This document shows positions 1 through 56,150 of a stretch of 56,150 bases of DNA, piece by piece. Each line of letters opens with the position of its first letter. Within the stretch, counting starts at the first letter, position 1. Both the position numbers and the translations under genes were made by a program. Source of the stretch: a virus (taxonomy: Duplodnaviria; Caudoviricetes); the IMG/VR virus record IMGVR_UViG_3300037097_000033, positions 1 to 56,150 of that record. The stretch is one strand, 5' to 3'. The notes under the pieces are model-generated. The model ran no database searches, was not told where the DNA came from, and saw only the letters and a list, made by a program, of their open reading frames with translations.

Positions 1-73
1 CCCGTCGTAACGGGGCTGCCGGCTGAGGCGGTCGCCATCCTGGCCCGCAAGCCCGAGCGAGGGGAGCGCCGAG

Positions 74-310
74 ATGGGCGCTGAAGCGCTGCCACACCTC
101 CCGCGCGACGCCATCGTCGGCCCCCAAGCGGCCGTGCTCTGCGCCGTGCTGCGCGGAGCAACCACGGTCAGCAAAGTGGCCGAGCACTCCCACCTCAACC
201 GCTACCGGGCCTACGCCGTCCTGTGCCAACTGCGGGACCGGGGCCTCGTCGACTGGGAGACTAGCGCTAGTCGCGCTGGCCAGAAATCGGGCACCATCCA
301 TGCCCTCTAG
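74..310 (+). CDS. small winged HTH DNA-binding protein
   Basis: TVSKVAEHSHLNRYRAYAVLCQLRDRGLV resembles a wHTH; GGGGAG RBS upstream. Confidence 0.55.
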   Translation: MGAEALPHLPRDAIVGPQAAVLCAVLRGATTVSKVAEHSHLNRYRAYAVLCQLRDRGLVDWETSASRAGQKSGTIHAL

Positions 311-605
311 CTCGTTGGAGCGACGCCGCGGCCTGAAGCCGGTCAGTGAGAAGCGGGCCGCGCTGGAAGACGACCTGAAGGCGTGGCGCACGGCCGTGCT
401 CAAGCGCGACCGCTACAACTGCCAGGCGCGGGCACTCCTGGGTACCCCGTGCGATGGGCGCCTGGAAGCGCACCATGTCACCCCTCGTAGTCGGGCGCCT
501 CAACTGCTGCTCGACATCGCCAACGGTTTGACGGTCTGCGCTTTCCATCACGATGTCATCGACCGTCACCCGGCCGAGGCCAAGGCGCTGGGGCTGCTTC
601 GATGA
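300..605 (+). CDS. HNH endonuclease
   Basis: VLKRDRYNCQ...LEAHHVTPRS...NGLTVCAFHH HNH motif. Confidence 0.85.
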   Translation: MPSSSLERRRGLKPVSEKRAALEDDLKAWRTAVLKRDRYNCQARALLGTPCDGRLEAHHVTPRSRAPQLLLDIANGLTVCAFHHDVIDRHPAEAKALGLLR

Positions 606-1552
606 CCCAGTGCGCTTACGTGGACCCGAGCAGCGCTCCATGCCTGTTTGACGACAAGGGCCACCGCCCGTACCAAGGTCAGAACCGCAAGGACCACTCC
701 CCGTCGATAACAACCGTCTCTGGAATGATCGACGACGGGAAGGCGAGCGCCTTCGGCTTCGCAGGCGCCGAGATCGCCGCAGTCACGGCCGTGCACGACG
801 GCTGGGGCAATCTCGTGGCCGAGCCTACTTGCCGCCGCAGTCACAAGCTCTGCGCCATCTGTGGTGAAGAGAACGACCAGCACGGCGAAGCCGACCACAA
901 GTTCCAGCTCGGTCTATGCCCAGCATGCTCGTGGATCAGGGGCGAGCACCAGCGCCGCTGGGACACCAAGGCTGCGCTGGGCACGCACTGCCATCACATG
1001 GCCGCCCAGTGGTGGGCCGGTGAGGACATCGTTGTCGACTCGGTGACTGGTCCGATCATGGACAGCCTTGAGCAATTCGTCCACGACCTCAAGCCCGAGA
1101 TCGAATTAGCCGAGTTCACCGTCCTACACGACACGCCAAAGCACCAGATGTACCGAGGCCAGGGCGACACGCTGGGCACTCTGCTCTGCCCGGTGTGCAA
1201 AAACGGTGAGCGCTGCAGCTGGATTTGGGACAACAAGACGGGCGACTATTACCCCAAGGAGCAGACGCTCCAGGTCGCCGCCCAACGCTACGCCGCCCAC
1301 CTGACCGACTGGTCCGACGGTACCGAGCGCATCGTTGGCCCGATGCCGAGAGTCGCCCACGCCGGCGTACTCCTGCTGTCTGCTCAGGGTTACCGCCTCG
1401 TCCCGCTCCCCGTCGACCAGACGGCTTTCAATAGCTTCTTGCGCTTACGCGACACGTGGGCGTGGCTCGCCAGCATGAGCGCTTGGGACAAGGCACACCC
1501 GTTGCCCGCCCCCACCCCGTTCTCACCATCTCTACAGGAGACAAGCAAATGA
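602..1552 (+). CDS. PD-(D/E)XK exonuclease (RecE/Cas4-like) with Cys/His-rich inserts
   Basis: PSITT, GTHCH, AEFTV, WDNKTG and QVAAQRYA motifs; coupled to the recombinase gene. Confidence 0.75.
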
Positions 1553-3645
1553 CCACCACGGATCTCGATGTCCGCCACAACGGCCTCGCTCTACCCACTG
1601 CCGCCGTTCTCAGCACAGAGCAGGTCGATCTAATCAAGCGCACCATCGCCAAGGGGACGACGGACGACGAGCTCGCCCTGTTCGTGGCGCAATGCAACCG
1701 CACCGGCCTCGACCCGTTCAACCGCCAGATTTATTGCCTCAAACGCTGGAACGCTAGAGAGCAGCGCGAGGAAATGAGCATCCAGACCTCGATCGACGGC
1801 TTTCGCTTGGTGGCCGAGCGTTCCGACGTTTACGCCGGCCAGGACGGCCCGTACTGGTGCGGGCCCGACGGCGTGTGGAAAGACGTGTGGCTGGCCGAGA
1901 GCGCGCCGGCGGCGGCCAAGGTCGTAGCGCTGAAAGAGCGGCCGAGCGGCGCGCTGGCCCACTTCACGGGCATTGCCCTTTATGGCGAGTACGTGCAGAC
2001 GGGCAAGAACAGCGAACCGAACTCGATGTGGCGCAAGATGCCCGCCAACCAGCTCGCCAAGTGCTTCTCGTCGGACACTGAAATTTTGACCGAAGACGGC
2101 TTTCGTCTCTTCTCCAAGGTTCAGCCCGCGTGCCGCATAATGCAGGTCACGCCCGACGGACTGGAACCCGTCGATGCTGAACCCTTTGCTCAGCCCTACA
2201 CCGGGGCCATGATCGCGTATGACTCGGACGATCTGAACTTCTGTGTCACGCCAAACCATGACATGGTGACTACTTACGGCAAGGTTGAGGCCGGCGGCAT
2301 GTACGCCACAAGTCGCCAGCGCAGCACGTGGTCAATCCCTCGGATCGTACCGGTTGACGTCAAGGAGGCACCGATACCCGACGCCCTAATCCGGCTCTCG
2401 GCTTGGGTCCTGGCGGACGGTTATGCCCGCAATGGGGGATGGGGCATATCGGTGAGCCGACCACGCAAGCTCGCATCCCTGCGAGCACTAAGCCTCGCCA
2501 TCAGCGAGGGAGTTCAGCACTCGCGAGGCGCCGAGGTCACCGTTGCTTCAGGCAGGACGATCCGGTCGAACTTCGATAAGGCGGTTTTCCAGTTCAGGCT
2601 CAATGACGCAGCGCTCGTTTGTGGCGCCAAAGACGTGGACACCGAACTGCTACTCACCCTGTCCTCTCGTCAGGCGCGCATCTTCGTCGACACCTGGGTC
2701 GAGGCCGATGGCAACGAAAACCGCAAGACAGGCGTGCGCCGTCTTTATACTTCCAACCCGCTACACATGGACGCGTTCGAACTGGCCGCAGTTATGGCTG
2801 GCTACGCGGTGAGCGGGCGAAGCGAACGCACATCGGACATCAGCACGAAGCCCAACGCGAGCGTCACCATTAGTGCCCGCGATGCCATCCCGGTCTTCCG
2901 CAGGAGTCCCAAGTTGGGACCGACGCTGGCACTGCAAGAGAATGGCGATGGCGTGGTGTGGTGCATCACCGTGCCGTCTGGCGTCATAGTGGTACGCCGC
3001 AATGGCTTCTCAATGCTCTGCGGGAACTGTGCCGAGGCCCTGGCACTGCGCAAGGCATTCCCCAACGACCTCAGCGGGCTCTACACCGCAGACGAGATGG
3101 GCCAAGCGGACAATGTCCCGGCCCGGGCACCGGCAGTCACGAGCACGCCGACGACGACCCCTGCGGCCACTACGACGAGGTCCAGCCCCATGGCGGCCAA
3201 GCCGGCGCCCGCCGTTCCCGTCGACGTGCCCACGGGCGAGATCGACCCCGACGAGCTCGCCAAGCGCCGAGGCTGGGGCAACGCGCAGGACGAGCGCAAC
3301 GCCCGCAAGGCCGCCCGGGACGTACTGACCTACCGCAAGGCCGATGGCCGCATCACCTCGGAAGCGGCGAACGCGGCATGGGGCGAGTACGGCGATCACC
3401 CGACATCCGACGAGCACGACGCCTGGGTGGCCAAGCACTTACCTGTGATCACCCCTGAGGTTGCCGAAGACCCTTTAGCCGCTGGTGCCGAGAGAACCCC
3501 GCCGGGCCCGTCACCATCTGTTCTGGCCGCCGGCGGGGCGAGCAAGCGCCCGTCACCGCTCGCCGCAGTGCGTGATGCCCGAGAGCAGCTTGCACGGACC
3601 GCCGCCGCTACCGAGGCCGCTGAGGCAGAAGGGTTGCCATTTTGA
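1549..3645 (+). CDS. bet: Bet/RecT single-strand annealing recombinase, intein-containing
   Basis: [33 protein letters not shown]|[22 protein letters not shown]; ATG 1549 follows AGGAG. Confidence 0.9.
2062..3027 (+). mobile_element. intein (322 aa) with LAGLIDADG-like homing endonuclease
   Basis: block [14 protein letters not shown], block [17 protein letters not shown] and [10 protein letters not shown], block [11 protein letters not shown]...CGN followed by extein Cys. Confidence 0.9.
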
Positions 3646-3980
3646 CCTACACCAAACTCACCGAAGAGGGACGGCAGAGCGTCCGGAGCATTATCGACAA
3701 ACTCACGACCGTGGGCGAGGCGATAGGTGGTTGGCAAAGCAAGATGAACGCACGACAATCGGGTGTCGATCTCTACATCCACTTCGACAACAAGGTCGAC
3801 GTGATGACCACGACCGTCCAGTTTGCCAACCAATTAGAGCAAGCGCCGAGCCTGCTCGTGGACGCGTGCCAGCGGCTCTTGGACGCCGACGCCGCCGTGG
3901 CACATCTCGGCCAGCTTCTTAGGACCACTCTCGACCTTGGACTCACACCTATCGCCGCTGAGGCAGAAGGACTGCTCTAG
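3642..3980 (+). CDS. hypothetical protein
   Basis: ORF coupled to bet stop (TTGA overlap). Confidence 0.6.
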
Positions 3981-4325
3981 ATGACGGAAGAAACCGATCT
4001 GCTGACCGAAGAGGAGACCGCCGAGTTTCGCTCCACCACTGGCGTCCCGCTTTACGAGACGGCCCATCCGGTAAAAGAACTACACCTCATTTTCGTCACC
4101 CGCGCCGTCGCGACGATCGAGGCGTTGCGCCAGGAGTTGGACGACGCCCGCCGAGTCCTCGTCTTTGCTGATGGGCTGACGGTAGCGGAGACTGGCAGAT
4201 GCCTAGCCGACCCGTACGCGGCAGACTACGAGCCGGCGCACCGAGCGCTCCGGGGGGCGGGCTGCGGCCCCGTCGGCGTCACAGATGCTGGCCCTGGCCA
4301 TCTACCTGGCGAGAAGGCGAGGTAA
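3981..4325 (+). CDS. hypothetical protein
   Basis: abutting ORF in early operon. Confidence 0.55.
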   Translation: MTEETDLLTEEETAEFRSTTGVPLYETAHPVKELHLIFVTRAVATIEALRQELDDARRVLVFADGLTVAETGRCLADPYAADYEPAHRALRGAGCGPVGVTDAGPGHLPGEKAR

Positions 4326-4328
4326 GGC

Positions 4329-4574
4329 ATGAGCAAGGGCGACTCTGTAGAGGTCTGGGTTGACACGGGCGAGCCCACCTGCCGACGTTTCGAGGTGCTG
4401 GCCGACGCTAACGGCCGGTCAGTGGAAGTCAAGACCGCCCGCAACATGATCGAGGTGGCCGTAGTCGGCCGGACTGGCAAAGAGGTCAAGGTCGACCGCT
4501 TCCTCGCTGCCAGGGTGGTGGCGCTGATCGAGCACAAGACGGAGCCTGACGCCGTACAAGGGGCCTTGCTGTGA
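4329..4574 (+). CDS. hypothetical protein
   Basis: GAGG RBS, operon packing. Confidence 0.6.
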   Translation: MSKGDSVEVWVDTGEPTCRRFEVLADANGRSVEVKTARNMIEVAVVGRTGKEVKVDRFLAARVVALIEHKTEPDAVQGALL

Positions 4575-4945
4575 CCCCTAATCCGACGATGCCCCGGGTG
4601 CTGCCGACGCCCCGCAAGCCCCGCCCGCTGCCGATGAGCGAGACGCAACTGAAAAAGGCCGTCATCGACCGGGCCCACGATCTGGGCTGGAAAATAGCGC
4701 ACTTCCTCCCCGCCATGATGGGCGACCGCTGGTACACCGCCGTGCAGGCGGACGGCAAAGGCTGGCCCGATCTGGTGCTCGTTCGGAATGACCAGCTGCT
4801 CTGCATCGAACTGAAGAGTGAGCGCGGCAAGCCCACGCCCGAGCAGTTGCAATGGGCCGAGTGGCTCATGGGCGCCGGTGTCCACTGGGAGTGCTGGTCG
4901 CCTACGACTTGGCGGGATGGCACAATCGAAAGCCGACTTCGTTGA
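4571..4945 (+). CDS. VRR-NUC domain nuclease
   Basis: SETQL...GWPDLVLVR...IELKSERGKPTPEQLQW. Confidence 0.9.
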   Translation: MTPNPTMPRVLPTPRKPRPLPMSETQLKKAVIDRAHDLGWKIAHFLPAMMGDRWYTAVQADGKGWPDLVLVRNDQLLCIELKSERGKPTPEQLQWAEWLMGAGVHWECWSPTTWRDGTIESRLR

Positions 4946-5304
4946 ACGCCCAAGCAACGCTCTTCGATGCCGGCCTCCCGTCGCCCGACGTCCCGCTCGT
5001 CCAGGTGGCGCGTCACGCCCCCCGCACGAGCATCGACGCCGCCCGCCTGGCTTTGCCCAAGAGCGGCACGGCACGCTACAAGGTGCTGGCAGCCATCGCC
5101 AACGCCCCGGACGGCATGACTGACCACCAAGTGGTCGCCAAGACGCTGCGGCCGATCAACATCGTCAATCCGAGACGGGGCGAGCTCGTCGACCTCGGGT
5201 GGATCGTCGATGGCGGCGAGCGGCGCGACTGGAACGGCCACGTCGGCATCGTGTGGGTGCTCACTAGTGACGGTAAGCGGGAGTGGGCCAGGAGGGCGGC
5301 ATGA
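4942..5304 (+). CDS. winged-helix DNA-binding protein
   Basis: TSIDAA...GMTDHQV...PRRGELVDLGWIVDGGERR; TTG start overlaps previous stop. Confidence 0.7.
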   Translation: MNAQATLFDAGLPSPDVPLVQVARHAPRTSIDAARLALPKSGTARYKVLAAIANAPDGMTDHQVVAKTLRPINIVNPRRGELVDLGWIVDGGERRDWNGHVGIVWVLTSDGKREWARRAA

Positions 5305-6599
5305 TGGCGCTCGCCTATGCCGACTTTATCGAGATGAAGCGAAGGCGGCATGGCGACGTAGGCCGAGACATCGACCCCGACGAACTCCACCCGTCGATGT
5401 TCGGCTTTCAGCGGGCTATAACGGCGTGGGCTTGCCGGAAGGGCCGGGCCGCCGTGTTCGCTGACTGCGGGCTCGGCAAGAGCCGCATCCAGTTGGAATG
5501 GGCAAGGATGGTCGGTACCCGGTCCCTGATCGTCGCCCCGCTATCCGTAGCCCGCCAGACGGTCCGAGAAGCGCACGCCATCGGCATCGACCTCCATTAC
5601 GTGCGCAACGGCTTGGACGCCGATAGCGACGGCTTGTGGATCACGAACTACGAGATGATCGAACGTTTCGACCCGGCCATGTTCGACGCCGTGGTCATCG
5701 ACGAATCGAGCATCCTCAAGAACGTCGAGGGCAAAACTCGGAGGCTGCTAACGGAGATGTTCGCCGAGACGCCACTACGGCTGGCCTGCACGGCCACACC
5801 GGCGCCCAACGACGTGGCGGAACTGACCAACCATGCCGAGTTCCTGGGAGTCATGCCCCGCAATGAAATGCTCGCCGCCTACTTCGTCCACGACGATGAG
5901 GGCTGGCGATTGAAGGGCCACGCCCAAGATCCCATGTACAAATGGATGGCCACGTGGGGTGTCGCTTTGCGGCGCCCATCGGACCTCGGCTATTCGGACG
6001 AGGGCTACAACCTGCCGCCGCTGTCGATCATCCCTGAAATAGTGCAGGCCGACATCGAGGCCGAGGGCCAGCTGTTCGCCACGGAACTGGGCGGGATCGG
6101 TGGCCGCTCAAAGGTGCGCAAGGCCACGATGAGCAAGCGGGTACAGCGAGCCGTCGACCTGGCACGGGGCGACGAGCAGTGGATCGTCTGGTGTGGGCTG
6201 AACGACGAAGCCGACGCCTGCGCCAAGGCGATAGACGGAGCGGTGAACGTTGAGGGTTCATGGGCGCCAGAGCGTAAGGCGGCAGCGCTCGAAGCGTTCC
6301 AGGACGGCACGGTTAGAGTTCTGGTGACCAAGGTGACCATCGCGGGATTCGGGATGAACTTCCAGAACTGCCACCAGATGGCGTTCGTCGGACTGGGCGA
6401 CAGCTACGAGCAGTATTACCAGGCCATCCGGCGCTGCTACCGGTTCGGGCAAACGAGGCCCGTCGAAGCGCACGTCGTCCTGTCCACGCTCGAATCTCAG
6501 ATCGCCATAAACGTGCAGCGTAAGGAAGCCACCGCCCTGGCGGTGACCGATCGCCTTGTGGCGCACGTCCGCCAGCACTTCGAAGGAGCGACCGCATGA
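5301..6599 (+). CDS. SNF2/SF2 helicase-like protein
   Basis: DCGLGKS (Walker A), DESS, TATP, GFGMNFQ, QAIRRCYRFGQ. Confidence 0.9.
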   Translation: MMALAYADFIEMKRRRHGDVGRDIDPDELHPSMFGFQRAITAWACRKGRAAVFADCGLGKSRIQLEWARMVGTRSLIVAPLSVARQTVREAHAIGIDLHYVRNGLDADSDGLWITNYEMIERFDPAMFDAVVIDESSILKNVEGKTRRLLTEMFAETPLRLACTATPAPNDVAELTNHAEFLGVMPRNEMLAAYFVHDDEGWRLKGHAQDPMYKWMATWGVALRRPSDLGYSDEGYNLPPLSIIPEIVQADIEAEGQLFATELGGIGGRSKVRKATMSKRVQRAVDLARGDEQWIVWCGLNDEADACAKAIDGAVNVEGSWAPERKAAALEAFQDGTVRVLVTKVTIAGFGMNFQNCHQMAFVGLGDSYEQYYQAIRRCYRFGQTRPVEAHVVLSTLESQIAINVQRKEATALAVTDRLVAHVRQHFEGATA

Positions 6600-7498
6600 C
6601 AATGACCAGCACGCCATACGTGACCGATGAGGCCTACGGCGACAGGTGGACCCTCCTGCTGGGCGACTCGTGCGAGCGCTTGGCCGAGGTTGAAACCGAG
6701 TCGATCGACCTGTCCGTCTGCTCGCCGCCCTTCGCCAGCCTCTACACGTACAGCCCAAGCGAGCGGGACCTCGGCAATTCGTCCAGCCGGGACGAGTTCT
6801 TCACGCATTACCGGTTCATCATTGATGAGCAGCTACGGGTGACTAAGCCGGGGCGGCTGGCGTGCATCCACGTGCAGCAGCTGACCACGACGAAGGTCAC
6901 TCAAGGCGTGATCGGGCTGACCGACTTCCGGGGCCAGGTCATCCGGGCCTTTCAAGACGCCGGCTGGATATTTCACGGCGAGTGCACGGTAGACAAGGAC
7001 CCGCAAGCCCAAGCCATTCGCACCCACTCGATCGGGCTGTTGTTCGCCACCCTCAAGCGAGACTCGATCATGAACCGGCCGGCACTGGCCGACTACGTAT
7101 TGCTGTTCCGTAAGCCCGGGGACAACGCCGTGCCCGTCATCCCCGACGTGAGCAACGACGAATGGATCGAGTGGGCCCGCCCGATATGGACCGGGATCAA
7201 GGAGTCGAACACGCTCAACGTGGCCGAGGCTCGGGACGACCCCGACGAGCGCCATATCTGCGCTCTCCAACTCGATCTCATCGAGCGCTGTGTGCGGCTG
7301 TGGTCGAACCCTGGCGATCTGATCCTGTCACCATTCGGAGGCATCGGCTCTGAGGGCTATGTGGCCGTCAAGCAAGGACGGCGCTACGTGGGGATCGAAC
7401 TGAAGCCGAGTTATTGGGCCACGGCGTGCGACAACCTGCGTAAAGCCGAGTACGAAGCGGCGCTGCCCACGCTGTTCGACGGCGACGAAGCCCGATGA
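6596..7498 (+). CDS. N4-C/N6-A DNA methyltransferase (beta class)
   Basis: SPPF motif IV precedes SPFGGIGSEG motif I; GIELK. Confidence 0.9.
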   Translation: MTMTSTPYVTDEAYGDRWTLLLGDSCERLAEVETESIDLSVCSPPFASLYTYSPSERDLGNSSSRDEFFTHYRFIIDEQLRVTKPGRLACIHVQQLTTTKVTQGVIGLTDFRGQVIRAFQDAGWIFHGECTVDKDPQAQAIRTHSIGLLFATLKRDSIMNRPALADYVLLFRKPGDNAVPVIPDVSNDEWIEWARPIWTGIKESNTLNVAEARDDPDERHICALQLDLIERCVRLWSNPGDLILSPFGGIGSEGYVAVKQGRRYVGIELKPSYWATACDNLRKAEYEAALPTLFDGDEAR

Positions 7499-7632
7499 CC
7501 ACCGGACCCGTAGAGAAGGACGGCTGGACCTACATCGACGGCCTACCGGTCTGCGAGGTGTGCCACCAAGAGCTCGACTGCGCCTGCGGGATTTGCTGGG
7601 AATGCCACAGCAAGGGAGTCCCGGGAGCATGA
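7495..7632 (+). CDS. small Cys-rich protein (45 aa, absent from ORF track)
   Basis: MTTGPVEKDGWTYIDGLPVCEVCHQELDCACGICWECH; ATGA overlaps at both ends. Confidence 0.55.
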   Translation: MTTGPVEKDGWTYIDGLPVCEVCHQELDCACGICWECHSKGVPGA

Positions 7633-8210
7633 GCCACCCCGCCGTCCACACCCACCAGAGCAACGAGCCCATCGCGCTCGACCGTCCCTGCACCTGTAAG
7701 CGGCCCCACTGCGGAGAGCCGGCCATCGGCGTTGCTGCGGCTGGCAGCTACGTTGACGCGGCTTACTGCCAGCTTCACGCTGAGGCCAACAAACGGCTCC
7801 GAAGCAGAGGCGAACGTCAAACGACTGAACAACGGCCGCGTACTGTACGGGGAGCGGTACTGATGGGCAACCCCAAGACCAACGCCCGCAAGCGCACCGA
7901 GTTCCGCCGCTACCTGGAAAGCCTCGGCTACAGCCCTGCTGAGGTCGAAAGAGCGGTTGCGTCACGAGAAGAGCGCCGGGCCGCCAAAGCCCGCCAGGCC
8001 GACCAGGAGGCGGCACTGGAGCAAGCACGCAAGCCCAAGTCCCCGGCGCAAGAGTGGGAGCACCTCGACGACACGGGCTACCGGCCCGCCCAGGTCGACT
8101 CCGTCCTAACCGGAGTGGCCCGGGCTACCGGCCAGACAGCAGCCGCAGTGAAGCGGCGCAGCACTATGACGAGTGCCCAATATTACCGATGGAAAGGGAA
8201 CAATGGCTGA
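7629..8210 (+). CDS. hypothetical protein with Zn-finger-like N-terminus
   Basis: CxCxxxxC...YCQLH; ATGA coupling. Confidence 0.5.
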   Translation: MSHPAVHTHQSNEPIALDRPCTCKRPHCGEPAIGVAAAGSYVDAAYCQLHAEANKRLRSRGERQTTEQRPRTVRGAVLMGNPKTNARKRTEFRRYLESLGYSPAEVERAVASREERRAAKARQADQEAALEQARKPKSPAQEWEHLDDTGYRPAQVDSVLTGVARATGQTAAAVKRRSTMTSAQYYRWKGNNG

Positions 8211-8400
8211 GCCCATTAGGCCACAGTGGAACGGCTACCGGCCGATCGTTGGGGACCGCATGCCTGCCACGCCAGAGGAGCAAGACTTGTACGCCGAGTG
8301 TGACGAGCGGTACCGGACTGCCTTCTACGGGCGCAAGCGCCAGGTCGAACCGAGTTTGCCCCTACCCTCAAACGACGACGACGACGAGCAGCTGTCCTGA
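8203..8400 (+). CDS. hypothetical protein
   Basis: AAAGGGAA RBS then ATG 8203. Confidence 0.5.
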   Translation: MAEPIRPQWNGYRPIVGDRMPATPEEQDLYAECDERYRTAFYGRKRQVEPSLPLPSNDDDDEQLS

Positions 8401-8401
8401 G

Positions 8402-9220
8402 GTGGGCTGGGTGCGAGTCTCCGACGACTTCTACGACCACCCGAAGTTCTTGGCGGCCGGCCTGACGGGAGTGGCTCTGTGGCTCGTTGCGCTTGCCTGG
8501 TGCAATCGCAACCATACCGACGGCCATATCCCAGCAACTGCCGTCCGGCGGCTGCTCGACCTGGACGGCGCCGACGACGTCACCGAACGCCTCGTGGCAT
8601 GTGGACTATGGGAGCGCACCGAGAGCGGCTTCCACTTCCACGATTATGAGGACTATCAACTCACCAACGGGCAGGCCACCGAGAGGTCCGCTGCGTTTTC
8701 AGCTGTCAGGGCGGAGGCTGGCCGGAAGGGTGCGGCCGCCAGATGGGGCAACCGAGATGCCTCCCCCATGGCAACCCATGGCAAACCGATGGCAAGTCCA
8801 TGGCAAGCCGATGACAAGCCGATGGCAAACCGATGGCCCCAACCCCAAACCCCAGGGGTTAAAAACAACCCCCCCCTTACCCCCCCCGATGGCAAACTCA
8901 TGGCAAATGCCATACCCGCCACTAACAGCGGGGTTATTGCTACGCAACAGAGGAACGGGGTCAACCTCGACGAACTAGAGCGAATCACCGGAAGGCTTAT
9001 CCGGCTATGCACAGCCCACAGCCGAGAACGGGTCAAGCTCGAAGCTGTAGCGGTGACCACGTGGGCCATGTGCGCCCTAGACCTGCGTGTCGTCGATGAG
9101 GAAATCGGGCTGGCCGAGGTTGCCGCTACTCGACCAGCACTGCCGCGGTTCCTCGTCAAGCCTCTCGAACGCCGAGCAGCAACAGCCCGGGTGTCCCTTC
9201 CCAAGTTCGTCTTGCCCTAA
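8402..9220 (+). CDS. replication initiator (RepA-like, actinophage type)
   Basis: WVRVSDDFYDHPKF...TDGHIP...LVACGLWE..GFHFHDYEDYQ; internal iterons. Confidence 0.8.
   Translation: MGWVRVSDDFYDHPKFLAAGLTGVALWLVALAWCNRNHTDGHIPATAVRRLLDLDGADDVTERLVACGLWERTESGFHFHDYEDYQLTNGQATERSAAFSAVRAEAGRKGAAARWGNRDASPMATHGKPMASPWQADDKPMANRWPQPQTPGVKNNPPLTPPDGKLMANAIPATNSGVIATQQRNGVNLDELERITGRLIRLCTAHSRERVKLEAVAVTTWAMCALDLRVVDEEIGLAEVAATRPALPRFLVKPLERRAATARVSLPKFVLP
8765..8907 (+). repeat. iteron array, probable replication origin
   Basis: ATGGCAA-type units at 8768, 8778, 8789, 8800, 8811, 8822, 8833, 8889, 8900 (mostly 11-bp period). Confidence 0.75.
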
Positions 9221-9323
9221 GCGCTCACTCAAACAGAAAAGAGTAACCATTGAAAAAGTTCCTAGCTGCGCCCGCCCTACTCATCCCGGCCCTAGCTGCC
9301 GCTCTGGTCCTGTGGTACGGACG

Positions 9324-9734
9324 ATGAGCACAGTCGAACAGCCGCTCAACAAGATCGCCGCCACCCTGGTCGACTTGCAGGAGCGCTACGCCAAGGCGCT
9401 AGAGGTAGTGGAGGCGGCGCGGCTGTTTGAGTACGCGCCAGGCTCTGAAAGCAGACGCCAGACTTTGCGGGTCGCTCTGGCTGCCTTGATGAGAGCAGCG
9501 AGTGATGGCGCTAAGGCTGGCGTCGTGACCCCTGACCGCTTCACGATGCCCGGCGAGCCTGCCCTGACCCTCGGCGAACTGAGGGAGCAGACCGGCAACC
9601 TGGGCGACTACTATCGGATCGTGCTAGTGCAGAAGGCCGGCATCGTGCCGCTCGTTTTCTACGGGATCGACAACGGGCCAGCGCCCGACGACCCGGGCGA
9701 GCCGGGGACCATCTACTTGGAGGTGAAGCCGTGA
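9324..9734 (+). CDS. hypothetical protein (possibly a fusion of two cassettes)
   Basis: ATG 9324; internal copy of the GTGACCCCTGACCGC repeat at 9525. Confidence 0.5.
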   Translation: MSTVEQPLNKIAATLVDLQERYAKALEVVEAARLFEYAPGSESRRQTLRVALAALMRAASDGAKAGVVTPDRFTMPGEPALTLGELREQTGNLGDYYRIVLVQKAGIVPLVFYGIDNGPAPDDPGEPGTIYLEVKP

Positions 9735-9961
9735 GCGGCGACGGGTTCCTTTGTCCGACCTGCGGTCACGCCTGCCCGTCAGAGCACCCAGCCAGAGGGT
9801 ACGCGGAGGCCCTGGAACGGTCGGCGAAGGTGCTCAAGGACGCGCAGACATCCCTGTTCGACGCAATGCAATCGATCGCACGGGCCCTCCCGGCGACGGC
9901 CGACATCGATAAGCTCCATGAGGCAGCGAAACGAATGGGGTACAAAGGGGAGGTCTCGTGA
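9731..9961 (+). CDS. hypothetical protein
   Basis: GGAGG RBS, GTGA coupling, CPTC motif. Confidence 0.6.
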   Translation: MSGDGFLCPTCGHACPSEHPARGYAEALERSAKVLKDAQTSLFDAMQSIARALPATADIDKLHEAAKRMGYKGEVS

Positions 9962-10281
9962 CCCCTGACCGCGTAGCTGAGGCCCCCGATGCCGTCATGA
10001 ATTCAGTGCGGAGGTTGCCTGAGAGGCCGGAGAGTCCGGAAACGATCGAGCGTAAGGGAAGTCTCCTCCGCGCTGAACACTTTGACGACACCGATGAGGA
10101 CTTTGAGCGTCAGCTGTTGCTGGCACCCGGGCCTTGTATCTGCGGAGACCTGGCGACGGTCGAGGTCGTGGTGCGCTGGAAGAACGGCCCGTGCCACTAC
10201 TGGTACTGCGAGCAGCATGCCGCCACCGTGCTGGAACTGGAGGGTGTCAGCCGAACGGGCTGGCGCAGGGGACCGAAGTGA
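9958..10281 (+). CDS. hypothetical protein (MTPDRVAEA start)
   Basis: GTGA coupling; CICG...YCEQH. Confidence 0.6.
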   Translation: MTPDRVAEAPDAVMNSVRRLPERPESPETIERKGSLLRAEHFDDTDEDFERQLLLAPGPCICGDLATVEVVVRWKNGPCHYWYCEQHAATVLELEGVSRTGWRRGPK

Positions 10282-10628
10282 CCCCTGACCGCGTAGCCGA
10301 GGCCCCCGGGTTGTCTCCCGTTCCGGTGGCCAGGGCTGGTGGTCGTTTTTACCGGCACTGTCTTGGTGGGCACGCTATCAGTTCGGATAAGTCCGATCTG
10401 TCGGACCTCACGGCTTGCCCTGCTATGGTCGGGACCATCCATGCTGGGGTATGGCAGCCCGGCTCGCACCAGTGTGGGCGAGAGATGGGTGGGTGGGAGA
10501 TCGAGCCACCCCCGCTCGTTGAACGCATCAGGGACAGCTGCTGTCGTTCTTGGCCAAAGCCCTGCTCTTACCACGAGGGCTGGCGTGACGGCTACGAGTA
10601 CGCCCAAGAGAACGGGACGGATGGATGA
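10278..10628 (+). CDS. hypothetical protein (MTPDRVAEA start)
   Basis: GTGA coupling at 10278. Confidence 0.6.
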   Translation: MTPDRVAEAPGLSPVPVARAGGRFYRHCLGGHAISSDKSDLSDLTACPAMVGTIHAGVWQPGSHQCGREMGGWEIEPPPLVERIRDSCCRSWPKPCSYHEGWRDGYEYAQENGTDG

Positions 10629-10945
10629 CCCCTGACCGCGTAGCCGAGGCTCTGGCTGCTCTAGAAGCGGCTGAGAAGGCGGTGACGCCGGGAAGGTGGG
10701 AGTTCCAGGCTGACGGTTCCTACGCCGACGTGTATGCCGACGATGCTGGCGTAGTCAGGGTTTGGGTCGCCGGCACGGACAATCCTCCCGACGCCGAGTT
10801 CATCGCCCGCTGGCGCAATGCAGCGCCGGCGCTCCTGAAGCTGGCTGCGGTGGCAAATGGTGTGCTAGACGAGAGCCGGGAGTGCTGGCACCCCGAACTG
10901 GCCGCGGCGCTCGACGAGCTAGCAGCGGCGGTGCTCGGGCCTTAA
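10625..10945 (+). CDS. Ead/Ea22-like protein (MTPDRVAEA start)
   Basis: AEKAVTPGRW...DAEFIARWRNAAPALL. Confidence 0.65.
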   Translation: MTPDRVAEALAALEAAEKAVTPGRWEFQADGSYADVYADDAGVVRVWVAGTDNPPDAEFIARWRNAAPALLKLAAVANGVLDESRECWHPELAAALDELAAAVLGP

Positions 10946-10949
10946 CGCG

Positions 10950-10981
10950 AAAAACGCCCCCCGACCCGAAGGCCGAGGGGC
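10950..10981 (-). terminator. intrinsic terminator at the early/late convergence
   Basis: minus strand CCCCTCGGCC-TTCG-GGTCGGGGGG followed by CGTTTTT. Confidence 0.75.
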
Positions 10982-11008
10982 TTGAGCATTCGTGTGCTGA
11001 GGCGCAGG

Positions 11009-12073
11009 TTAGATGATGTCTTCGACGTCCTTGACCAGCTTCCTGGCGTCGCCCTCGACGTCGGCCTCGATCTTCTTGAGCTCGGAGACGAAGCCGGCAT
11101 CGAACTTCTTGACGAGGGGCCCGAGGCTCGGCGCTCTGTTGACCGTCGAGAGGATGAGCTCACGACGCTGCTCGGGTGTTTCGACAGGGAACTCCTTGGC
11201 AAGCACGGCAATGTCGCTGTCTAGGTCGTTGACGGCCACGCCGTGGTAGGTGCCGTCAGGAGCGATGACGATCTCATTGTCGAGTATCACGGCGCCTTCC
11301 TCTCGGATGGCTCGCCAGTTCTCCCAGTCGCCCGGCTGCACCATGTCCCAGGTGTCGTAGTCGGCTTGCGTCGGGGAGCGGAAGATCACTGGTGCGCAAT
11401 GCCCCCCGATCCAGTCGGTAGCCGTCGAGTCCCAGGGTTGCGGCGGGGTAGACGTGGAAGCGGTCATCATTTCCTGGCTGACCAGGATGCCGTCGAAGAA
11501 CACGCCGAACGCGCCGATGCCACCCTGGAAGAACTGGCCATTAGTCGGGACCCCGGCGAAGCGCTTGACCAGGGGCATCTTGCCGATCGGCTGCGTCAGT
11601 AAATAAATCAGGCCCACGCCGACGTCGCAGCCGTTGTCGTAGCCGCTTCCCTGGCACCACGTGAAGTATGCAGCGGGAGCGGCTGGGTCGGTCGTCTGGT
11701 AGCCGTTCTGCGAGCACCACGCAGCGAAGGCGGGTGCGCCCTGGAAGACGAAGTACGCCTCCAGGTTCTGGACGGTGGTAGGCCACAGGCTGAGGTCACC
11801 CGGCTTGGTCTCGCCGGCTAGCCAGGAGTTGCGCATCTGGGTCACCTGTGCGGCCCTAAAAAAGCAGTTGCCGGCGCCGGCAAAGCCGGGCACGGTCGGG
11901 TCGGGCCCGTTCCCGAGCATTCCCGTGGTGGCGCCTCCAGTGGTCCCGTCGAAGGTGCTCTTGGGGTTGCTGTAGGGGAAGGGGTCGACTTGCCCGGTAA
12001 GGTATTTGTCGATGGCGAGGCGCTCAAGGACCGGCGACTTGCCCATGTGGCGCCCTAGCTTGCGATCAGGCAT
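11009..12073 (-). CDS. papain-like cysteine peptidase candidate in lysis module
   Basis: MLGN...GNCFF, DNGC, GGHC, TWD pattern. Confidence 0.55.
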   Translation of the reverse strand: MPDRKLGRHMGKSPVLERLAIDKYLTGQVDPFPYSNPKSTFDGTTGGATTGMLGNGPDPTVPGFAGAGNCFFRAAQVTQMRNSWLAGETKPGDLSLWPTTVQNLEAYFVFQGAPAFAAWCSQNGYQTTDPAAPAAYFTWCQGSGYDNGCDVGVGLIYLLTQPIGKMPLVKRFAGVPTNGQFFQGGIGAFGVFFDGILVSQEMMTASTSTPPQPWDSTATDWIGGHCAPVIFRSPTQADYDTWDMVQPGDWENWRAIREEGAVILDNEIVIAPDGTYHGVAVNDLDSDIAVLAKEFPVETPEQRRELILSTVNRAPSLGPLVKKFDAGFVSELKKIEADVEGDARKLVKDVEDII

Positions 12074-12353
12074 TTGCTCTCCCGATAATGGCAGCCACGT
12101 GCACGGCCTTGGTGGCGGAGCGGTGGGTAATGACGTGCACCGCCTGGACGCAGCCGGCGACCAGCGTGCCGACGATGGGAATGAGCGTCACGGCCCAGCT
12201 CGGCTCGGTGAAGCCGGGGTGGAGCATGCCGACCACGCCGAGGGCGAAGGCGATCATGCTGACCAAATAACTGGTCACTGACTCGGCATCGTTCCACTGA
12301 GGAAGCGGCGGGAGGGGAGACGGCGTGGGCGTTACGGGAGGTACTGGTGTCAT
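12066..12353 (-). CDS. holin-like membrane protein
   Basis: two hydrophobic segments; AAAGGAG RBS; lysis context. Confidence 0.6.
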   Translation of the reverse strand: MTPVPPVTPTPSPLPPLPQWNDAESVTSYLVSMIAFALGVVGMLHPGFTEPSWAVTLIPIVGTLVAGCVQAVHVITHRSATKAVHVAAIIGRANA

Positions 12354-12691
12354 GTGTGCTCCTTTTCTAGTTCTTGCTGATGAGGTTGTGGACGTATTGT
12401 CCGGTCGAGCTTGCGCCCTATGTAAAAGCCCACTTCGCTGCCCGCCATGGAGCCGAGCAGCAGGGCCGCCAGCATGGCCAGGGTCAGGGCCGATAGGCCG
12501 TAGCGGACCCAAGAGACGCCCGTGGAGACGACGCAGAACGGTAGTGTCAGGTCGCCCAGCCCGTCCATGATGCCGCCCTTGAGTGCGCCCCGCCAGTCCT
12601 TCGCCCGGGCCAGCAACACCACGGATGCGGTGTAGAACACGTCCTGCACGGACATGGAGATGAACACGACGGCCACCAGGCCGTAGTTCAC
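12350..12691 (-). CDS. membrane protein
   Basis: several hydrophobic segments. Confidence 0.6.
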   Translation of the reverse strand: MNYGLVAVVFISMSVQDVFYTASVVLLARAKDWRGALKGGIMDGLGDLTLPFCVVSTGVSWVRYGLSALTLAMLAALLLGSMAGSEVGFYIGRKLDRTIRPQPHQQELEKEHT

Positions 12692-12999
12692 AGCGCGCTG
12701 ACTAGGAACCGCATCAGTTGACCGTCTCGATGAGCCGGGCGAGCACGATGGCGATCCATGCCGAGATGAGCCACGTGTCCCAGCCCTGCCCGAAGATGGT
12801 CCGGGGGACGGCGGCGCACATCGTTCACCCGACGTATCTCACCCAGGATGTACTCCCGGGACGCGGCGATGTCGCGCCGCAGTTCCTCTTTGGCGGCGCT
12901 GACGGCAGCGGCGGTCAGCGCTGTCGGGTCAGGGATGGGCACGTTCCCGCCGTGCGACTGCTCGTCCTTGTGCCAGTTGCCGTTGGGTTCCTCAGCCAT
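12688..12999 (-). pseudogene. probable truncated or chimeric gene
   Basis: plausible N-terminus (PIPDPTALT..KEELRRDI) degrades near 12820, where another frame encodes a transmembrane segment. Confidence 0.4.
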
Positions 13000-13012
13000 A
13001 AACGCTACCGCC

Positions 13013-13507
13013 TTAGTTCGTCTTGAGAGCGGCGGCAAGGAGACCGATGGTCGTGTCCTGCGCCCCGAGGTGAGCTTCGATCCGGACGACACCAGCAGCC
13101 GCTTGGGCCGCCGCTTGGGCCGCATCCTTGGCCGCGCTGGCCGCTGACTGTGCATGCCGTTCGGCCGTAGCCGCCGCCAGTCGGTTTTCAGTAGCCGCCG
13201 TCACCGCTTCGCTTTTGAAGCTGGCAACGACGAGGGTGAGCTGGTCGACCTTGCCTTCGGTGCGCTCGACCTTATCTTCGAGGCGAGGAGCGATGTCGCC
13301 GATACTCCTGCTATTGCCACCGTTGCTCACCTTGGCGTTGGTGTCCTTCGACGTGGCGAGCAGCTTGTCGAAGGTGGCGCGGAGCATGAAGCGCAGCGCG
13401 GCCAGGAGCAGGGCCCCGACCACGAGGACGAGGATGCCTTCGAGTGCCCAGCCGGTCCAACTAATATTTGAGCTCCCAGCGACAGTGGGAGCGACGTCGG
13501 CGAGCAC
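13013..13507 (-). CDS. membrane-anchored coiled-coil protein (lysis module)
   Basis: N-terminal TM helix plus heptad-like region. Confidence 0.6.
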   Translation of the reverse strand: MLADVAPTVAGSSNISWTGWALEGILVLVVGALLLAALRFMLRATFDKLLATSKDTNAKVSNGGNSRSIGDIAPRLEDKVERTEGKVDQLTLVVASFKSEAVTAATENRLAAATAERHAQSAASAAKDAAQAAAQAAAGVVRIEAHLGAQDTTIGLLAAALKTN

Positions 13508-13508
13508 C

Positions 13509-14333
13509 TTAGTGGAGAGCGATCGAGGTGAAGCGGGCCAGTAACGGTCCGCTCTCGATCAGCGGCTCGTCGGGGTACGCGGCCTGGACGGTGGGCCAGT
13601 CGTCGCCCAGGTTGACGGCGCCGGCCGGGCTCACGAGACAGATCGTGCCGGCAAGCAGCACGTTCTTCTTGGTGTCGGTGATCTGGGTTGGCGTGCGTAC
13701 GAGCATGGTTTCCCTTTCCGTTGTGGGCTTCGGCGGCGGGGGTGGAGGTGGAGGCGGAGGGATCGCCCAGGACGCTAGAGCAACGCTGCAGTCGTAGGTG
13801 TACTTGGACTGGTTGAAATACTGGCAAGCGACGTTGCCAGTGCCAGTGCCGACGCCCTCAAAGACGCCGTTGGGTACGATCGGCACGCCGTTCCACCAGG
13901 CGAGCCAGCAGTCGACGTCGCGGCCCCACTCCAGCCCGAGCGCGGCCAGTGCGGCGGTGACGATCGGCTTGTTCGCAACTTCGATATAAATGAACGGCCG
14001 GCCGAGGTTGGCGTGGATCTTGTTGTACGCCCACTGTGCGGCCTGCACCTCTGTGGCGTCGCCGAACTCGCTGTCGATCCCGTCATAGTCGAGGAACGCA
14101 TTTACGTCGCTGCTGGTCGAGATGCGCCAGAGCTTTTTTGCGTTCGGGAACCGCGCCTGGACAGCAGCGATGGTCGACTCGTAAGTGAGGAAGTACTCAG
14201 CCCATGACGGGATCGTGTCGATCGCAATTGCGTCAAAGATGTAGATGAGTGCCGGCGCCGACGTGGCAGCCATAAGCGGCAACGGCCGCAACTTGTTGAG
14301 GACGGCGTTACGGATCGCCCGGAATGCGCTCAT
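13509..14333 (-). CDS. endolysin, GH25-like muramidase with poly-Pro linker
   Basis: IDSEFGDA, RPFIY, WLAWWNG, ACQY, YDCSV then PPPPPPPPPP linker. Confidence 0.6.
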   Translation of the reverse strand: MSAFRAIRNAVLNKLRPLPLMAATSAPALIYIFDAIAIDTIPSWAEYFLTYESTIAAVQARFPNAKKLWRISTSSDVNAFLDYDGIDSEFGDATEVQAAQWAYNKIHANLGRPFIYIEVANKPIVTAALAALGLEWGRDVDCWLAWWNGVPIVPNGVFEGVGTGTGNVACQYFNQSKYTYDCSVALASWAIPPPPPPPPPPKPTTERETMLVRTPTQITDTKKNVLLAGTICLVSPAGAVNLGDDWPTVQAAYPDEPLIESGPLLARFTSIALH

Positions 14334-14433
14334 TGGTTCCCTTTCAATGCTGCCCGTGGCCAGGACCGACGGCGGGGCGGTCCCGGCGCTGCGGGCTCTC
14401 GATGCGCCAGGAGCACGCCTCGCGCGCGAGAGA

Positions 14434-14790
14434 TCAGTAGAACGTGACCGACCCACAGGGCAGCTCGATCAGCTCAGGCGAGTCGGTCAGCTGGATAAAG
14501 ACGTCGTACTCACCGACGACCAGCGCGCCGGAGCCGGCCGGCCCGATCAGCACGCTGGCACTGAAGCCGGCGCCGGTCACGTCCCAAACTCCGGATAGCC
14601 AGGTCGTCCCGCTCGTGGGCCGCATGCCCGAAGCCAGGATGGCGAACGCCACCGCCCCGCCGGTCGGGTCCACCTGGCTGCCGTCGGGCGCCAGGCAGGT
14701 AACGGCGACGTGCAGGTCGACGGTCGACAGCACCGAGACTTCGTCGACGTCCAGGCCGCTGACGGTGACGGTGCCGAGGTCGATGGTCAT
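14434..14790 (-). CDS. BppU-like/Ig-fold minor tail protein
   Basis: VDPTGGAVAF...GEYDVFIQLTD; distal tail position. Confidence 0.55.
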   Translation of the reverse strand: MTIDLGTVTVSGLDVDEVSVLSTVDLHVAVTCLAPDGSQVDPTGGAVAFAILASGMRPTSGTTWLSGVWDVTGAGFSASVLIGPAGSGALVVGEYDVFIQLTDSPELIELPCGSVTFY

Positions 14791-15416
14791 CAATTTATGC
14801 CGTACAAGTAGAAAGCGGAGCCGATAGTGAAGTTGGGGCCGGTGGTGGGAGCCAACGCCAGGCTGGTGATGGCAGCCGTCGAGCGCCAGAGGCCACGGTA
14901 GAGGCCTTCCGAGTAGTTGGTGGGCGCCGTCACGGCGTCGTAGTAGCCCGACCGAGATGTAAACGCCTTTTGGAAGGTGGTCAGCGCATAGCAGGGGATC
15001 TCGATGTCGAGTGCCCCCGCTACATTGGCGGTGCCGTAAGTGCCCATCGCCACAGCGACCTGAGCCGAGGCGCCCACAACGGTGTCACCACTCGTGAACG
15101 TGCCTTCCACGTTCTCGGTCCAACACACGTCGTAATGGTTGCCGGTATCCCCGTTGAGCGTCATTTTTACGGAGTCCAGATAGCCCCCGGCGTATGTGGT
15201 TCGTAAGACTGCTTTGACGAGCAGGTGGTTGAAGTCCTGGGGGATGGCACTGAACGTCACCGAGGGTTCGGCCACGGTGAGCACCTGGGAGGCGATGAGC
15301 GTCGAGCCGACCGCGGCGTCCAGCACGTTGGCGAGGCTTTCGATTTGCCCCGGGCCATTGGGGGGGTCCGTGCCCAGCGGGTACGGCAACGCCAGGCGCG
15401 AGGTGTAAGCGGGCAT
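14790..15416 (-). CDS. minor tail protein
   Basis: RLALPYP N-terminus; VTFSAIPQDF...WRSTAAITSL...GSAFYLYGI. Confidence 0.7.
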   Translation of the reverse strand: MPAYTSRLALPYPLGTDPPNGPGQIESLANVLDAAVGSTLIASQVLTVAEPSVTFSAIPQDFNHLLVKAVLRTTYAGGYLDSVKMTLNGDTGNHYDVCWTENVEGTFTSGDTVVGASAQVAVAMGTYGTANVAGALDIEIPCYALTTFQKAFTSRSGYYDAVTAPTNYSEGLYRGLWRSTAAITSLALAPTTGPNFTIGSAFYLYGIN

Positions 15417-15425
15417 GGGCGCCTT

Positions 15426-16034
15426 TCAGTCGTAGGCGACGGTGAGCACAAGACCCGCGGGGAGCGCGGCCTGCATGGCGGCGACGAGTTGGGTCCCCGA
15501 GCCACCTAGGGCATTCCAGGTGGCAAAGGCGGCTTCTAGTGCGTTCCAGGTGGCGTATTCAGATCCAACGTAAAACCAAGTGCCAAGCACGCCGGCCCCC
15601 GGCACCGTGACCAGCACCTTGTACGGGTCGCCCTCGTAGCGCTCGGTCACCACAACGCCCGTGGTGGTAGTCAGGAAAGTGGCCGCCGCTGCGATGAGCG
15701 CGTCCACGGTGCCCCGCTGGAAACCCTGTTCGCCGGTGATGGCCGCCCGCATCTGGGCGTCGGTGGTCTGTAGCGAACTGAACCGCACGCCGACGAACTG
15801 GGCCAGCCACGGCAGGTCGGCCGTCGGGCACCGGGTGACGTCGAGCAGGATCGACCAGCCCGGGTTCTGGCCTTGGTCGCGCGCCAGCGTGTCCGTCGCC
15901 TGTAGCAGCGAGCAGGGCCCTTCAAGCCAGGAGAGGAACGGGTAGCCGTTGCCGGCGTCGCTGTCCTGGACGAATTGGGGCAGGAAGCCCCACAGGGTGG
16001 CTGTGTCGGGCGAACACGTCGAAGGGGTGAGCAT
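15426..16034 (-). CDS. baseplate protein (P2 gpI-like)
   Basis: CPTADLPWLAQFVGV...QRGT; follows baseplate J. Confidence 0.75.
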   Translation of the reverse strand: MLTPSTCSPDTATLWGFLPQFVQDSDAGNGYPFLSWLEGPCSLLQATDTLARDQGQNPGWSILLDVTRCPTADLPWLAQFVGVRFSSLQTTDAQMRAAITGEQGFQRGTVDALIAAAATFLTTTTGVVVTERYEGDPYKVLVTVPGAGVLGTWFYVGSEYATWNALEAAFATWNALGGSGTQLVAAMQAALPAGLVLTVAYD

Positions 16035-17653
16035 TACGAGTGAGCCGAGACGGCCCCGGAAATGGTGCCGACGGTGGTGAGCGGGGCGTCACCCGGTAGC
16101 GAAAGGTTCGCGGTACCTGGGCTGTTGCCGTGGATGTTGATGGTGACGGCGAGACCGCCCCAAAGCCCCGGTGTGGCCGCCAGCACGCCTACGACGCCGA
16201 GGTAGTTGACCGTCGTCGCCGTCGGGTCCCAGGTGCCAGCCAATACCAGCGTCAGGACCGCGGTGCCTGAAGCCGTGGCCGGGTTGGAGATGGTCACCGA
16301 GCCGTCGTTGTTGACCGAGATGACCGCCGTGTTCGTCGGGATGCCATAGCCGCTGATGGGCTGGCCTGGCTCGACCTCGAAGGCGGGGTTGCCCTGAGCG
16401 TTGGCGGGCACGACTACGCCGGTGACGATGTCCGAGCCAGCGGTAAGGGTGCCGGCCAGATCGACCGAGGGAAGGCCCCAATTGCTGGGCGAGAGGTAGG
16501 CGCTGACCGCTGCGTCCCCGGCCGCCTGCACGGTGGTGATGTTCGCTCCCACCTGAGCGATGCCCGACCACGTGACGTCGATCTCGGTGTAGGTGGGCGA
16601 GATGACGAACACGAGGAAGTTGATCTCGCGCTGGCCCTCCAGGTAGGCCTGCAGGGCGGCCGTGACGGTCGGTGACAGGGCATTGCCGTCGATGTCCACC
16701 GCGGCGACGGTGACGCAGCGCTCGACGCCGGTGAGGTCCCCGAGCACGACCGTGCCGGTGGTCAGGGAGCCGGTGGCGGCGTGGCTCATCGTCACCTGCG
16801 TTGTCGAGACGTAGGCGCTGATGGTGGTGGAGCTCGGGATGTCCGTGCCCGTCACCAACCGGCCGACATCTTCGGCGCTGAACGAGCCGGCGGTGTCCAC
16901 GAGAGCGGTGGTGGTGGCGAGCGTGATCGTCCCCGTGATGGTGCGCCCGGCCGCCAGCAGGTTGATCGCCATGGCCCGGTAGACCCCGGCCACGTTGGTG
17001 GCCAGGGCGGCGAAGTCTTGGGGCAGGATCGGGCGCGGGCTGAGCAGTTGCAGCTCGGCCGATAGCCGGTTGAGGTAGGTGGCCAGCGACTCGGGGTTTG
17101 CCCCGCCCGAGGTCGTGGACGTGGCCACCACACTCTGGACGAAGGCGAGCTGGTTGACGAGCACCACGGGCACTGAGTCGGCGATCGAGTTGTTGACGGC
17201 TCCGGTCGTCGTCGCCTGGATGATTACGCCGGTAGCCGTCGACGAACCGGGCGGCACGGTGAAGGCGTTCACGGTAGCGAACTGGACCTGCACGTTGCCG
17301 AGGGTCTGGTAGGCCACCAGTGTGCCGGCGGGGACAGTGAAGCCGGCCGAGCTGACCATGGTCCACGTCGTCGTGGCTTGGCTGGCGGCCCCGGCGATGG
17401 GGAAGATGTTGACCAGCGACCCGAAGTACTGGAAGATCGCCGGCGGGACCTGTGCGGCCACTGTGGCCGACTCGCTGGCCATCTGCGCGAACTGCTCGAG
17501 GAGCAGGACGTCGAGTTGGCCCTCCTGGGGCACCCAGCCGGGCAGGTTGGCGGCGATCGTCGCCAGGGCGGCCTGCACCATGGCGTTTGGGTCCGTCGTG
17601 ACCGGCAAGACGATGTAACCGTTGTTGATGGTCAGGGGCGTGATGTCCGACAT
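16034..17653 (-). CDS. baseplate J-like protein with inserted beta domains
   Basis: VPAGTLV, TSGGANPESLATYLNRL, DFAALA..VAGVYRA. Confidence 0.85.
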   Translation of the reverse strand: MSDITPLTINNGYIVLPVTTDPNAMVQAALATIAANLPGWVPQEGQLDVLLLEQFAQMASESATVAAQVPPAIFQYFGSLVNIFPIAGAASQATTTWTMVSSAGFTVPAGTLVAYQTLGNVQVQFATVNAFTVPPGSSTATGVIIQATTTGAVNNSIADSVPVVLVNQLAFVQSVVATSTTSGGANPESLATYLNRLSAELQLLSPRPILPQDFAALATNVAGVYRAMAINLLAAGRTITGTITLATTTALVDTAGSFSAEDVGRLVTGTDIPSSTTISAYVSTTQVTMSHAATGSLTTGTVVLGDLTGVERCVTVAAVDIDGNALSPTVTAALQAYLEGQREINFLVFVISPTYTEIDVTWSGIAQVGANITTVQAAGDAAVSAYLSPSNWGLPSVDLAGTLTAGSDIVTGVVVPANAQGNPAFEVEPGQPISGYGIPTNTAVISVNNDGSVTISNPATASGTAVLTLVLAGTWDPTATTVNYLGVVGVLAATPGLWGGLAVTINIHGNSPGTANLSLPGDAPLTTVGTISGAVSAHS

Positions 17654-17656
17654 CGG

Positions 17657-18187
17657 TTAGGAACCCCCCGCCACCAGGGCGACGGCGACGTTGATCGACT
17701 CTGCGCCCAGGCCGTCCGTGCTTACGCTCACCGTTGCATCTGCTCGCGGCTCCCATTGGCTGATGGCCTGGACGATCTCGCTCACGTTGGCGGTGGCGAA
17801 CGTCGGGTCGACGACGCCATAAGCGGGCACCATCGTGCGCTCGCCGATCACCGTGCCGAGCAGCACGCCGACTGACTGCGCCACTTCCGCGGCGGTGTCC
17901 TGGGCTACGACGTCCCAGCTTCCCGAGGGCCCGATCACGAGAGGGAACGCCAGGTGTGGGACGACTGGCGTAGCGTAGAAGACGGCCACGCTGGCGTCCG
18001 GGGGCGGAGGAGGAGGCGTCGGGACCTCGGGCGCCATTGCCATACCCGGCACGGCGAACCCCGGCCTCGCAAGCCCGGGGACGGATGTGGTGATGGCCAG
18101 AGAGGGTGTCGGGGCTAGCGTGACGTCCCAGGTGTCGCCTGCGTTGTCCCAGGTGTCGCCCGAGTAGTCCCAGTTGTCAAAGGACAT
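17657..18187 (-). CDS. gp25/GPW-like baseplate wedge protein
   Basis: HLAFPL...LLGTVIGERTMVPAYGV...ISQWEPRA. Confidence 0.8.
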   Translation of the reverse strand: MSFDNWDYSGDTWDNAGDTWDVTLAPTPSLAITTSVPGLARPGFAVPGMAMAPEVPTPPPPPPDASVAVFYATPVVPHLAFPLVIGPSGSWDVVAQDTAAEVAQSVGVLLGTVIGERTMVPAYGVVDPTFATANVSEIVQAISQWEPRADATVSVSTDGLGAESINVAVALVAGGS

Positions 18188-18196
18188 TGCGTCCCC

Positions 18197-20278
18197 TTAC
18201 GGAACTACGAGCACGGAAAGCGAGGACCAGGGGATGTGCGGGAAGGCTGCATAAGCCTCGGCCATGTTCACGGGCCAGTTGGGAGGCGCCGCGGTCGACC
18301 AGCCTTGGAAGGTCTGCCACGGAGCGTAGTTTTCCATTGCAATGCTGAAATAGCCGGAGTCTGAATCGATGGCGTACGCACCATAAGTCTTGAGCGCTTG
18401 GAATACCATCGCTTCAAAAGTGCCCATGCCGCTCGGCGTGGCTACCCCCGACTCAAAGAAGTACAGCGTCCCCTCAGGAATACCGCCGCTGCCTATCGAG
18501 GTTGAGCCGTCTCCGTGGACGGCAGGGAGGACACTGGTACCTGTGCCAAACCCTACGGTGAGCGCAAGAGGATGGTTGATCGTCCCGTACAGCCAGTCGG
18601 CAACAGTGATAATGCCAGCGCCATACGGCGCACCAGACGCAGTCGATGATGTTGAGTAAGAAGCAAGCGCACCGGTCGACGAGACGGTAAACCCTGCCGT
18701 AAATGAACCGTTGGTCGCAACTATCTGCACGGTGCTTGCCGTCTTGGCTGAGGCATTGGCTTGCCAGAAGTTGAACATGACTGGGCCTGAATAAGAACCC
18801 CACGTTTCGTCGTCCACGTCCCAGACGACCATCTCAGAGTCAGAACCTGGGGCGGCAACCCAAGCGGGGGGCAACGGCACCTCGGGGTTCCCGTACCCGC
18901 TCCCGACGTTTATGTCGGTATCTGTAAGCTGCAAACCATGGACCACGTAGCGCGACGCACCTGTTGACAGCGACATCGTGCCGCCGTAAGCGGCCATCCC
19001 GTTGACGAGGTTGGCCACAAGTGTGGCCGAATTACTGGCCAAAGTCGGGCTAGTGGGGATCTTCGCAGCCCACGGAGAACCCGGGAACGGCTGTGTAGGT
19101 TCAGCACCAGTAGCCGTATAGTCAGGATTACTTGAGTTCCACCCCGTTGGACCACTGCCACTATTTGGCGTGCCATAACCATAAACAGTGGTACCACCGT
19201 TAGGAGACATCAGGGTATAGATGGTCACGCCAGTTGTTGGGGTAAGGACTTGCCCAGGCTGCGGACCAATCCAGTTGACGCCAGGAAAGCTAGGTGCGTA
19301 ACCGCCCGTGCCGTTCTCCGTCACCACCACTGTGGCCGTAGAGACACCGCTGGGCCAGTTCTCGAAAGAAAAGGCACAGTTGGCACCTAACGTAACTTCT
19401 TGCGTCAGGCCGCTAGCGAGGTTTAGAAGTTGAGTCGAACCGGTAGCTGTAACCGACGTCGCAATGGTGGACAATGGCGTCTTGAAGGTGGCGGCCGTCC
19501 CGCTGGTAGCGGTGAGGATCTCGTTGGGCGTGGGCGTGCCGCTGACCGTGATGCCGCCCACGGCGGTGGCATTGGTGGCCGTGGTGGCCGTGGTGGCCGT
19601 GGTGGCGTTGACCGCGTTCGTGGCGTTGCCGGCGGTGAGCCCCGCCGCCGTACCGGTGAGGTTGGTGGCCACCCCGGAGGCGGGCGTGCCCAGTGCTGGC
19701 GCCGTCAAAACTGGCGCCGTGAGGGTCTTGTTGGTGAGCGTTTGAGCGGCCGTCGTGCCAACCACCTGTTGGTCGATACCGGCAGGATCGTAGGTACTGG
19801 TGCTCATGTTGCCGGTTCCCGGGAGGGACTGCCAGTCCGCCGCCGTGGTGCTTGTGGCCACCAGGGCCTGCCCTGAGGTGGGCGTCCCCGAGATGGTGAT
19901 ACCGCCCACGGCGGTTGCGTTACCTGCCGTCAAGCTGGCGGCGATACCTGTGCAGTTGGTGAGCACGCCTGATACCGGCGTACCGAGAGCCGGCGTGATG
20001 AGCGTCGGGCTCGTAAGCGTTGTGCCCCACGAGGGATCGGTGCCGTTCGAGATCAGGAACTTGCCGGCCGAGCCCGAGATGGGCAGGCCGACGAGCTGGC
20101 CGGCGTGGTAGTAGAAGATGGCGCCTTCAGCTAGGCCCGTGCCGTTGTTGGACAGCCACGCCGCTATCGCTGCGACGTCGGTCTCGACGTCGGTCATGAC
20201 CTCAGCGGGCCCGTCGGTGCCGCTGGCGCGCGAGGTGGACCCGCTTACGATCGGCAGCGCATCAGGGAGCAGAGACAT
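18197..20278 (-). CDS. tail fibre / receptor-binding protein
   Basis: Thr/Gly/Ala-rich repeats (PALGTP..G..TN.TG); globular C-terminus; likely start MSLLPD at 20278. Confidence 0.75.
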
Positions 20279-20661
20279 CAGCCCTCCAAGAACTCGGTAC
20301 CGCCCGACCCACCCGAGGGGACCGCAGCGTAAGTGAAAGTGGCCGTCGGGAACGACATCACGTAGGGCCGGCCCATGCCGTTGCCGACGAAGAGCACGAC
20401 GCACGGCGTACCGACGGTGGGCGTCCATCCCGGCACGGTCTGATAGGGGGCAGGCCCGTAGCCAACGGTGCCGCCGAAGATGTCGTTGAGGGTGAACCAC
20501 ACGGCCGGTACGGTGACGGCGGGCTGGCCGGCGATGGACACAATGGCAGTGCCCACCTGGGTGACGATGGCTTCCTGCGGGCCGGGCGCGGGCGGGATGG
20601 CCACTCGGATCCCGAGTTGTTCCTTGAGCAGCTTCTGGCCCCAAGCGTTGAAGTCGCTCAT
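20278..20661 (-). CDS. baseplate spike (gpV-like OB fold)
   Basis: [21 protein letters not shown]; position downstream of hub gene. Confidence 0.6.
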
Positions 20662-21965
20662 GGGATTTTTGCCGGGAGACCCCGGACTTCAGGCCGGGGA
20701 GGGATAGGCGCCGGAGCGCTAGCTCCGGAGAGTTCTCGTCCCAGCCAGGGCATACACTGGGACCTATGGAAGCGAGGTACACCTACCGGCTGCGCGTGAC
20801 GCCGGCTCAGGCCCGCTCGCTTCAGGAGGTCTTCGACTCCTGCCGGTTCGTGTGGAACACCTCTCTTGGGCGCTGGCGGGACCTGTGGCGTTACGAGGGC
20901 CTGAGCTTGTCGTGGGTGGAGACGGCGGCCGAGCTGACCGACTGGCGAAGCCGTTTCGACTGGCTGGCCGCGGTGCCGGTGACTCCCCAACAGCAGGTGA
21001 TCCGGGACCTCGGTAAGGCGATCCGGGCTTTCTTCGACCCGAAAAACCCGGCCGGCCGGCCGAGGTTCAAGAAGAAGGGCTCGCACTCCACGGCGTCGTG
21101 GAACGCCAACGGGTTCGCTCTCCGTGAAGGCCGCCTCTCGGTTGCGGTCCGGGCCGGCCGCACTGACCTGCGGGTTGTGTGGTCCCGGGACTTGCCCACG
21201 GCGCCGAAGTCGGTAACCGTCTACCGGGACGCCGCTGGTCGTTGGTGGGCAAGCTTCGTCGTGCGGGTCGAGGCCGATGACGTTGGCGTTACTGGGGCCA
21301 GCACCGGCCTGGATGTGGGACTGACCACCTTCGCCACTACGGAGTTCCCGGGCGCCGATGTCTCTAATCCTCGTTTTGCCCGTCAGGCTGCCAAAGCGCT
21401 CGCTCGTTCGCACCACAACCTTTCCCGCAAGAAGAAAGGGTCGAGCAACAGGTCCAGGGCGAAGACAACCACAGCGAAGGTGTATGCGCACACCACCAAC
21501 CAACGGAAGGACTGGCAGCACAAAGAGGCCCGCAAACTGGCCCGGCGGTTCGACCGTATCGGCGTCGAAGACCTCCGCATCAAGAACATGGTCCGTAACC
21601 GGCACCTCGCCCGGGCCATCTCCGACGCCGGATGGGGCGACTTCCTCGCCGCCCTCAACTGGCACGCCCGTAAGGCTGGGCACGAGGTCGTGCGCCTCGA
21701 TCCCCGCAACACTTCTCAAACCTGCTCCGGGTGTGGTGCGAAAGCCAAGCACCACCTCGGGTTGGCAGACCGAACCTTCTTGTGCGAAGAGTGTGGACTG
21801 GTCGAAGACCGGGACCGCAACGCAGCACGGAACCTGAACCCGGACCGGTGGGATAAATCCGTACGGGTAGGTCAGGGCGTCGACGGCCGTAAGACCTTGG
21901 TCCCTGCGGGGACTGAGGCAGCCTGAGCCCCAGAATCCCCGTCGTTTACGTCGGGGAGTTGTCAA
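20662..21965 (+). mobile_element. IS200/IS605-family element, TnpB only (IS1341-type)
   Basis: left hairpin GAGA-CCCCGG..CCGGGGAG, right hairpin GAAT-CCCCG..CGGGGAG ending TCAA at 21965; TCAT immediately 5' of left end. Confidence 0.85.
20766..21926 (+). CDS. tnpB: RNA-guided endonuclease TnpB
   Basis: [11 protein letters not shown]; RuvC GLDVG / VEDL / DRDRNAARN; CSGC..CEEC zinc ribbon. Confidence 0.95.
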
Positions 21966-21972
21966 GGGCGCC

Positions 21973-22947
21973 TCACAGATATTGAAGGGTGGGCGTTCCG
22001 AGCCTGACCGCCTCGGCCGACATCGGCGCCTGAAGCGTCATCGTCCCTTGTGGGTTATAGAGGTTGCGGGCCATGCTGAACACGAGCCACGGGTTGCGCC
22101 CGAGCGGGCCCATGCGGGCGAGCGTCACAGCGTCGCCGGGTTTCCACGGCCACAGGTCGCTCATCGCCGTGACCGTGACCTGCCCCAGAGGCATGCCAAT
22201 GTCATAAGTGCCGTCCATGTTCAAGATGGCCGGCGTGAATTCGGTGAGCGTGCCAGCCGAGCCAAACTCGCTCATTAGCCACTGGTCCGAGCCCAGGTAG
22301 AGCACGCCTTCGCACTCGTAGGCCCGGTAGCCGGCCGAGTTGGCCAGCCGGTTGATGGCCGTCCAGCTGTCCTCGTTGGGCGTCGACGTCGTACCCCGGG
22401 AGATGGTGACGGACTGGCTGACCGTGGTGGATGCGGTGAAGCCCGAACCCGTGTCGAAGCTGACCGGCCCCGGCTCGGCCTTGAGCGTGGCCCCGGGAAC
22501 CTTCGCCAGTAGGCTCTCGACGAAGCCGACGAGGTCAGTGGCCGACTTCCACGCCAGCGGTCCGCTCTGCTTGCGCAGGTCGTAGGCCAGCGCGGCCTCG
22601 AAGGTGATCTGCAGCTGGTCGGCCTGCTTGGCGAAAGCGACCAGGGCGAAGTTCAGCCCGTCGAAGGTCATCGTGTCGCCGAAGTCGAACAGCGCCGAGT
22701 TGAGGATGGAGCGCGAGGCGTCCTGTAGCTGCAGCACTGCGTACGAGGCGCCGTCGATCTGACGGTTCATCTGCAGGTCGGTCACGCCGGATGTCAGGTC
22801 AGTGGGTACGCCTGGCGGGGTATCGCCCGGGTTGACGATGGGCACCAACTGGGACAATGGCACTTCGCCCACAAGCACGTCCGCCGCGCTGAGCTGCGTG
22901 CTAAAGCCTTTGGCCGGGGTGACCCCGAGGACCGGGACGGTGCTCAC
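21973..22947 (-). CDS. baseplate hub protein
   Basis: NEDSWTAINRLANSAGYRAYECEGVLY; follows LysM gene. Confidence 0.7.
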   Translation of the reverse strand: MSTVPVLGVTPAKGFSTQLSAADVLVGEVPLSQLVPIVNPGDTPPGVPTDLTSGVTDLQMNRQIDGASYAVLQLQDASRSILNSALFDFGDTMTFDGLNFALVAFAKQADQLQITFEAALAYDLRKQSGPLAWKSATDLVGFVESLLAKVPGATLKAEPGPVSFDTGSGFTASTTVSQSVTISRGTTSTPNEDSWTAINRLANSAGYRAYECEGVLYLGSDQWLMSEFGSAGTLTEFTPAILNMDGTYDIGMPLGQVTVTAMSDLWPWKPGDAVTLARMGPLGRNPWLVFSMARNLYNPQGTMTLQAPMSAEAVRLGTPTLQYL

Positions 22948-23696
22948 GAGCTCGGCATTATGAGGACCTGACCCACCTGGATGTTATTTGGGTCGCGTAT
23001 ATTATTGGCGGAGGCTATGGTCGGCCACAGGGCCACGTTGCCGAGCACCCGGGCGGCGATGCCTGAGAGCGTGTCGCCGGACTTGACCACGTACGTGCGC
23101 CGGGAGGTGGTCGACACGTGGGAGGACGTGAGCGCCTTCTGTGCCACCTTGGCGGGCGAAAGGTTGGTCAGGACGGCGGCCGTAGCCGAGCAGTACTCGT
23201 ACAGTGTGACGTGGATCGACTGCTGGGTGCGGGCGCCATCGTCGTTGCGGATGACATTGTCCTGGTCGAACTTCAGCGTGTAGACGATCCAGTACAGCGC
23301 CTTGGCTTGGGCGTCGATCGGGCCCTTGACCGAGAGCACGGGCGGCTGGATGCCGCCGGCGGGCGGGTACTGCCAGGCGAACAGGCGGGCGGCGTCAGGC
23401 TCGACCGAGGTGCCGCCGCCGTCTAGGAGCAGGTCGAGCACGAGCGACATGGGCGAGGCGTCGTACCACTGGGTGATGGCTTTCTGGCGCGGCCTGTCGA
23501 CTATCTGCCAGCCGCCCGACGAGCCAGCACTGACGGGCTCGCAGGTGGCGTCGCCGACCATCCCGAAGTTGACCGACGTGCCCTTGGGTAGCACCGGGGT
23601 GAGCGTGAGCGCGTACGGCCCCGCCGAGCTCGCTGCCGTCCCCGAACTTGCCGGCCTGACGGACACCCCAGTAGTGCCGGGGATAGTGACAATCAT
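22944..23696 (-). CDS. tail tube initiator with C-terminal LysM
   Basis: YVVKSGDTLSGIAARVLG..WPTIASANNIRDPNNIQVGQVL. Confidence 0.85.
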   Translation of the reverse strand: MIVTIPGTTGVSVRPASSGTAASSAGPYALTLTPVLPKGTSVNFGMVGDATCEPVSAGSSGGWQIVDRPRQKAITQWYDASPMSLVLDLLLDGGGTSVEPDAARLFAWQYPPAGGIQPPVLSVKGPIDAQAKALYWIVYTLKFDQDNVIRNDDGARTQQSIHVTLYEYCSATAAVLTNLSPAKVAQKALTSSHVSTTSRRTYVVKSGDTLSGIAARVLGNVALWPTIASANNIRDPNNIQVGQVLIMPSS

Positions 23697-23723
23697 CCTT
23701 AGTCACGCTCCTCGGATGAGGTG

Positions 23724-23729
23724 TATAGT
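23724..23729 (+). promoter_or_regulatory. -10 box of a probable leaderless transcript
   Basis: TATAGT 6 nt upstream of ATG 23736, no SD. Confidence 0.5.
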
Positions 23730-23735
23730 CCGGCC

Positions 23736-24080
23736 ATGATCAAGCGTTTCGTGGCCGTGGTAGCTATCGTCTTGGGGGCAACTGCCCTCACGGCGACAGC
23801 CTCCGCATCATCGGTCGGTTTCTACAACATGAAGACCCTGGATGCCTCTGTCCGCTCTGCCATTGGGAAGAACCTGAGAGCGGTCAACGCCCTCCAGGGC
23901 TATTCGCTCGTCCTCAAAAACGTGACGTGCGTCCCCGCTGACCTGAACTACTTCTGCAAATACGTCCTCCGCGATCCGGGCATAAACCTGACGCTCTCGT
24001 ACCTGGAACAGGTCAAGGTCTACGACGACGGCTACGCCTGGAAGTCTGTTGGCAACCCGACGCTCATGTCGGCACCCTGA
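23736..24080 (+). CDS. secreted protein (moron)
   Basis: Sec signal MIKRFVAVVAIVLGATALTATASA; two Cys; antisense to tail operon. Confidence 0.75.
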   Translation: MIKRFVAVVAIVLGATALTATASASSVGFYNMKTLDASVRSAIGKNLRAVNALQGYSLVLKNVTCVPADLNYFCKYVLRDPGINLTLSYLEQVKVYDDGYAWKSVGNPTLMSAP

Positions 24081-24085
24081 AACCC

Positions 24086-27000
24086 CTACTTCCTAGCGAC
24101 CGACTGCTTCGTCCCGGCAACGGCGGCGCTGTGGATGTTGGCCGGTTTGAACGCCGTCGCAGCGTTAGCGGCAGCGGTACCGAGCTTGCCGGCCGCCGTC
24201 TCTAACTGACTGGCCGCACTGGTGAGGTTGAACGCCGCCGTCTGAGTCGTGTTCGCAGCGTTGGTCTGCTGGCTGGCCGCGTTTAGGAACTTCGAGAGCG
24301 TCGCCGTCTCCTGCTTGGCCGCGTCGGAGAGCTGAGAGGCGCTCATCTTGTTATGGTCGGCAGCGTCCTGCTGCTTGACCGCTGCAGCGATGAGCTGAGT
24401 CTCCGCCCCGGCCACGGACTTGTCCTGGCCCGCTCCGGCCTTCATCTTGCTGGCGGCCGTGAGCGCACTGACGAAGGCGTTGACAGAGGGAGCAGAGACG
24501 CCCATGGCCGTCCCAAGGTGGCCAGCCGGGCTCCGGGCGTAGAGTTGCGCCGCCGTCGGGAACTGGGCCTGGTAGGCCGTCAGACTGCCTCGGGCGTTGC
24601 GCTGGGCCGTTCCCGCTGCCACCGCTGCCCCGGCCAGCCCCTCGTAGGCCATGGAGTGCAGGCCCGGGTGCGTGCGCTCGTAGACGGCGAGGCTCCCCGT
24701 GGCGTTGCGGTCGGCAGTCTGCGCCACGCTGAGGCGCTGCTGGAGTTGCTTGGTGAAGATCGGGTTTGCCTTGGTTTGGCGAGTGGTGAACGAGCCCATC
24801 AGCCCGGCGAGAGCACCGATGCCCCCGCCAACAAGCCAGTTCAGGCCAGGGATGGGGATAACGCTTGCAATGGTGGCGCCGAGGATCGCACCGTGGGCCA
24901 CGTCGACGGCGGTGCGGTCCTCTTGTGAGGTCAGGTGCTTCGTCTTCAGGTAGGGCTCGCCGTATTTGTTGAAGGCGTAGAGGGCCGCGGCTCCGACGAC
25001 TGCCTTGGTGGCAGCCCCGAGTGCGAACTGCTTCAGGTTCTTGCCGCCGAGGCTGAACATGCCGAACAGCCCGGCGTCCTCCTCCAGGCCCGTGGCCGCG
25101 GTGCCTTCGCCTGCAGGTACCAGTGACGTGCCTCCGCCGCCTGGCAACCTCGTGCCGGGCACGCCCATGAGCCGGTCGGCCGCCACCTGCAGGCTCCCCC
25201 CGGCGGCGTTCAGGCTGGTGCCGGCGACGTTGAGCGACGCACTCGAAGCGGCAGACGAGCCGCCTAAGAGGTACCGGACGCCAGAGCCGAGCTTCTCGAT
25301 GACCGAGATCGTCTTTATGGTCGCAGCACCAGCCACGATCGAACCAGCAAGGATGCCCAACGCGGCCAAGGCGCCCTTGTTCTTGCCGAACCACTGGCCG
25401 ACGCTGAGCAGGTCTTTGCCGAAGGTCTCCAGCGCCGGGGTGATGTCCTGGCCGATCTTGATGGTCAGGTTCTCGAACGCCTGCCCCAGCTTGGCGAACG
25501 TGACGGTCGGCTCACCGAAGGCGAGGGCGAGCTCACTGCCGTAGGTCTTCGGGTTCTCACCTGCAACGATCCCGGTTTGTTTAGCTGTAGCGGTGGCGCT
25601 CTCGTTCATGAGCTGCATGATGGCGGCGCCGGTATGACCGCCTCCGAACATGCCGCCGATGATGGCGGACTGCACGCTCTTCTCCGCTTCAGTGCCGGTG
25701 GTGCCCTTGGCGAAGCCCATCCCTGCCAGTTGCGCCGTGGTCATCTTGGCGAAGCTGGCGATGCCGCCCGCGCTCTCCATGACGGACGCCTGTGCCGGGG
25801 TGAAGCCGAGGACGCGCAGGTATTCGCCCGCACCGGAGCCGACGCCCTTAGTGCCGCCGGTGATGGTGCCCAAGCCGCCGCCGTAGAAGGCGCTGGCAAA
25901 CGTCGAGCCCGTCACGCGTCCGGTCGTCAACGTGTTCAGGTAGCTGAGGAGCGCAGCGCCGCCCTTCGAGCGCAGCGTGCTAGCGGCGGTGGTGATGTTG
26001 CCGCCGAACAGCTCGAATCCTTCCGACGCCTTGGCCGACGGGGCGGCAAGCATGCCGATGGCGGTCTTGAGCCGGGTGGATGCGCTGGTGGCCCCCATGG
26101 CTGGCGTCAGCACGTCGAGCCACGCGCCGACGGTGTTCAAGGGGATACCGAAGGTCTTGGCGATGGACAGAAGGCCGGTGCCCATGGCCGCCGAGACGCC
26201 GCCGACGGTGATGTCGCCGTGGCCGGTAACGGCGTTGATCCACTCGTTTATCGCTTTACCCGAGGCGGCCGAGTAGGTGAGAGCTTTACCGCCAGCAGTG
26301 AGGGACAGTTGATTGCTGACGATAGCCCCGTACGCCTTGGACTCAGCCGTCGGGTTCGCTGAGTTGCCCGCCAAGACGTTGAGCTCGGCCGCCTGGTTGG
26401 TCATGGCCAGCAGCGACGAGGTGCTCGTCTTCAGCGCCGGGTTGGCCGATGCAAGGTAGTAGGCCATGTTGGCGACGTTGGTGGCCGACATGCCGGTGGC
26501 GTCGCTGATCTTCATGAAGCCAGCGGCCAGGGCGGGCAACTGCTTGGCGCTGAGGCCGGCATTGATCCCGAGCTGGGTGACCTGCTGGTTGTAGGTGAGG
26601 AACTTCTTGACGCCCTCATATCCCACTACCGCACCGATGATCGAGCCCCACTTGAGGATCTTGGTCGACCCGGCCACGGCGGCGTCCCACGAACCGGCCA
26701 CACCGGCGGCGGCGGTCTTCGATGCGTCGGCCACTTTGCCTTGGGAGGCGACCACGGCGTCCGAGGCAACCCCGACCTTCTCGGCTGCGAGCTCAGACGC
26801 GCCGGCGATGTCGCTTTGGGCACCAACGATGGCGTCCCGGGCGGCGACCGTCTCAGTTGCCTCCGCCTTGACGGCATCCGCACTGGCGCCAGCACTCGTC
26901 TTGACCGCGTCGGCCGACTCCTCGGCGCTGTCGGAGATGGTGCCGGCCGTCTCTTTGGCCAGCTCGGCCGCCCGCTCCTGCTCGTCGTTGAAGGCGGCTA

Positions 27001-27097
27001 GGGCCTCGGTGGCTGCCTGGAGCCCGGCCCTGAAGGTATCCGCATCCAATAAAACAAGCCTGGCTCCAACAGCTTCAACGGCCCCCATATCGCTCAC
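24086..27097 (-). CDS. tape measure protein
   Basis: 1003 aa, Ala/Gly-rich, downstream of tail chaperones. Confidence 0.9.
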   Translation of the reverse strand: MSDMGAVEAVGARLVLLDADTFRAGLQAATEALAAFNDEQERAAELAKETAGTISDSAEESADAVKTSAGASADAVKAEATETVAARDAIVGAQSDIAGASELAAEKVGVASDAVVASQGKVADASKTAAAGVAGSWDAAVAGSTKILKWGSIIGAVVGYEGVKKFLTYNQQVTQLGINAGLSAKQLPALAAGFMKISDATGMSATNVANMAYYLASANPALKTSTSSLLAMTNQAAELNVLAGNSANPTAESKAYGAIVSNQLSLTAGGKALTYSAASGKAINEWINAVTGHGDITVGGVSAAMGTGLLSIAKTFGIPLNTVGAWLDVLTPAMGATSASTRLKTAIGMLAAPSAKASEGFELFGGNITTAASTLRSKGGAALLSYLNTLTTGRVTGSTFASAFYGGGLGTITGGTKGVGSGAGEYLRVLGFTPAQASVMESAGGIASFAKMTTAQLAGMGFAKGTTGTEAEKSVQSAIIGGMFGGGHTGAAIMQLMNESATATAKQTGIVAGENPKTYGSELALAFGEPTVTFAKLGQAFENLTIKIGQDITPALETFGKDLLSVGQWFGKNKGALAALGILAGSIVAGAATIKTISVIEKLGSGVRYLLGGSSAASSASLNVAGTSLNAAGGSLQVAADRLMGVPGTRLPGGGGTSLVPAGEGTAATGLEEDAGLFGMFSLGGKNLKQFALGAATKAVVGAAALYAFNKYGEPYLKTKHLTSQEDRTAVDVAHGAILGATIASVIPIPGLNWLVGGGIGALAGLMGSFTTRQTKANPIFTKQLQQRLSVAQTADRNATGSLAVYERTHPGLHSMAYEGLAGAAVAAGTAQRNARGSLTAYQAQFPTAAQLYARSPAGHLGTAMGVSAPSVNAFVSALTAASKMKAGAGQDKSVAGAETQLIAAAVKQQDAADHNKMSASQLSDAAKQETATLSKFLNAASQQTNAANTTQTAAFNLTSAASQLETAAGKLGTAAANAATAFKPANIHSAAVAGTKQSVARK

Positions 27098-27150
27098 GGG
27101 CGTATCTCCTTAGCGTGGGGGTTGGCGGGTATAGCGACGGAGTAAGATCT

Positions 27151-27183
27151 TTGACGAGTACCCATATATGCGTATGGACTCGC
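27151..27183 (+). promoter_or_regulatory. putative promoter with imperfect palindrome for the RAMP-like moron
   Basis: TTGACG then CGAGTacCCATA-tatgcg-TATGGACTCG. Confidence 0.45.
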
Positions 27184-27207
27184 CGCTGGCTAGGAGACAG
27201 CGTTCTT

Positions 27208-27825
27208 ATGGCTGAGATCGAGATCAAGCGGATCGGCCGTCACATGGCCGTCATCCCCATCAAGGGGACAGCACCCCTGATCGTTCACCGCTTCGACGAG
27301 AAGTCGAAGCAGACAATGCTGGACAGCATGCAGGGCCGCAAGAAGCCCAAAGAAACACGGGATCCCGATGCCGACTATCAGCGGGCGTTCCACCGCCTGC
27401 CGAATGGCGATTACGGTTTTCCGGCCACGGCGTTCAAAGCTGCGACCGTGGGAGGTGCCCGCTATTTTCAGGACAAGAAATTGTCCATGACCTTGCTCAA
27501 GCAATCGCTGTTCGTGACCGGCGAAGGTCCCGACATGCTCGTTCCCATCGAGGGCGCCGAGCCGAAGATGCGAGAGGACCATGTTCGCATCAGCATGAGT
27601 TCCACCGACCTGCGCTACCGGCCGATGTTTGACCCGTGGGGCACGACCCTGAACGTCATCTTCGTGCCGACACTTCTCAGCCTTGAGTCGGTGGTCGCCC
27701 TAGTCGATGCCGGTGGCCTTGGTGGCGTAGGCGAGTGGCGCCCGTCATCCAAGATGTCAGCGACCGGTGTCTACGGCACCTATCAGGTCGACATGGAGTC
27801 CGAGGTCAAGGAGATCAAGCGGTGA
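27208..27825 (+). CDS. Cas7/RAMP-like RNA-binding protein
   Basis: IKGTAPLIVH strand, YGFPATAFKAA helix, RYRPMFDPW, Gly-rich loop GGLGGVGEWRP...GVYGTYQV; AGGAG RBS. Confidence 0.75.
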   Translation: MAEIEIKRIGRHMAVIPIKGTAPLIVHRFDEKSKQTMLDSMQGRKKPKETRDPDADYQRAFHRLPNGDYGFPATAFKAATVGGARYFQDKKLSMTLLKQSLFVTGEGPDMLVPIEGAEPKMREDHVRISMSSTDLRYRPMFDPWGTTLNVIFVPTLLSLESVVALVDAGGLGGVGEWRPSSKMSATGVYGTYQVDMESEVKEIKR

Positions 27826-28250
27826 GCAAACGCCAAGTTATCGAGGAAGCACTACAGGCCATCTATGACGAGAGGGGCGACCTCGTGCCAGCACAGATCG
27901 TCACGCTCGCTTCAGATGCCGCCCACCCGCTACATCCGTTCTTCACCTGGGACGATTCGACAGCGGCAGCCAAGTACCGGCTCGGCCAAGCTCAGGCCCT
28001 GGTCCGGTCGGTCAAGATCAAGGTCGTCACCGATAACGACACTTACAGCGTGCGCGCTTGGCACGCTCTGCGCAATGTCGGCCAGGACCGGACTGGCTAC
28101 GTGCCCGACTCGGAGGTCCAAGAAAATCCTGAACAGCGGAAGTTCCTTCTTCAATCGTTCAAGCGGGACTGGAATGCGATGAAGCGTCGCTATGAACACG
28201 TCGACGAGTTTTGGGACGTCATCCGCCAGGATGTGCCCGTAGCCGTTTAG
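27822..28250 (+). CDS. accessory protein coupled to the RAMP-like gene
   Basis: GTGA overlap; HPLHPFFTWDDSTAAAKYRLGQAQALVRSV. Confidence 0.75.
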   Translation: MSKRQVIEEALQAIYDERGDLVPAQIVTLASDAAHPLHPFFTWDDSTAAAKYRLGQAQALVRSVKIKVVTDNDTYSVRAWHALRNVGQDRTGYVPDSEVQENPEQRKFLLQSFKRDWNAMKRRYEHVDEFWDVIRQDVPVAV

Positions 28251-28252
28251 TA

Positions 28253-28537
28253 GTTCAGTCATGGAAGGGTTAGGTCGGTCCCGGTGCTGCTCGGAGCGGC
28301 AGTGCTGGCCGTGGCAGTAATGGCTAGGAGGGCATAGGCGCGGCGTGGCAGGTTGGGTGCGGCTTGGCCAGGCGCGGCGTGGTACGTCAGGGTTCTGCTC
28401 GGCGCGCAATGGCAGGCGAGGTCAGGAATGGTGCGGTACGTCATGTTCGGGTTTGGCGTGGCAGGTTGGGTGCGGCTCGGCCAGGCGCGTCTTGTTGCTG
28501 AGCGTCTGGGTGCGGCAGGAATGGTGCAGCGGGGTGC
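28253..28537 (+). ncRNA. 5-nt periodic (GGY-NN)n array split by GGCA; putative guide RNA precursor
   Basis: 53 pentamers in six blocks (12, 6, 12, 9, 10, 4) separated by GGCA at 28313, 28347, 28411, 28460, 28514. Confidence 0.75.
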
Positions 28538-28540
28538 CGT

Positions 28541-28774
28541 TTATAGGCCGATGTGGGCGATCTGCTCGCGCACCGCCTTGAACTGCTCGCTCAGGAACTT
28601 GAGCTGGTCGAGCCGGCGCTTGCCGTCAAGCTCTAAAGCCTTGGCGAGGACGGCCGTGCGGATCTGGAGCTCGTCACCTGTCGAGGCCAGCCATTCCATC
28701 GGGTCGTGACCGAGCAGTGCCACGTAGGCGGCCTGTTCAACTAAGGAGTGGCCCTTTAGGGCCTCGGAAAACCC
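28541..28774 (-). CDS. tail assembly chaperone -1 frameshift extension (gpGT-like)
   Basis: -1 frame open from the slippery site: FSEALKGHSLVEQAAY...IGL. Confidence 0.7.
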   Translation of the reverse strand, partial: GFSEALKGHSLVEQAAYVALLGHDPMEWLASTGDELQIRTAVLAKALELDGKRRLDQLKFLSEQFKAVREQIAHIGL

Positions 28775-29358
28775 TTGTCGGCCTTCTCCGACGCCTTGGA
28801 CGACCACTCGGCGAGTTGAAAGGCGGCGCTCGTCAGGTCGCCCTCGGTGACGTACAGCGCCCGGCACACCCCTACCGCCGTGCGACCGTCGGTGACCAGC
28901 GCCGGCCCGAGCATGGCGGCCAGGTCGGGGTCCATGCGCGTCCAGGCGCCGGTAGGGTCGCCCTCTCTCAGTGAGTACTGCGTCTCGTCACCGGGGAGGA
29001 TGGCGTAGACGCCGATGCAGCAGTCGGCCAGGATCTGGGCGTTGGTCTGAGTGGCCCAGTCTCGAGCGCCGATCTTCTGGAAGCGCTCGGAAATGGCCGA
29101 GGCCTCGCTGGGCGCCACCGGGCGGTAGCGTACCCAAACCTTTAGGCCCATGCCCCGGCCGGACGGCGGCAGTTCGTCCCAGCGCGGTACTTCCAGGTCG
29201 AGGTAGAGCTCGTCTCTGACGGCGGCCAGCTTGGCCTTGAGGCCGGCGAGCGGGGACGGGACGGGCGGCGGTGTGGGTGCTTCCGAGCGGAAAGCCTCGG
29301 GCTCGGGTTCAGGGCCCGGCTCCGAGGCTTCCACGGCGGTGATATTGACGTTGGTCAT
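28756..29358 (-). CDS. tail assembly chaperone
   Basis: between tube and tape measure; ends in slippery site. Confidence 0.75.
   Translation of the reverse strand: MTNVNITAVEASEPGPEPEPEAFRSEAPTPPPVPSPLAGLKAKLAAVRDELYLDLEVPRWDELPPSGRGMGLKVWVRYRPVAPSEASAISERFQKIGARDWATQTNAQILADCCIGVYAILPGDETQYSLREGDPTGAWTRMDPDLAAMLGPALVTDGRTAVGVCRALYVTEGDLTSAAFQLAEWSSKASEKADKGFPRP
28768..28774 (-). other. programmed -1 ribosomal frameshift site G GGT TTT
   Basis: X XXY YYZ heptamer just before the chaperone stop codon. Confidence 0.75.
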
Positions 29359-29395
29359 TTAGGGCGTGCTCCCTTTTGGTTTGCGGTGCGCTGGT

Positions 29396-29848
29396 TTAGT
29401 TGGCCAGGGTCGTGGCGTTGATCTGTACGGTCCACTTACGGGCGGCTTCGGAGTCGGAGTCGACGTTGCCCAGCTTTATGTCGCCGAGCATGCCTTGCCA
29501 TGTGCGGGGCGTGCCGAAGGCGGACAGGTTGGCGTCGAGCGGCTGCTCGCTCACCGTTGCGCGGGCCATGCCGCTAAGCGCGAGGAGCTTCGACGACAAT
29601 TGCTGGTCGTTGTCGCCGAACCCGTCGCTGCCGTTGTTGTAGACGCGTTCAAGGGTGAGCGCGTCGTATTTGATCAGGCTCGGGTAGATGACCTCGGTCT
29701 TACTGCCGCCGGGCCGGTGCTTGATTGGTGCGGTGGTGACATCTCCACCGTCTCGCTTGTCCCAGGTGCCGCAGTTGATGGCTGCCGCACCCGCCGGGCT
29801 GAGTGGTTGAACATGAAGGGTCAACAGTGCCATCTGTTCTGAGGACAT
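29396..29848 (-). CDS. tail tube protein
   Basis: 150 aa after sheath; KHRPGG...LTLERVY...DSDS. Confidence 0.8.
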   Translation of the reverse strand: MSSEQMALLTLHVQPLSPAGAAAINCGTWDKRDGGDVTTAPIKHRPGGSKTEVIYPSLIKYDALTLERVYNNGSDGFGDNDQQLSSKLLALSGMARATVSEQPLDANLSAFGTPRTWQGMLGDIKLGNVDSDSEAARKWTVQINATTLAN

Positions 29849-29886
29849 GGGTTTCCTTTCGTGCTAAATCGTGATTGGAAGGGCGA

Positions 29887-31434
29887 TTAGGTACCGGCTG
29901 AGGCGTTGGTCCCAGCCGGGACTACGACCACGCTGTTCATGACGAACTCCGCCGTGGGACTGAATGCCACGGTCGTGGCCGCGAGCAGTTCGCCCGCGGC
30001 GAGGGTTATCGGGGTGTTCACCTGCGGGCCGGTGTTGACGCTGAAGGCGGCCGAGGCGGTGGCCCCGTACAAGGCACCGTTTTGCCACTCGCCCTGGCAG
30101 ACCCCGGCGATCGCTCCGTTGTAGGCGCTGATGGTATGGCCTTCACCGTCGATCTGTTCGAAGACGAAGGGCTTGCCAGCCTGGTCGAACAGGCTCTTGA
30201 GCGACATGCGCTCCCGGGCGTAGTTGGCCTGCGCCCACGCCGGGTTAGACGAGAAGGTGACGAAGCCGTAGAGCTCCACCGGTCCCCCCTGGCCGAACTG
30301 GCGGATGACCGAAACCCCGGCCGTGTTCAGCGTGCCCCGGTCGGCCTGGACATAGGTCTGCGTGACGCCGATGGCGTAGCTGGAGATGCCATTAGCGCCG
30401 GCGGCGGCGACGTTGCAGTTGTTGTTCTGGTCCGAGGTCGCCAGGAGGGCAGCGACCAGAGCGGAGGGCGGGACCGTGCGCGTGTTGGCCACAGGGGACG
30501 CCCCGATGGCCGCGCCGGCAATGCCGGGGATGATGACCCACGGGGCCAGGAACATCCCGAAGGAACCGTCGCCGCTCGTGATGCTCTGCACCGAGCTCAC
30601 GACGGAGCTCGCGGTCGCGGAGTCGACATCGTCGCAAAGAGCGAACCGGTTGTTGATCAGCGCGCCCGAGGACGGATCGAGCGCACCGGCGTGGGCGAGG
30701 AGAGCCTCCCACCCGAGTACGGTCGTGTGGCCTGGCGCGCAGACCTGGCCGGGGCCGAGCTCGGGTGGGAACGCAGTCAGAGCGCTGGTCCACGGCGTCT
30801 CGGTGACGCCCGCAAGGTTGTCGGCGCCCGTAGCGAGGTTGGTGGCAGCCAGGACGGCCGGGTTGTTGGTCGGCGAGACGCTCGCGCTGCCGTCGTTGGC
30901 GATCGTGAACGGGAACGCCCACGGCGTGGTGCCGGCCATGTTGGTGGCCCAGGTAACGGCGTCCGCCGGGAAGAACAGGTTCGGCGATACCCAGCTCTGG
31001 CCCGTGGCCGGGTTGGCGATGGTGATGACGTAGCTGTTGGAGGCGGTGCCGTTCGCCACTGCCACGGTGCACGCGTTGCCCCACACGCCGCCGCCGTTGG
31101 CCGTGACGGTCAGGGTGGAAAGCGGGCTGCCGGCCCGGTCCACCAGGACCAGGGTGGCATTGACGGCCGACGGGCCCACGATGCGGGAGCCGTAGGCCAG
31201 GACCCCGCCATCGTGGAAGAACTCGTCAAACCAGTCGTAAAACATCGTGTAGCCGTTGCGGGTGCCCAGGTAGGAGGCGTAGTCGGTCATCGACGTGATG
31301 GGGATGGCCACGCCGACCGGCCCTTGGGCCGCTTCACCGGTGACGAACGCCGTGCCGGTGCTGGGGGCGAGCCCGGCCGACGGAGCGGCGGCGATGATGT
31401 TGACGTAGTTGCCGGGGGCAGTGGGGACGGTCAT
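29887..31434 (-). CDS. tail sheath protein
   Basis: APGNYV, TAFVTG..QGP, VPPSALVAA, LNTAGVSVIR, FVFEQID. Confidence 0.9.
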   Translation of the reverse strand: MTVPTAPGNYVNIIAAAPSAGLAPSTGTAFVTGEAAQGPVGVAIPITSMTDYASYLGTRNGYTMFYDWFDEFFHDGGVLAYGSRIVGPSAVNATLVLVDRAGSPLSTLTVTANGGGVWGNACTVAVANGTASNSYVITIANPATGQSWVSPNLFFPADAVTWATNMAGTTPWAFPFTIANDGSASVSPTNNPAVLAATNLATGADNLAGVTETPWTSALTAFPPELGPGQVCAPGHTTVLGWEALLAHAGALDPSSGALINNRFALCDDVDSATASSVVSSVQSITSGDGSFGMFLAPWVIIPGIAGAAIGASPVANTRTVPPSALVAALLATSDQNNNCNVAAAGANGISSYAIGVTQTYVQADRGTLNTAGVSVIRQFGQGGPVELYGFVTFSSNPAWAQANYARERMSLKSLFDQAGKPFVFEQIDGEGHTISAYNGAIAGVCQGEWQNGALYGATASAAFSVNTGPQVNTPITLAAGELLAATTVAFSPTAEFVMNSVVVVPAGTNASAGT

Positions 31435-31658
31435 GCTTGGACCTCCTGGGGACGGGCAGGCTCGGAGCTCTTGACCGGTACCGCCGTGGGCGGCGCGGCC
31501 TTGGGCTGGTTCCCCGCGAGACGGAGATGGCCCTGCTCAATAAGGTGTTGGTGACGCTCGCTGTCCTCGATCTCGGCGATTTCTCCGGGGTGCAGGTGGC
31601 GCCCGTTGTCGAGACAGATGGGATAGCTAGCGTTCGTGACGACGGTGATCTGGCTCAC
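31431..31658 (-). CDS. small virion-associated protein
   Basis: GTG coupled to previous stop; LHPGEIAEI..LIEQGHL. Confidence 0.6.
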   Translation of the reverse strand: MSQITVVTNASYPICLDNGRHLHPGEIAEIEDSERHQHLIEQGHLRLAGNQPKAAPPTAVPVKSSEPARPQEVQA

Positions 31659-32335
31659 GAGGGTTCCTCCTGGGTGATGGTGACGCCGGTGTAGATGACT
31701 TCGGTGGGCTCGGCTGGGGCGAGCACGGACGGGACGGTCGGCCCGCCGAAGGGGCTCATGGCGTTGGACAGGGTGACGCCGAACATGACCAGCGAGGTCA
31801 TGCGCCACAGCGTGGCGGACCGGGCCTCGGTGCCGATCTTGTAGCCGTGCCACTTGGTGCCCTCGGCGAAGGGTTGCGGGAGCCCGGTCACTGAGTTCGT
31901 GCCGACATCGCCAAGGCCGGGGTGCTGAGCGATGGCCCCGATCACCGCGGCGACGTAGCCGTTGCCGATGGCCCGGGACTCGTTGAAGTCTTCGGTGCCG
32001 CCGTAGAAAACGCTTACCCGGGCGTCGAAGGTGGTCCGGGTCGCGCCGTTCTGGCCAGTGCCGGCCGAGCGGGTAGGCATGCCGATGGTGCCGGGGACGA
32101 CGACCATGACCTGAGCCGTGCCGGCGTCGATGGTGCGCTCCGTCGGCTGGTAGAGGTAGTCCTGGGGAACGGCGAGGAAGTCGCCTTCGAGTTGGCGGTT
32201 GATCTCGGCGATATAGGTCGGCAGCCACATTTGCAGCGTGCGGCGCAGGGCCACTTCGACAGAACCGCCCATGTAGAGCGCCCCGAAAACGTCGGGGAGA
32301 TAGCTGAGGTCCCACCCCTGCCAGGTCGTGTCCAC
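31655..32335 (-). CDS. tail terminator / neck protein
   Basis: synteny upstream of sheath. Confidence 0.55.
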   Translation of the reverse strand: MDTTWQGWDLSYLPDVFGALYMGGSVEVALRRTLQMWLPTYIAEINRQLEGDFLAVPQDYLYQPTERTIDAGTAQVMVVVPGTIGMPTRSAGTGQNGATRTTFDARVSVFYGGTEDFNESRAIGNGYVAAVIGAIAQHPGLGDVGTNSVTGLPQPFAEGTKWHGYKIGTEARSATLWRMTSLVMFGVTLSNAMSPFGGPTVPSVLAPAEPTEVIYTGVTITQEEPS

Positions 32336-32337
32336 GG

Positions 32338-32712
32338 CTAGACCTGCCTCCACACGTTGCCCTCATCGAGGAAACCGTGCCAGCCGTCGCTTTCCGTACT
32401 GTCGCCCGCCCGGTCGCTGATGCTCGCCCTGATCTCCAATGAGCCGTCCGGGCACTCTCGGAAGGTGTGCGGTGGGAAGTTGACATGCTGGACGCTGCGG
32501 GCGCGCGCCGGCACACCTTCGTCCCGGGCGTTGGGCTTCAGGAAGAAGCACGAGAGGCCCGGGCCGGCGTAGCCGCTGATGGGGCCGCAGTAGTCACCGG
32601 GCCGCTCGAAGGCTGGCATGCGGCCGTCAGGAAAAACGGGGCGCCCCTCGTCGGTCAGGGCCTCGTCTGGGATTGGCTGGAGCCGGCGACCGATCAGGAT
32701 GCGGGATGCCAC
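32338..32712 (-). CDS. DUF6527-like protein
   Basis: DGSLEIRASI...WHGFLDEGNVW. Confidence 0.5.
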   Translation of the reverse strand: MASRILIGRRLQPIPDEALTDEGRPVFPDGRMPAFERPGDYCGPISGYAGPGLSCFFLKPNARDEGVPARARSVQHVNFPPHTFRECPDGSLEIRASISDRAGDSTESDGWHGFLDEGNVWRQV

Positions 32713-33212
32713 TAGAGCGCCGACATTTCGACTTCGCCGGACATGAGCCAGCCCTCCAGGATGGCGGCCCACGCCTCGGCTGCCCCGCTGTCCAAGTCGA
32801 CGATCTTGCGCTGCGGCGGCCACCCGGCCCCGGATGCGTGCAGGCGAAAGCCGCCCGTCTGGTGCCAATGCGCGTACGGCACGGTGGTGCCCGCCTCGAC
32901 CGAGAACGGCGTCAGGATCGAGTAGGAGCCTTCGCCCTCGCTGGTGATCGAAGCCATGAGCACGCCGGTGTCCTGCAGTATCTCGTCGAAGTTCTGGTTG
33001 GTGCGCGCCCAGCTGCCAGTCATGGAGATGGTCGCTTCGGCCAGCGGCAGCCAGCCCGGCCCGTTGGCGTTGAAGCGTTCCTTCTCTATGGCGTGGAAGG
33101 ACTCGATGACGGCGCCGAAGGCCGGCTCCCAGTCGGAGGCCCGGTCGACCATGGCGTCCAGTTGCTTCTGGAGAGCAGCCCCGCCCGCCAGCGGTTCGTA
33201 GCCCGTGCTCAC
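32712..33212 (-). CDS. virion morphogenesis protein (Mu gpG-like)
   Basis: WLPLAEAT, ILQDTGVLMASI, GTTVPYAHWHQTG, PQRKI. Confidence 0.8.
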   Translation of the reverse strand: MSTGYEPLAGGAALQKQLDAMVDRASDWEPAFGAVIESFHAIEKERFNANGPGWLPLAEATISMTGSWARTNQNFDEILQDTGVLMASITSEGEGSYSILTPFSVEAGTTVPYAHWHQTGGFRLHASGAGWPPQRKIVDLDSGAAEAWAAILEGWLMSGEVEMSAL

Positions 33213-33889
33213 GAGCGAGCCCAGGCGCTCATGAGCTTGTCGATCTGCTTTTCGATCTCGTCGAAGTTCATTTCCTTGCGGAGCTGGGGCTCCTTGTCGA
33301 GCATCAGCATCTTGGCCGCCTGGTAGCGGCACAGGCGCTGCAAAGACGGAGGGATAGCCACGGTGAAGCCGCCCGAGTAGACGACCTCCATGTTGGTGCC
33401 CTCGGGCGCGAAGGTGCCTAAGCGCATCCGAGCCTCGCCCGTGTCCGGGTAAGGGCCCTCAAGCGATCCCGTGTCGACACTGATGAGCGACCCAAAGGTG
33501 AGGTGCAGGGTTATGGACGTGATGCTGTACGTCCACAATTCGGTGTAGTGCGGAGCAGCCTGGTCGAGCCAGAACTTCCGCACCAGGTTGTCGGACTGGT
33601 AGGCGGCGGCTTGGGACATCCCGAGCGAGCCGTAGATGTCGAGCGGGCTGTCGGTAGAGGCCCCGTACTCGTCGGGGTCGATACCGAACAGGCGGTGTGA
33701 CTCCACCACGTTCGTGAAGGGAGCCAGCCGGCGGTCTACGGCGTCCTCTATGGCAGCCGTGGCTTCGACCATGAGCTGTTCCACGGCCAGCGGGTCCGCA
33801 CCGACGCCCTGCTGGCACAGAGCGGGAAAGAAGCGCTTGAAGTCGGCCGCGCTCGCCAGAGGCGGTGGGACCGTGCTGACGATGGCCAT
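33209..33889 (-). CDS. head-to-tail adaptor
   Basis: EATAAIEDAVDR, VVYSGGF..IPPSLQ. Confidence 0.7.
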   Translation of the reverse strand: MAIVSTVPPPLASAADFKRFFPALCQQGVGADPLAVEQLMVEATAAIEDAVDRRLAPFTNVVESHRLFGIDPDEYGASTDSPLDIYGSLGMSQAAAYQSDNLVRKFWLDQAAPHYTELWTYSITSITLHLTFGSLISVDTGSLEGPYPDTGEARMRLGTFAPEGTNMEVVYSGGFTVAIPPSLQRLCRYQAAKMLMLDKEPQLRKEMNFDEIEKQIDKLMSAWARS

Positions 33890-33904
33890 GCCGCCTCCCC
33901 CTGC

Positions 33905-34339
33905 TTACCCTGCGCCCGGTTCGGTGCTCTCGGCGTCCAAGACGGCAACGACTCCGCCGTTGTCGGGCGGCTCGGGGAACACGGTGGACGGCGTGGTGGT
34001 CTCGGTCGGCGCGACGTCGGCAGGCACGGCGGCACCTCTGGAGCGCATCGACCAGGCCGGGACCAGTGGCTCGCTGGCCAGCCCGGGCCCGGCATCCGCT
34101 GTGACGACGCCTTCGTAGATCTCGTCGTCGGGTTCGTCGACCTCGACTACCGGGTGGCCAGTGAACGGCACGACGACCTCGCCGACCTCGACGACCTCAG
34201 TGAATGGCGACGGAGCTGTGCCACCTTGGGGGAAGTTGGCCGGCACGACTTCGGCGAACTCGCCCTGGACCACAGGGGCAGGGTTGTGGGTGGCTTCCTG
34301 AGGGGGCGGGACGTTGCGGGTGACGGGTTCCTGGGTCAT
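33905..34339 (-). CDS. acidic Pro-rich hypothetical protein
   Basis: ATGA coupling at 34339. Confidence 0.55.
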   Translation of the reverse strand: MTQEPVTRNVPPPQEATHNPAPVVQGEFAEVVPANFPQGGTAPSPFTEVVEVGEVVVPFTGHPVVEVDEPDDEIYEGVVTADAGPGLASEPLVPAWSMRSRGAAVPADVAPTETTTPSTVFPEPPDNGGVVAVLDAESTEPGAG

Positions 34340-34818
34340 CGGTCGGACGAGAGCTCGATGGAGGGACCAGCGAAAACGGGAGAGGGCACCACGAAGGGCC
34401 CGGGCGACCACAGCTCGCCGGTGTACGGCTCGAACTCGCCACCTGTGCCGGTCGGCTCTTCGCCGGCCTTGTCCTCGGCGTAGGTGAACAACCGGAGGCC
34501 GTGGGGTCCCGTCACGTCGCTGACCGGTACCCAGCTCAGGGCGTCGATGGTGCGGGAAGAGCCGACGAAGGCGTACAGGGGCAGCTTGGAGTCAGGGTCG
34601 TACGTCTGCACCAGCACGGGGACGACGGGCGCCACGACGGGCGCAGCGGGCACGGGGATGCCGGCGGCGGCGGTCTTCAGCACCACGGTGGTGGAACTGA
34701 TGCGGGACGCGGCGGCTTCGATGGCGGCGCTGTCCTCAGCCACGATGGCGGCTTGCAGGTCGGCGTCTTGCGCCACCAGGGCGGCCACGGCGGCGTTCAG
34801 GTCAAGGATTGGGGTCAC
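34336..34818 (-). CDS. hypothetical protein
   Basis: GGAG RBS, coupled. Confidence 0.6.
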   Translation of the reverse strand: MTPILDLNAAVAALVAQDADLQAAIVAEDSAAIEAAASRISSTTVVLKTAAAGIPVPAAPVVAPVVPVLVQTYDPDSKLPLYAFVGSSRTIDALSWVPVSDVTGPHGLRLFTYAEDKAGEEPTGTGGEFEPYTGELWSPGPFVVPSPVFAGPSIELSSDR

Positions 34819-35018
34819 GTGTTTCTCCGTCTGCGAGGGTCGTCACCGACCGGGGGATGGTGGCGCTCGGCCGGCTCGGGCTCGGGCTCGACTACGGCTT
34901 CGCCCACGAACGGGCTACGGGCGACTTTGCCAAGCATCACCGCGGCCTCGGCGTGTTGGCGTGCCACTTCGGCGCGGTCGCTGAACGGGCTGTGGGCGGT
35001 GCCTGAGTTCTGCGGCAT
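34815..35018 (-). CDS. small hypothetical protein
   Basis: AGGAG RBS before ATG 35018. Confidence 0.6.
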   Translation of the reverse strand: MPQNSGTAHSPFSDRAEVARQHAEAAVMLGKVARSPFVGEAVVEPEPEPAERHHPPVGDDPRRRRNT

Positions 35019-35094
35019 ATGTGCTCCTAGAGGAAAGGCCCGAGGGCCGGGCGCACGAGGGAGGCGCGCGCCCGGCCGGTCCCGGGGTGGGGAA

Positions 35095-36519
35095 TTAGGC
35101 CGCCAGTGTGACCAGGGCGTTGGTTGCCCGGGCCAGGAAGTACTGGTCCCGGACCGCCAGGCAGTTGTCGTCCACGAAGGCGAACGGCAGGCTGTCCGGG
35201 CTGGACGTGGTCGGGTAGACGTTGACCGTCTGGAACTCCCGGACGTAGGGCCGGATGAGCAGGTCCGGGTCGAGTGGCAGCAGGTACAGGTTCTGCTGGC
35301 CCGTCGCCGGAGGAGCAAACCCGGTGTTGGTGCCCACGTAGGCGGCCGGGTAGGTCGCCGGGACGGTCGAGCCGTTCTGGGGGACCAGGGTCACGCCGGT
35401 GTCCACGATGGAGGTCGTGGGGATCGGGGTGATGTTGTCGCTCTGAAGCCCGACGTTGGCGTCGACGAAACCGAGGAGCGACTCGGTGCCCGTCCCGCCG
35501 GCGGCCGCAGTGCGCCACACCTTGTAATGGGTGGGCGAGAGCGTCTGGCCGAGCGTGGTCACCGACGGAGGTGTGAAGGCCAGGGTGATGAGGTTGACGC
35601 CCACGCCCGCACCCGTTGCCTGGCTGACCTCAGCCGAAGCCAGGATCTCGCCGAAGCGGGCGATGACGGCGCTAACCATGTACTTGTACGTGGTCGAGGC
35701 CGGCATGCCGCCACCCGTCGCCGTCGTGGTGGCCGTTACAGTGCCCATCGTGTTGGAGCGCGGGTTCAGGAAGGAGGACTTCATGATGGGGATGTTGCGG
35801 TAGCTCGCCACGATGAGACCGGGGGCGACCTCGACGTTGGTGAGCGCCCCATGGTCGGCAGCGATAAAGCGCTGCTGGTTGGTGAGGAGCTGGGCGATGC
35901 GAGAATCGACCGTCGAGCTCACCACGAAGGCGTACTTGGTCGAAGCACCGGGGTACTCGGCCGAGTTCGTCTCCACAAGTTCGATCATCTGGTCGAACAG
36001 GCCCAAGTCGAAAGCGGCGTTGGCCCAGGCGATCGTGTTCGGCGCGCCACCCCCCACGATGTTCACGAGGCTGTCCAAGCCGTCCATGTGAGGGTACGGA
36101 CCGTTCAGGGTCGAAGCGGCGTTGCCCCACACGAGGTCCGTCTCGACGTCCCACATGAGGCCCCTACTGGCGCCCTGGATTTCCTTGGCCCGCAGCGACC
36201 CGATCAGGTCAGCGGTCACTGCCTCGGCGTAACCCGTGACACCGCCCACGATCTGGTAGTTCTTCATCGTCACCGGGAACTGGGCGTAGGTGGACGCGCT
36301 GATGGGCCGAGCACCACCGTCGGTGACGGCGCCGCCCGCAGCTACCTGCGTCCGCTGGTTGAAGTTGTAAACAGTCGATCCCCAGCGAACGGACGGGAGC
36401 ACCCGGACCAGGGGGGCGTAACGACGCTGCATCTCGTGGACGACAGGGTCGATCTGCTTCTGGACCAGGGCACTCGCGCCGGTGGCGCTGAGGATGGCTT
36501 CGGAGAGTGCTGTAGCCAT
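35095..36519 (-). CDS. major capsid protein (HK97 fold) with Ig-like insertion
   Basis: AAAGGA RBS; ETDLVWGN...DGLDSL; follows protease/scaffold. Confidence 0.85.
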   Translation of the reverse strand: MATALSEAILSATGASALVQKQIDPVVHEMQRRYAPLVRVLPSVRWGSTVYNFNQRTQVAAGGAVTDGGARPISASTYAQFPVTMKNYQIVGGVTGYAEAVTADLIGSLRAKEIQGASRGLMWDVETDLVWGNAASTLNGPYPHMDGLDSLVNIVGGGAPNTIAWANAAFDLGLFDQMIELVETNSAEYPGASTKYAFVVSSTVDSRIAQLLTNQQRFIAADHGALTNVEVAPGLIVASYRNIPIMKSSFLNPRSNTMGTVTATTTATGGGMPASTTYKYMVSAVIARFGEILASAEVSQATGAGVGVNLITLAFTPPSVTTLGQTLSPTHYKVWRTAAAGGTGTESLLGFVDANVGLQSDNITPIPTTSIVDTGVTLVPQNGSTVPATYPAAYVGTNTGFAPPATGQQNLYLLPLDPDLLIRPYVREFQTVNVYPTTSSPDSLPFAFVDDNCLAVRDQYFLARATNALVTLAA

Positions 36520-36565
36520 CGTTTTGTCCTTTCTGGACGGGGAGTTGAGAGGGGAGCCGAGCGCG

Positions 36566-36603
36566 AAAAAGCCCCGGACCGTCAAAACAGGCACGGGGCT
36601 TTT
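36566..36603. terminator. bidirectional terminator-like hairpin upstream of capsid gene
   Basis: AAAAAGCCCCG-17 nt-CGGGGCTTTT. Confidence 0.5.
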
Positions 36604-36615
36604 AGAGCGGGCTGG

Positions 36616-38334
36616 CTAGGCCATTTGTGGCAGGAGCGGGTCGAAGGTGTCGAGGATCGCCTTGTTGAAGTCCTCGTCGGACATCTCGGCCAGCTTCTTA
36701 GGGTCGCTCTCGACCTTGGACTCACCTATCGCGCGCGCCTGGGCGACCAAACCGCGCCGGGTGATGCCGCCAGAGCGGCGGACTTCCTCGATGACCTCTT
36801 CGCGCACCTTGGTGGTGGTGGCTTCGACGATCGACTCGCCGAAGGTCTTGAGGTCGGCCAACGTGACCGGCTTGGCCGCGGCAGCCGCATCGGCTTCGGC
36901 GACGACGCGCCGGGCCTTGGCGAGCTCGTCCTCGACCACGGGGGCGGGCTTGGCTGTCAGCATCTCGGCCAGCAGTTCGATAGGGGTCTTGGCTGCGGGT
37001 GCGGTCTCAGTGACCGGAGCGGGAGTGAGTAGAACGCGCAGTTCCTCGGTGGTGTACTCGGTCTTGGTAGCGTCCAGGGTCGCCGCCTGCTCGGGAGTGA
37101 GCAGCGCCTTGACTTGGTCCGCGCTGTGGACAGGCATAGATGCCCCTTTCGGTTGGCCGACGCTTTCGGCGCCGGGGACTGGTTGCCCGCACTGCGGGCA
37201 GAACATTGCGGGAGAAGCGAAGGAGGCGCCGCACGAGGGGCAATCCTCCATGTCGTCGTCGTCGGCCTCGTCGCCCGGCTTGATGTCGATGTCACCGTCG
37301 TTGTCGGGGTCGAGCGCCAGCAGGCCGGCCAGAGCGGCGCGGGCGATGCGGGTAGCCACCTTGGCGAGGTTTGCGGGCTCGTCGGTGTAGCCGCTGACGC
37401 TGATGCTTCCTTGCCCGTTGTCGAGGCTGGTGGAGGCGTACGCTTCGATCACGTCGACGAACTCGGCACCCAGACGGCCGAGGGTTTCGTCCAGGTCGAC
37501 GGACTCTTTGGCCACGTCGATGCCGAACCGCTTGCATGCCGCCTTGATCTTGGACTTGATGCGGGCGAGTTGCGCGCTCGAGTACTTGGCAGCGTTGCCG
37601 CCCTTGTTGATGTACGACCAGGCGGACCGGGCGTGCCCCTTGGTGTCCAGGGGATAGCGCTTGACCTTGTCCTTCTGGTAGCCAGGATCGGCGTAGTTGC
37701 TGCCCGGCGTGAGCGCGCGCTCGTCGACACAGGCCGTGCACAGCCCGTCCGCCATCGGGTGGGCGATCTCGGCTTCGAGCAGAGCCAGCACGGACGGCCG
37801 CTCCTCTTCCAGGCTCACGTCGAGGTCGTCGACGGACTCGGTGACCGTGCCCGCCGGGAGCGATTCGCCCAGCTTGCCGGCGTCGATCTGCGCGCTGCCC
37901 ACGCCCGGCCGGTGCGTGAAGTCGATGCCGGTGACGTCGAGGTCGGGGGCCGTTTCGTTGCCCTGGTCGTCCTTGGTCACGTCGCCGACCCACTGGCCGA
38001 AGATGGAGACCGTCTTCAGTGCCGCTTTGCCGTCCTTGTCCGGCACGGCCATGGCGGCGATGTCCCGGCCCGCGTCGGTGGGCAGGATGTCGGCCTCGAA
38101 GCGACCGGCGCCAGCGTCGTTCTGGTAGACCTTGGTCACGTTCGCCGCGGTGGCCCGGGTGTCGCCTTCAGCATGGGCCTTGTGCGAGGTATGCATCGGG
38201 ATGGCCGCGCCACTCGCCAGGCGCGCGTTCATGCGCTTGACAGCGTGGCCGATGTTCTCCCGGTCGTAGCGCCGGTGGTTCCGGCTGACGCCGGGTGCCA
38301 GGAAGGTGCCCTTGAGCGTGCCGATTCGAGCCAT
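36616..38334 (-). CDS. prohead protease fused to DUF6582-like, zinc-ribbon and scaffold domains
   Basis: GVSRNHRRY, TSH, VSIFG, IDFTHRPGV; YADPGYQKDKVKRYPLDT..AWSYIN; CPSC..CPQC; helical C-terminus. Confidence 0.8.
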   Translation of the reverse strand: MARIGTLKGTFLAPGVSRNHRRYDRENIGHAVKRMNARLASGAAIPMHTSHKAHAEGDTRATAANVTKVYQNDAGAGRFEADILPTDAGRDIAAMAVPDKDGKAALKTVSIFGQWVGDVTKDDQGNETAPDLDVTGIDFTHRPGVGSAQIDAGKLGESLPAGTVTESVDDLDVSLEEERPSVLALLEAEIAHPMADGLCTACVDERALTPGSNYADPGYQKDKVKRYPLDTKGHARSAWSYINKGGNAAKYSSAQLARIKSKIKAACKRFGIDVAKESVDLDETLGRLGAEFVDVIEAYASTSLDNGQGSISVSGYTDEPANLAKVATRIARAALAGLLALDPDNDGDIDIKPGDEADDDDMEDCPSCGASFASPAMFCPQCGQPVPGAESVGQPKGASMPVHSADQVKALLTPEQAATLDATKTEYTTEELRVLLTPAPVTETAPAAKTPIELLAEMLTAKPAPVVEDELAKARRVVAEADAAAAAKPVTLADLKTFGESIVEATTTKVREEVIEEVRRSGGITRRGLVAQARAIGESKVESDPKKLAEMSDEDFNKAILDTFDPLLPQMA

Positions 38335-38348
38335 GGGGCCCCTTTCGT

Positions 38349-47439: not shown

Positions 47440-47643
47440 ATGCCACAACTCGCCGACTTGCCAAAGAAGTCCGGTACCAACACCCGTGCTGACTACGAAG
47501 AGGCTCGCCGCTTGGCCGATGCCAACCCTGGCCAATGGGTGCTGATCGAAAAAGCCAATACAGCCTCTCGTTACGCCTTCAGGTCGCGAGGCTACGAGGT
47601 CCGGACGGTCAACAAGCTCCTTCATATCCGCCGCCCTCAGTGA
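47440..47643 (+). CDS. small hypothetical protein, probably leaderless
   Basis: TATGAT 7 nt upstream of ATG; ADANPGQWVLI. Confidence 0.55.
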   Translation: MPQLADLPKKSGTNTRADYEEARRLADANPGQWVLIEKANTASRYAFRSRGYEVRTVNKLLHIRRPQ

Positions 47644-48160
47644 TTGCTGCTCCCGTTGCCGTTGCCGTTGCCGTTGGTGACGCCTCTTGGGGCACCATGT
47701 GGTCGAACGTGAACAGGGTCAGGGCGAGAAGGGACTCCTCGGTCAAAATGTGATCGGGTTGCCCCCCGTCCTTGTCCTCCTCCTGAAGTCGGTGCTGATC
47801 AAGCGACCTGCGAACCTCAAAGACGGCATCCGCGGCCTGGCGCAGGAACGCCCGGTCTTGCGTGGCGGTAAGCGCTTTGTTGAGTGCAATGAGCAGTTCC
47901 TTGGTGAGCCTGTAGGCATCACCTATCGGGCTTTGAGGGCCACCATAACCCTTTCGCTCTAGCCATTCGTGGCGCGCTTTTTCGCACTCGACAACATCCA
48001 GGGCAGCCATGGCGAGCAAGTACTCACGCTCGGCCAAAATGCTCTCACCTCGGCGCGCTCTGATTTCTTCTGCGAGCGCCTTACGGGTTGCTCCGTATGG
48101 CCCAGGTGATGGCTCACGCCAGGCGGTGCCATTTCCTACGTGCATTTCCTTTACCTCCAC
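47609..48160 (-). CDS. hypothetical protein
   Basis: GGAGG RBS; downstream of terminase. Confidence 0.5.
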   Translation of the reverse strand: MEVKEMHVGNGTAWREPSPGPYGATRKALAEEIRARRGESILAEREYLLAMAALDVVECEKARHEWLERKGYGGPQSPIGDAYRLTKELLIALNKALTATQDRAFLRQAADAVFEVRRSLDQHRLQEEDKDGGQPDHILTEESLLALTLFTFDHMVPQEASPTATATATGAAITEGGGYEGAC

Positions 48161-48172
48161 TCGTGCCAGTGG

Positions 48173-49816
48173 TTATTTAGATCCGTTGCCGTTGCTGTGG
48201 CCGTTGCTGTGGCCGTTGGTGACGAACGGGCTCGCCGCCGTGCCAGCGCCTGGTGTCATCTCCAGCACCTTGTACGCTCTCACTGGCCGGTCCTCGTCGT
48301 CGTAGATGACAGGGCCGCCCACGCCGCGCATCATCTGACATATGTACCTTAAAGCGTCTGCCGCGTGATCGGGGGCGTCGCTATCGACGTCCTCCACCTT
48401 GGCCGTGTCGAATGGCAGCGCCGGCAGCTCACGCACCAGGTTTGGGCAGGTGCCGTCCAGGACATGGAGCATCGGGCACCGGTCGTCGCCATAGCGGCCC
48501 TGCTCACGCAGGTACTCGTGCACGCGGCACAGCGGGCCGTCAGCCAGGGCGGCGTGCACCTTGGTCCAGCCGGCAATGCGGTCGTTGTCGGCCTTCAGAC
48601 AGCCGAGGCCCTCCTGGGCGTACTCCTCCAGGATCGAGGGGCCGTCGGTTGGGTGGTTGGCCGTCGAGGGGTCGATGACGTGGCGCACCGTCGTCTCGCC
48701 GGCGGCCACCTCCACGTCGAGGATGCGCCGGGCCTGATCTCGCACGCCTACGCCGGTCTGGTAAAGCTCCCGGTACAGCCACACGCGGCCGTCGCCGTCA
48801 ACAGCCAGCCATAGCACGGCCCACGGTGCCCGGCGGCCGTAGTCGATGCCACACCAGCGCTCCCAAGAGACGGGCAGCCCTTCGCGGGGCCGGGGCACGA
48901 CGTGGCGGTCGTAGGACCATTCCTCGAAGTACTGGCCGAGGAAGCTGTCCCAACTTCCCTCTTTGAACGCCTTACGCATCGCCGGGGGCAGCGCGTCGAG
49001 GTCTCGTTCGTACTCGGGGTTCAGGTAGGGGTTGTCGGTCAGCCTGGCGGGGATAAACCGCACGGTGCGGCCGCGCTCGTCCTGGTACGTCTTGGCGCCG
49101 TGGTCGGTCGCCTCGATATAGCGGGCCTTCATGGCCCCATGGCCCAGGCCGCCGGGGTTGCCGGTGCTGCGGATGCCTAGCACTGGGATCTTGGGGTCGC
49201 CGCTGCGAAGACGGGAGGACAGGAAGTCCACGATGCCCGGCATCATGAGCGTGCGCTCGTCAATCAGGAGCAGCTGGTACTGACCACCCAGGTACCGGAT
49301 CGCCTCGTCAAGGCTCTTGGCATAGCGGCACATGAGGATCGACCCGTTCGGGAAGATCAGGTCATGCGTCGTTTTGGTCCACGTCGCGCCAAGTGCCAGG
49401 GCGTAGTTGAGCCGGGCCAGTTCTGCGATGATGGACTGTTCAAGCTCAGGGTAGCTGCGCCGGAAGGCTCCGACCCTTAGGCCGGGATAGGTGGCAGCAG
49501 CGCGCACGCCTTCTGCCACTAAAGCAGCGGATTTTGCTCCACCTGCCGCTCCGCCATAAAACAGGTCGAACTCGGTGGCGGCGTGGAACCGCTCCTGCGG
49601 GCACTGACCGCACATCGGAGGCAGGTCGAACTCCGGGACGTCGCCCTCTTCGATGCCTCGTTCTCGGGCGAGCGCCTTACGCTTGAGCACCCGGGGCTTG
49701 CAGATGGGCTCATAGCCCATCCGGGCGAAGACGTCGGGAGGATGGCCCTCCGCTTCGAGCAGGTCAGCCAGCAGTAACAGCGGGTTGGGCGCTGCGAAGG
49801 TCAGCAATGAGGACAC
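48173..49816 (-). CDS. terminase large subunit
   Basis: YGGAAGGAKS, LLLIDE, STGNPGG, DNPYL, GIDYG, DHAADALRY. Confidence 0.95.
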   Translation of the reverse strand: MSSLLTFAAPNPLLLLADLLEAEGHPPDVFARMGYEPICKPRVLKRKALARERGIEEGDVPEFDLPPMCGQCPQERFHAATEFDLFYGGAAGGAKSAALVAEGVRAAATYPGLRVGAFRRSYPELEQSIIAELARLNYALALGATWTKTTHDLIFPNGSILMCRYAKSLDEAIRYLGGQYQLLLIDERTLMMPGIVDFLSSRLRSGDPKIPVLGIRSTGNPGGLGHGAMKARYIEATDHGAKTYQDERGRTVRFIPARLTDNPYLNPEYERDLDALPPAMRKAFKEGSWDSFLGQYFEEWSYDRHVVPRPREGLPVSWERWCGIDYGRRAPWAVLWLAVDGDGRVWLYRELYQTGVGVRDQARRILDVEVAAGETTVRHVIDPSTANHPTDGPSILEEYAQEGLGCLKADNDRIAGWTKVHAALADGPLCRVHEYLREQGRYGDDRCPMLHVLDGTCPNLVRELPALPFDTAKVEDVDSDAPDHAADALRYICQMMRGVGGPVIYDDEDRPVRAYKVLEMTPGAGTAASPFVTNGHSNGHSNGNGSK

Positions 49817-50426
49817 GCCTGAACGCCTCCGCTTGCTCTGGGCTCAGCGCCGCCGCCGTCATGGCCCGGCCTACCGAGGCGAGCAGGTCCCGGCCTTGCG
49901 CCTCAGCCAGAGCTACGCGGCGCTCGTCTACCTTGGCCGCCAGGGCCGTCTTGATGGTTTCGCGCAACTCCTTGCGCTCGTCGTCGTACATCTGCACCAG
50001 GATGTGGCGCTTGGCCTCGCCGGTCGGGATGCCGCTCTGATGGTAGGTGAGCCCGTAGATGCCTGGCTCGCCGCGGGTCCAAAACGGAGACTCGACGCTT
50101 GGCGGCGTGTCCGGTGTTGGGTGCGTCGGGAGCGCCTGAACCAACTGGCGGTAGTACTCGACGTTGCCGGCGGCTTCCCACACCAACTCAAGGATGCCGG
50201 TCGACGGGTCGACCTCACGGGGCACGCCGAGGCGCACCGCCATCTGCTTGATCTGCTCGACCTGGGCGTGCTCGTTATGGGTCGGAGTGCAGCCACCGTG
50301 CCACTTGCAGCGGCCAACGCCTACGTGGTCGGTCCCATACCCGGCTACGAGGTGACAGGTAAGGCCCTTGGACTGGTTTGTCCGCTGGGCCTCGCACAAC
50401 GCCTTGCCCGGGCCTGGGTTGGGCAC
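49764..50426 (-). CDS. terminase small subunit
   Basis: C..AGYGTDHVGVGRCKWHGG motif directly upstream of large subunit. Confidence 0.75.
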   Translation of the reverse strand: MPNPGPGKALCEAQRTNQSKGLTCHLVAGYGTDHVGVGRCKWHGGCTPTHNEHAQVEQIKQMAVRLGVPREVDPSTGILELVWEAAGNVEYYRQLVQALPTHPTPDTPPSVESPFWTRGEPGIYGLTYHQSGIPTGEAKRHILVQMYDDERKELRETIKTALAAKVDERRVALAEAQGRDLLASVGRAMTAAALSPEQAEAFRRVLIADLRSAQPAVTAG

Positions 50427-50450
50427 GTCTTGCCTACTTCAGTTCCAGGC

Positions 50451-50657
50451 TCACTTGTCGGGCCCTGGCTCGCTGTCCTCGTCCTTGACCTGCCCGTCAC
50501 CAGGGCAGTCATGGGGGAAGTAGGTGTGCGTCTGGCAGCGGGCGCACCAGCCCCAGACGGGCTCGTCGTCGCCTCGGTAGAAGGTTGTCAGCGGTACTGA
50601 GGGCACGCCACCACGGCCGCCGGCGGTCGCCAGCTTAGGCTCAAGCGTGGCGTTCAC
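50451..50657 (-). CDS. hypothetical zinc-ribbon protein
   Basis: CARC..H..C; coupled. Confidence 0.45.
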   Translation of the reverse strand: MNATLEPKLATAGGRGGVPSVPLTTFYRGDDEPVWGWCARCQTHTYFPHDCPGDGQVKDEDSEPGPDK

Positions 50658-50986
50658 GGGGCCACGCCGAAGATGCGCTGAATAGTAAAACCGCCCAAGA
50701 GTGCCTTGCGGGCCTCGGCGTGCCGCTCACCTTCGAGTGCCACCCGGTCAGCCTTCATCTGCACCGATACCCGGGCGCTCCACTCGGCAACGTCGCGACC
50801 GAAGACGACGCCCTCGGGATCGTCTCGACAGTCCCAGACGCCCGAGATGTACGCAGGTGCGTTACCCTCAGCCTCCATGATCTCAAGCGCTAGGCCGAGC
50901 GGATGAAAGAACAGGCGATTGGCCTCTTGCAAGAAGCCGAGCCGTCGAAACTCGGCGATGTCCATGTGCTTGACTGGGCCGCTCAT
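50654..50986 (-). CDS. phage hypothetical protein
   Basis: EFRRLGFLQEANRLFFHPLGLALE...WDCRDDPEG. Confidence 0.7.
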   Translation of the reverse strand: MSGPVKHMDIAEFRRLGFLQEANRLFFHPLGLALEIMEAEGNAPAYISGVWDCRDDPEGVVFGRDVAEWSARVSVQMKADRVALEGERHAEARKALLGGFTIQRIFGVAP

Positions 50987-51159
50987 CCGTCACCTCGCAG
51001 GACGCGCCGAGCCCGCACGCGCTTCTCGATCGCCTTGCGCTCTTCGGGTGTCCGGCTGGCCAGCACCCGGTCGACGTTCAGCACCGCACCGAGCACGCCG
51101 ATAGCGGCACCGCAGATCAGGGCGCAGGCGACCAGGGCGAAAACCCAACCGACGGTCAC
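50983..51159 (-). CDS. small membrane protein (absent from ORF track)
   Basis: VGWVFALVACALICGAAIGVLGAV; coupled at both ends. Confidence 0.5.
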   Translation of the reverse strand: MTVGWVFALVACALICGAAIGVLGAVLNVDRVLASRTPEERKAIEKRVRARRVLRGDG

Positions 51160-51413
51160 CGCTCCGCCTTCAGCCGCTCGATCTCTTCGGCTTGGCTGAG
51201 CACCTTGCGACGCGCCAGCGCGTACATCGTCAGCAATTCGGTGTACTCGGCTCGGCTGGCACAGGAGAAGGGGTGATGGCAGGAGTTGGGACTAGGACCG
51301 ATCCATCCCGAGCCGGTCGGCATGTCATCGAAGTCGGTCGGTGGGCCGGGCGAGCATGGCTCCGGGGGAGGGATGCCCGGCACCGTGTAGAGGCCGTGGG
51401 TAGGTTCCGCCAT
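51156..51413 (-). CDS. hypothetical protein
   Basis: ATG 51413; coupled downstream. Confidence 0.45.
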   Translation of the reverse strand: MAEPTHGLYTVPGIPPPEPCSPGPPTDFDDMPTGSGWIGPSPNSCHHPFSCASRAEYTELLTMYALARRKVLSQAEEIERLKAER

Positions 51414-51567
51414 CGGCCGAGCGGCAAAGAGCCGGTGCCAGATGCGCATCATCGATGGGGACCCGCAAGGCTGTCGAACGCTGGAGCCCCTACGCAGGAC
51501 CGTCCCGTACCCCGGAAGCACGGGCCATTGCGCCGTTCCCTTTCGCCATTGGCTAGCGGGTCTACCG

Positions 51568-51639
51568 TGGCGGGGGCTGGAATCGGACCAGCTGTCTCCG
51601 ACTTATGAGGCCGGCGTGCTACCGGTGCACCACCCCGAC
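51568..51639 (-). tRNA. tRNA with CAT anticodon (Met or Ile2), non-canonical
   Basis: D-stem GTGC/GCAC, anticodon arm CCGGC-CTCATAA-GTCGG, T-arm GCTGG-TCCGATT-CCAGC, acceptor stem with one mismatch. Confidence 0.75.
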
Positions 51640-51675
51640 GAGAAGGAGAGCCGCTTACACGACTCTCCGATAAGG

Positions 51676-51686
51676 ATCGTACCACA
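51676..51686 (-). promoter_or_regulatory. extended -10 promoter (candidate late promoter)
   Basis: TGTGGTACGAT upstream of the tRNA and packaging genes. Confidence 0.5.
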
Positions 51687-51754
51687 CGCGTGTAGTTCAA
51701 CAGCGTTCGCCCTGCAAGTAAGCCTTGACGCCACCCTGGGCGTTCGCCGCACCA

Positions 51755-52051
51755 CTAAACACGAGGCGGCACAGCCCAATGGCCCTGGCCCTCACCTTCG
51801 TCGACGCTCGTCGCCCAGTACAGATCGTTGCCGTCGAGGAGGACTTGGCCGTTTACAGCCGTCCCTTCCGTCGGCGGATGACTCCATACCTTCGTAATAA
51901 CGAGTGGGTAGACCTCGCCAGCCGAGACGGCGTTGCTGTTGGCTTGGTGCTCGGGCATGTGGGCACGGGCGTGGGACCGACGTCGGTTGATGGCCTCGGC
52001 GTCTTGCTCGTTGAGGGTGTAGTGAACTATGCGGCCAACGGACGGGATCAT
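51755..52051 (-). CDS. actinophage-type hypothetical protein
   Basis: PSVGRIVHYTL...VNGQVLLDGNDLYWATSV. Confidence 0.75.
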   Translation of the reverse strand: MIPSVGRIVHYTLNEQDAEAINRRRSHARAHMPEHQANSNAVSAGEVYPLVITKVWSHPPTEGTAVNGQVLLDGNDLYWATSVDEGEGQGHWAVPPRV

Positions 52052-52809
52052 TTGACTTCCACCTTTCCTTGTCGGTACTGCTCATCGAAGCGCCGCCGAT
52101 CAGCCACCGGGTCGCCGCTCGGCTTGTTCTCCAGCTGCCACACGCCCCAGGCAAGCTGACAGTCCGGGCACCAGCCGTTCTTGAGTTGATCGCCCACCGC
52201 CCCTGACGCCCAGGCAGCGCAGCGGCGGCAGTTACCACCCAAGGCGGACTCCCGGCCCTTGACGGCGTCCCTGGCGTGCATCACCATCTGGCGCTTGCGG
52301 TCGACGATGGCGGCTAGCCGGCGCATGTCGGTCAGGGCGGCCACGATGTCTCGCACTCCCTCGCCGATGGGGTCGGCCCAGCGTCGGCCCGTGCCGTTGC
52401 AGCGCTGACAGGGCCGGGGCACCTCACCGGTGTGTGCGATCACCGTCCCCGCTCCGTTGCAGTCATCGCAGACGTCGTGCATCCGGTCCAGGGCTGCCTG
52501 CTCGACGCTCGTGTCGTCGACGAAACCGTGCTCGTGGTGGCTGGGCATCGGGTCGTAGAGGTGGGTGCGCAGTGCTCCGTTGCTGGTCGGCTGGTTGAGC
52601 AGGGCTCCTGTGACGCTTGAGCCTGAGCCGTAGCCGTCCGGGCGGGCACTGAAGGCGGCGCGAGCTAGTAGGTCGCCCATCACCGTGGCCCCGGTGTGCG
52701 ACGGGCCGGGCTTGGCCAAGGCCTCCAGCGTGTCAAGCAGGTCGGCGACCATGCGGTCCGCGTCCTTGGCGCTCGGGCGCTTACGGGGCAAGCGTGCCGA
52801 CCTTGGCAA
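52048..52809 (-). CDS. DnaJ-type zinc-finger protein
   Basis: CDDCNGAG and CQRCNGTG repeats plus further CxxC pairs. Confidence 0.65.
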   Translation of the reverse strand: MPRSARLPRKRPSAKDADRMVADLLDTLEALAKPGPSHTGATVMGDLLARAAFSARPDGYGSGSSVTGALLNQPTSNGALRTHLYDPMPSHHEHGFVDDTSVEQAALDRMHDVCDDCNGAGTVIAHTGEVPRPCQRCNGTGRRWADPIGEGVRDIVAALTDMRRLAAIVDRKRQMVMHARDAVKGRESALGGNCRRCAAWASGAVGDQLKNGWCPDCQLAWGVWQLENKPSGDPVADRRRFDEQYRQGKVEVK

Positions 52810-53971
52810 GCATGGCTTCTATGCGGTCCAACAGGTCCGTGTTCGGCCCGTCCCGCTCGGCCCAGCTCAGCAGTAGGTCGAGGTAGCGGCGCTCGGGTGA
52901 GCGCATGTCGACGTCGGCGTCGGGCGCTTTGGGTCTCGGGTGTGCCTCGCACCACTCGCCTATCGATAAGACGTCGCTGGGATCTGACGGAGGGACGACT
53001 GCGGGCACCGGGTCTCCGATCGGCTTGATCTGGCGATAGGTGGGCACGCCCAGCATCTCGTCTGGGTCACGGTGATGGGCGTTGCGGATGTGGTTGCGCA
53101 ACCCCTTCAGGACCAACTGCGGCACCTGGCAGATCGGGCACGGCTCCATGCCGGCGGTCATCTTGCGCTTGCGCTCTGGCACCGGCACGCGACCGACATG
53201 GCCCGTCTTGGCATAGCCCAACTCGCCAGGGACGATAGGTACGGGCGCAGAGGGCGCCCGTTTGTGATGCGACTTGCGGGCCGGCGATCGCTCGACGCCG
53301 CACCAGCGCATGTGCCCGCCGCGCTGACTGGCCGTGGCGAAGGGCGCCGAACAGGTCGGGCAGGGGAGGGACTCGGGCTCATCGACCAGCACGGCGGGCA
53401 CGAACTCTTCCTCGGCCGCTCGCTTGCCCACCTCGTAGGGGTCGACCATCCTCACGGTGGAGGAGACCGGCTCTGCCCATCCACTTGGCGTGAGATCGTC
53501 CGGCGTGGGATCGTCCAACTCGTTGACCTGCACCACGAGGTCACCATCCACGGGAACGATCGGGCGCATTACGCCGTCAGGGTCGACGGCCCACGCTGGC
53601 GCCCGCACGCTCTGATCAGCGGCCCACGGATCGTCAGGGACTGGGACCAGCGGAGGTTGTTCTCCTAGCACGAGGCTAAGGACTGGCTGGGGAGATGGTT
53701 CTCCACCTACGGGCGCCGCCTGTGTCGGCGCATCGGTGTCCGGTTCCTCGCGGTGCACCGCATCTCCCCAGATCTCGGCGGGCGTCACGCCGAAGCAGGC
53801 AGCCCACTCGGCGGCCACGCTCTCACTCACAGTGTCTTGCGGGCCGGGCAGGCTGGGCAGGGACCGGCAGCCTCGGCCCCGGGCGCTGACTGCGCCATAA
53901 CCGCGCTCGTCAAGCCAGGACAGAAATCGGGCGACGGAGTAGGTCGGTGTACCAGCGGCAGTGACGGCCAC
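52781..53971 (-). CDS. C2H2 zinc-finger protein
   Basis: CPTC...HMRWC and CPIC...HIRNAH. Confidence 0.6.
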   Translation of the reverse strand: MAVTAAGTPTYSVARFLSWLDERGYGAVSARGRGCRSLPSLPGPQDTVSESVAAEWAACFGVTPAEIWGDAVHREEPDTDAPTQAAPVGGEPSPQPVLSLVLGEQPPLVPVPDDPWAADQSVRAPAWAVDPDGVMRPIVPVDGDLVVQVNELDDPTPDDLTPSGWAEPVSSTVRMVDPYEVGKRAAEEEFVPAVLVDEPESLPCPTCSAPFATASQRGGHMRWCGVERSPARKSHHKRAPSAPVPIVPGELGYAKTGHVGRVPVPERKRKMTAGMEPCPICQVPQLVLKGLRNHIRNAHHRDPDEMLGVPTYRQIKPIGDPVPAVVPPSDPSDVLSIGEWCEAHPRPKAPDADVDMRSPERRYLDLLLSWAERDGPNTDLLDRIEAMLAKVGTLAP

Positions 53972-53974
53972 GGA

Positions 53975-54520
53975 TCAGTGCCGGTCCTGGTTGTTTGGAC
54001 CGAGGGGTATATCGCGGCGCGGGTACTTGACCATCTCGCCCAGCACCAGGTCTGCTATGGGCCGCAGGAGAGGCGGCAAGTCGTACAGATCGATCCGATA
54101 GACGCAGGACCGCTCGTCTGACTGTGGCGCCTCGGCGCACTGGTTGACCTGGGCGGCGAACGCCGAGGCCTCAGCTTCGTTTGCCAGGGCCGCCCTAGCC
54201 TCGGCCGCAAAGGCCCCGTCGGCCCAATAGTCGACACGGCGAGCAGCTTGGAGCATTTCTCGGAAGTCGCCCTGAGGGTTCTGGCCCACCTGGAGTTCGA
54301 CCAGGTGGCGCAGGTCATCGGCGAAAGCGGCCAGGTCCCGGCCGCAAGGGTTGGCGGGTAACGACACGCGTGTAATCCTAGTGAGTAGCGGTGACGTGAC
54401 ACGATCATCGACGTGTGCCTTCTCGGCCGCCTTCTTCCGGGACAGGCCGAGATGGATGTAACCGGCCTCCAACTGCTCACCGACCCACTTCACATCGTCC
54501 GGCGACGGGCTACCAGGCAT
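53975..54520 (-). CDS. putative immunity repressor (XRE-like HTH)
   Basis: VGEQLEAGYIHLGLSRKKAAEKAHV; divergent from Cro-like gene. Confidence 0.55.
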   Translation of the reverse strand: MPGSPSPDDVKWVGEQLEAGYIHLGLSRKKAAEKAHVDDRVTSPLLTRITRVSLPANPCGRDLAAFADDLRHLVELQVGQNPQGDFREMLQAARRVDYWADGAFAAEARAALANEAEASAFAAQVNQCAEAPQSDERSCVYRIDLYDLPPLLRPIADLVLGEMVKYPRRDIPLGPNNQDRH

Positions 54521-54618
54521 GTACCAAGTATGTCCCGCTTTTTGTGTACCGGTGCAATCGGCTGATAGGGGGTCACCGACCCAGTTACACAAGTGAGGTT
54601 CTTCGCAAGTCCAGGTCA

Positions 54619-54687
54619 GTACCCTTTTTGATAAAGGTACAGTCCCGGTCTTGACACGGCGGCGAGCGGTACAGTACCGTTATAAGC
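54619..54687 (+). promoter_or_regulatory. early promoter and operators of the genetic switch
   Basis: TTGACA 54651, TACCGT 54675, GTG 7 nt later; inverted repeats GTACC.TTT..AAAGGTAC and GGTACAGTACC. Confidence 0.6.
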
Positions 54688-54909
54688 GTGACAACGAACG
54701 CTCTGGACGGTGCATTCCTCCGGTGGTGCCGGGAGCAGAAGCAGATCCCACAGAAGGATTTCGCCAAGTCCCTGGGCATCTCCCCTGAATACCTGAGGAA
54801 GCTCGAAAACGGTACGAGGAGCGCCAAGCGCCGTCCTGACCTGTCCAAGAAGGCTGGCGAACTGCTCGGCGTCCCAGCCAAGAAGCTCCGCAGGGAGCTG
54901 ACGTCGTGA
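54688..54909 (+). CDS. Cro-like XRE HTH protein
   Basis: LRWCREQKQIPQKDFAKSLGISPEYLRKLENG. Confidence 0.85.
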   Translation: MTTNALDGAFLRWCREQKQIPQKDFAKSLGISPEYLRKLENGTRSAKRRPDLSKKAGELLGVPAKKLRRELTS

Positions 54910-55220
54910 CTCTTCCCGCCGCCGTAGCTGCTGAGGTCCGCTTCATCGAATCCGGAAGGCGCGCTTTCCTCGACACCGCCGCCCACTGCTTCACCGTCCG
55001 CTCCGAGTCCGGCGAGCGCACCTACCAGGTCACCATCGCCAGCCAGGGCGCCGAGCTCCGCGGTAGCTGCACCTGCCCGGCCGGTCGCCATGCCCGCCAC
55101 GGGACGCAAGTCCCTTGCCGCCACTCGGCTGGCGTCCTCCGGCGTCTTGAGCGGGAACGGCTGGCCACGTTCGATGGCCGCAGGTGGGTCATTGCCTCCA
55201 AGCTCGCCGAGGCGGTCTGA
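54906..55220 (+). CDS. SWIM zinc-finger protein
   Basis: YQV...CTCPAG...CRH. Confidence 0.8.
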   Translation: MTLPAAVAAEVRFIESGRRAFLDTAAHCFTVRSESGERTYQVTIASQGAELRGSCTCPAGRHARHGTQVPCRHSAGVLRRLERERLATFDGRRWVIASKLAEAV

Positions 55221-55426
55221 TGCCCGACGCCCAAGCCTGGAACCTGACCGAGGCGGCCGCCGTGCTCCGCACCTCGCGCTGGACGCTGTACAAGCGTCGC
55301 CGAGGCAACGAGCTCGTGTTCCCCGACGGCCGGCGCATCCGGCTCTTTACCCTCGGTGGCCGCTATCTCGTGTCCAAGGTCGTGCTCAACCGGTTCCTTG
55401 AGCAGACGGGCGAGGAGACGGCATGA
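55220..55426 (+). CDS. excisionase-like HTH protein
   Basis: NLTEAAAVLRTSRWTLY...GGRYLVSKVVLNRFL. Confidence 0.7.
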   Translation: MPDAQAWNLTEAAAVLRTSRWTLYKRRRGNELVFPDGRRIRLFTLGGRYLVSKVVLNRFLEQTGEETA

Positions 55427-55629
55427 CCCGGGTGCGCTACTACCTCGGCACCGTCAGCCGCCACGCCCAGCCGGGCACGCCCATCGAGGGCGACGGCACC
55501 TACGAGGGCGCCGGGGAAATGTGGGCCGGTCTGCCGGCCGACAGCGTACGCCTGGACGACGGCACGGTCGTCAACGTCTATCCCGAGTACGGCGACGAAC
55601 TGCGCTGCATCGAGGAGAACAAGCCATGA
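55423..55629 (+). CDS. hypothetical protein
   Basis: GAGGAG RBS, ATGA coupling. Confidence 0.55.
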   Translation: MTRVRYYLGTVSRHAQPGTPIEGDGTYEGAGEMWAGLPADSVRLDDGTVVNVYPEYGDELRCIEENKP

Positions 55630-56150
55630 CAACTGAAGCCGCGACCAAGCTCGCACCTTTCGGCGTCGAGCATGTCAAAAGCGTTTGCCGGGACATCCTC
55701 TTCCCCGACAACATGACGCCCGACGAAACGGCCGACCTGCGGTGGGGGTTCCGGCTCAATAGCCTCGACTTCACCTCGCACGGCGAGTACCACTGGGCCG
55801 AAGCCAGCGGCCCGTTTACTCAGTTGCCCAGCGCGTGTCCATCGGCCGAGGGCGACGGGATTTGCATCGCCAAGACCGTCAGCGGGGCGCAGTCCGGTAG
55901 CGGACGGTTCGGCAAGTCAACCGGCCTGCTGGTGGCGTACCTGCCCGCCGACCTGCTGGCAGAGGAAACCGACAAGCTCCGCGTCAAACGGGCGTGGGTG
56001 GCTGACGTGTTTGACCCGGTACGGGCACTCCTTCTCTCCGGGGCCGACCTCTTCGGGGCCGACCTCTCCGGGGCCTACCTCTCCGGGGCCGACCTCTCCG
56101 GGGCCGACCTCTCCGGGGCCGACCTCTCCGGGGCCAACCTCTCCGGGGCC
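55626..56150 (+). CDS. pentapeptide-repeat protein (runs off window end)
   Basis: open frame from ATG 55626 ending in (A[DNY]L[SF]G)n encoded by 15-bp repeats from about 56034. Confidence 0.85.
   Translation, partial: MTTEAATKLAPFGVEHVKSVCRDILFPDNMTPDETADLRWGFRLNSLDFTSHGEYHWAEASGPFTQLPSACPSAEGDGICIAKTVSGAQSGSGRFGKSTGLLVAYLPADLLAEETDKLRVKRAWVADVFDPVRALLLSGADLFGADLSGAYLSGADLSGADLSGADLSGANLSGA

What the first reader, a model, noticed from the sequence alone, without database searches (positions are those of the whole stretch)
28253..28537. The array parses into six GGCA-delimited units with readable dinucleotide codes
Seen: triplet-plus-NN pentamers, with triplets mostly GGC/GGT and otherwise GTC, GTT, GGA, TGC or GCA; register resets only at a 4-nt GGCA. 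NN strings are U1 28253-28312 CA AT AG TA CG CC GC TC GC AG TG GT; U2 28317-28346 AT TA GG TA GC GT; U3 28351-28410 TG GC TT CA GC GT AC AG TC TC GC AT; U4 28415-28459 GA CA AT GC AC AT CG TT GT; U5 28464-28513 TG GC TC CA GC TT GC GC TG GC; U6 28518-28537 AT GC GG GC. Segments 28342-28376 and 28455-28489 are identical but for one base, and CAGGAATGGTGC occurs twice, suggesting growth by duplication and divergence. Inference: GGCA marks processing sites and each unit specifies a non-contiguous target; an NN-skip-NN code would ignore codon wobble positions.
Basis: partly seen in the sequence, partly recalled or inferred. Interest (0 to 1): 0.88.

Follow-up and report, generated by a model that had tools for sequence, protein, structure and literature searches.

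The report
Phage VIPR guide-RNA repeat array
This stretch is the guide-RNA array of a VIPR system, a phage-borne relative of CRISPR described in 2026 that reads DNA through two-letter codes carried on five-letter repeats, so it is a new example of a known kind.

Summary

The array lies directly 3' of two + strand genes. Gene A (27208-27825) is a minimal RAMP. Its model matches Cas7/Csm3. Its profile finds the characterised Vipr of phage SUSP1, with the GGY-reading residues conserved. Gene B (27822-28250) is a conserved accessory gene.

2026 preprints describe this system as VIPR. GGY/NN repeat RNAs are bound one Vipr per repeat, and the NN bases pair with DNA while every third target base is skipped.

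Relatives agree:
- 74 of 80 related viral loci carry same-strand arrays.
- 318 of 407 four-nt steps are GGCA, spaced 8-13 repeats apart.

A strain variant has 19 substitutions in the array against 3 in the two genes. Sixteen are at NN and none at GG.

Still open for this locus: no convincing target was found, and cleavage at GGCA and expression are not shown.

Verdict: a new member of a known kind, with the preprint's "staggered" array architecture.

The parts
27208..27825 (+). vipr: 205-aa minimal RAMP protein (gene A), phrog_4652
   Evidence: PHROG hit at E 4e-32; no Pfam family. The family has 3290 hits at E<=1e-3. AF2 model: pLDDT 85.6. Foldseek: 63 PDB chains at E<=1e-3, and nearly all rows shown are Cas7-type RAMPs (type VII Cas7, Csm3, Cmr4, Cas7-11). 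Its profile finds the SUSP1 Vipr ORF at E 2.2e-10; hhalign probability 96.1%. The ATG at 27208 is confirmed.
27822..28250 (+). vap-like accessory gene (gene B), 142 aa, phrog_15946; its GTG start overlaps the vipr stop
   Evidence: PHROG hit at E 3e-24; no Pfam family. 8034 representative clusters at E<=1e-3. Present in 77 of 80 related loci and adjacent downstream of vipr on the same strand in 67. AF2 pLDDT 95. The N-terminal ~100 residues give only weak winged-helix matches (VIA Z 5.0-6.2; no Foldseek match at E<=1e-3). No detectable homology to SUSP1 vap1 (hhalign probability 0.3%).
28253..28312 (+). U1: 12 pentamers, degenerate (4 GGY); doubtful guide or decayed leader
   Evidence: The strain variant differs here only at NN positions, plus one whole-pentamer insertion after 28267.
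28313..28316 (+). GGCA junction 1 (4-nt register reset)
   Evidence: GGCA makes up 318 of 407 four-nt steps in the arrays of 80 related loci.
28317..28346 (+). U2: 6 pentamers, degenerate (3 GGY)
28347..28350 (+). GGCA junction 2
28351..28410 (+). U3: candidate vrRNA guide, 12 repeats (9 GGY); begins with the longest strict GGYNN run (7)
   Evidence: Its length lies within the 8-13-repeat spacing of junctions in relatives.
28411..28414 (+). GGCA junction 3
28415..28459 (+). U4: candidate vrRNA guide, 9 repeats (6 GGY)
28460..28463 (+). GGCA junction 4
28464..28513 (+). U5: candidate vrRNA guide, 10 repeats (6 GGY); shares its first five NN, but for one base, with U3
   Evidence: The strain variant has 7 NN changes and 2 pyrimidine-for-pyrimidine changes at position 3.
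28514..28517 (+). GGCA junction 5
28518..28537 (+). U6: terminal 4-repeat stub. Short terminal units also end the arrays of phages Donkeykong, ODay and Pipp

Best explanation
The array is the guide-RNA (vrRNA) array of a VIPR (Viral Interference Programmable Repeat) system. It belongs to a three-part + strand cassette: vipr (27208-27825), a vap-like gene (27822-28250) and the array.

The cassette is inserted, in the opposite orientation, between the tail assembly chaperone-like genes and the tape measure gene of a contractile-tailed phage known from a peat metagenome.

How it works, taken from the preprints and not shown here:
- The array is transcribed on the + strand.
- Vipr protomers bind one per pentamer as a helical filament. 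They sequester G1, G2 and Y3 and present N4 and N5.
- The NN pairs base-pair with a double-stranded DNA target in which every third base is skipped (guide GGYNN to target xNN). This gives sequence-specific binding and transcriptional silencing of a competing phage or other mobile element.

Inferred here: the 4-nt GGCA shifts the repeat register by one base, so each run of about 9-12 repeats between junctions is one guide. This is the preprint's 'staggered' architecture, without the 3' tail of the SUSP1 type. U3, U4 and U5 are the likely working guides. U1 and U2 look decayed, and U6 is a terminal stub.
For: Protein
- The AF2 model of gene A (pLDDT 85.6) gives 63 PDB matches at E<=1e-3. The best are type VII Cas7, Cmr4 and Csm3 (E 9e-6 to 6e-4, TM about 0.5).
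- The family profile hits exactly one ORF in phage SUSP1 (NC_028808.2 28474-29061, E 2.2e-10).
- hhalign to that ORF: probability 96.1%, E 3e-9.
- In that alignment the window's R139 and E177-W178-R179 sit on SUSP1 R138 and D177-W178-R179. The cryo-EM preprint names these as the contacts to G1, G2 and Y3.
- R139, E177, R179 and K33 are invariant in 24 family members.

Array
- It meets the preprint's calling rule of at least 4 YNNGG repeats, with strict runs of 7 and 5.
- It lies on the same strand as vipr.

Comparative
- 74 of 80 related viral loci have arrays of at least 8 strict repeats on the vipr strand, and 1 of 80 on the other strand.
- Position 3 is a pyrimidine in 96% of 1,102 in-register pentamers, while positions 4 and 5 are even.
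- 318 of 407 four-nt steps are GGCA. Distances between successive 4-nt steps peak at 44-69 nt, that is 8-13 repeats; shorter distances (5 and 14 nt) and longer ones also occur.
- The same architecture is seen in Mycobacterium phage Donkeykong and Gordonia phages ODay and Pipp.

Strain variation
- One DNA contig of run X6 spans 27101-28585.
- It has 19 substitutions in the 285-nt array against 3 in 1,046 nt of the two genes (Fisher p 1e-10).
- By pentamer phase: 16 at NN, 3 at position 3, 0 at G1 or G2 (binomial p 1e-4).
- It also has an in-register 5-nt insertion.
- Pairs of loci with 91-97% identical vipr genes share only a few guides.

Skip rule within this clade
- 260 unique guides were searched against 1.17 Mb of fetched loci (both strands counted).
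- Guides whose best hit reached >=85% of NN bases: 16 at skip 1, against 5, 8 and 9 at skips 0, 2 and 3, and 4 for shuffled guides.
- All 10 hits in rival vipr genes put the skipped base at the wobble position.

Literature
-.
Against: - No natural target was established for the window's own guides.
  - A U3 seed of 9 NN had no match in viral contigs.
  - A U3 seed of 10 NN had 6 matches in metagenome contigs. Four of them share one identical sequence. The two places whose ORFs I listed are a cellular deacetylase-like gene and a lipoprotein signal peptide; in both the skipped base falls at codon position 1.
  - For U4, none of 19 seed matches extends to full length.
  - U5 has one perfect 10-of-10 match, in a terminase Walker A site (L091). 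About 0.06 such extensions are expected by chance from 16 seed hits, and the skipped base falls at codon position 2, not the wobble.
- The array is more degenerate than those of its relatives: 30 of 53 pentamers are GGY. In relatives' units the mean is 86%, although those units were pre-selected for at least 80% GG.
- There is no conserved 3' tail as in SUSP1.
- Gene B is not homologous to SUSP1 vap1.
- Expression is not shown. Metatranscriptome contigs hold the stretch (X4 at 100% identity), but contigs give neither strand nor ends, and DNA carry-over is possible.
- The clade test is dominated by one guide, which gives 8 of the 10 vipr hits at one homologous site. Shuffled guides reached 7 hits at most.
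- The VIPR mechanism itself rests on 2026 preprints.
Confidence: 0.9

Rival explanations
1. It is a VIPR-derived array that is decaying. The locus descends from a working system, but the guides in this phage no longer work, or only partly work. This rival shares the family assignment and differs only on present function.
For: Only 30 of 53 pentamers are GGY. U5 has four consecutive non-GG pentamers, and U1 and U2 are mostly degenerate. No target was found.
Against: - vipr and the vap-like gene are intact.
- The two genes are nearly invariant between strains (3 substitutions in 1,046 nt), while the array changes at NN and never at GG. That pattern indicates continuing selection on the GGY frame.
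- Relatives' arrays also carry GTC, GGA and GTT pentamers at a few percent.
- The preprint notes frequent internal degeneracy of vrRNAs.
Confidence: 0.12
2. It is a double-stranded DNA binding array (iterons, a centromere-like site or an origin) read by gene A or gene B, with no RNA guide role.
For: Short-period direct repeats next to a small, possibly winged-helix protein. In L002 and L003 the cassette sits in a replication module, next to SSB and primase-like genes.
Against: - Strict strand bias relative to vipr (74 of 80 loci against 1 of 80) is not expected of a duplex site.
- Gene A has the RAMP RNA-binding fold and the GGY-contact residues of SUSP1 Vipr.
- Hypervariable NN with a fixed GGY frame does not suit a binding site for a single protein.
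- Arrays reach about 1 kb.
Confidence: 0.03
3. It is an RNA sponge or attenuator wrapped around a ring protein, in the manner of TRAP (triplet plus 2-nt spacer), or a run of two-tier G-quadruplexes. In either case it carries no sequence code.
For: Triplet-plus-NN periodicity. GG every 5 nt could form G2N3 quadruplexes. This was my own first idea, from recall and before the literature search.
Against: - Nothing in the cassette resembles TRAP; gene A is a Cas7-like RAMP.
- The L003 array is mostly NGCNN without GG, so quadruplex potential is not conserved.
- The NN turnover between close relatives and the wobble-phase matches to rival vipr genes indicate that the NN bases carry information.
Confidence: 0.02
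4. It is translated, or is a functionless microsatellite.
For: ORFs of 61-159 aa overlap the array in the mechanical list. Equivalent arrays are annotated as hypothetical proteins in phages Donkeykong (gene 48) and Pipp (gene 43).
Against: - The period is 5, not 3.
- The strain variant carries a 5-nt insertion and further indels in the array, which would shift any frame.
- Arrays are conserved next to vipr across proteins only 35-55% identical and across different GC contents.
Confidence: 0.01

Closest known systems
VIPR systems with 'staggered' vrRNA arrays (bioRxiv 10.64898/2026.04.26.720920, legend of fig. S18; legend text only, figure and supplements not seen)
   Same: A Vipr RAMP gene, an adjacent accessory gene and a continuous GGY/NN pentamer array in which one vrRNA ends where the next begins with a 1-nt overlap. 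GGCA followed by GG gives exactly a one-base register shift.
   Different: - The text I could read holds no occurrence of GGCA, Mycobacteri- or Actino-. I therefore cannot say whether this clade, the GGCA consensus or this contig is among the paper's 667 systems.
- The paper states that the other two architectures, not named as including the staggered one, were confirmed by small-RNA sequencing.
- The VIPR type (I-VII) and vap number of this locus cannot be assigned without the closed supplements.
Type II VIPR of Escherichia phage SUSP1 (experimentally characterised; cryo-EM in 10.64898/2026.04.26.720927)
   Same: Homologous Vipr (hhalign 96.1%) with conserved G1, G2 and Y3 contact residues. 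GGY/NN repeats of 9-16 per guide. The gene order vipr then accessory gene. Arrays can lie on either side of the genes.
   Different: - In the sequence read, each SUSP1 repeat tract is followed by a non-repeat tail of about 40 nt (the preprint's conserved tail with a pseudoknot), and the tracts are separated by non-repeat stretches of roughly 100 nt.
- Here the guides abut, separated only by GGCA.
- SUSP1 repeats are mostly GGT; here and in relatives GGC dominates (72% C at position 3).
- Gene B is unrelated to vap1.
Class 1 CRISPR Cas7-crRNA backbone (type III Csm3/Cmr4, type VII Cas7)
   Same: RAMP fold with G-loop and thumb. One protomer per fixed number of guide nucleotides. Periodic interruption of guide-target pairing by the thumb.
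   Different: - The period is 5 nt with 2 pairing bases, rather than 6 nt with 5.
- There is no repeat-spacer array and no cas1 or cas2.
- No second RAMP, large subunit or small subunit lies beside it.
- Guide identity is spread over the repeats instead of sitting in a contiguous spacer.
TRAP (trp RNA-binding attenuation protein) binding sites, (G/U)AG plus 2-3 nt spacers (recalled, not from a call)
   Same: A conserved triplet plus a variable dinucleotide, one protein subunit per repeat.
   Different: TRAP is a ring that wraps regulatory RNA and its spacers carry no code. No TRAP-like protein is present here.

Membership tests
VIPR system | Vipr protein: a minimal RAMP (RRM core, glycine-rich loop, thumb) homologous to characterised Vipr | tested here: met
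   Foldseek finds Cas7-type RAMPs (63 chains at E<=1e-3). The family profile hits the SUSP1 Vipr ORF at E 2.2e-10; hhalign probability is 96.1%. The model has a beta hairpin at 121-142 carrying R139, and the G-rich loop GGxGGxGEWRP at 171-180.
VIPR system | Residues that read G1, G2 and Y3 (SUSP1 R138, D177, W178, R179) | tested here: met
   They align to R139, E177, W178 and R179. R139, E177 and R179 are invariant in 24 family members. The role of these residues is taken from the cryo-EM preprint.
VIPR system | Adjacent candidate vrRNA: at least 4 tandem YNNGG repeats next to vipr, on its strand | tested here: met
   Strict GGYNN runs of 7 (28351-28385) and 5 (28464-28488), within 53 in-register pentamers that begin 3 nt after the gene B stop. 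74 of 80 relatives have same-strand arrays.
VIPR system | GGY conserved and NN hypervariable among relatives | tested here: met
   In the strain variant, 16 of 19 array substitutions are at NN, 3 at position 3 and 0 at GG. In relatives position 3 is a pyrimidine in 96% of pentamers and positions 4 and 5 are even. Loci with near-identical vipr carry mostly different guides.
VIPR system | Accessory vap gene beside vipr | tested here: inconclusive
   Gene B is adjacent in 67 of 80 relatives, so it is a conserved partner. It is not homologous to SUSP1 vap1, and its winged-helix likeness is weak (Z up to 6.2). Which of vap1-6 it is, if any, needs the closed supplements.
VIPR system | Natural targets matching the NN code under the 1-nt skip rule, typically with the skipped base at the wobble position | tested here: inconclusive
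   For the window's guides there is no self-target. There is one perfect U5 match in the wrong codon phase, with about 0.06 expected by chance. Nothing credible was found for U3 or U4. In the clade, skip 1 gives 16 best hits at >=85% against 5, 8 and 9 for other skips and 4 for shuffles. Hits on rival vipr genes are all wobble-phase, though dominated by one guide. Only exact-pattern scans were possible.
VIPR system | vrRNAs expressed, processed and bound by Vipr | not testable with these tools
   Metatranscriptome contigs of runs X4 and X14 hold the stretch, but as contigs only, without strand or ends.
VIPR type II (SUSP1-like) array architecture | Conserved 3' tail of about 40 nt with a pseudoknot after each repeat tract | tested here: not met
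   The units abut, with only GGCA between them. After U6 the sequence runs into the 3' end of the convergent gene. This excludes the SUSP1-type architecture, not VIPR, because the preprint lists tail-less staggered arrays.
CRISPR array | Direct repeats of about 23-50 nt separated by unique spacers, usually with cas1 and cas2 | tested here: not met
   No such repeats were found. There is no Rfam match at E<=1 apart from one chance lncRNA row. The two flanking genes are the only cassette genes.

The most novel reading that the evidence does not exclude
The 4-nt GGCA acts as a register break that measures out guides without any tail, ribozyme or ruler protein. Vipr reads G1 and G2 with one protomer and Y3 with the next, at a fixed 5-nt step. 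A unit that is one base short would therefore end one filament and force the next to nucleate one base out of phase. The short exposed junction would then be the only place host RNases can cut. If so, 'staggered' arrays define guide length by phase alone. The huge actinophage clade that carries them includes cultivated Mycobacterium smegmatis and Gordonia phages, where the arrays are currently annotated as protein genes. That clade would be a tractable place to show it.
Probability: 0.4. Interest if true: 0.5.

Novelty: new member of a known kind. Interest (0 to 1): 0.4.

Why it matters
The finding rediscovers, from raw sequence, the defining feature of VIPR. VIPR is a guide-RNA system proposed to predate CRISPR and to recognise DNA through a gapped dinucleotide code.

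This locus adds nothing new in kind. It does show four things:
- The tail-less, GGCA-punctuated ('staggered') architecture is the norm in a very large family of high-GC phages. The Vipr family has 3290 database hits and the partner gene has 8034 representative clusters.
- The family includes cultivated Mycobacterium and Gordonia phages, so the one architecture the preprint did not name among those confirmed by RNA sequencing could be tested in laboratory strains.
- Strain-level data from peat and soil show the guides turning over while the two genes stay fixed. That is the signature of an arms race.
- Genome annotation pipelines call these arrays protein genes.

Tried and rejected
Searches that gave nothing
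- Rfam at E<=1 over 27000-30000: only a chance lncRNA row.
- BLASTN of 27100-28900 against 50,697 phage records: no match.
- Pfam for genes A and B: none.
- Promoter and terminator scan of 26900-28800: no promoter-like site, and no terminator-like site after the array.
- Tandem Repeats Finder does not see the array.

Ideas dropped after the literature search and fold results
- TRAP-like ring binding, G-quadruplex runs, replication iterons or centromere, Rho sites, and ssDNA-annealing protein sites.

GGAAT as a special signal
- It occurs in both copies of the 12-nt repeat and recurs in Donkeykong, ODay and Pipp.
- It was rejected: only 13 of 119 GGA pentamers in relatives are GGAAT, with no preferred position.

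Flanks of the GGCA junction
- The pentamer before GGCA is not conserved.

Target searches
- Self-search of the contig at skips 0-3. No 1-skip match reached 80% for U1, U3, U4 or U5; their best were 16-17 of 24, 12 of 18 and 14 of 20. The 6- and 4-repeat units U2 and U6 reach 10 of 12 and 8 of 8 at almost every skip, which is the chance level for such short patterns. U5 also reaches 17 of 20 at skips 2 and 3, which I take as a GC-composition effect.
- U3, 9-NN seed, viral contigs: 0 hits.
- U5, 8-NN seed: 16 hits, one extending to 10 of 10. It lies in a terminase P-loop but in codon phase 2.
- U4, 8-NN seed: 19 hits, 8 or more of them one low-GC family, none full length.
- U3, 10-NN seed, metagenome contigs: 6 hits (four share one identical sequence). 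In the two loci whose ORFs I listed the real frames put the skipped base at codon position 1.
- One Donkeykong guide, 10-NN seed: 0 hits.
- Only exact matches could be scanned, so these misses do not show that targets are absent.

Host and prophage relatives
- Two genome-contig scans found no relative; one earlier try failed for lack of a conserved stretch.
No host-clade search with mismatches could be run.

RNA evidence
- The X14 RNA contig ends at 28411, a GGCA junction. DNA contigs also break inside the array (X11 at 28397), and contigs cannot show RNA ends. This is not evidence of processing.
- My rebuilding of the variant's U3 region from the indel table lost register. I do not interpret 28357-28394.

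Type assignment, vap numbering and the list of published loci could therefore not be checked.
Full report
**What is there**

The window is a whole 56,150-base viral contig (linear, estimated 67% complete, GC 65%).

The flagged stretch lies between convergent genes. Upstream on the + strand are gene A (27208-27825, 205 aa) and gene B (27822-28250, 142 aa, its start overlapping A's stop). Downstream on the - strand is an overlapping ORF pair (28756-29358 and 28541-28867). That pair has the position and overlap expected of tail assembly chaperones but matches no family.

Further along are the tail tube (29396-29848) and sheath (29887-31434). A 1003-aa ORF (24086-27097, - strand) lies on the far side of gene A. 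I take it to be the tape measure gene from its size, its composition and its place after the chaperone-like pair; no family search was run on it.

So A, B and the array form a + strand insertion inside a - strand tail operon.

**The observation**

GGCA follows each of the first five.

Over the 53 pentamers, position 1 is G in 48 and position 2 is G in 40. Position 3 is a pyrimidine in 44 and never G. Positions 4 and 5 use all four bases.

The lag-5 autocorrelation is the highest in the contig: the top seven of about 2,240 windows are all here. A register-tolerant score exceeds all 2,000 shuffles (22 against a maximum of 21).

The 35-nt duplication (1 mismatch, at 28365) and the twice-occurring 12-mer are as stated. 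U1, U2 and U6 are weak as units; U3-U5 are clean.

**First lead**

Databases of known elements gave nothing: Rfam, phage BLASTN and Pfam for A and B. Both proteins fall in unnamed PHROG families.

Homologues of B at 35% identity in other viral contigs also sit next to period-5 GGC-NN arrays on the same strand. One of these loci is low-GC (L002). Another carries about 1 kb of array (L003). That ruled out chance.

**Identification**

A full-text search for 'pentanucleotide repeat' with 'bacteriophage' and 'intergenic' returned a 2026 preprint describing VIPR systems. A second search found a cryo-EM companion and an infection-biology companion.

I read the following:
- For the discovery paper: the outline, Results, Discussion, parts 1-2 of the four-part Methods section and some supplementary-figure legends.
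- For the cryo-EM paper: the outline and the first part of Results.
- For the third paper: the outline only.

According to these, Vipr is a ~20-kDa minimal RAMP. vrRNAs are 9-16 YNNGG (that is, GGY/NN) repeats. One protomer binds per repeat and sequesters GGY. The NN pairs base-pair with double-stranded DNA in which every third base is skipped, usually the codon wobble base. Natural targets are competing phages, satellites and other VIPR systems.

Architectures other than the SUSP1 tail type are listed, including 'staggered arrays with overlapping vrRNAs'. [quoted passage not shown]

**Testing membership: the protein**

- The AF2 model of A (pLDDT 85.6) matches Cas7-type RAMPs. There are 63 chains at E<=1e-3; the best are type VII Cas7, Cmr4 and Csm3.
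- I recalled the SUSP1 accession, and the tool confirmed it.
- The A-family profile hits one ORF there at E 2.2e-10. It lies in a two-gene locus flanked by GGT-NN repeat tracts.
- hhalign gives 96.1% probability.
- It aligns the window's YRP (R139) and GVGEWRP (E177, W178, R179) with SUSP1 R138 and D177-W178-R179. The cryo-EM preprint reports these residues as the readers of G1, G2 and Y3.
- R139, E177 and R179 are invariant in the 24-member alignment.

**Testing membership: gene B**

B is not related to SUSP1 vap1 (probability 0.3%). Its model (pLDDT 95) gives only weak winged-helix matches. It is nevertheless a fixed partner, adjacent downstream of vipr in 67 of 80 related loci.

**Testing membership: the array in relatives**

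- Of 80 related viral loci (42-55% protein identity), 74 have arrays of at least 8 strict GGYNN repeats on the vipr strand, and 1 has one on the other strand.
- In-register pentamers have a pyrimidine at position 3 in 96% of cases, and even composition at positions 4 and 5.
- Four-nt steps number 407, of which 318 are GGCA. Distances between successive 4-nt steps peak at 44, 49, 54, 59, 64 and 69 nt, that is 8-13 repeats; shorter (5 and 14 nt) and longer distances also occur.
- Mycobacterium phage Donkeykong and Gordonia phages ODay and Pipp show the same GGCA-punctuated arrays.

**Testing membership: variation**

The stretch occurs in many peat and soil runs: 13 runs hold at least half of its words, and the holders span 19 studies.

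One DNA contig of run X6 spans 27101-28585. It differs by 3 substitutions in 1,046 nt of genes A and B, and by 19 substitutions in the 285-nt array (Fisher p 1e-10).

By pentamer phase, 16 are at NN, 3 at position 3 and 0 at G1 or G2 (binomial p 1e-4). Two of the three position-3 changes are pyrimidine for pyrimidine. There is also an in-register 5-nt insertion.

I leave 28357-28394 uninterpreted, because the indel table could not be rebuilt in register.

Among related loci, pairs whose vipr genes are 91-97% identical share only one to three guides.

**Targets**

I could only scan the large collections for exact patterns. The window's guides have no self-target under the 1-skip rule.

- U3: no 9-NN seed hit in viral contigs. 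Six 10-NN seed hits in metagenome contigs, four sharing one identical sequence. The two I examined (L128, L130) lie in cellular genes, with the skipped base at codon position 1.
- U4: 19 seed hits, none full length.
- U5: 16 seed hits. One extends to all 10 NN, in the Walker A region of a large terminase gene (L091). About 0.06 such extensions are expected by chance, and the skipped base is at codon position 2. I treat it as unproven.

Within the clade I kept 267 of 677 parsed chains, those with at least 8 repeats and at least 80% GGY; 260 are unique. They were searched against 1.17 Mb of fetched loci (both strands counted).

Guides whose best hit reached >=85% of NN bases numbered 16 at skip 1, against 5, 8 and 9 at skips 0, 2 and 3, and 4 for shuffled guides.

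Hits in rival vipr genes (10, of which 8 come from one guide at one homologous site) all lie on the coding strand with the skipped base at the wobble position. Twenty rounds of shuffling gave a mean of 2.3 hits and a maximum of 7.

[quoted passage not shown] It is modest evidence.

**Expression**

Metatranscriptome contigs of run X4 cover the whole stretch at 100% identity, and those of X14 cover part of it. They are contigs, without strand or ends, and DNA carry-over cannot be excluded.

**Mechanism: shown and inferred**

- Shown here: the repeat anatomy; the RAMP fold and homology to Vipr; conserved GGY-contact residues; the same-strand association in relatives; conserved GGCA junctions at guide-length spacing; NN-confined strain variation.
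- Taken from preprints: filament assembly, the 1-nt skip pairing and silencing.
- Inferred: that GGCA delimits guides by shifting the register, that U3-U5 are the working guides, and that the targets are competing mobile elements in the same, unidentified host.

**Verdict**

This is a VIPR locus with a staggered vrRNA array. It is a new member of a kind that was described in 2026 preprints.

Targets, processing and expression of this particular locus remain open.

Noticed in passing
window 27208-28537, between 27097 and 28541; L006 (Gordonia phage ODay) 1251-4206: The cassette sits between the tail assembly chaperone-like genes and the tape measure gene, here on the opposite strand to the tail operon. 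In Gordonia phage ODay a vipr cassette, together with HTH genes, occupies the same chaperone-to-tape-measure junction. This looks like a recurrent insertion spot for accessory cassettes.
   Followed up: partly
L005 (Mycobacterium phage Donkeykong) 1980-2366; L007 (Gordonia phage Pipp) 3117-3386: Annotated hypothetical protein genes (Donkeykong gene 48, Pipp gene 43) coincide with GGCA-punctuated GGYNN arrays next to the vipr homologue. They are probably miscalled non-coding arrays. 27 Mycobacterium and 5 Gordonia phage records hold a vipr homologue.
   Followed up: partly
L003 4440-5400: An array of about 1 kb after the vipr and vap genes. Its conserved core is mostly NGC rather than GGY (AGC, TGC and GGC pentamers). 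This may be one of the 'related consensus' repeat types that the preprint mentions. A primase-like gene follows.
   Followed up: no
L002 1-150: In this low-GC contig the array lies upstream of the gene B homologue. Its units are separated by a 10-nt in-register CCACAAGGCA rather than by a bare GGCA. An SSB gene follows. The contig ends inside the array.
   Followed up: no
L015 5481-5550 and L035 5559-5628: A solitary 14-repeat unit about 1.2 kb beyond the main array is nearly identical in two loci whose main arrays mostly differ. It may be a solo vrRNA.
   Followed up: no
L019 3615-3664 against L014 3538-3566 and L032 3541-3569: The first guide of one locus matches the 3' end of the vipr gene of other loci at 19 of 20 NN bases under the 1-nt skip rule, in wobble phase. 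This is a candidate case of one VIPR system aimed at another.
   Followed up: partly
L091 2-1732 (- strand): The large terminase ORF that holds the perfect U5 match appears to carry an insertion right after the Walker A GK (PPRHGK followed by about 190 unrelated residues, then motifs resume). This would suit an intein. It was not tested.
   Followed up: no
window 28541-29358 (- strand): The ORFs 28756-29358 and 28541-28867 overlap by about 110 nt in different frames, as expected of a frameshifted tail assembly chaperone pair. Neither has a Pfam or PHROG match. No slippery site was looked for.
   Followed up: no
L005 2148-2207: One Donkeykong guide is an internal duplication: the same six-NN string occurs twice in a row. 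This suggests either a tandemly repeated target or a recent duplication within the array.
   Followed up: no
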